DNA of 32,000 bases from Deinococcus radiodurans R1 = ATCC 13939 = DSM 20539. GTDB lineage: Bacteria; Deinococcota; Deinococci; Deinococcales; Deinococcaceae. Both the position numbers and the translations under genes were made by a program. The notes beneath the pieces are model-generated. The model did no database searches and had not been told where the DNA came from. It saw nothing but the letters and a program-made list of their open reading frames with translations. Below, one piece after another: positions 1 through 32,000 of the stretch. The DNA lies in assembly GCF_000008565.1 (NCBI RefSeq), contig NC_001263.1:1911474-1943473 (forward strand). The letters are read 5' to 3'. The first letter of the stretch is position 1. Each line of letters begins with the position of its first letter.

Positions 1-143
1 GCGGCTGGGGTCGCCGGGGCCGTCTGAGGAGCAGGGGCAGGCTGGGCAACAGGCGCGGGGGCCGGCGCAGGAGCCGCGTTCTGGGCGAGCGCACCGCCGA
101 GGGCAGCGGCGCCCAGCAGGGCGAGGGTCAGGAAACGTTGCAT
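1..143 (-). CDS. N-terminal fragment of an exported Ala/Pro-rich protein (gene runs off the left edge of the window)
   Basis: Reverse-strand ATG at 143-141 with GGAGG (complement of 151-155) 7 nt upstream. Translation MQRFLTLALLGAAALGGALAQNAAPAPAPAPVAQPAPAPQTAPATPA = signal peptide with an ALA-Q cleavage-type site, then an Ala/Pro linker. Frame is open to position 1. Too short to appear in the ORF track. Confidence 0.6.
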   Translation of the reverse strand, partial: MQRFLTLALLGAAALGGALAQNAAPAPAPAPVAQPAPAPQTAPATPA

Positions 144-386
144 GCAAAAACCTCCGAAGGAGCAGAACAGAAAAATCGGTCGGGAAACGCGGCGACCAGC
201 GGCAACCGGCGAGAAGAACAAAGACCCAGGAAGAGGAGACGGAGAGGAGAAGCGGCGCGGTCTGTCTCGGCATGATACGGGGGCGGGCCGCGCCGGGCAG
301 TGGGCCGCACCGCACATCTCACCGGCAGCCAGCATTGCCGGGCAGGGTGACGGTGGTCTGAAAGGCGGCGCGGCTATCCTGGCTGC

Positions 387-1010
387 ATGACCCGGTCCCC
401 TGCTCCCTCCTCCCCCACCCACCCCCGCCGCCTGGGCCTGACCGGCAGCATCGGCGCGGGCAAAAGCACGGTGGCCCGGTTGCTGCGCGAACGCGGCCTG
501 ACGGTGCTCGACGCCGACGCCGAGGCCCGCTGGGTGACCGAGCAGCCCGAGGTACTGACCGAACTCAACGAGGCTTTTCCCGGCGTGGTCACGGGCGGCA
601 CGCTGGACCGGGCGGGGCTGGCGGCGCGAGTGTTCAGCGACCCGGCGCAGGTCGCCCGCCTCAACGCCATCACCCACCCGCGCGTGCGGGCGAGGATGGA
701 GGCGCTGGAAGCGGCGGCCACCGCGCGCGGCGAGCACTGGGTGGTGCAGGACATTCCCCTGCTGTTCGAGGGCGGTCTGGAACGGGGGATGGACGCCGTG
801 CTGGTGGTAGACGCCCCACTGGAACTGCGGTTGGAACGCGCCCTGGCGCGGGGTGGCCTGACCCGCGAAGACATCCTCGCCCGCGACGCCCGGCAACTGA
901 GCAGCGAGGAAAAACGGCGGCGGGCCACCATCGTCCTCGACAACAGTGGCCCGCTGGAAGCGCTGGAGGGGCAGTTAGACGCCGCCTTGCGCCAGTTGGA
1001 AATCACTTAA
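387..1010 (+). CDS. coaE: dephospho-CoA kinase
   Basis: 207-aa ORF with N-terminal P-loop [13 protein letters not shown] and ITHPRV and DIPLLFE blocks in a CoaE-like layout. TATCCT hexamer at 375-380 lies 6 nt before the ATG (leaderless-type start). Confidence 0.9.
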
Positions 1011-1121
1011 GGACGTTGCCCCTGTCATTGCAAAGTTCCGGTACAACACCGGAACCTCTCCATTCTCAGGGCAACGTCCTTCCTCCGTTTCTCGCTCCGC
1101 TCGGTTCATCTGGAGATGAAC
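1009..1121 (+). repeat. structured intergenic repeat, copy A (13-bp outer stem, 47-nt interior, CT-rich spacer, CTCGCTCCGCTCGG core, terminal hairpin)
   Basis: AAGGACGTTGCCC 1009-1021 pairs with GGGCAACGTCCTT 1069-1081. Inner hairpin GTTCCGGT 1035-1042 / ACCGGAAC 1048-1055. Core at 1091-1104. Hairpin GTTCAT 1104-1109 / ATGAAC 1116-1121. Same layout at 12079-12199 and 23381-23498. Starts inside the coaE TAA stop. Confidence 0.75.
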
Positions 1122-1127
1122 TGCGGC

Positions 1128-2069
1128 TTACTTGACCTGAATCTCCACCGAGTTCAGCACGTCGGCCTGGGCCCCGGCAATCGGCCCAGCGTTGTTGTAG
1201 TTGCGAGTCAGCTTGTTCACCGCGTCCATGCCGCTGTCCACCTGTCCGAAGATGGTGTAGCCGCCGTTGAGAAATTCGGTGGGGCCGAAGGTAATGAAGA
1301 ACTGCGAACCGTTGGTGTCGGGGCCGGCGTTCGCCATCGCCAACACGCCCGCGCGGTTAAAGGTCAGGCTGCTGCGTTCGTTGGCGAACTGGTAACCGGG
1401 GCCGCCGGTGCCCCAACGGTCGCTGAGCGCGGTGTCGGCGCTCTGGGGGTCGCCGCCCTGCGCCATGAAGCCCTCAATGACGCGGTGAAAGCGGGTGCCG
1501 TCGTAGAAGTGGTTGAGCGCCAGGAACACGAAGTTGTTGACGGCGAGCGGCGCGGCCTTGGCGTCCAGGTTGACCGTCACGTCGCCCTTGGAGGTGTGCA
1601 ACACGGCGCGGTAGCTCTTGCTCGTGTCGATGACCTGTTCGGCGGCGGTGAAGCTGGTGCGGCGCTCGGCACTGCGGGGGGCCAGGGTGGTCCAGCCGTC
1701 AGCGGTTGTGGCGGGGGCCGGAGTCGCCGCCGGGGTCTGAGTGACTGTCGCGGCGGTGGTCTGTGTGGCGGGCACTGGAGCGGGCGTGCTGGCCGAAGTT
1801 GCCGGGGCCGGAGTCGCGGCAGCCGGGGCCGCAGGCGTCTCGGTCACGGTCGTCATGGTTGTCTGCTCGGTGGTCGTGGCCGCCGTGGTCGTGCCTGGCG
1901 TGGTCGTCGTGACCGCCGTCGTGGTGCTGGTGGCTGGGGCCGCGCCGTTCACTTCGGCCACGATACCGGGGCCTTTGAGTGGCGGGTTGGGGGTCAGCAT
2001 GGCGGTCTGGGTCGGGGCGCAGGCCACCAGGCCGAGGCCGAGCAGCGGGGTCAGCATCCATTTCTTCAT
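1128..2069 (-). CDS. cyclophilin-type peptidyl-prolyl cis-trans isomerase, lipoprotein with long Thr/Ala/Pro linker
   Basis: ORF 1128..2180 trimmed to the internal ATG at 2069. This gives [17 protein letters not shown] (lipobox LVAC) and places TACGCT (complement of 2076-2081) 6 nt upstream. About 85 aa of T/A/P-rich linker. C-terminal cyclophilin blocks [43 protein letters not shown]. Confidence 0.85.
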
Positions 2070-2169
2070 GCCCTCAGCGTAAAAGCCGGGTCCGAGAGGG
2101 AGATGAAGGTCTATGTACCGAACGTTAGCCCTCGCCTGTTTAGCTCTCGGCTGTTGAACTCCTGCCTTT

Positions 2170-2658
2170 TTACCCTTCATCGAGCGGCAGGCTCGTCGTG
2201 TACTTCTCCTGTTTCACGACGATGGTGCTGTCGGTGTTCCGCACGCCGGGAATGGCGGCGAGCACGTCCACCAGAAAGCGCTGATAGGCGTCCAGATTGG
2301 GCACGCAGACCTTGAGCAGATAGTCGGTGTCGCCGAGGCACAGGTAGCACTCGAGCACCTCGGGCCGCGCCCGCATGTGTTCGGCGAAGTCCTGAAAGCC
2401 CTGTTTGGTCTGCTTGTCGAGCGTCACGCGCACCATCACCATCAGGTCGCGGTTGACGAGTTTGGGGTCGAGCAGCGCGACGTAGCGGTGGATGACGCCT
2501 TCTTCTTCGAGCCGCCGCACCCGCCTCAAGGTGGGCGCGGGCGTCAGGCCGATTTCGTCGGCCAGCTCGGTGTTGGCGATGCGGGCGTCGCGTTGCAGGA
2601 TGGACAGGATCTGCCGGTCGGTGGGGTCGAGATCAGGGAAGGGGCGCGAGTTGGACAT
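2170..2658 (-). CDS. Lrp/AsnC-family transcriptional regulator
   Basis: ORF 2170..2757 trimmed to ATG 2658 (GAGGG 4 nt upstream). [56 protein letters not shown] is an AsnC-type HTH, followed by a ligand-binding (RAM-like) domain. Divergent from ald. Confidence 0.85.
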
Positions 2659-2822
2659 TTCGCCCTCAAAATACCCCGCCGGGCGCAACCGCGTTGCGAA
2701 AAAGGCCGCAAAGTTCTTGCTCGTGGCAATCGCCGTCAGGAGGGGCCCTGCTAGCATTGCGCGACTTCAAAACGATGATCGCCCCCGTTACAGACGGCGA
2801 CGGGTGGGCCGTGAGGTGGCAT

Positions 2823-3929
2823 ATGCACGTAGGACTTCCCAAGGAAATCAAGGTCAAGGAAAACCGGGTGGCGCTCACCCCCGGCGGGGTAGCCACCCTG
2901 GTGCGGCGCGGGCACCGGGTGACGGTGGAGCGCGGCGCGGGTGCGGGCAGCGGCCTCCCCGACCAAGAGTACGAGCAGGCCGGAGCGACCCTGGGCAGCG
3001 CCGCCGACGCCTGGGGCGCCGAGATGGTGGTCAAGGTCAAGGAGCCGATAGAAAGCGAGTACGGCTACCTGCGCGACGACCTGCTGCTGTTTACCTACCT
3101 GCACCTCGCCGCCGACCGCCCGCTGACCGACGCGCTGATGCAGGCCGGGACGACGGCGGTGGCCTACGAAACGGTGCAACTGCCCGACGGCAGCCTGCCG
3201 CTGCTGACCCCCATGTCGGAGGTCGCCGGGCGCCTGAGCGTGCAGGCGGGGGCCTACCACCTGCAAAAGCCGGCGGGCGGGAAGGGCGTCCTGCTCGGCG
3301 GCGTTCCCGGCGTGACGCCCGGTCACGTGACCATCGTGGGCGGCGGCGTGGTCGGCACCAATGCTGCAAAAATGGCGATGGGCCTGGGCGCCAAAGTCAC
3401 CATTCTGGACGTGTCGCACCGGCGCCTGACGTATCTGGACGACGTGTTTTTCGGGCGCCTGACCACCATGATGAGCAGCGAGGCAAACCTGCGTGCGCTG
3501 CTCCCGCAGACCGATTTGCTTATCGGCGCGGTGCTCATTCCGGGGGCTAAGGCTCCGAACCTCGTCACCCGCGACATGCTGGGGCTGCTGGAACCGGGCT
3601 CGGTCATCGCCGACGTCGCCATTGACCAGGGCGGCTGCGTGGAAACGATGCACCCCACCACCCACGACGAGCCGACCTACCTGGTGGACGACATCGTTCA
3701 CTACGGCGTCGCCAACATGCCCGGCGCGGTGCCGCGCACCTCGACTTTCGCGCTGACGAACGCGACTTTTCCTTATGCCCTCGCGCTTGCTGAGCACGGC
3801 TTAGGCGCCCTCAAGCGTGACCCGGCGCTCGCTGCGGGCCTCAACACCCATCAGGGCAAAGTGACCTGCGCGGGTGTGGCCGACGCCTTCGGGCTGAGTG
3901 GGCAGGACGTGGAGGCGGTCCTGGCCTGA
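2823..3929 (+). CDS. ald: L-alanine dehydrogenase
   Basis: ORF 2694..3929 trimmed to ATG 2823 preceded by GAGGTGG. N-terminus [23 protein letters not shown]. Rossmann motif [17 protein letters not shown]. 368 aa, typical Ald length. Confidence 0.9.
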
Positions 3930-3965
3930 GCCTTCTGCCGCCCTGCCCCCGGCAGCTTTGCCACA

Positions 3966-4250
3966 ATGCGGGGTATGGACCGCACCCTCGATATTGCCCA
4001 CCAGATTGACCTCACCGGCTTTCCCGCTGGCGTCACCGTCACCCACGAGCAGGCATCAGAAGGCGTGTTGCTGCGGGCCGAGCAGGGCGGGCGTGGGCTG
4101 GAGCTGTGGCTCACCACCGACGCGATGAAGATGTACGGTCCTGGTCCCGCCGTGGCGATGGCGCTCAGCCACCTCAAGCAGGCGGTGGAGGCAGGGTTGC
4201 CGGAGAAGGAGGACGGGGCTTATCACCGGGCGGTGTTTTTGGGAGATTGA
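3966..4250 (+). CDS. hypothetical protein (about 91-94 aa)
   Basis: ORF with strongly G/C-biased third positions, unlike overlapping frames. No recognisable domain. The alternative ATG at 3975 has CACAAT (3962-3967) 7 nt upstream, so 3975 may be the true leaderless start. Confidence 0.5.
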   Translation: MRGMDRTLDIAHQIDLTGFPAGVTVTHEQASEGVLLRAEQGGRGLELWLTTDAMKMYGPGPAVAMALSHLKQAVEAGLPEKEDGAYHRAVFLGD

Positions 4251-4304
4251 GTCGATTAGGAACGCTCTCTTCGGAAAAGACGCTGGTCTGGACGCCCCCT
4301 CACC

Positions 4305-4342
4305 CCTGCCTTCGGCAGGCCCTCTCCCGCGAGGGGAGAGGG
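4305..4342. repeat. GC-rich tandem hairpin element (REP/SNR-like)
   Basis: CCTGCC-ttc-GGCAGG at 4305-4319 is immediately followed by CCCTCTCCC-gcgag-GGGAGAGGG at 4320-4342. Lies in the convergent intergenic space between 3966..4250 (+) and 4408..4806 (-). Confidence 0.5.
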
Positions 4343-4355
4343 TCAAAAGCTAACA

Positions 4356-4389
4356 ACAGCCTTCCCCAGTGATACGGGGAGGCTGTTTC
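4356..4389. terminator. bidirectional-looking stem-loop terminator
   Basis: ACAGCCTTCCCC 4356-4367 pairs with GGGGAGGCTGT 4376-4386 (one bulged T), followed by TTT on the plus strand. It lies between the ends of two convergent genes. Confidence 0.55.
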
Positions 4390-4407
4390 ACCTTTAAATA
4401 CAAATAC

Positions 4408-4806
4408 TCAGCCCTGACGGTTCTGATCCTGCCCACCCTTCATCGCTGCGTCCTGGCGGGCCTTTTCCGCGCTGGCCTGGATTTCCTTCGCCACTTTTTC
4501 GGCGTTGGCGCGGGTCAGGTCGGCGAATTGGCGGACCTGCTGGCGGGTTTCGCTGGTGGCGTCCTTGAGCTGGGCGTCCATGGCGGTCAGGCCGGCCTCG
4601 TACTGCTTTTTGGTGGCGTCGGCGCGGGCGCGGGCCTCGGCAGCGGCGGCGCGGTGGGAGGCGTTTTCGGTCTCGTCCTCTCCCACTCGCGCGGCGAGGT
4701 CGTGCGACAGCGCGCGGGCACGCTCGACCAGTTCGTCGGCGCTCTGGCGGGCGATTTCGACCATGTCGTCGAACAGCTTGCGGGGGTCCGGCTTGGGGTC
4801 GGTCAT
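4408..4806 (-). CDS. hydrophilic, Ala/Glu/Arg/Lys/Gln-rich helical protein (LEA-, phasin- or apolipoprotein-like), function unknown
   Basis: 132-aa ORF with no Cys or Trp, long charged stretches ([43 protein letters not shown]) and coding-type GC3. CATGCT (complement of 4813-4818) lies 6 nt upstream of the ATG. Confidence 0.7.
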
Positions 4807-4910
4807 GGTCCCAGCATGAACTGTCGGCGCAGGGCAGGCGGTGAAAGCGGCTTGAGGCTTTGCAAGGAAAAGCGGAGTAGGCCGGGGCGGGGGCCGCTAT
4901 CCTCCCCCGC

Positions 4911-6214
<1,304 letters not shown>

Positions 6215-6215
<1 letters not shown>

Positions 6216-6240
6216 AAAACCCCACCTCGGCGGGTGGGGT
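6215..6240 (-). terminator. rho-independent terminator of the small minus-strand gene 6258..6446
   Basis: On the minus strand: ACCCCACC-cgccga-GGTGGGGT followed by TTTT (complement of 6215-6240). Abuts the rarA stop codon. Confidence 0.7.
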
Positions 6241-6257
6241 GGGCAATGAAAAGCGCT

Positions 6258-6446
6258 TCAGCGTTGCTGCGGACGCTTGGTCACGTCGGTGCCGAGCACG
6301 CTTTCGGGGGTCTGGTCGGCCTGCTTGGCCTTTTCGGCCATGCCGGTGTCCTGAATGCCCTTGATGTCGCTCAGGTCATTCGTGTCCTTGCTGCCACCTT
6401 CAGGGCTGCGCTCAGCGGGGGGCATGGCTTTGGCGTCGTCACTCAT
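6258..6446 (-). CDS. small (62 aa) highly hydrophilic protein
   Basis: Internal ATG at 6446 of ORF 6258..6707 has a perfect GGAGG (complement of 6453-6457) 6 nt upstream. MSDDAKAMPPAERSPEGGSKDTNDLSDIKGIQDTGMAEKAKQADQTPESVLGTDVTKRPQQR. Terminator directly downstream. Confidence 0.7.
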   Translation of the reverse strand: MSDDAKAMPPAERSPEGGSKDTNDLSDIKGIQDTGMAEKAKQADQTPESVLGTDVTKRPQQR

Positions 6447-6513
6447 GTCGGACCTCCTGTGTTGGGATGCCCCCAGGGTAAGGGCGCCGCCTGCGCCTGC
6501 CGTGAACTGGGCG

Positions 6514-7083
6514 TTAAGGCCCTTGCTGTTCGCGCGCTGTCCCTCCCCGCATTGCCGCGTTGTAGGCGCCCGAACCCCCGCGCGGAATGCTGATGGTCTG
6601 GAAGTCGGCCCCGCGCAGGGTCTTGACCAGGAAGATGAGCTGGAAGACGTGCCCGCTGGCGTGCAGGGCGGCCCGCTCCACCGCGCCGAGGACGGTGTGG
6701 GCCTCACCGCGAATGGTCAGGGTCTGCGTCAGGTCGTCCGGGCGCAGGTGGTCGAGCGCGTCCAGAAACACCTGCCAGCCCTCGTCCCAACAGGTCAAGA
6801 GGTCGGCGGCGCTCAGGTGCGCGTCCTCGAATTCGGCGTCACGGTCACGGCCCGGCGTTTCGCCTTCCACCCCTTCCCGGTAGCCACTTTGCAGGCCGCC
6901 CCAGCGCGAGCGCAGGTTGCCCGCGAGATGCTGCACGATGACGGCAGCGGAGTTGCCGCCCGGCGCAAGGACCGTGTGCCAGGCGTCGTCCGGCAACTGT
7001 GCCAGCGCCCGGTCCCCGAGCTGCCGGGTGCCGCGAAGCCGCTCCCGAAGTTCGGAAAGGTAAAGGGCCGCCACGTCGCTCAT
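6514..7083 (-). CDS. DinB-superfamily (DUF1572-like) protein
   Basis: 189-aa ORF with candidate metal-binding histidines in VIVQHLAGN and HASGHVFQ, a spacing typical of the DinB four-helix-bundle family that is expanded in Deinococcus. TATCAT (complement of 7090-7095) lies 6 nt upstream of the ATG. Confidence 0.8.
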   Translation of the reverse strand: MSDVAALYLSELRERLRGTRQLGDRALAQLPDDAWHTVLAPGGNSAAVIVQHLAGNLRSRWGGLQSGYREGVEGETPGRDRDAEFEDAHLSAADLLTCWDEGWQVFLDALDHLRPDDLTQTLTIRGEAHTVLGAVERAALHASGHVFQLIFLVKTLRGADFQTISIPRGGSGAYNAAMRGGTAREQQGP

Positions 7084-7100
7084 GGTCCGATGATACGGGC

Positions 7101-7739
7101 CTACCAGCGCACGTTCAGGCTGACGCTGCCGTCTACCCGGTCCTGCGCCGGATTGAAGCTCAGGCCCGCGCTCACCCCCAGGCTGGGCGCGAAGATGGAC
7201 GTGGGGACCAGCGACACCGAGTAGCCCAGGCTGGTGCGTCCATCGAAAGGGTTGTACCCCAATGACGCGCTCTGGTTGACCGCTTTGGGCGGGCGCACGT
7301 CGTAGGTCGCCTGGGCGATGACGGTGCCTTCGCGGTTCAGGATGTCCACTGTGCCCGCGTGCGCCGCCATCACCACGAAGCTGACGCTCTGGGCCGCGTA
7401 GGCGCTGAGCTGCACGCGCCCGTCCGCCGGGCCGCGAAAGACCGTCCGGGGGTCGCGGGGGCGCAAGATGACCTCGGTGCTGACCTCGCTGAGCAGGCTG
7501 AACGACAGGTTGGCGGCAGTGTACCCGCGCTGAAGGTACTGCTCGGCGCGGGCGGGCTGCACCAGCACCCGGCGGGCGAGTTCAGCGCGGGGCGGGGGCG
7601 CGGCGCCCGGCGTGATGGTCACGGCCGGCGCGACGAGCTGCGCCTGTCCCGACCCTCCCAGCGCGAGAAACAGAACAAGCGGGCGCAGGCCGCAGCCCGC
7701 CCGCCTGTTCCAGCGTTGCCGCTTAGAAGCTGCTGCCAC
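7101..7739 (-). CDS. hypothetical exported protein, beta-rich, C-terminal aromatic residue (possible outer-membrane/envelope protein)
   Basis: 212-aa ORF with a GTG start overlapping the upstream gene by 17 nt. Hydrophobic LRPLVLFLALGGSGQAQ signal-like segment. Ends ...GSVSLNVRW. No recognisable domain. Confidence 0.6.
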   Translation of the reverse strand: MAAASKRQRWNRRAGCGLRPLVLFLALGGSGQAQLVAPAVTITPGAAPPPRAELARRVLVQPARAEQYLQRGYTAANLSFSLLSEVSTEVILRPRDPRTVFRGPADGRVQLSAYAAQSVSFVVMAAHAGTVDILNREGTVIAQATYDVRPPKAVNQSASLGYNPFDGRTSLGYSVSLVPTSIFAPSLGVSAGLSFNPAQDRVDGSVSLNVRW

Positions 7740-8211
7740 TGCTCGACGTGTTGTTCATGTTGGCGGTGGCGCTGACATCGAAGACCACCTGGACGGTCTG
7801 CCCGGCCTGCGCCGCGTCGGTGGAGTTGTCGAAGGTCAGGGTGAAGGTGAGGGTCGCGTCCTCGCCGGGCTTGATGGTCGCCGTGGTGGACACGCCCGAG
7901 ACCTTCAGGTGCGCCGCGCCCGTGCCGCTGGGGGCCTGGGCGACCGCGCTCACGTTGATGTCACGGTCGGTGGTGTTGGTCACGGGAATGGAGAGCGTGA
8001 AGCTGTTGCCGGGGCGAATCTGCTCGGCGCTGAGCGTGACGGTGGTGCTGGGCACGCTGAAGCTGACGGCCTGGGCATAGGTGCCGTCGGCGCTCAGGCT
8101 CAGGGTAGCGTTGTCGTAGTCGGTCTGGGTGCTGCTCGTCCCCGCCAGGGCGGGGGCCCCGAGGCTGAGCAGGGCGGCGATGACGAGGGCAGACTTTCTG
8201 GTATTGAACAT
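7723..8211 (-). CDS. hypothetical secreted Ser/Thr-rich beta-sandwich-like protein
   Basis: 162-aa ORF with GGAG (complement of 8217-8220) upstream. Signal peptide MFNTRKSALVIAALLSLGAPALAG. Alternating beta-strand-like pattern. Ends SSSGSSF. Confidence 0.7.
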   Translation of the reverse strand: MFNTRKSALVIAALLSLGAPALAGTSSTQTDYDNATLSLSADGTYAQAVSFSVPSTTVTLSAEQIRPGNSFTLSIPVTNTTDRDINVSAVAQAPSGTGAAHLKVSGVSTTATIKPGEDATLTFTLTFDNSTDAAQAGQTVQVVFDVSATANMNNTSSSGSSF

Positions 8212-8439
8212 GAGAACTCCTGAAAGCGGCAGGGGCCGCGAAATAAGGGCCAGACGCCTGGAACAGCTCCGGGGCCAGACACCAACGAAAAGCCGGTCGC
8301 ACCACTTGCTCCTCCCGTCCGAGGTGCCCGAATTACAGGGCGGGATTCATCGCGTCTCTTCGACAGAAGTTCCTGGGGTGAATCTGTGCGAAGTGAAGCG
8401 AGTCTAAAGTGGGATCTCTGACAGAACTCTTAAGGCGTC

Positions 8440-10587
<2,148 letters not shown>

Positions 10588-10594
10588 GCCAGGC

Positions 10595-10623
10595 AGGATA
10601 GCGCGGAAGGTGGATTATGTCAT
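10595..10623 (-). promoter_or_regulatory. predicted leaderless recD2 promoter (-35 ATGACA, 17-nt spacer, -10 TATCCT, 7 nt to ATG)
   Basis: Minus-strand reading: ATGACA (10623-10618), taatccaccttccgcgc, TATCCT (10600-10595), gcctggc, ATG (10587). Confidence 0.55.
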
Positions 10624-10631
10624 CAGCGTAA
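10615..10631 (-). promoter_or_regulatory. RDRM-like 17-bp palindrome (candidate DdrO operator) upstream of recD2
   Basis: Minus strand TTACGCTGATGACATAA fits TTAYGY-n5-RCRTAA. Overlaps the predicted -35. Close relative of the gyrA site at 20811-20827. Confidence 0.65.
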
Positions 10632-10791
10632 TTAGGAAGATGGCGGTGCAGGCACGGGCGGCTGTGGCCTCCGGGTTTTCCCTCGTGTCTGCCTGGACCG
10701 AGTTAAGTCACGGGCCAATCGCATCAGAATTCGTGGCATTTTCCTGAGAACCTGACACAAAGACACGGCATACTGAACGCGAGGATAAATT

Positions 10792-11658
10792 GTGATTGCC
10801 GTTACGACCGAATCCACTGCTGACATTTTGCCCCTTCAGTTGGGGTACAGCGGCATCCACCTTTTACCCGTGCCCCTTGGACACCAGGGGCAGGTCTACT
10901 CCGAGCGAGAGTTGCCACCGGACCAACTCGTCAACCTGATCCGCACGACGGGCGAACCGGCCCGCACCCTGGCGATTGACGATGAGGTGGTGGCGCGGAC
11001 GTTCGAGGCGGCTTTGCAGGGCTCAAAGTCGGGACGGCTGGTGCATGTGGCTTCGGGCAGCCGCTTTACCCCGCACTTTGAAGTTGCGGCGCGGGTGGCG
11101 GGGCAGTTCGGGGTGCGGGTGCAGGTGATCGACGGCGGGACGGTGAGTTACGCGCTCGGGGTTCAGGCGCTGCACGCCGCGCACCTCGCCGATCAGGGGG
11201 CGGACTTCGGGCAGATCGCCCGGGCGCTGGCCGAGTTGCGGGAACGAACGCTGCTGACATTCGCGGTGGAGAGCCTCGATTTTCTGCGGGTCAATGGGCG
11301 CATCGGCAATGTCGCCGCCTTTATCGGCAACTGGCTCGGCCTGCGGCCCCTGCTGGCGGTGGAGGCGGGCGAGGTGGTGAGCAAGGCCCGGGTGCGCGGT
11401 CAGGCCGCCGCCGTTCGCACGCTGCTGAGTGCCACCCACCAGTTTCAGCACCAGACCGGCGAGACGCTGCGGCTGTACTGCGGGCACACCATCGGGGGCG
11501 AAGGGGCGGCCGAGCAGTTGCAGGGGCAGCTTCAGGCCGTTTACAGGGACCTGCCCGCCCCACTGCACCCGCTCGGCAGCGGCCTGACCGCCAACGTGGG
11601 CCCCGGCGTGGTGGCGGTCCTCGCCTTTCCGCGCCGCTTCGGGTTGGGGCACGCCTGA
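10792..11658 (+). CDS. DegV-family fatty-acid-binding protein
   Basis: 288-aa ORF with a GTG start preceded by GAGGA (10781-10785). N-terminus IAVTTESTADILP and overall length are typical of DegV proteins. Confidence 0.8.
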   Translation: MIAVTTESTADILPLQLGYSGIHLLPVPLGHQGQVYSERELPPDQLVNLIRTTGEPARTLAIDDEVVARTFEAALQGSKSGRLVHVASGSRFTPHFEVAARVAGQFGVRVQVIDGGTVSYALGVQALHAAHLADQGADFGQIARALAELRERTLLTFAVESLDFLRVNGRIGNVAAFIGNWLGLRPLLAVEAGEVVSKARVRGQAAAVRTLLSATHQFQHQTGETLRLYCGHTIGGEGAAEQLQGQLQAVYRDLPAPLHPLGSGLTANVGPGVVAVLAFPRRFGLGHA

Positions 11659-11772
11659 GCCGTGGGTTCTGGCCCGGTGGTCTGGCCCGGTGGCCCGTCT
11701 GGTGGGGAAATGGGATGGGGACGGGAACGCCGGGTGCGTACTGACCCCTGCCGCCCACGTGGAGACCGAGGG

Positions 11773-11928
11773 ATGAAGGACGCGCTGACCGCCACGACGC
11801 GCCAGAGCGTAAAACAGGCGCACCACAAACTGACGCGGCTGCTCGGGGCGGGACTCGTCGAGGTCGGCGGCGAGAGAAAGCGCGGTGGGCGGGCCGTCAA
11901 GGTCTACCGCGCCGCCGCGCAGGAGTAG
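11773..11928 (+). pseudogene. possible remnant of a winged-helix (ArsR-like) regulator
   Basis: Only about 50 aa. TTRQSVKQAHHKLTRLLGAGLVEVGGERKRGGRAVKVYR resembles the recognition helix plus wing of ArsR-type HTH proteins, but no convincing N-terminal half exists in any frame. A 13-bp tandem duplication lies just upstream. Confidence 0.25.
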
Positions 11929-12078
11929 CGCGTTCCCTTTGCCCTGACCAACGGTGGCGGTTCCAGAGCTGGCCGGAGGTGGGGGTCATGCCGCACAGTT
12001 TGGGCCGGGGACTACTTCGCGCAGGAGGGGGCAGCGTGGAGTGGCCCCCGCGCCGCGTCCCGACTTGCGGCGCCTTAT

Positions 12079-12199
12079 ACGGGTTCGAACTCTACTTCGC
12101 GCATCCAGAAAAAGCGCCCGAACGCGCTTCGCTTCTTTCGAACCCGTCTCTTCTTCTCCTCGCTTCGCTCGGAAAAATAGATTTTATGGGAAATCTATT
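12079..12199 (+). repeat. structured intergenic repeat, copy B
   Basis: ACGGGTTCGAA 12079-12089 pairs with TTCGAACCCGT 12137-12147, enclosing 47 nt. 11-nt CT spacer. Core CTCGCTTCGCTCGG at 12159-12172. Hairpin AATAGATTT 12176-12184 / AAATCTATT 12191-12199, which on the minus strand is followed by a T-run and can terminate the GntR-family gene. Confidence 0.7.
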
Positions 12200-12212
12200 C
12201 TTCGAAGGCATA

Positions 12213-12950
12213 TTACTGCCCTGCTTGTGCTTCGCCCTCTTCCCCGAAGGCGAGCGAAATCGCCAGCATGTCGTCAAAGCCGCGCTGGGCTTCTTCGCGG
12301 TCGCCGCGCTCGATGCCGTCCACGATGCGCTCGTGGGTGGCGAGGTTGTCGGCGAGCTGCCCGGTGGCCTGCAGGTGGGCGATGCTGCGCCGCAGCTGCT
12401 CCATCAGCGGGCGCTGAATGGCCCGCATCAGCCGGGTGACCACGCGGTTGCCCGCCACCTCGGAGAGCAGCAGGTGAAGCTGCATGTCGGCCTCGGCGTA
12501 GGCGCCTGCGCTCCCCATCACGGCCCGCATTGCCTCCACCGCGCCGCGCAGATCGCTGACCTGTGCGGGGGTGGCGCGGGCGACCGCCTGAGCGATGGTG
12601 AAGGCTTCCAGCATCCGCCGGGCCTGCATCAGCTCCTCGAATTCCTGCTCGTCGCCCACCGCCCCGAGCCAACCGTCGAAGGTGGGCACGGCGCCGCCCA
12701 CGCTGCGGACCACCGTGCCGCGCCCGGGCCGGGCGTCCACCAGCCCCGCCGCCGAGAGCACGCTGATCGCCTCGCGCACCCCGGCGAGGCTGGTGCCGAA
12801 CTGCTGCGCGAGTTCGCGCTGGCCCGGCAGGCGGTCGCCGGGTTTGAAGGTGCCGTCGTTGATGAGCTGCTGCAACTTCTCGGCAATGTCGGCCCCGATG
12901 GAGCGGCGCTTTTGCAGCGGGCGAATGGCAGGCGGCGTGCGAACAGACAT
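12213..12950 (-). CDS. GntR/FadR-family transcriptional regulator (LldR/PdhR-like)
   Basis: 245-aa ORF. N-terminal GntR wHTH (LPGQRELAQQFGTSLAGVREAISVLSAAGLVDARPGRGTVV) plus a C-terminal all-helical FCD-type domain. Divergent from the lactate permease gene. Confidence 0.9.
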   Translation of the reverse strand: MSVRTPPAIRPLQKRRSIGADIAEKLQQLINDGTFKPGDRLPGQRELAQQFGTSLAGVREAISVLSAAGLVDARPGRGTVVRSVGGAVPTFDGWLGAVGDEQEFEELMQARRMLEAFTIAQAVARATPAQVSDLRGAVEAMRAVMGSAGAYAEADMQLHLLLSEVAGNRVVTRLMRAIQRPLMEQLRRSIAHLQATGQLADNLATHERIVDGIERGDREEAQRGFDDMLAISLAFGEEGEAQAGQ

Positions 12951-13025
12951 GAAGCCTCAGTGTAGCCCCGGCAGGACAGGGACGAAACAACCCCCTGCGT
13001 CCCCCTTTTTGGACCTGATCCAAAC

Positions 13026-13040
13026 ATTGTTCAGAACAAT
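13026..13040. promoter_or_regulatory. perfect 15-bp palindrome ATTGTTCAGAACAAT, candidate LldR/PdhR-type operator
   Basis: 7-1-7 inverted repeat in the regulator-permease intergenic region. Resembles FadR-subfamily boxes (ATTGGT-n3-ACCAAT). Abuts and overlaps by 1 nt the TTGACA -35 at 13040-13045. Confidence 0.55.
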
Positions 13041-13069
13041 TGACATTTAGGACATTCGCCCCCTAAGCT
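13040..13069 (+). promoter_or_regulatory. predicted sigma-70-type promoter of the lactate permease gene
   Basis: TTGACA 13040-13045, 18-nt spacer, TAAGCT 13064-13069. GGGAGGAAG Shine-Dalgarno sequence before ATG 13130. Confidence 0.5.
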
Positions 13070-13129
13070 CAGCACACTTTCACAAAGTTCAGGAGAGGCG
13101 GCCACCGCTCAGCCGCTCGGGAGGAAGAG

Positions 13130-14833
13130 ATGGAACAAGCCGCGTCGGTCTGGACGCAGAATTACGCGCCTATCGGGGGAAGCATCTGGCTGTCCACCCT
13201 GGTCGCACTGATTCCAGTCGTTTTCTTTTTTGTCGCTCTGGTGGGCCTGCGCCTCAAGGGGTACGTGGCGGGCGCCATCACGGTGCTGCTCGCCTTTCTG
13301 GTGGCGGTGCTCGGGTACGGGATGCCGCTCGCCAAGGCGATTTGGGCCACCCTCTACGGCTTCGGCTACGGGCTGTGGCCGATTGCGTGGATTATTGTCG
13401 CTGCCGTGTTTCTGTACAAAGTGGCGGTCAAGACCGGGCAGTTTGAGGTGATTCGCCAGTCGGTGCTGAGCATCACCGAAGACCAGCGCCTGCTCGTGGT
13501 GCTCATCGGCTTTTGCTTCGGCGCGTTTCTGGAAGGGGCCGCCGGCTTCGGTGCGCCGGTGGCGATTACGGCGGCGCTGCTGGTCGGCCTGGGCCTCAAC
13601 CCCCTGTACGCCGCTGGCCTGTGCCTGATTGCCAACACCGCGCCCGTCGCGTTTGGGGCGCTCGGCATTCCGATTACGGTGGCGGGCAGCCTGACCGGGA
13701 TTCCGGCGCACACCATCGGGGCCATCGCCGGGCGGCAGTTGCCGCTGCTGGCCTGCTTCGTGCCGTTTTTCATGGTCTACCTGATGGACTCCGGCAAGGG
13801 CGGGGCCAAAGCGGGCATGAAGGGCGTGCGTGACTTGTGGCCCGCGCTGCTGGTCGCCGGGCTGTCCTTCGCCGTCACGCAGTACTTCACCTCCAACCAC
13901 CTCGGGCCGGAACTGCCCGACATCACCTCGGCACTCGTCAGCCTGCTCGCCACCGCCGGGTTCCTGAAGGTGTGGAAACCCGCCGAGATTCAGCCTATTC
14001 CTGCACCTCAGACGGTGGGCGCGGCGTACCGCCCGGTGATGCCCACCATGACGGCTGGCAGCGTGCTCAAGGCGTGGTCGCCCTTTTTGCTGCTCACCCT
14101 GTTCGTGGTGATGTGGAGCTTGCCCGCGTTCAAAGCGCTCTTTGACCTCAAGACGCACGGCGCACTCTCGGGCATGGTACTGCACTGGGACGTGCCCACG
14201 CTGCACAACCAGGTGATGAAGGTCGCGCCCATCGTGGCCGAACCGACGCCCTACGCCGCGAGCTACAAGCTGGACTGGTTTTCGGGCACTGGCACCGGCA
14301 TTTTCCTCGCCGCGCTCATCAGCATGGCGGTGCTGGGCATGAAGCCGCGTGAGGGCGTGCAGACCTTCGTGGAGACACTGAAGGAACTCGCCTACCCCAT
14401 CCTCAGCATCATGTTCGTGCTGGGTTTCGCCTACATCGCCAACTACTCCGGCCAGAGCGCGACGATGGCGCTGGCCCTCGCGCAGACCGGGCACCTGTTC
14501 CCGCTGTTCTCGCCGGTGCTCGGCTGGCTCGGCGTGTTCCTGACCGGCTCGGACACTTCGTCCAACGCGCTCTTTAGCGGCCTGCAACAAGTCACCGCGC
14601 AGCAAATCGGCGTCAACCCCGCGCTGACGGTCGCCGCCAACACCACCGGGGGCGTGACCGGCAAGATGATTTCGCCCCAGAGCATCGCGGTGGCCTGCGC
14701 CGCCGTGGGCCTGGTCGGGCGCGAAAGCGAACTGCTGCGCTTTACGGTCAAAAAGAGCCTCGGCTTCCTGGCGGTCATCATGGTCATCACGTACTTGCAG
14801 GCGTATGTGGTGCCGGGGATGATTCCCAGGTAA
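13130..14833 (+). CDS. lldP: L-lactate permease (LctP family)
   Basis: 567-aa polytopic membrane ORF. N-terminus ([27 protein letters not shown]) and length are typical of LctP/LldP. Adjacent to lutABC and an LldR-like regulator. Confidence 0.92.
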
Positions 14834-14840
14834 GAGGTAG

Positions 14841-14890
14841 GGTGGGGGCGTCGGGAGTGAGGCACACTCCCCCCGCCTCCTTCGTTTTTT
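14841..14890 (+). terminator. GC-rich hairpin plus T-run between permease and lutA (terminator or attenuator)
   Basis: GGGAGTG 14853-14859 pairs with CACTCCC 14865-14871, extended by flanking GGCG/CGCC pairs, followed by ttcgTTTTTT (T-run 14885-14890). Confidence 0.6.
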
Positions 14891-14921
14891 ATGCCACCGC
14901 TCTCTCAAAAGGAGACGACAC

Positions 14922-15665
14922 ATGCAAATCGATTTGTTTCTCACTTGCGTCAACGACGCTCTTTTTCCGGGCACCGGACAGGCGACGGTCAAACTGCTCG
15001 AGCGCCTGGGCCACGAGGTCCGGTTTAACCCCTGCCAGACCTGCTGCGGGCAAATGCACCTGAACACCGGCTACGCGGGCGACGCGCTGGACCTCGCCCG
15101 CAAATTCGTGCGTGACTTCAGGGACTCCGAAGTTGTGGTCACGCCCAGCGGCTCCTGCGCGGCGATGGTGCGCGAGCTGTACCCGGAGGCGGCGAAGTGG
15201 GCCGGGGACGAGGAGCTGCTGCGGGACGTGGAAGCGCTGGCCCCCCGCGTCTACGAACTCTCCGAGTTTCTGGTGAACAAGCTCGGCGTGACCGACGTGG
15301 GCGCGTACTACCCGCACCGCGTGACCTACCACCCCACCTGCCACGCCATGCGCTCGCTGCGGGTGGGCGACGCGCCGCTGAAGCTGCTGCAAAACGTACG
15401 CGGCATGACGCTGGTGGAACTTGAGGGCGCGAACGAATGCTGCGGCTTCGGCGGCACCTTCGCAGTCAAAAACCCCGACGTGAGCGCGGCGATGCTGACC
15501 GACAAGGCCCGGCACATCATGGACACGGGGGCCGAAGCCTGCACCGCCGGGGACAATTCCTGCCTGCTGCACATCGGCGGAGGGCTGCACCGCCTCCGCA
15601 GCGGCACCCGCACCGTGCATCTGGCGGAGATTCTGGCGAGTACGGAAGGGGCGGTGTTCGCGTGA
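14922..15665 (+). CDS. lutA: lactate utilization protein A (Fe-S oxidoreductase, CCG-domain)
   Basis: 247-aa ORF with AAGGAG 14909-14914. Cysteine-rich CCG-type motifs (PCQTCCGQM, NECCGFGG). N-terminus MQIDLFLTCVND is typical of LutA/YkgE. Confidence 0.9.
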   Translation: MQIDLFLTCVNDALFPGTGQATVKLLERLGHEVRFNPCQTCCGQMHLNTGYAGDALDLARKFVRDFRDSEVVVTPSGSCAAMVRELYPEAAKWAGDEELLRDVEALAPRVYELSEFLVNKLGVTDVGAYYPHRVTYHPTCHAMRSLRVGDAPLKLLQNVRGMTLVELEGANECCGFGGTFAVKNPDVSAAMLTDKARHIMDTGAEACTAGDNSCLLHIGGGLHRLRSGTRTVHLAEILASTEGAVFA

Positions 15666-17193
15666 GCAACCACGGAGGACTTCACCCCGCCCAGCCCTTT
15701 CCCAAAGCCGCCCGCGAGCAGGTGCTCAAGGCCCAACTGCGCGCCAACCTCCGCAAAGTCACCTACACCATCCGCGACAAACGGGCGAACGTGGTGGCCG
15801 AGCTGCCGCACTGGGAGGGGCTGCGTGACCTCGGCGCGGCGACCAAAAATGCCAGCCTCGCGCAGCTTTCCGACCGGCTGCTGGAGCTGGAAAAGAGCGT
15901 CAAGGCACGCGGCGGCCAGGTGCACTGGGCACGGGACGCGAAAGAAGCCCGCGACATCGTGGCCCGGATTGCCAAAGCGCACGCGGTGGACGAGCTGATT
16001 AAAGTCAAGTCCATCACGTCCGACGAAATCGAACTCAACAAGGCGCTGGAAGAAAAGGGCATCCACGCGATTGAAACCGACCTCGCGGAACTCATCGTGC
16101 AACTGTCCAACGACCGGCCCAGTCACATCCTGGTGCCCGCCATCCACCGCAACCGGGCCGAGATTCAGGCGCTGTTCAATGCCGAGTTGCCCGGCGAAGG
16201 CAGCCTGCCCGACACCCCGGCGGAACTGGCCGGGGCCGCCCGGCGTTACCTGCGCCACAAGTTCCTGACGACCAAAATGGCCGTGTCGGGCGCCAACTTC
16301 GCCATCGCCGAAACCGGGACGGTGTGCGTGGTGGAATCGGAAGGCAACGGGCGCATGTGCCTGACGATGCCGGAGGTGCTCGTCAGCATCATGGGCATCG
16401 AGAAGGTGCTGGAGAAGGTGGAAGACATCAGTGTCTTCATGGAACTGCTCCCGCGCAGCTCCACCGCCGAGCGCATGAACCCCTACAACTCGTTCTGGAG
16501 CGGCGTGACCCCCGGCGACGGCCCGCAGGAGTTTCACCTCGTGCTGCTCGACAACGGGCGCACGAACGTCCTCGCCGACGAGTTCGGGCGCCAGACGCTG
16601 CGCTGTATCCGCTGCTCGGCCTGCCTGAACGTCTGCCCCGTCTACGAACGGGCGGGCGGGCACGCTACGGCTCGGTGTATCCCGGCCCCATCGGCGCGAT
16701 TCTGACGCCGCAACTGCTCGGGATGCACGATGCCAACGCCAACACGCTGCCCGGCGCGTCCAGCCTGTGCGGGGCGTGTTACGACGTGTGCCCGGTCAAA
16801 ATCAACATCCCGCAGGTCCTGATTTACCTCCGCACCCAGGCCAATCTGCAAAAGGGCCTCACCACCGAGGGCCTCGCCATGCAGACCATGAAATTCGTGA
16901 TGTCCGAGGGCTGGCGCTTTGAAGGGGCGCTGAAACTCGCCCGCGTGGGGCAGGGGCCACTCGTCCACGGCGACGCCATCACCGCGCTGCCGGGAATGCT
17001 CGCCGGCTGGACGCAGGCGCGGGACCTGCGGCCCTTCCCCAAAGAGGGCTTCCGCGAGTGGTGGAAGCACCGAGGAGCAACGCAGGCCGCGCCCCCGGCG
17101 GTCGTGCAAAAGGCCGCCGAAGGCCCCAACCCGCCGCAAAAGGACGAAGGCGGCCAGTTCAGCGCGGAGCCTTCGCGGGAGGACACGCTATGA
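15662..17193 (+). pseudogene. lutB: lactate utilization protein B (LutB/YkgF 4Fe-4S protein), interrupted by a 1-nt frameshift near 16664-16666
   Basis: GTG 15662 overlaps the lutA stop (GTGA). Frame 1 carries CIRCSACLNVCPVYERAGGH, then derails to a stop at 16705. The next frame continues YGSVYPGPIGAILTPQLLG...CGACYDVCPVKINIP to 17193. Together they give a complete LutB. Confidence 0.85.
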
Positions 17194-17828
17194 CCACCAT
17201 TCCATCCACCGCCGAAGCCAAGCTGGAGATGCTGACCACCATCAACCGCGCTATTGCCGGGTCCCGGCCCGAGGCGTTGCCACCCTACCCGGTGCCCGCG
17301 CCGCTGAGCCGGGCCGAGATTCTGCACCAGTTCGAGGACCGGATTCTGGACTACGGGGCGGCCTACACGCACGTTTCCGCCGCCGAGTTGCCGGGGGCGA
17401 TTGCCAAAGCTCTTGGGAACGCTCGCCGCGTCATCGTTCCGGCAGGCATTCCCGCGCCGTGGCTCACCGTCGGCATGGACGTGCTGCGCGACGAGCCGCC
17501 GCTGTCCCATGCCGAACTCGACCGGGCCGACGCCGTGCTGACCGGGTGCGCCGTCGCCATCAGCGAGACAGGCACCATCATCCTCGACCACCGCGCGGAC
17601 CAAGGCCGCCGGGCGCTGTCACTCATTCCCGACTTCCACATCTGCGTGGTGCGTGAGGACCAGATCGTGCAGACCGTCCGTGAGGGCGTGGAGGCCGTCG
17701 CCGCCAGCGTCCGCGAGGGCCGCCCGCTCACCTGGCTTTCGGGGGGGAGTGCCACCAGCGACATCGAACTCGTGCGCGTGGAAGGCGTTCACGGGCCGCG
17801 CCGCTTGCAGGTGATCGTCGTCGGCTGA
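17190..17828 (+). CDS. lutC: lactate utilization protein C (LUD/YkgG domain)
   Basis: ATG 17190 overlaps the lutB stop (ATGA). 212 aa, position and size typical of LutC. ORF 17058..17828 trimmed accordingly. Confidence 0.85.
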   Translation: MTTIPSTAEAKLEMLTTINRAIAGSRPEALPPYPVPAPLSRAEILHQFEDRILDYGAAYTHVSAAELPGAIAKALGNARRVIVPAGIPAPWLTVGMDVLRDEPPLSHAELDRADAVLTGCAVAISETGTIILDHRADQGRRALSLIPDFHICVVREDQIVQTVREGVEAVAASVREGRPLTWLSGGSATSDIELVRVEGVHGPRRLQVIVVG

Positions 17829-17863
17829 ATCATCGTCGGCTGAGCGGTCCCTGGCGGGCACCT

Positions 17864-17903
17864 CCCCTCCCCTGTTGCCACGCGGTGACGGGGGGCTTTT
17901 TTT
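17864..17903 (+). terminator. rho-independent terminator after lutC
   Basis: C-rich arm (cccctcccctg) and G-rich arm (acgggggg) around ttgccacgcggtg, followed by cTTTTTTT (17897-17903). Confidence 0.6.
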
Positions 17904-18026
17904 ATCCAAACGAAAGCCGTCTGTCCAGTCAAACCGTACACCTGAGCCAAAAACCGGGCCACAGATGAGCAGATGCAGCGTAAAACCCGTTAAGATCGTC
18001 CTATTTGACTCCCAGGAGGATCAACA

Positions 18027-18590
18027 ATGACCGGTGAATCTTCACCCCACCGGCCCCGGCACATCGTCGTGATGGGCGTGTCGGGGTCGGGCAAAAGTAC
18101 GGTGGCGCGGGCGCTGGCGGAGCGGCTGGGCTGGGCCTTTGCCGAGGCCGACAAGTTTCACCCGCCCGAAAACGTCGCCAAGATGCAGGGCGGCACCCCG
18201 CTGACCGACGAGGACCGCTGGCCGTGGCTGCGGGCGATCCGGGACTGGCTGACGCAGGAAGCGCAGGCCGGGCACAGCACGGTCGTGACCTGCTCGGCGC
18301 TGCGGCGGAGCTACCGCGACGTGCTGCGGGAGGCGGCAGGTGAGGTGCGGTTCGTTCACCTGACAGGCACCCGCGACCTGCTGGCCGAGCGCATGGGCCA
18401 CCGCCAGGGCCACTTCATGCCCGCCAGCCTGCTCGACTCGCAACTGGCGACGCTGGAAGTGCCGGGACCGGACGAACACGCCCTCACCCTCAATATCGGC
18501 GCCGCGCCGGACGAGCTGGTGCGGGAGGTGCTCGCCGGGTTGCAGCTCGGCTCAACCGCTTCCCTCTCAAGCAGGCCGGGACGAGACTGA
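18027..18590 (+). CDS. gntK: gluconokinase (GntK/IdnK family)
   Basis: AGGAGG 18014-18019 lies 7 nt before the ATG. P-loop GVSGSGKST, FHPPENVAKM, VVTCSALRRSYRDVLR, GHFMPASLLDSQLATLE are all typical of thermoresistant gluconokinases. Confidence 0.85.
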   Translation: MTGESSPHRPRHIVVMGVSGSGKSTVARALAERLGWAFAEADKFHPPENVAKMQGGTPLTDEDRWPWLRAIRDWLTQEAQAGHSTVVTCSALRRSYRDVLREAAGEVRFVHLTGTRDLLAERMGHRQGHFMPASLLDSQLATLEVPGPDEHALTLNIGAAPDELVREVLAGLQLGSTASLSSRPGRD

Positions 18591-18777
18591 TACGGTTCTG
18601 AACTCTATTCCGCCCATCCCCACACAGCACCTCAAGTGGGCTCTGCGGCGCAGCCCCACACCACACGTCCGTTCGGAACAGGACAACTGCTCGGCTCCGC
18701 GCTGGGGTGGGCGGTGGAGAGCGGCCCAGTTCTCTTTCCCGGCCCGTTTCTTTCCCGGCCCGAACTCCGGTTACGCT

Positions 18778-19794
18778 GTGCCGATGTTGCGTTCGCTGCT
18801 GTGGGTGCCGGGTCTGGTCCTGGTCGGGATAGTGGTTCACGACCTGCTCAAGGTCACGGTGCAGGGCGGCGACGGCACTCTCAGCCAGACGGTGCACCAG
18901 CGGGTGTACCAGCTTCTGCACGCGCTGGCGCGGCGCACCGGCAACCGAATCGTGCTCGCCTGGGCCGCGCCCACCATAATCGTCTCGGCGCTGCTCACGT
19001 GGACGCTGGGGCTGTGGCTGGGCTGGACGCTGGTGTTCTGGTCCTCGCCGGGCAGCGTGGTGGGCGCCGACAGCGAGTCCCCGGCCACCTTCTGGAGCGT
19101 CGTGTACTACGTCGGCTACACCATCAGCACGCTGGGGCTGGGCGACCTCAAGACGACGGCGACGCCCTGGCGAATGCTGACCAGCGTGGCGGCGCTCAGC
19201 GGGTTCGTCAACCTGACCTTCGCCATCACCTTCGTCGTCCCGGTGGCCGAGGCCCGGCTTGAGCGGCGCGAACTGGCGCGGCTGCTGCGGCGCTCGGGAC
19301 CGGACGCGCAGGCGCTCGTCATCGGGGCGCTTCAGGACCACCCCGACGGCCTGCAAAGCCTGATTTCGGGGCTGCACCAGACGCTCAACACCCTGGAAAC
19401 CAAGCACGACCACGCCCACTACCTCCACCGCTTTCATGACCGGACAGCCTTAGAAAGCCTGTCGCTCGCCCTGCCCGCGCTCGGCGAGGCGCTGCTGCTC
19501 ATCGAGTGCGCCCTGCCCGGCCCGCCGCCGCCCGGCCTCAAGCTCAGCCGGACGCTGGTGGACAGCCTGGTGCGCGGGCACGCGAAAAACTGCCCTTCTC
19601 CCCTGCCCGCCGCGCCCCCGCCGCCTTCGCTCGCGCCGCTGCACGACGCCGGCATCGCCACCGTGAGTGAGGCTGAGTTCACCGCCTGCCTCGCGCAGCA
19701 CGCCGAGCACCGCCAGTTCCTGCGGGCGATGGTGGAAGAAGGGCTGTGGAGCTGGGCGCAGGTGGCGCGGACGGCTGGGGAAGGAGCCGCCTGA
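18778..19794 (+). CDS. two-TM potassium-channel-like protein (Ion_trans_2) with a C-terminal domain of unknown function
   Basis: Pore-helix and filter-like YYVGYTISTLGLGD flanked by two hydrophobic helices. TACGCT 18772-18777 suggests the true leaderless start is ATG 18784 rather than GTG 18778. Confidence 0.75.
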   Translation: MPMLRSLLWVPGLVLVGIVVHDLLKVTVQGGDGTLSQTVHQRVYQLLHALARRTGNRIVLAWAAPTIIVSALLTWTLGLWLGWTLVFWSSPGSVVGADSESPATFWSVVYYVGYTISTLGLGDLKTTATPWRMLTSVAALSGFVNLTFAITFVVPVAEARLERRELARLLRRSGPDAQALVIGALQDHPDGLQSLISGLHQTLNTLETKHDHAHYLHRFHDRTALESLSLALPALGEALLLIECALPGPPPPGLKLSRTLVDSLVRGHAKNCPSPLPAAPPPPSLAPLHDAGIATVSEAEFTACLAQHAEHRQFLRAMVEEGLWSWAQVARTAGEGAA

Positions 19795-19834
19795 ACCACC
19801 ACCGCCTTCTTCGCGGGCTTCCTCGCGCTCTACG

Positions 19835-20557
19835 TCATCGGGATTCTGAGCGAGGGGGCGGCGTAAGCAGCCGCTCGGCCAGCGCCGCCTGCTCTTCTGC
19901 GCTGAAGCCGTAGGCGGCGAGATAAGCGCCCACTCCGCCCCACTGTTCATCCAGATGGCCCAGCGCCGCGAGGATGTCTTCTGTCCGAGTGTGGGAAAAA
20001 GGCTCCAGCGCCGCCCACTGCTCGGGCGTTTTATGCTTCCGCCGAGCAGCGTAGAAATCAGTCAATTCTTCCCCCGTTTGGGCGTAGTCCTCCGCAATCT
20101 GCTCCTGCGTCAGGCCCGCGAGTTCTCCGCACAGCGCCGTGATCAGGCCGGTGCGGTCCTTACCCGCGTGACAGTGGATGAGAACCGCGCCGGGAGGCGC
20201 GTCCAGCACGGCGCCAAGGATGGTCACGATGGAGTTGGCGGCGTGGTCCAGATGGGTGCGGTAGAGGTCGGCGTTCGTCCGAGCAACGGCGGTGGCCTCG
20301 TTCATGGCCCGCACCCGCCAGGGCAGCAGCGGCAGGTTGAGGTACTCGGCCTGACCGAGCAAAGGCGGCGCGTCCACCAACCGTTCGCGGCGGTCGCGCA
20401 GGTCAATGATGCGGCCCAGCCCCAGCGTGAGCAGTTCGGCACGGCCTCGTTCACTCAGAAAACTGAGATTGGCCGAGCGCCACAGCCCCGGCAGCGGGCG
20501 GCGAAAGTTGAGGGCTCCGTCAGGCGAGGTCACGGCAGACAAAGGGGCAGAAGGCAC
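19835..20557 (-). CDS. protein tyrosine/serine phosphatase (Y_phosphatase3-like)
   Basis: 240-aa ORF with the CX5R active-site loop HCHAGKDRTG. GTG start with CATCCT (complement of 20564-20569) 6 nt upstream. Confidence 0.8.
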   Translation of the reverse strand: MPSAPLSAVTSPDGALNFRRPLPGLWRSANLSFLSERGRAELLTLGLGRIIDLRDRRERLVDAPPLLGQAEYLNLPLLPWRVRAMNEATAVARTNADLYRTHLDHAANSIVTILGAVLDAPPGAVLIHCHAGKDRTGLITALCGELAGLTQEQIAEDYAQTGEELTDFYAARRKHKTPEQWAALEPFSHTRTEDILAALGHLDEQWGGVGAYLAAYGFSAEEQAALAERLLTPPPRSESR

Positions 20558-20810
20558 CCGCGCAGGATGCCCTGTTACCGCCTTGCTCCGGGGTGGGGCG
20601 AACCGCTGTGATGGCCGCCGTTTTCGGGTAGGTTGGTTTCCACAGAGAAAACGGAATTCTTGCCCCTCAATGGGGGTACAAGTCCTGCGATTTCGCGAGG
20701 ATTCCAGCGCCCGGCTGACTCCCCACGAAGCGCCTGCTCCATGAGGGAAAAATCGCTGTTTTTCTTCGTCTTTTCCGGTAAACTGGGGGCAGTTGAGGAG
20801 AGCCGTTTTA

Positions 20811-20827
20811 TTACGTGATTAACATAA
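20811..20827 (+). promoter_or_regulatory. RDRM (radiation/desiccation response motif, DdrO operator) upstream of gyrA
   Basis: TTACGTGATTAACATAA fits TTAYGY-n5-RCRTAA. TTACGT plus a 16-nt spacer plus TAGACT (20833-20838) could be the promoter it overlaps. gyrA is, from memory, a member of the RDR regulon. Confidence 0.8.
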
Positions 20828-20925
20828 TGTGGTAGACTGGTTCTATCCCCCGGCGAGTGCCGGGACCTCTCACCTTTTTCCCGGCTGCGGACTGAGCTTT
20901 TCCGCGCCGCCCCGATTGGAGTGCC

Positions 20926-23364
<2,439 letters not shown>

Positions 23365-23380
23365 GACCAATTGCGGTTGA

Positions 23381-23498
23381 ATCGCTCACAGTGAGCGATG
23401 AAACCCGAGCGGAGCGAGCAGCAAAGAAGACGTGCTGCGGGAGATGGACTGAAATCCAGTTCTTTTCTGGATTTGAGGGAATCGGACGCAGTACGTCT
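23381..23498 (-). repeat. structured intergenic repeat, copy C (inverted orientation)
   Basis: Plus-strand coordinates. Terminal hairpin ATCGCTC 23381-23387 / GAGCGAT 23393-23399. Core complement CCGAGCGGAGCGAG at 23405-23418. 9-nt spacer. Outer stem AGACGTGCTGCG 23428-23439 / CGCAGTACGTCT 23487-23498 (one G-T) enclosing 47 nt, with inner hairpin AAATCCAG 23452-23459 / CTGGATTT 23467-23474. Confidence 0.75.
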
Positions 23499-23526
23499 AA
23501 GCCAAGCAGTAAAGACTTTTCCAGAG

Positions 23527-23555
23527 GGCTGGCGCCGACGCGCTGGCCTCTTTTT
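23527..23555 (+). terminator. rho-independent terminator downstream of gyrA
   Basis: GGCTGGCGC-cgac-GCGCTGGCC (9 bp including two G-U pairs) followed by tcTTTTT (23549-23555). Confidence 0.6.
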
Positions 23556-23581
23556 GGTCTCCAGGTTGACTTTTAGACCAG

Positions 23582-23597
23582 CTTACCGTACGGTAAG
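23582..23597. promoter_or_regulatory. perfect 16-bp palindrome CTTACCGTACGGTAAG (operator or RNA hairpin)
   Basis: Perfect dyad. Overlaps the -10 of a possible promoter: TTGACT 23566-23571, 17-nt spacer, TACGGT 23589-23594. Its left half is also complementary to 23614-23621 inside the next terminator. Confidence 0.4.
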
Positions 23598-23609
23598 GAG
23601 GTTGCTGAC

Positions 23610-23634
23610 CGCTCGGTAAGCCGGGCGATTTTTT
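23610..23634 (+). terminator. second rho-independent terminator/attenuator upstream of the small membrane protein gene
   Basis: CGCTCGG-taag-CCGGGCG (7 bp, one G-U) followed by aTTTTTT (23629-23634). Confidence 0.6.
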
Positions 23635-23657
23635 CTGACTTCTCTGGAGGCCCACCC

Positions 23658-24057
23658 ATGGACGAAACCATTATCCAACCCGCCGTTCACTCCGCTGTCG
23701 GCGGCATCGCGCTGCTCGTGGCTCTTATCACCACCGTTCTGACCTGGCTCGGGGCGCGGCGGGCACCTTCGGCAAGGCGCAGGCAGCGTCGCTCATCGTG
23801 CTGCAAATTGCGCTGATGTTGCAGGCTGCCGTCGGCATCAAGCTGCTTGACCAAGGCATGGGCGTGGTGCAGAAATACGTGCATTACCTCGGTGGCCTGG
23901 GCTCGGTAGGCCTGCTGATGCTGTTCTACTGGCTGCCCAAGCGGACGAGGCGGACACCGCCAACAAGGCGGCGTGGCTGACCACCGCCAGCCTGCTCTTC
24001 GTGGCGATGACCTTCTTCATCGGACAGATGTACGTGAAGGGGCAGTTCAACAGCTAA
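23658..24057 (+). pseudogene. small (about 132 aa) 4-TM membrane protein gene carrying two 1-nt frameshifts
   Basis: GGAGG 23646-23650 lies 7 nt before ATG 23658. Three consecutive frames read MDETIIQPAVHSAVGGIALLVALITTVLTWLG / GTFGKAQAASLIVLQIALMLQAAVGIKLLDQGMGVVQKYVHYLGGLGSVGLLMLFYWLP / ADEADTANKAAWLTTASLLFVAMTFFIGQMYVKGQFNS-stop (TAA 24055-24057). Shifts are near 23750-23765 and 23930-23945. A strong terminator follows. Confidence 0.6.
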
Positions 24058-24072
24058 GCCGCCGCAGACAGC

Positions 24073-24113
24073 AAAAGCCGGGACGCCCACACAGGCGCTG
24101 CCCGGCTTTTTTT
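24073..24113 (+). terminator. rho-independent terminator
   Basis: AAAAGCCGGG 24073-24082 pairs with CCCGGCTTTT 24101-24110, with inner pairs ACGCC/GGCG, followed by a 7-T run (24107-24113). Confidence 0.8.
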
Positions 24114-24193
24114 ATTGGCCGCACAAACTCACATCCGTTCAAGACCACCGCGCCCGGCATCCTTCACTAATGCGCGGAGGCTACACTCAGGGG

Positions 24194-25315
24194 ATGTCTG
24201 CCCTCACTAAATTTGGACTCTGCATGCTGCTCGGCTTCGGCGCTTCGGCGCTGGCGGACGACGTGACGCGCCAGGATACGACGCTCAACTTCGGGGACTT
24301 CACTTCCCCCGCGCAGTGGACCTACCCGGCCAGCGCGCGGGGCAAGGTGCCCGCTGTGCTGCTCATTCACGGTTCGACCCCGGCGGACATGGACTTCACG
24401 GTCACAGGGCCGGACGGCAAGCCGCTTTCGAGCATCTTCCGCGACATTTCGGGTGCCCTAAGTGCGCGCGGCGTCGCGGTGCTGCGCTACAACAAGCACT
24501 ATGTGGCGGGGCCGGGCAAGGTGGACTATGAAAAGTTCTACGGTCAGGCTGACCTCAAGACCTTCCTGAAAGACGCGGAAACGGCGCTGGACGCGATGAA
24601 GCACAACCCGCGTGTGGACCCCCGGCGCATCTTCGTCTACGGCTGGAGCGAGGGCAGCACGGTGGCGGCGCGACTGGTGCGCGACCACCCGGAAGTGCGC
24701 GGGCTGATTCTGCAAGGGCCGGTTACGCTGCCTTGGGGCGAGTTGTTCGACAAGCAACTCACCGACGTACAGCTGCCCTACCTGCGGCAGGTGGCGCCCG
24801 GCGGCCTGACCAATGCCAATGTGATGACGGCGCTGAGCGGCCCCGGCGGGCTGGTCGCCAGCAGCGGCGTGAGCTTCGCCCTGAGCCCCGAGAGCTTTAC
24901 CAGCGGCCAGCCCAGCCTCAACCTGGCCCTTGACCTGAACCGCGACGGCATCCTCGACCTGGACCGTGAGTATCTGCCGGGTGTCCGCGCCTACCTCAAG
25001 GGCCAGCTCGACACGCCGCAGGGCTTTTTGAACATTTACAGCGACACGCGCTCCCTGCCGCCCGTCACCGCGCAGGTGCCTTACCTTAAAGTGCCGATGC
25101 TGATTGTGCAGGGCATAAACGACGCCAACACGCCCGAGCCGTACCTGATGACCCTGCAACAGGCCATCGTGCAGGCGAAGGGCCGGGCGACCATCAAGCG
25201 CTACGCGGGCCTGGGGCACACGCTCGGGCCGGCGAGCAGCGTCATTGACGACAACTTCCGGCCCATTGCCCAGCAGCCGCTGAACGACATGGCGGAGTGG
25301 GTTCTGCGTCAATAG
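24194..25315 (+). CDS. secreted alpha/beta hydrolase
   Basis: ORF 24170..25315 trimmed to ATG 24194, with TACACT 24182-24187 6 nt upstream. Signal peptide MSALTKFGLCMLLGFGASALA. Nucleophile elbow GWSEGS (GxSxG). Confidence 0.8.
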   Translation: MSALTKFGLCMLLGFGASALADDVTRQDTTLNFGDFTSPAQWTYPASARGKVPAVLLIHGSTPADMDFTVTGPDGKPLSSIFRDISGALSARGVAVLRYNKHYVAGPGKVDYEKFYGQADLKTFLKDAETALDAMKHNPRVDPRRIFVYGWSEGSTVAARLVRDHPEVRGLILQGPVTLPWGELFDKQLTDVQLPYLRQVAPGGLTNANVMTALSGPGGLVASSGVSFALSPESFTSGQPSLNLALDLNRDGILDLDREYLPGVRAYLKGQLDTPQGFLNIYSDTRSLPPVTAQVPYLKVPMLIVQGINDANTPEPYLMTLQQAIVQAKGRATIKRYAGLGHTLGPASSVIDDNFRPIAQQPLNDMAEWVLRQ

Positions 25316-25379
25316 TTCCAGTCTCCGGCCTGTCATAGGCACTCCGTGATGGAACGTCCCGGCCCCAGTCTGTTACGCT

Positions 25380-27734
<2,355 letters not shown>

Positions 27735-27785
27735 CAGGCCATTTTGCCGCTAGGACCGCTGGCCCAGGCCGCTTAAGCTGGAGTG

Positions 27786-28586
27786 ATGACAGAACAGCTC
27801 TCGCCGCAGCAGCTTTTGCGTCTCTACGATCAACAACTGCGCGGTCATGCAGAAGTGTCCTCAATGGACGAGTTTCAGCAATTCGGTCCTCTGTGGCGTG
27901 CAAAATGCAGAGCACGCGGTTTTGTGACCTATCAAACGCTTGGAAATTCCTCGGGCGCCCGGTTGGACGAGCTGATCAAGCAGACCGTGGCCTTTTACGC
28001 CGCCGATCCACAGATCAAGTCTTTCGAGTGGAAGACACGCGGACACGACCAACCCACAGATTTATCTGAACGGCTCCTGGCACACGGCTTTGTCCCTGAG
28101 GAGGAAGAGACGGTGATGGTCGGCGAAGCGGCGGCCTTGGCTCAGCCCGTCAAAGTGCCTGCTGGAGTGACGCTGCGGCGAATTGATAATGTGGTCGACC
28201 CTTACACTGAACTGTTGCGCGCCGCTGCCGCACAGGCCAGGGCTTTTGGATTTCCCTTCGGAGTCGAAGATTTCGTGAACCGTTTGGAGCGCAACGGAGC
28301 CAATCTGGAACTCTGGATTGCCGAAGCCGAGGGAGAAGTGCTGTGTACAGGCCGCCTTGAACTGGTGCCGGGCACCGAATTTGCTGGCCTGTGGGGTGGG
28401 GGAACTGTTCCAGAGTGGCGCGGCAAAGGCCTCTACCGCGCTTTGACCGCCGCACGTGCGCGCTCGGCGCTGAACCGGGGAGTCCGTTATCTGCAAAGCG
28501 ACTGCACCGAGTTCTCGCGCCCTATTTTGCAACGCAGTGGGCTGTTACCTATCACGACCACCACGCCTTTTATCTGGCGCCGCTAG
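27786..28586 (+). CDS. GNAT-family N-acetyltransferase (two-lobed, about 266 aa), compositionally atypical
   Basis: Acetyl-CoA motif A WRGKGLYRALTAARARSAL in the C-terminal lobe. TAAGCT 27774-27779 lies 6 nt before ATG 27786. Noticeably lower G+C and GC3 than all neighbours. Confidence 0.8.
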   Translation: MTEQLSPQQLLRLYDQQLRGHAEVSSMDEFQQFGPLWRAKCRARGFVTYQTLGNSSGARLDELIKQTVAFYAADPQIKSFEWKTRGHDQPTDLSERLLAHGFVPEEEETVMVGEAAALAQPVKVPAGVTLRRIDNVVDPYTELLRAAAAQARAFGFPFGVEDFVNRLERNGANLELWIAEAEGEVLCTGRLELVPGTEFAGLWGGGTVPEWRGKGLYRALTAARARSALNRGVRYLQSDCTEFSRPILQRSGLLPITTTTPFIWRR

Positions 28587-28655
28587 CTCAGGCCGAGGAA
28601 TACCGGGCGAAGCTGTCAGGGCATCCCTGCCCCACCCAACCGCCAGAATTAGGCC

Positions 28656-29134
28656 ATGCACATTCGCCCCGCCCGCCCTGACGACTTCCCGCAACTCCGC
28701 TGCTCGACATGGGCTTCGTGGAAGACGAAACGGCGCTGGCCGCCCGTTTTCCAGGCTTTTGTGCTGATCCGGCCCACCTGATTCTGGTGGCCGAGGATGC
28801 CGGAAAGCTGCTCGGGTACGCCGCCGTGCAGGACTACGGCCCGCATCTGCGCTCAGGCGACCGCCACCGCACCGCCAAACTGGACGACCTCTACACATTG
28901 CCGGAGGCGCGGCGCCGTGGTGTGGCCCGTGCCCTGATGGACGCCGTGACCGACTGGGCGCGGGCCAAGCCGCTGCGCTACGTGTTCTGGTACGCCAATC
29001 AGGGCGCGGCAGGGCAGGCCTATCAGGCGATGGGCCACCAGCCCGCGCCGTACGGTCAGGAGGGCTTCGATTTCTACGAGATTGATCTGGGCGACCCTGC
29101 CGAGCGACTGCCGCATCCTCAGCGGGGGTCCTAA
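28656..29134 (+). pseudogene. GNAT-family N-acetyltransferase (about 160 aa) with a 1-nt frameshift after codon ~15
   Basis: ATG 28656 reads MHIRPARPDDFPQLR (a typical GNAT N-terminus), then derails. The -1 frame continues LLDMGFVEDETALAARF...LYTLPEARRRGVARALMDAV (motif A) to TAA 29134. Frame 2 is open only from 28682, so the lesion lies at 28682-28705. Confidence 0.7.
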
Positions 29135-29654
29135 GTGGCCCCCCCCCCTGATCGTCCTGCGCGGCAACTCGGGCAGCGGCAAAAGCTCGGTGGCCCGCGC
29201 CCTGCGGGAACGCTTCGGCTACGGGCTGGCGTGGGTGGAGCAGGATTATCTGCGGCGAGTCCTGCTGCGCGAGCATGACGTTGCGGGCGGCAAAAACATC
29301 GGCCTGATTGAAACCAATGTGCGCTATTGCCTCAGCGCCGGGTCCGTTACGGTGCTGGAGGGCATTCTTTTTTCACGGCACTATGGCCCGATGCTGGAGC
29401 GGCTGCACGCGGACTTCGGCGGGCACTGGTTTTATTTCGACCTGCCATTCGAGGAAACGGTTCGCCGCCACGCGACGCGGCCACAGGCGGCGGACTTCGG
29501 CGTGCAGGACATGCAGGCGTGGTTTCAGGCGCGGGACGTTCTACCGTTCGTGCAGGAACAGCTCATCGGGCCGGCAAGCTCGCTGGCGGACACCACGGCC
29601 CAGGTCTGGCAAGCTGCCGGTCTCGACCTGCTCTTTACTCGCGCCCGTCGGTAA
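29082..29654 (+). CDS. P-loop kinase/ATPase (AAA_33- or zeta-toxin-like fold), start codon uncertain
   Basis: Walker A LRGNSGSGKSSVARAL very close to the N-terminus. The only in-frame start is TTG 29082, which overlaps the upstream gene by 53 nt. GTG 29135, with GGGGG 6 nt upstream, would be in frame if the C-run were 9 or 12 nt. Confidence 0.7.
   Translation: MIWATLPSDCRILSGGPKWPPPLIVLRGNSGSGKSSVARALRERFGYGLAWVEQDYLRRVLLREHDVAGGKNIGLIETNVRYCLSAGSVTVLEGILFSRHYGPMLERLHADFGGHWFYFDLPFEETVRRHATRPQAADFGVQDMQAWFQARDVLPFVQEQLIGPASSLADTTAQVWQAAGLDLLFTRARR
29139..29148. repeat. C10 homopolymer at the GNAT/kinase gene junction
   Basis: Ten consecutive C residues directly after TAA 29132-29134 and GTG 29135-29137. 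They encode PPP of the kinase ORF in the current frame. Confidence 0.9.
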
Positions 29655-29958
29655 ACGTCAGCTTCGGCAGGCGGTCGAAGGTCGCCGCGCTCAGGCGCAG
29701 GCCCGCCCAGGGGGTATTGCGCGCTTCAGGGAATTGCAGCGTCAGCAGGCGAAACCGGCCCTTTTCGGCCACCAGCACCCGCGCCTGAATTTCGCCGGCA
29801 CGGATGCACTGGGTGCCCGGCTGGCAGCGGCTGTCGTTCACGCGCAGCACGGTGACCTTCTGACCGGCGAGGCGGCCCGTCTGACCGGGTTGCAGGGTGA
29901 CGCTGGCGGCGGAAGCGGCGGCGCTGAGGCTGAGCAGCAGAGGAAGAACTTTGTTCAT
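29635..29958 (-). CDS. small exported protein (107 aa), function unknown
   Basis: ORF 29635..30006 trimmed to ATG 29958. Signal peptide MNKVLPLLLSLSAAASAAS, two Cys. CATCAT (complement of 29965-29970) lies 6 nt upstream. 3' end overlaps the kinase gene by 20 nt (convergent). Confidence 0.6.
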   Translation of the reverse strand: MNKVLPLLLSLSAAASAASVTLQPGQTGRLAGQKVTVLRVNDSRCQPGTQCIRAGEIQARVLVAEKGRFRLLTLQFPEARNTPWAGLRLSAATFDRLPKLTFTDGRE

Positions 29959-30078
29959 GCCCCGATGATGCGCGGCGCGGCTGAAGCATGGCTGACGGCA
30001 GGTCACATCGTCGCTTCAGCTTCTAGTGGAGATACTGGAAAACGAGCCCGCGCTTCACTACGTCACAGCCCCTGTTCA

Positions 30079-30087
30079 TGCTATTTT
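30079..30087 (+). promoter_or_regulatory. extended -10 (TGcTATTTT) for a leaderless sbcD transcript
   Basis: TG at 30079-30080 and TATTTT at 30082-30087, 7 nt before ATG 30095. No Shine-Dalgarno sequence is present. Confidence 0.45.
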
Positions 30088-30094
30088 TTCCGTC

Positions 30095-31276
30095 ATGCGC
30101 GTACTTCATACCGCCGATTTCCACGCCGGGCGGTTGCTCAAAGGGTTTGACCGGACGCCCGAAATTCATGACGCCCTCGTTGAGATTGCCGGACTCGCCC
30201 GCACCGAGAGGGCCGACGCGGTGCTCGTCTCGGGCGACCTGTTCGACACCGGCAACCCGTCCGCCGATGCCGAAGCCGCCGTGTTCGACTTTTTTCTGCG
30301 CCTGCGCGACGCGGGCATTCCCGGAGTCGTGATTGCCGGGAACCACGACTCGGCAGCGCGGCTCGACTCGGTGGCGGGCTTGCTCGGCTGGGTGGGCATT
30401 CAGGTGGTGGCGCAGCCGAGCGGCGACCCGCTGGCGATGGTGCGCGAGGTGGCGACGAAATCGGGCGAACGGCTGCGGGTGGGCGCGCTGCCCTACCTCT
30501 CCGAGCGGCGGCTGGTCAAGGCGGTGGACGTACTCGGCGGTGACCTGGGCGCACAGCGGCAGAAATACCGCGAGAACATGGGCTTTTTTCTGCGCGAGCT
30601 GGGCCGGGGCTTCGAGCCGGGGGCCGTCAATATGCTGATGGCCCACACCACGATGGACGGCGCGGTGCCGAGCGGTTCCGAGCGCACCTTTCAGCTCGAC
30701 CTGACCAACGCCTACACCGTTTCGGGCCTGCAACTGCCGCCCGGCGCGCAGTACGTGGCGCTCGGGCACATTCACAAGCCGCAGACCGTGTCCGACGCGC
30801 CGCTCGCCTGCTATCCCGGCAGCGTGATTCAGCTCGATTTCGGCGAGGCGGGCGAGAAAAAACAGATCAACCTGATTGAGGTTGAGGCCGGACGCCCCGC
30901 CCGCGTGGAGGGCATTCCGCTGGCGAGCGGACGTGACCTGCGGACCGTATACGTGGACCTCGACAACGTGGAACGGCGGCTCGGGGAAGTTAAAGCGAGC
31001 GGCTTTACGGGCCTGCTGAAAGTCGTGGTGCGCGCCCCCGCTGGCACCGCCCTGCCGGGGCTCAAGGACCGGGTGCTCAATATCACCCCGAACGCCCTGA
31101 GCGTGGAACTCGACGCGCAGCAAGAAGACCTCGCCGTGCCCGAGCTGCGGCGCGAGGGCCTGACGCTGATGGAGCTGTTCGAGCGCTACTGGCAGGAAAA
31201 ACGCGGCGAGTTGCCCGACGACGTGCGGGCAGCGTTCCAGACCGCCGAGTCGCAGGCGCGGGAGGGCGCGCAGTGA
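30095..31276 (+). CDS. sbcD: exonuclease SbcCD, nuclease subunit D (Mre11-like phosphoesterase)
   Basis: ORF 30026..31276 trimmed to ATG 30095, giving MRVLHTADFHAG. Further phosphoesterase motifs GDLFD, GNHDS, GHIH. 393 aa. Confidence 0.92.
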   Translation: MRVLHTADFHAGRLLKGFDRTPEIHDALVEIAGLARTERADAVLVSGDLFDTGNPSADAEAAVFDFFLRLRDAGIPGVVIAGNHDSAARLDSVAGLLGWVGIQVVAQPSGDPLAMVREVATKSGERLRVGALPYLSERRLVKAVDVLGGDLGAQRQKYRENMGFFLRELGRGFEPGAVNMLMAHTTMDGAVPSGSERTFQLDLTNAYTVSGLQLPPGAQYVALGHIHKPQTVSDAPLACYPGSVIQLDFGEAGEKKQINLIEVEAGRPARVEGIPLASGRDLRTVYVDLDNVERRLGEVKASGFTGLLKVVVRAPAGTALPGLKDRVLNITPNALSVELDAQQEDLAVPELRREGLTLMELFERYWQEKRGELPDDVRAAFQTAESQAREGAQ

Positions 31277-32000
31277 AGCCGCTGCACCTCACCCTGCGCG
31301 GGTTTACCGCCTTCCGGCAGACCACCGACCTCGATTTCGCCGACCTCGAACTGTTCGCGCTCGTCGGGCCGACCGGCAGCGGCAAGTCCAGCCTGCTCGA
31401 TGCGATGACCTTCGCGCTCTACGGGGAGACGGCGCGGCTCGGCGCCACCGGGCTCGACGCGCTGATTTCGCAGGGTGAGCGGACGCTGAGCGTGGCGCTG
31501 ACCTTCGAGGCCGGCGGACAGACCTACCGCGTCACCCGCACGCGCGGGCGCAAACAGGCCGACAACGAGGTGCGACTCGACCGCCTCGACCCCGACGGCG
31601 AATGGACCGGCCTGAGCAGCGGCTCGCAAAAGGACATCGCGCAGCGCATCGAAGACGTGGTGGGGCTGGATTTCGACACCTTCACCCGCTGCGTGATGCT
31701 GCCGCAGGGCCAGTTCGCCGCGCTGCTCCACGGCAAGCCCCGGCAGCGCCAGGAACTGCTCGGCGAGCTGACCGGCATGGGCCGCGTGCAGCAGATGCAG
31801 ACTTTCGCCGCCGACCAGGTGAAGGACTTTAAGCACCAGTCGCAGAGTCTGAGCAGCGTGCTGGCGAGCGAGTACGCCGGGGTGAGCGAAGAAGCCGCCG
31901 CCGCCGTGCGCGCCCAGCGCGAGCAAACCGACGCCGACGCCGAGCGACTCCTCCAGCAGCGCGAGGAATTGCGAACCCAACTGCAACGCTGCGCGAACAG
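31273..32000 (+). CDS. sbcC: exonuclease SbcCD, ATPase subunit C (Rad50-like), 5' part only
   Basis: GTG 31273 overlaps the sbcD stop (GTGA). VKPLHLTLRGFTAFRQ...FALVGPTGSGKSSLLDAMTFALYG (Walker A), then the start of the coiled coil. Frame is open to the window end, so it is absent from the ORF track. Confidence 0.9.
   Translation, partial: MKPLHLTLRGFTAFRQTTDLDFADLELFALVGPTGSGKSSLLDAMTFALYGETARLGATGLDALISQGERTLSVALTFEAGGQTYRVTRTRGRKQADNEVRLDRLDPDGEWTGLSSGSQKDIAQRIEDVVGLDFDTFTRCVMLPQGQFAALLHGKPRQRQELLGELTGMGRVQQMQTFAADQVKDFKHQSQSLSSVLASEYAGVSEEAAAAVRAQREQTDADAERLLQQREELRTQLQRCAN

Follow-up and report, generated by a model that had tools for sequence, protein, structure and literature searches.

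The stretch of Deinococcus radiodurans R1 DNA analysed here, hereafter the window, is 32,000 nucleotides long and carries three copies (A, B, and C) of a structured intergenic repeat. In all three (3/3), the 5' end of the copy adjoins the stop codon of a co-oriented gene, namely a peptidyl-prolyl isomerase gene for copy A, a GntR/FCD regulator gene for copy B, and gyrA for copy C (Table 1). Copy A occupies the entire gap of two convergent genes and starts, as the first-pass annotation of this DNA had observed, within the coaE stop codon. The left terminal repeat of this copy has been truncated or has decayed, and the Pro_isomerase gene is called at the same position in L141/L142. A terminator-like site just 3' of copy C places this copy inside the gyrA 3' UTR, in sense orientation, between the stop codon and the likely terminator.

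Table 1. Coordinates of the repeat copies, their parts, and the adjoining features in the window (parts of copy B in plus-strand coordinates).
Feature	Positions	Strand	Remarks
TTAA, coaE stop (TAA 1008-1010, +) overlapping right triplet of copy A (TAA, -, 1007-1009)	1007-1010		CoaE family
Copy A, whole element	1010-1127	-	118 bp; covariance model 94.9 bits
Copy A, long hairpin	1009-1081	-	13-bp outer stem (1009-1021/1069-1081), purine-rich internal loops, inner hairpin (1035-1042/1048-1055)
Copy A, core mini-hairpin	1091-1104	-	CCGAGCGGAGCGAG; two G-C pairs, tandem G·A, GGA loop
Copy A, short 5' hairpin	1105-1120	-	TTCATC/GATGAA
Copy A, left T-N-A = TAA stop of peptidyl-prolyl isomerase gene (1128-2180, -)	1128-1130	-	
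Copy B, right target triplet	12075-12077	-	TAA
Copy B, whole element	12078-12212	-	135 bp; covariance model 101.8 bits
Copy B, right terminal repeat	12078-12089		
Copy B, long hairpin	12079-12147		
Copy B, core	12159-12172		GCGAAGC within it on minus strand
Copy B, short hairpin	about 12173-12200		
Copy B, left terminal repeat	12201-12212		
Copy B, left target triplet = TAA stop of GntR/FCD regulator gene (12213-12950, -)	12213-12215	-	
Copy C, left target triplet = TAA stop of gyrA (20926-23364)	23362-23364	+	
Copy C, whole element	23365-23497	+	133 bp; covariance model 89.9 bits
Copy C, left terminal repeat	23365-23375		
Copy C, short hairpin	23381-23399		
Copy C, core	23405-23418		followed by purine-rich spacer
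Copy C, long hairpin	23427-23497		
Copy C, right target triplet (duplicate)	23498-23500	+	TAA
Terminator-like hairpin then T run, just 3' of copy C	23526-23549	+	consensus scan only

Anatomy and distribution of the repeat family

Read on the strand that carries CCGAGCGGAGCGAG, which is the reading strand used throughout, one unit consists of a T-N-A triplet, a left terminal repeat of 11-12 nt, a short variable hairpin, the core mini-hairpin, a purine-rich linker of about 14 nt, a long hairpin of 71-73 nt, and the same T-N-A triplet. The core mini-hairpin is built from two G-C pairs, tandem G·A pairs, and a G-N-A loop. The long hairpin pairs an internal copy of the left terminal repeat, its 5' arm, with the right terminal repeat, its 3' arm, and between them lie purine-rich internal loops and a variable inner hairpin. 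This geometry is conserved: 34 of the 39 copies have a hairpin of 71 or 73 nt, and the interior is 45-47 nt. The two terminal inverted repeats match at 11/12 positions in the burst subfamily of D. wulumuqiensis and at 8-9/12 in B and C (9/12 and 8/12, respectively), and are unrecognisable in A. The right end is matched by the internal arm at 11-12/12 positions and by the true left terminal repeat at only 8-9/12 in B, C, and the MP1 copy, and the subfamilies diverge in terminal repeat sequence after the first 4-5 nt.

The first-pass annotation had placed the copies at 1009-1121, 12079-12199, and 23381-23498 (minus orientation). By hand count, the outer stems of 13, 11, and 12 bp and the exact 47-nt interior in all three are as it described them, and so are the inner hairpins of A and C, the ATCCAGAAAA common to B and C, the CT-rich spacer, the 14-nt core, and the terminal hairpin of variable sequence. 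While this architecture stands, the extents do not, as each unit extends beyond the 'terminal hairpin' and takes in a left terminal repeat, with a T-N-A triplet flanking it. Likewise, the constant 47 nt is real but is no sign of convergence; it reflects homology within one family. The strand that had been used for A and B must be reversed, as the reverse complement folds better.

The unit size is 118-168 bp, or 71-168 bp when short variants are counted, and a conserved ORF is absent. A small ORF starting from the conserved AUGGA was rejected on inspection, with frames and stops that vary from copy to copy, and a consensus scan found no promoter within the element. Modular variants include an optional 20-nt module, an optional 14-nt loop insert, and a short form that is the long hairpin alone, bordered by TGA/TGA. 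Additionally, a sister family has the inner module in common with these repeats.

When 72,556 plasmid records were searched by blastn, the copies matched 32 Deinococcus records from about nine species and no other genus. A covariance model applied to 555 kb of Deinococcus DNA identified 39 copies scoring 31-108 bits, while the maximum control score was 27.9 bits among 100 non-Deinococcus loci with the exact core. The exact core, CTCGCTYCGCTCGG, occurs three times in the window against 0.00 expected from 100 shuffles. The first-pass annotation had considered this core nearly invariant. It is indeed present, but it is itself a covarying mini-hairpin and the 14-mer alone is not diagnostic, having at least 120 chance matches in GC-rich non-Deinococcus genomes without the surrounding architecture. 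At loci A, B, and C, Rfam 15 returned zero matches when gathering thresholds were applied, the top sub-threshold hit scoring 19.3 bits against a threshold of 45.

On D. radiodurans chromosome I, 5 copies occur in about 42 kb. The D. radiodurans megaplasmid MP1 carries an 83.5%-identical relative of copy C that shows compensatory differences, and a D. wulumuqiensis plasmid carries an 88%-identical relative of copy B. Within 164 kb of a D. wulumuqiensis plasmid lie about 25 copies, many of them near-identical and thus the product of a recent copy-number burst in this species.

Insertion into TNA targets

An insertion is documented by a filled site in D. wulumuqiensis, CACCTTT-TTA-[153 bp]-TTA-CTGGGCGCC, for which the empty D. 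radiodurans orthologue reads CACCTTT-TTA-CCGGGCGCC, with a single TTA and flanks that are 98% identical. Precise empty orthologous sites were found at further loci, the site of copy A among them. The gap filled by copy A is present in 4 D. radiodurans strains and missing from Deinococcus sp. VB343, where the flanking genes overlap by 8 nt; an 87%-identical relative has an unrelated 46-nt spacer where copy A sits in D. radiodurans. Of 36 copies, 28 have the same triplet on both sides (TGA 11, TAA 9, TCA 9, TTA 5). Both B and C are bordered by TAA/TAA, and a hand reading of the D. wulumuqiensis burst copies found matching triplets in 16 of 18. Some old copies have unequal triplets, such as L126 (TGA/TCA) and L127 (TGA/TTA).

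The units are therefore insertions that duplicate a 3-bp TNA target. Very often the target is the TAA or TGA stop codon of the adjoining gene, and the duplication restores the stop codon. A duplication of TA, as in IS630-type elements, was rejected because the whole triplet is repeated, the variable middle base included. An extended motif around TNA was also rejected, for at 16 sites only G or C was found at -1 and +1, which is the background composition.

The location of all copies in 3' intergenic space, noted in the first-pass annotation, is true of the window copies but does not extend to the family, whose contexts include divergent genes, tandem genes, and a phage tail operon, with copies in both orientations. 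Relative to the upstream gene, the copies show only a moderate orientation bias, with a hand tally of about 26 sense vs 16 antisense; a purely cis-acting 3'-UTR role would predict a stronger one. Among the recent D. wulumuqiensis insertions, an orientation preference is absent, with a tally of about 11 vs 9.

The first-pass annotation had favoured structural selection over a recently amplified MITE, and in setting the MITE aside it was mistaken, given the terminal inverted repeats, the 3-bp TNA duplication, the precise empty sites, and the D. wulumuqiensis burst. These repeats are very likely MITEs that duplicate TNA. Based on the evidence as a whole, the best explanation of A, B, C, and their kin is a Deinococcus-specific MITE family with a fold that is probably under selection, an explanation to which we assign a probability of roughly 0.8.

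Fold, strand, and competing explanations

The evidence for a selected fold comes from the pairing of the aligned copies, and here the earlier proposal of structural selection was borne out. The 39 copies analysed fall into 23 sequence clusters. Paired cells make up 90.2% of their alignment, while shuffles reach 67% and slid controls no more than 42%, and both sides have changed in 26 of the 29 pairs, although the copies share descent and counts over copies therefore overstate independence. The inner hairpin covaries in 10 of 11 pairs, the 5' hairpin is kept in copies with differing sequences, and both Watson-Crick pairs of the core covary (GC29/CG5/AU3/GU1 and CG33/UA4). In three copies the tandem G·A pairs of the core are jointly G-C/C-G. 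The register proposed for the core by RNAalifold, CC with GG, was dropped, and it is the GC/GC plus G·A register that covaries. Thus, complementarity is upheld by compensatory changes in all four helices, namely the outer stem, the inner hairpin, the 5' hairpin, and the core.

The fold also distinguishes between the two strands. Compared with shuffles, the stability of the A, B, and C folds corresponds to z of -3.4 to -6.6, and the better strand exceeds the other in each case (A, -56.3 vs -48.9; B, -49.1 vs -35.5; C, -54.7 vs -40.1 kcal/mol). For the long hairpin of copy A alone, the energies are -44.6 kcal/mol for the sense and -37.2 for the antisense strand. The sense strand is the more stable in 25/25 representatives, by 1-18 kcal/mol. 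On the strand with CCGAGCGGAGCGAG, the great majority of mismatches are G·U or G·A, and G·U events outnumber A·C events by 41 to 9 in the model alignment and by 30 to 4 in a strand-symmetric self-alignment. Together, the compensatory changes and the one-strand G·U and G·A mismatches point to selection on the single-stranded form, either RNA or ssDNA, and it is probable that the fold is under selection in such a form.

The most serious alternative is that the repeat is a purely selfish dsDNA MITE whose structure is a by-product. The outer stem would then be merely the terminal repeats, the inner palindrome would derive from the ends of a parent IS, and the excess of G·U would result from strand-biased mutation, for instance C-to-T deamination on the non-template strand of copies that are mostly co-oriented. 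The target duplications, terminal inverted repeats, empty sites, and recent burst all attest to mobility, the recent insertions have no orientation preference, and most old copies share the orientation of the upstream gene, a possible source of mutational bias. This explanation nevertheless appears unlikely, as several features of the fold speak against it. The inner hairpin and the core are not terminal and yet covary, in 10/11 and 2/2 Watson-Crick pairs, respectively. The internal arm fits the right end better than the left terminal repeat does, and past the first 5 nt the stems differ among subfamilies and still stay complementary. In addition, the 7-fold G·U/A·C asymmetry (30:4) is above what transcription-associated mutation bias would be expected to produce, and the tandem G·A purine-purine pairs would be pyrimidine-pyrimidine clashes on the opposite strand.

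A second alternative is that the repeats are ends or derivatives of a single-stranded DNA transposon handled by an HUH (Y1) enzyme, of the palindrome-associated IS200/IS605 type, represented in D. radiodurans by ISDra2, or REP/RAYT-like. Strand-specific hairpins are what HUH enzymes recognise, the hairpins of this family are strand-specific and tolerate G·T pairs, and the core contains a mini-hairpin with a G-N-A loop; the GCGAAGC of copy B is a classically stable DNA mini-hairpin. Target duplication is absent from IS200/IS605 and REP elements, which are located 3' of one fixed tetra- or pentanucleotide, which is TTGAT for ISDra2. Although an active IS200/IS605 element is present in this host (PMC11276467), the triplet of the present repeats is duplicated, with a middle base that varies freely among near-identical copies and matches on both sides, and true terminal inverted repeats are present. 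REP/BIME and IS200/IS605 palindrome-associated elements resemble the Deinococcus family in being intergenic, imperfect palindromes with strand-specific hairpins, and REPs stabilise upstream mRNA 3' ends. In contrast, they are Y1 HUH-dependent and have neither a target duplication nor terminal inverted repeats, both of which the Deinococcus family possesses. The duplication evidence largely refutes the HUH explanation, which is left highly improbable.

Least credible of all is the view of the copies as cis-regulatory or small RNA genes, or as intrinsic terminators, that do not move and are conserved where they stand. In its favour are strong, covarying folds and the position of the window copies directly after stop codons, but a stationary origin is refuted by presence and absence at orthologous sites with an exact 3-bp duplication, many unrelated contexts in both orientations (divergent genes and a phage tail operon among them), a species-specific burst, the lack of an Rfam match, and hairpins that all end without a T (U) run, the terminator-like site 3' of copy C being separate. 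An RNA role after insertion is possible.

With regard to what the fold of this MITE family does, the selected form may be an RNA that affects neighbouring genes, a reading that we hold tentatively, with the odds somewhat against it. Such an RNA would most likely arise by co-transcription of the element with the upstream gene, and the transcribed hairpin could stabilise or process 3' ends, as REP, ERIC, and Correia elements do. Alternatively, the fold could have an ssDNA role in transposition. A search of the D. radiodurans small-RNA literature found no link of sRNAs to these repeats. A stronger proposal, which we regard as doubtful, is that the element is not simply a selfish repeat but a transposon-borne, strand-specific four-helix module, with sheared G·A in the core and internal loops, under purifying selection. 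Acting as RNA, a module placed right behind stop codons would set mRNA 3'-end stability or processing over dozens of Deinococcus genes, possibly via a dedicated binding protein. Acting as an ssDNA substrate, it would imply an undescribed transposition mechanism that reads hairpin shape over terminal sequence, and this mechanism would still make a 3-bp staggered TNA cut.

Transposition, related elements, and significance

The enzyme that mobilises these elements in trans would be a DDE transposase of the IS5/PIF-Harbinger kind, an assignment suggested by the 3-bp T-N-A duplication only. In the PIF-Harbinger/IS5 superfamily, 3-bp duplications are typical, TNA among them (PMC4482050). An autonomous partner of the MITE family would carry the ends TACGGATTCCG...CGGAATCCGTA. 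In about 590 kb of Deinococcus replicons, a cognate autonomous element with matching ends was not found, nor were long-range pairs of matching termini at the Deinococcus loci examined. Resident IS630, IS701-like, and IS4/IS5-like elements have other terminal repeats and duplicate TA or 4-5 bp. Three candidates were rejected individually. A 410-aa DDE_Tnp_1/DDE_5 transposase is part of an IS of 1324 bp that has the ends CAATGGTTCGTGCAG and duplicates 4-5 bp, a 374-aa DDE transposase is part of one of 1204 bp that has the ends ACTCATGAGTTGCATT and duplicates 4 bp, and the IS630 copies, with ends TAGATAACGTG and a TA duplication, are unfit as a partner.

The family has much in common with MITEs of the IS5/PIF-Harbinger (PHIS) class, such as the Tourist-like elements, including a 3-bp T-N-A or T-W-A duplication (PMC4482050), short terminal inverted repeats, and non-autonomous bursts. 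It differs in its lack of an IS5-type partner with matching ends among the replicons searched and in its subfamily-variable terminal repeats; repeats that differ among subfamilies beyond 4-5 nt are odd for recognition by one transposase. Moreover, the strand-specific structural conservation seen in the Deinococcus family is not described for this class.

Correia elements of Neisseria and ERIC elements of Enterobacteria offer a second comparison. These MITEs are likewise 100-150 bp long, with terminal inverted repeats, short target duplications, and no known dedicated transposase, and they are often co-transcribed with neighbour genes. Their hairpin RNA is cleaved by RNase III (Correia) or changes mRNA decay in an orientation-dependent manner (ERIC) (PMC10969869). 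By likeness to them, the RNA activity of the Deinococcus family is putative, with indirect support from the position of copy C ahead of the terminator-like site and from the sense-strand specificity of the fold. Unlike the Deinococcus repeats, they duplicate TA rather than TNA, and there is no sequence similarity between the two groups. The Deinococcus family is also distinct in its asymmetry, with three hairpins on the 5' side of the terminal-repeat hairpin and distinct from it.

Within D. radiodurans itself, the closest counterparts are the small noncoding repeats (SNRs), which were once proposed to aid genome reassembly after irradiation, an idea dropped once D. geothermalis turned out to be without SNRs. 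Mosaic SNRs are found in D. radiodurans and none in D. geothermalis (PMC1978522). The SNRs are 60-215 bp long and comprise at least 9 types and 295 copies with a 'mosaic' structure (PMC1978522, PMC11276467), as catalogued by Makarova et al. (1999, Res Microbiol 150:711; cited in PMC1978522, PMC11276467). They are described as mobile, and laboratory strains are told apart by an extra SNR4 copy (PMC11276467). The repeats described here have the same host, intergenic location, 60-215 bp size range, multiple copies, and mosaic modules, and SNRs too are regarded as mobile. The first-pass guess that they correspond to a catalogued SNR family of D. radiodurans is very probably right, as judged from their host and presence on chromosome I, their size, and the mosaic description rather than from consensus sequences. 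Differences are that the present family spans about nine Deinococcus species and has undergone a far larger recent expansion in D. wulumuqiensis. No mention of TNA duplication, stop-codon targeting, or strand-specific covariation is made for SNRs in PMC1978522 or PMC11276467. Overall, the repeat family is an already known kind of element, and what is added here is the strand-specific structural side.

The function of the roughly 300 SNRs of D. radiodurans has been a question since the genome was published. For the family in the window, there is now a concrete mechanism, that of a TNA-duplicating MITE for which stop codons are safe landing sites, as well as a sharp structural hypothesis, that the fold is selected on one named strand. 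If the fold does not act as RNA, the family is an ordinary selfish repeat, useful as a marker of strain and species divergence and calling for caution in annotation because its hairpins mimic structured RNAs and terminators. If it does act as RNA, it would be a mobile element that spreads a 3'-UTR module across the genome.

Architecture and distribution of the repeat

The three intergenic copies in the window, A, B and C (table), had been described from sequence alone as sharing outer inverted repeats of 13, 11 and 12 bp that each enclose 47 nt, and a hand count reproduces these values. Alignment of the three copies likewise bears out the inner hairpins of A and C and the ATCCAGAAAA common to B and C; next come, as described, a CT-rich spacer, the core CTCGCTYCGCTCGG and a short hairpin differing in sequence in each copy. 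The window contains three exact occurrences of the core where 0.00 are expected, and the folding of each copy beats that of shuffles (z from -3.4 to -6.6). In every copy the better-folding strand is the reverse complement of the one originally read, with -56.3 vs. -48.9 kcal/mol for A, -49.1 vs. -35.5 for B and -54.7 vs. -40.1 for C. Sense here denotes the strand carrying CCGAGCGGAGCGAG, which is minus for A and B and plus for C.

The element is longer than first delimited, as seen when model matches are displayed with their flanks. Read in sense, its left half consists of a T-N-A triplet, a left terminal repeat of 11-12 nt, CG(A/G)TTG, a short hairpin and the core. A purine-rich linker of ~14 nt and an internal direct copy of the left repeat, which is the 5' arm of a long stem, form the middle, followed by the interior, the right terminal repeat as the 3' arm and the same T-N-A again. 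A short form consists of the long hairpin only, flanked by TGA/TGA. The long stem is thus the terminal-repeat pair of a minimal element; adding a left-hand module, which bears a third copy of the repeat, gives the long form. Other variants are the 153-bp form, which has an additional 20-nt module, and forms of 167-173 bp, in which 14 nt are inserted in the apical loop. The geometry, with a hairpin of 71 or 73 nt, an interior of 45-47 nt, a 7-nt loop and a 14-nt linker, is predicted by homology and is no independent evidence.

When all reference genomes were scanned with the 14-mer core, the matches listed were chance occurrences in GC-rich bacteria. A covariance model seeded with five copies gave real copies 31-108 bits and chance core loci at most 27.9 bits, so the architecture is diagnostic and the core alone is not. 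In 72,556 plasmid records, blastn matched only Deinococcus: D. radiodurans (megaplasmid, chromosome II), D. wulumuqiensis, D. aquaticus, D. grandis, D. actinosclerus and several other strains. Copy B has a relative of 88% identity on a D. wulumuqiensis plasmid, and copy C one of 83.5% identity on the D. radiodurans megaplasmid MP1; relative to C, the latter has compensatory changes in its stems and its short hairpin (C:G to A:T). The window belongs to D. radiodurans chromosome I. The 117-nt gap 3' of coaE is the same in CP150840, CP031500, CP094462 and CP050116, where the coaE protein is identical. A search of Rfam at the three copies matched no family.

On D. aquaticus pDATS01, one copy lies between two co-oriented genes of an annotated phage tail cluster. 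In several unrelated non-Deinococcus MAGs, two exact matches to the 14-mer lie no more than a few hundred bases apart, for example 48 nt apart on a Nealsonbacteria contig of 34% GC; these are probably other local repeat families with the same 14-mer. Elsewhere in the window, the sole Rfam match is a full-length cyclic-di-GMP-II riboswitch aptamer (71.6 bits; gathering score 53.5). A three-copy "direct repeat" reported by the repeat finder was rejected as a DNA repeat, since it encodes the P-loop motif (GxxGxGKS/T) in three different kinase or ATPase genes.

Coordinates of repeat copies and associated features (window positions, unless a compared locus is named by its L-number)
Feature	Position	Strand	Flanking triplets or ends	Remarks
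Copy A	1127-1010	minus	TAA, (T)TAA	left end truncated
Copy B	12212-12078	minus	TAA, TAA	triplets match
Copy C	23365-23497	plus	TAA, TAA	triplets match
Terminator-like hairpin	920-954	minus		16 pairs, then TTTTT
Riboswitch aptamer RF01786	8282-8366	minus
P-loop coding motif	422-494; 18053-18125; 29141-29213
Copy in phage tail cluster	L132 3001-3119
Tail-to-tail pair	L121 19858-20137		single TCA/TGA	D. wulumuqiensis R12 plasmid
Similar nested pair	L129 19497-19727
Sister family	L123 23210-23298; L126 13668-13735; L122 37125-37192; L125 3542-3609; L131 1246-1313 and 22195-22262; L130 32789-32889; L128 8144-8242
1324-bp IS	L130 17544-18867; L123 ~9590-10915		CAATGGTTCGTGCAG	410-aa DDE_Tnp_1/DDE_5 transposase; 4-5 bp duplication
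1204-bp IS	L129 40426-41629; L130 44522-45725		ACTCATGAGTTGCATT	374-aa DDE_Tnp_1 transposase; 4-bp duplication
Syntenic, xanthine dehydrogenase/DUF1990	L129 27350-28010 vs. L128			98.4% identity
Syntenic, pdxY/permease	L130 41520-42200 vs. L127			86% identity
Double 14-mer	L024 186-368; L102 2251-2312; L020; L075			non-Deinococcus MAGs

Mobility and target sites

The first-pass annotation had held that the repeat is not a MITE (miniature inverted-repeat transposable element), a view overturned by its terminal repeats, TNA duplication, empty sites and a burst in D. wulumuqiensis. The R12 plasmid of this species carries ~25 copies within 164 kb, many nearly identical, and the flanking triplets of the burst copies, read by hand, are identical in 16 of 18. 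Among all copies, compared by script, they match in 28 of 36 (TGA 11, TAA 9, TCA 9, TTA 5). The cleanest proof of mobility is a site that reads CACCTTT-TTA-(153 bp)-TTA-CTGGGCGCC in D. wulumuqiensis and CACCTTT-TTA-CCGGGCGCC in its empty orthologue on D. radiodurans chromosome II, the flanks being 98% identical. Conversely, a site 3' of an integrase gene and a permease/GH10 intergenic site are filled in D. radiodurans and empty in relatives, the latter site reading AGCCGC-TGA-CTTCTC. At the site of copy A, Deinococcus sp. VB343 lacks the element and its coaE and isomerase genes overlap by 8 nt, while an 87%-identical relative has an unrelated 46-nt spacer instead.

The R12 plasmid also holds two subfamily-distinct elements tail to tail with convergent genes on either side, brxL of a BREX system and a TetR gene. 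A single triplet is common to both, as if one element lay within the target duplication of the other.

In A, B and C alike, the 5' triplet is the TAA stop of a co-oriented gene, encoding a peptidyl-prolyl isomerase, a GntR/FCD regulator and GyrA, respectively; the other triplet of A overlaps the coaE stop codon. By a hand tally of annotated loci, a neighbouring gene's stop codon is one flanking triplet in at least 22 of ~42 copies, on either side of the element. Since insertion duplicates the triplet, the stop codon is restored. Either the element chooses such targets or, in a genome of 66% GC, harmless insertions are the ones that survive; no wider motif is apparent around the TNA. The isomerase gene may be terminated by a strong terminator-like hairpin that lies downstream of A in its direction of transcription, inside the 3'-terminal part of the coaE coding sequence.

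As to the enzyme, an HUH-type single-stranded DNA mechanism is ruled out because the triplet is duplicated and variable. A 3-bp duplication of TNA suggests a DDE enzyme of the IS5 or PIF-Harbinger type (PMC4482050), and none with matching ends was found in the Deinococcus DNA searched. Two IS elements lie next to copies of the MITE. The 1324-bp IS, which adjoins one in D. wulumuqiensis, is 99.9% identical between a plasmid of that species and D. radiodurans MP1, suggesting recent exchange between the species. One copy of the 1204-bp IS abuts a MITE end, and the other splits another transposase gene. Syntenic segments shared by the D. wulumuqiensis plasmid and chromosome II of D. radiodurans vary greatly in identity, a hint that these two species have recombined recently and in patches.

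Probable selection on structure and strand

The proposal that selection acts on structure is upheld by complementarity above shuffles and by covariation in non-terminal helices. In 39 copies from 23 clusters, helix pairing reaches 90.2% of cells, compared with 67% in column shuffles and at most 42% in slid controls, and two-sided changes occur in 26 of 29 pairs; these counts lean towards the model, to which the alignment was fitted, a minor concern given the effect size and the independent tests. The inner hairpin covaries in 10 of its 11 pairs and, not being terminal, is not explained by transposase-binding repeats. In the outer stem, sequence is conserved in the first 4-5 bp only, (T/G)ACG..., and the inner bases vary by subfamily with complementarity kept (ACGGGTTCGAA, ACGTGCTGCG, ACGGATTCCG, GGACGTTGCCC and others). 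The right end of B, C and the MP1 copy is matched by the internal arm at 11-12 of 12 positions and by the true left terminus at 8-9 of 12.

The "invariant core" in turn folds into a mini-hairpin, C-G·A-A·G-G-C with a GGA/GAA closing loop. Both of its Watson-Crick pairs covary (GC29/CG5/AU3/GU1 and CG33/UA4), and in three copies its tandem G·A pairs have changed together to G-C/C-G. Most subfamilies have the 5' short hairpin, with unrelated sequences. On inspection, the long hairpin contains two internal loops that are direct repeats of each other, GGGAA(A/T)TGGAC; opposed, they would form G·A, G·G and A·G pairs on both sides of a 3-bp A-U helix.

The fold is also strand-specific. Helix mismatches comprise 41 G·U and 9 A·C events in the model alignment, and 30 and 4 in a strand-symmetric comparison of each hairpin with its own reverse complement. 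In addition, the sense fold is the more stable in 25 of 25 representatives, and the G·A pairs become C·T clashes if the antisense strand folds. Function as duplex only cannot produce the G·U/A·C asymmetry. Strand-biased mutation could contribute to it, although it would probably not yield a 7-fold ratio.

Possible role and relation to known repeats

No promoter-like site was found inside the copies, nor a U-run after their hairpins. A terminator-like site 25 nt 3' of C would place this copy within the gyrA 3' UTR in sense orientation. By hand tally, 14 older and diverged copies share the orientation of the upstream gene and 5 do not, compared with 11 and 9 among the recent D. wulumuqiensis burst copies, a difference weakly suggestive of selection on orientation after insertion. 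The alternative to the preferred interpretation is a role of single-stranded DNA during transposition; the G-N-A loop of the core and GCGAAGC in B resemble DNA mini-hairpins of very high stability. In the preferred interpretation, the element is a module of RNA hairpins that would be tolerated or useful at mRNA 3' ends, a role for which REP, ERIC and Correia elements offer a likeness (PMC10969869).

The small noncoding repeats (SNRs) of D. radiodurans comprise 295 copies of at least nine types, 60-215 bp long and mosaic (PMC1978522), and are regarded as mobile, an extra SNR4 copy having been noted between laboratory strains (PMC11276467). In size, multi-copy nature and mosaic form the element agrees with the SNR definition; it is already known in kind and very probably in identity. 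Its module variants and a sister family with a common inner module match the mosaic description (PMC1978522). Specifically, the sister family has the same inner module, GAGAATGGAG...hairpin...GTAATTC, and core, GAGCGGAGCGAG, within outer arms GAGCAG/CTGCTC and apparent ends TAGAGCA...TGCTCTA. Its extra module, CTTGCAAAGCTGCGAAGCAGAG, is an optional insert in the main family. To our knowledge, the accessible SNR literature describes neither the TNA duplication and stop-codon landing sites nor the hairpin nature of the core and the strand-specific G·U/G·A signature.
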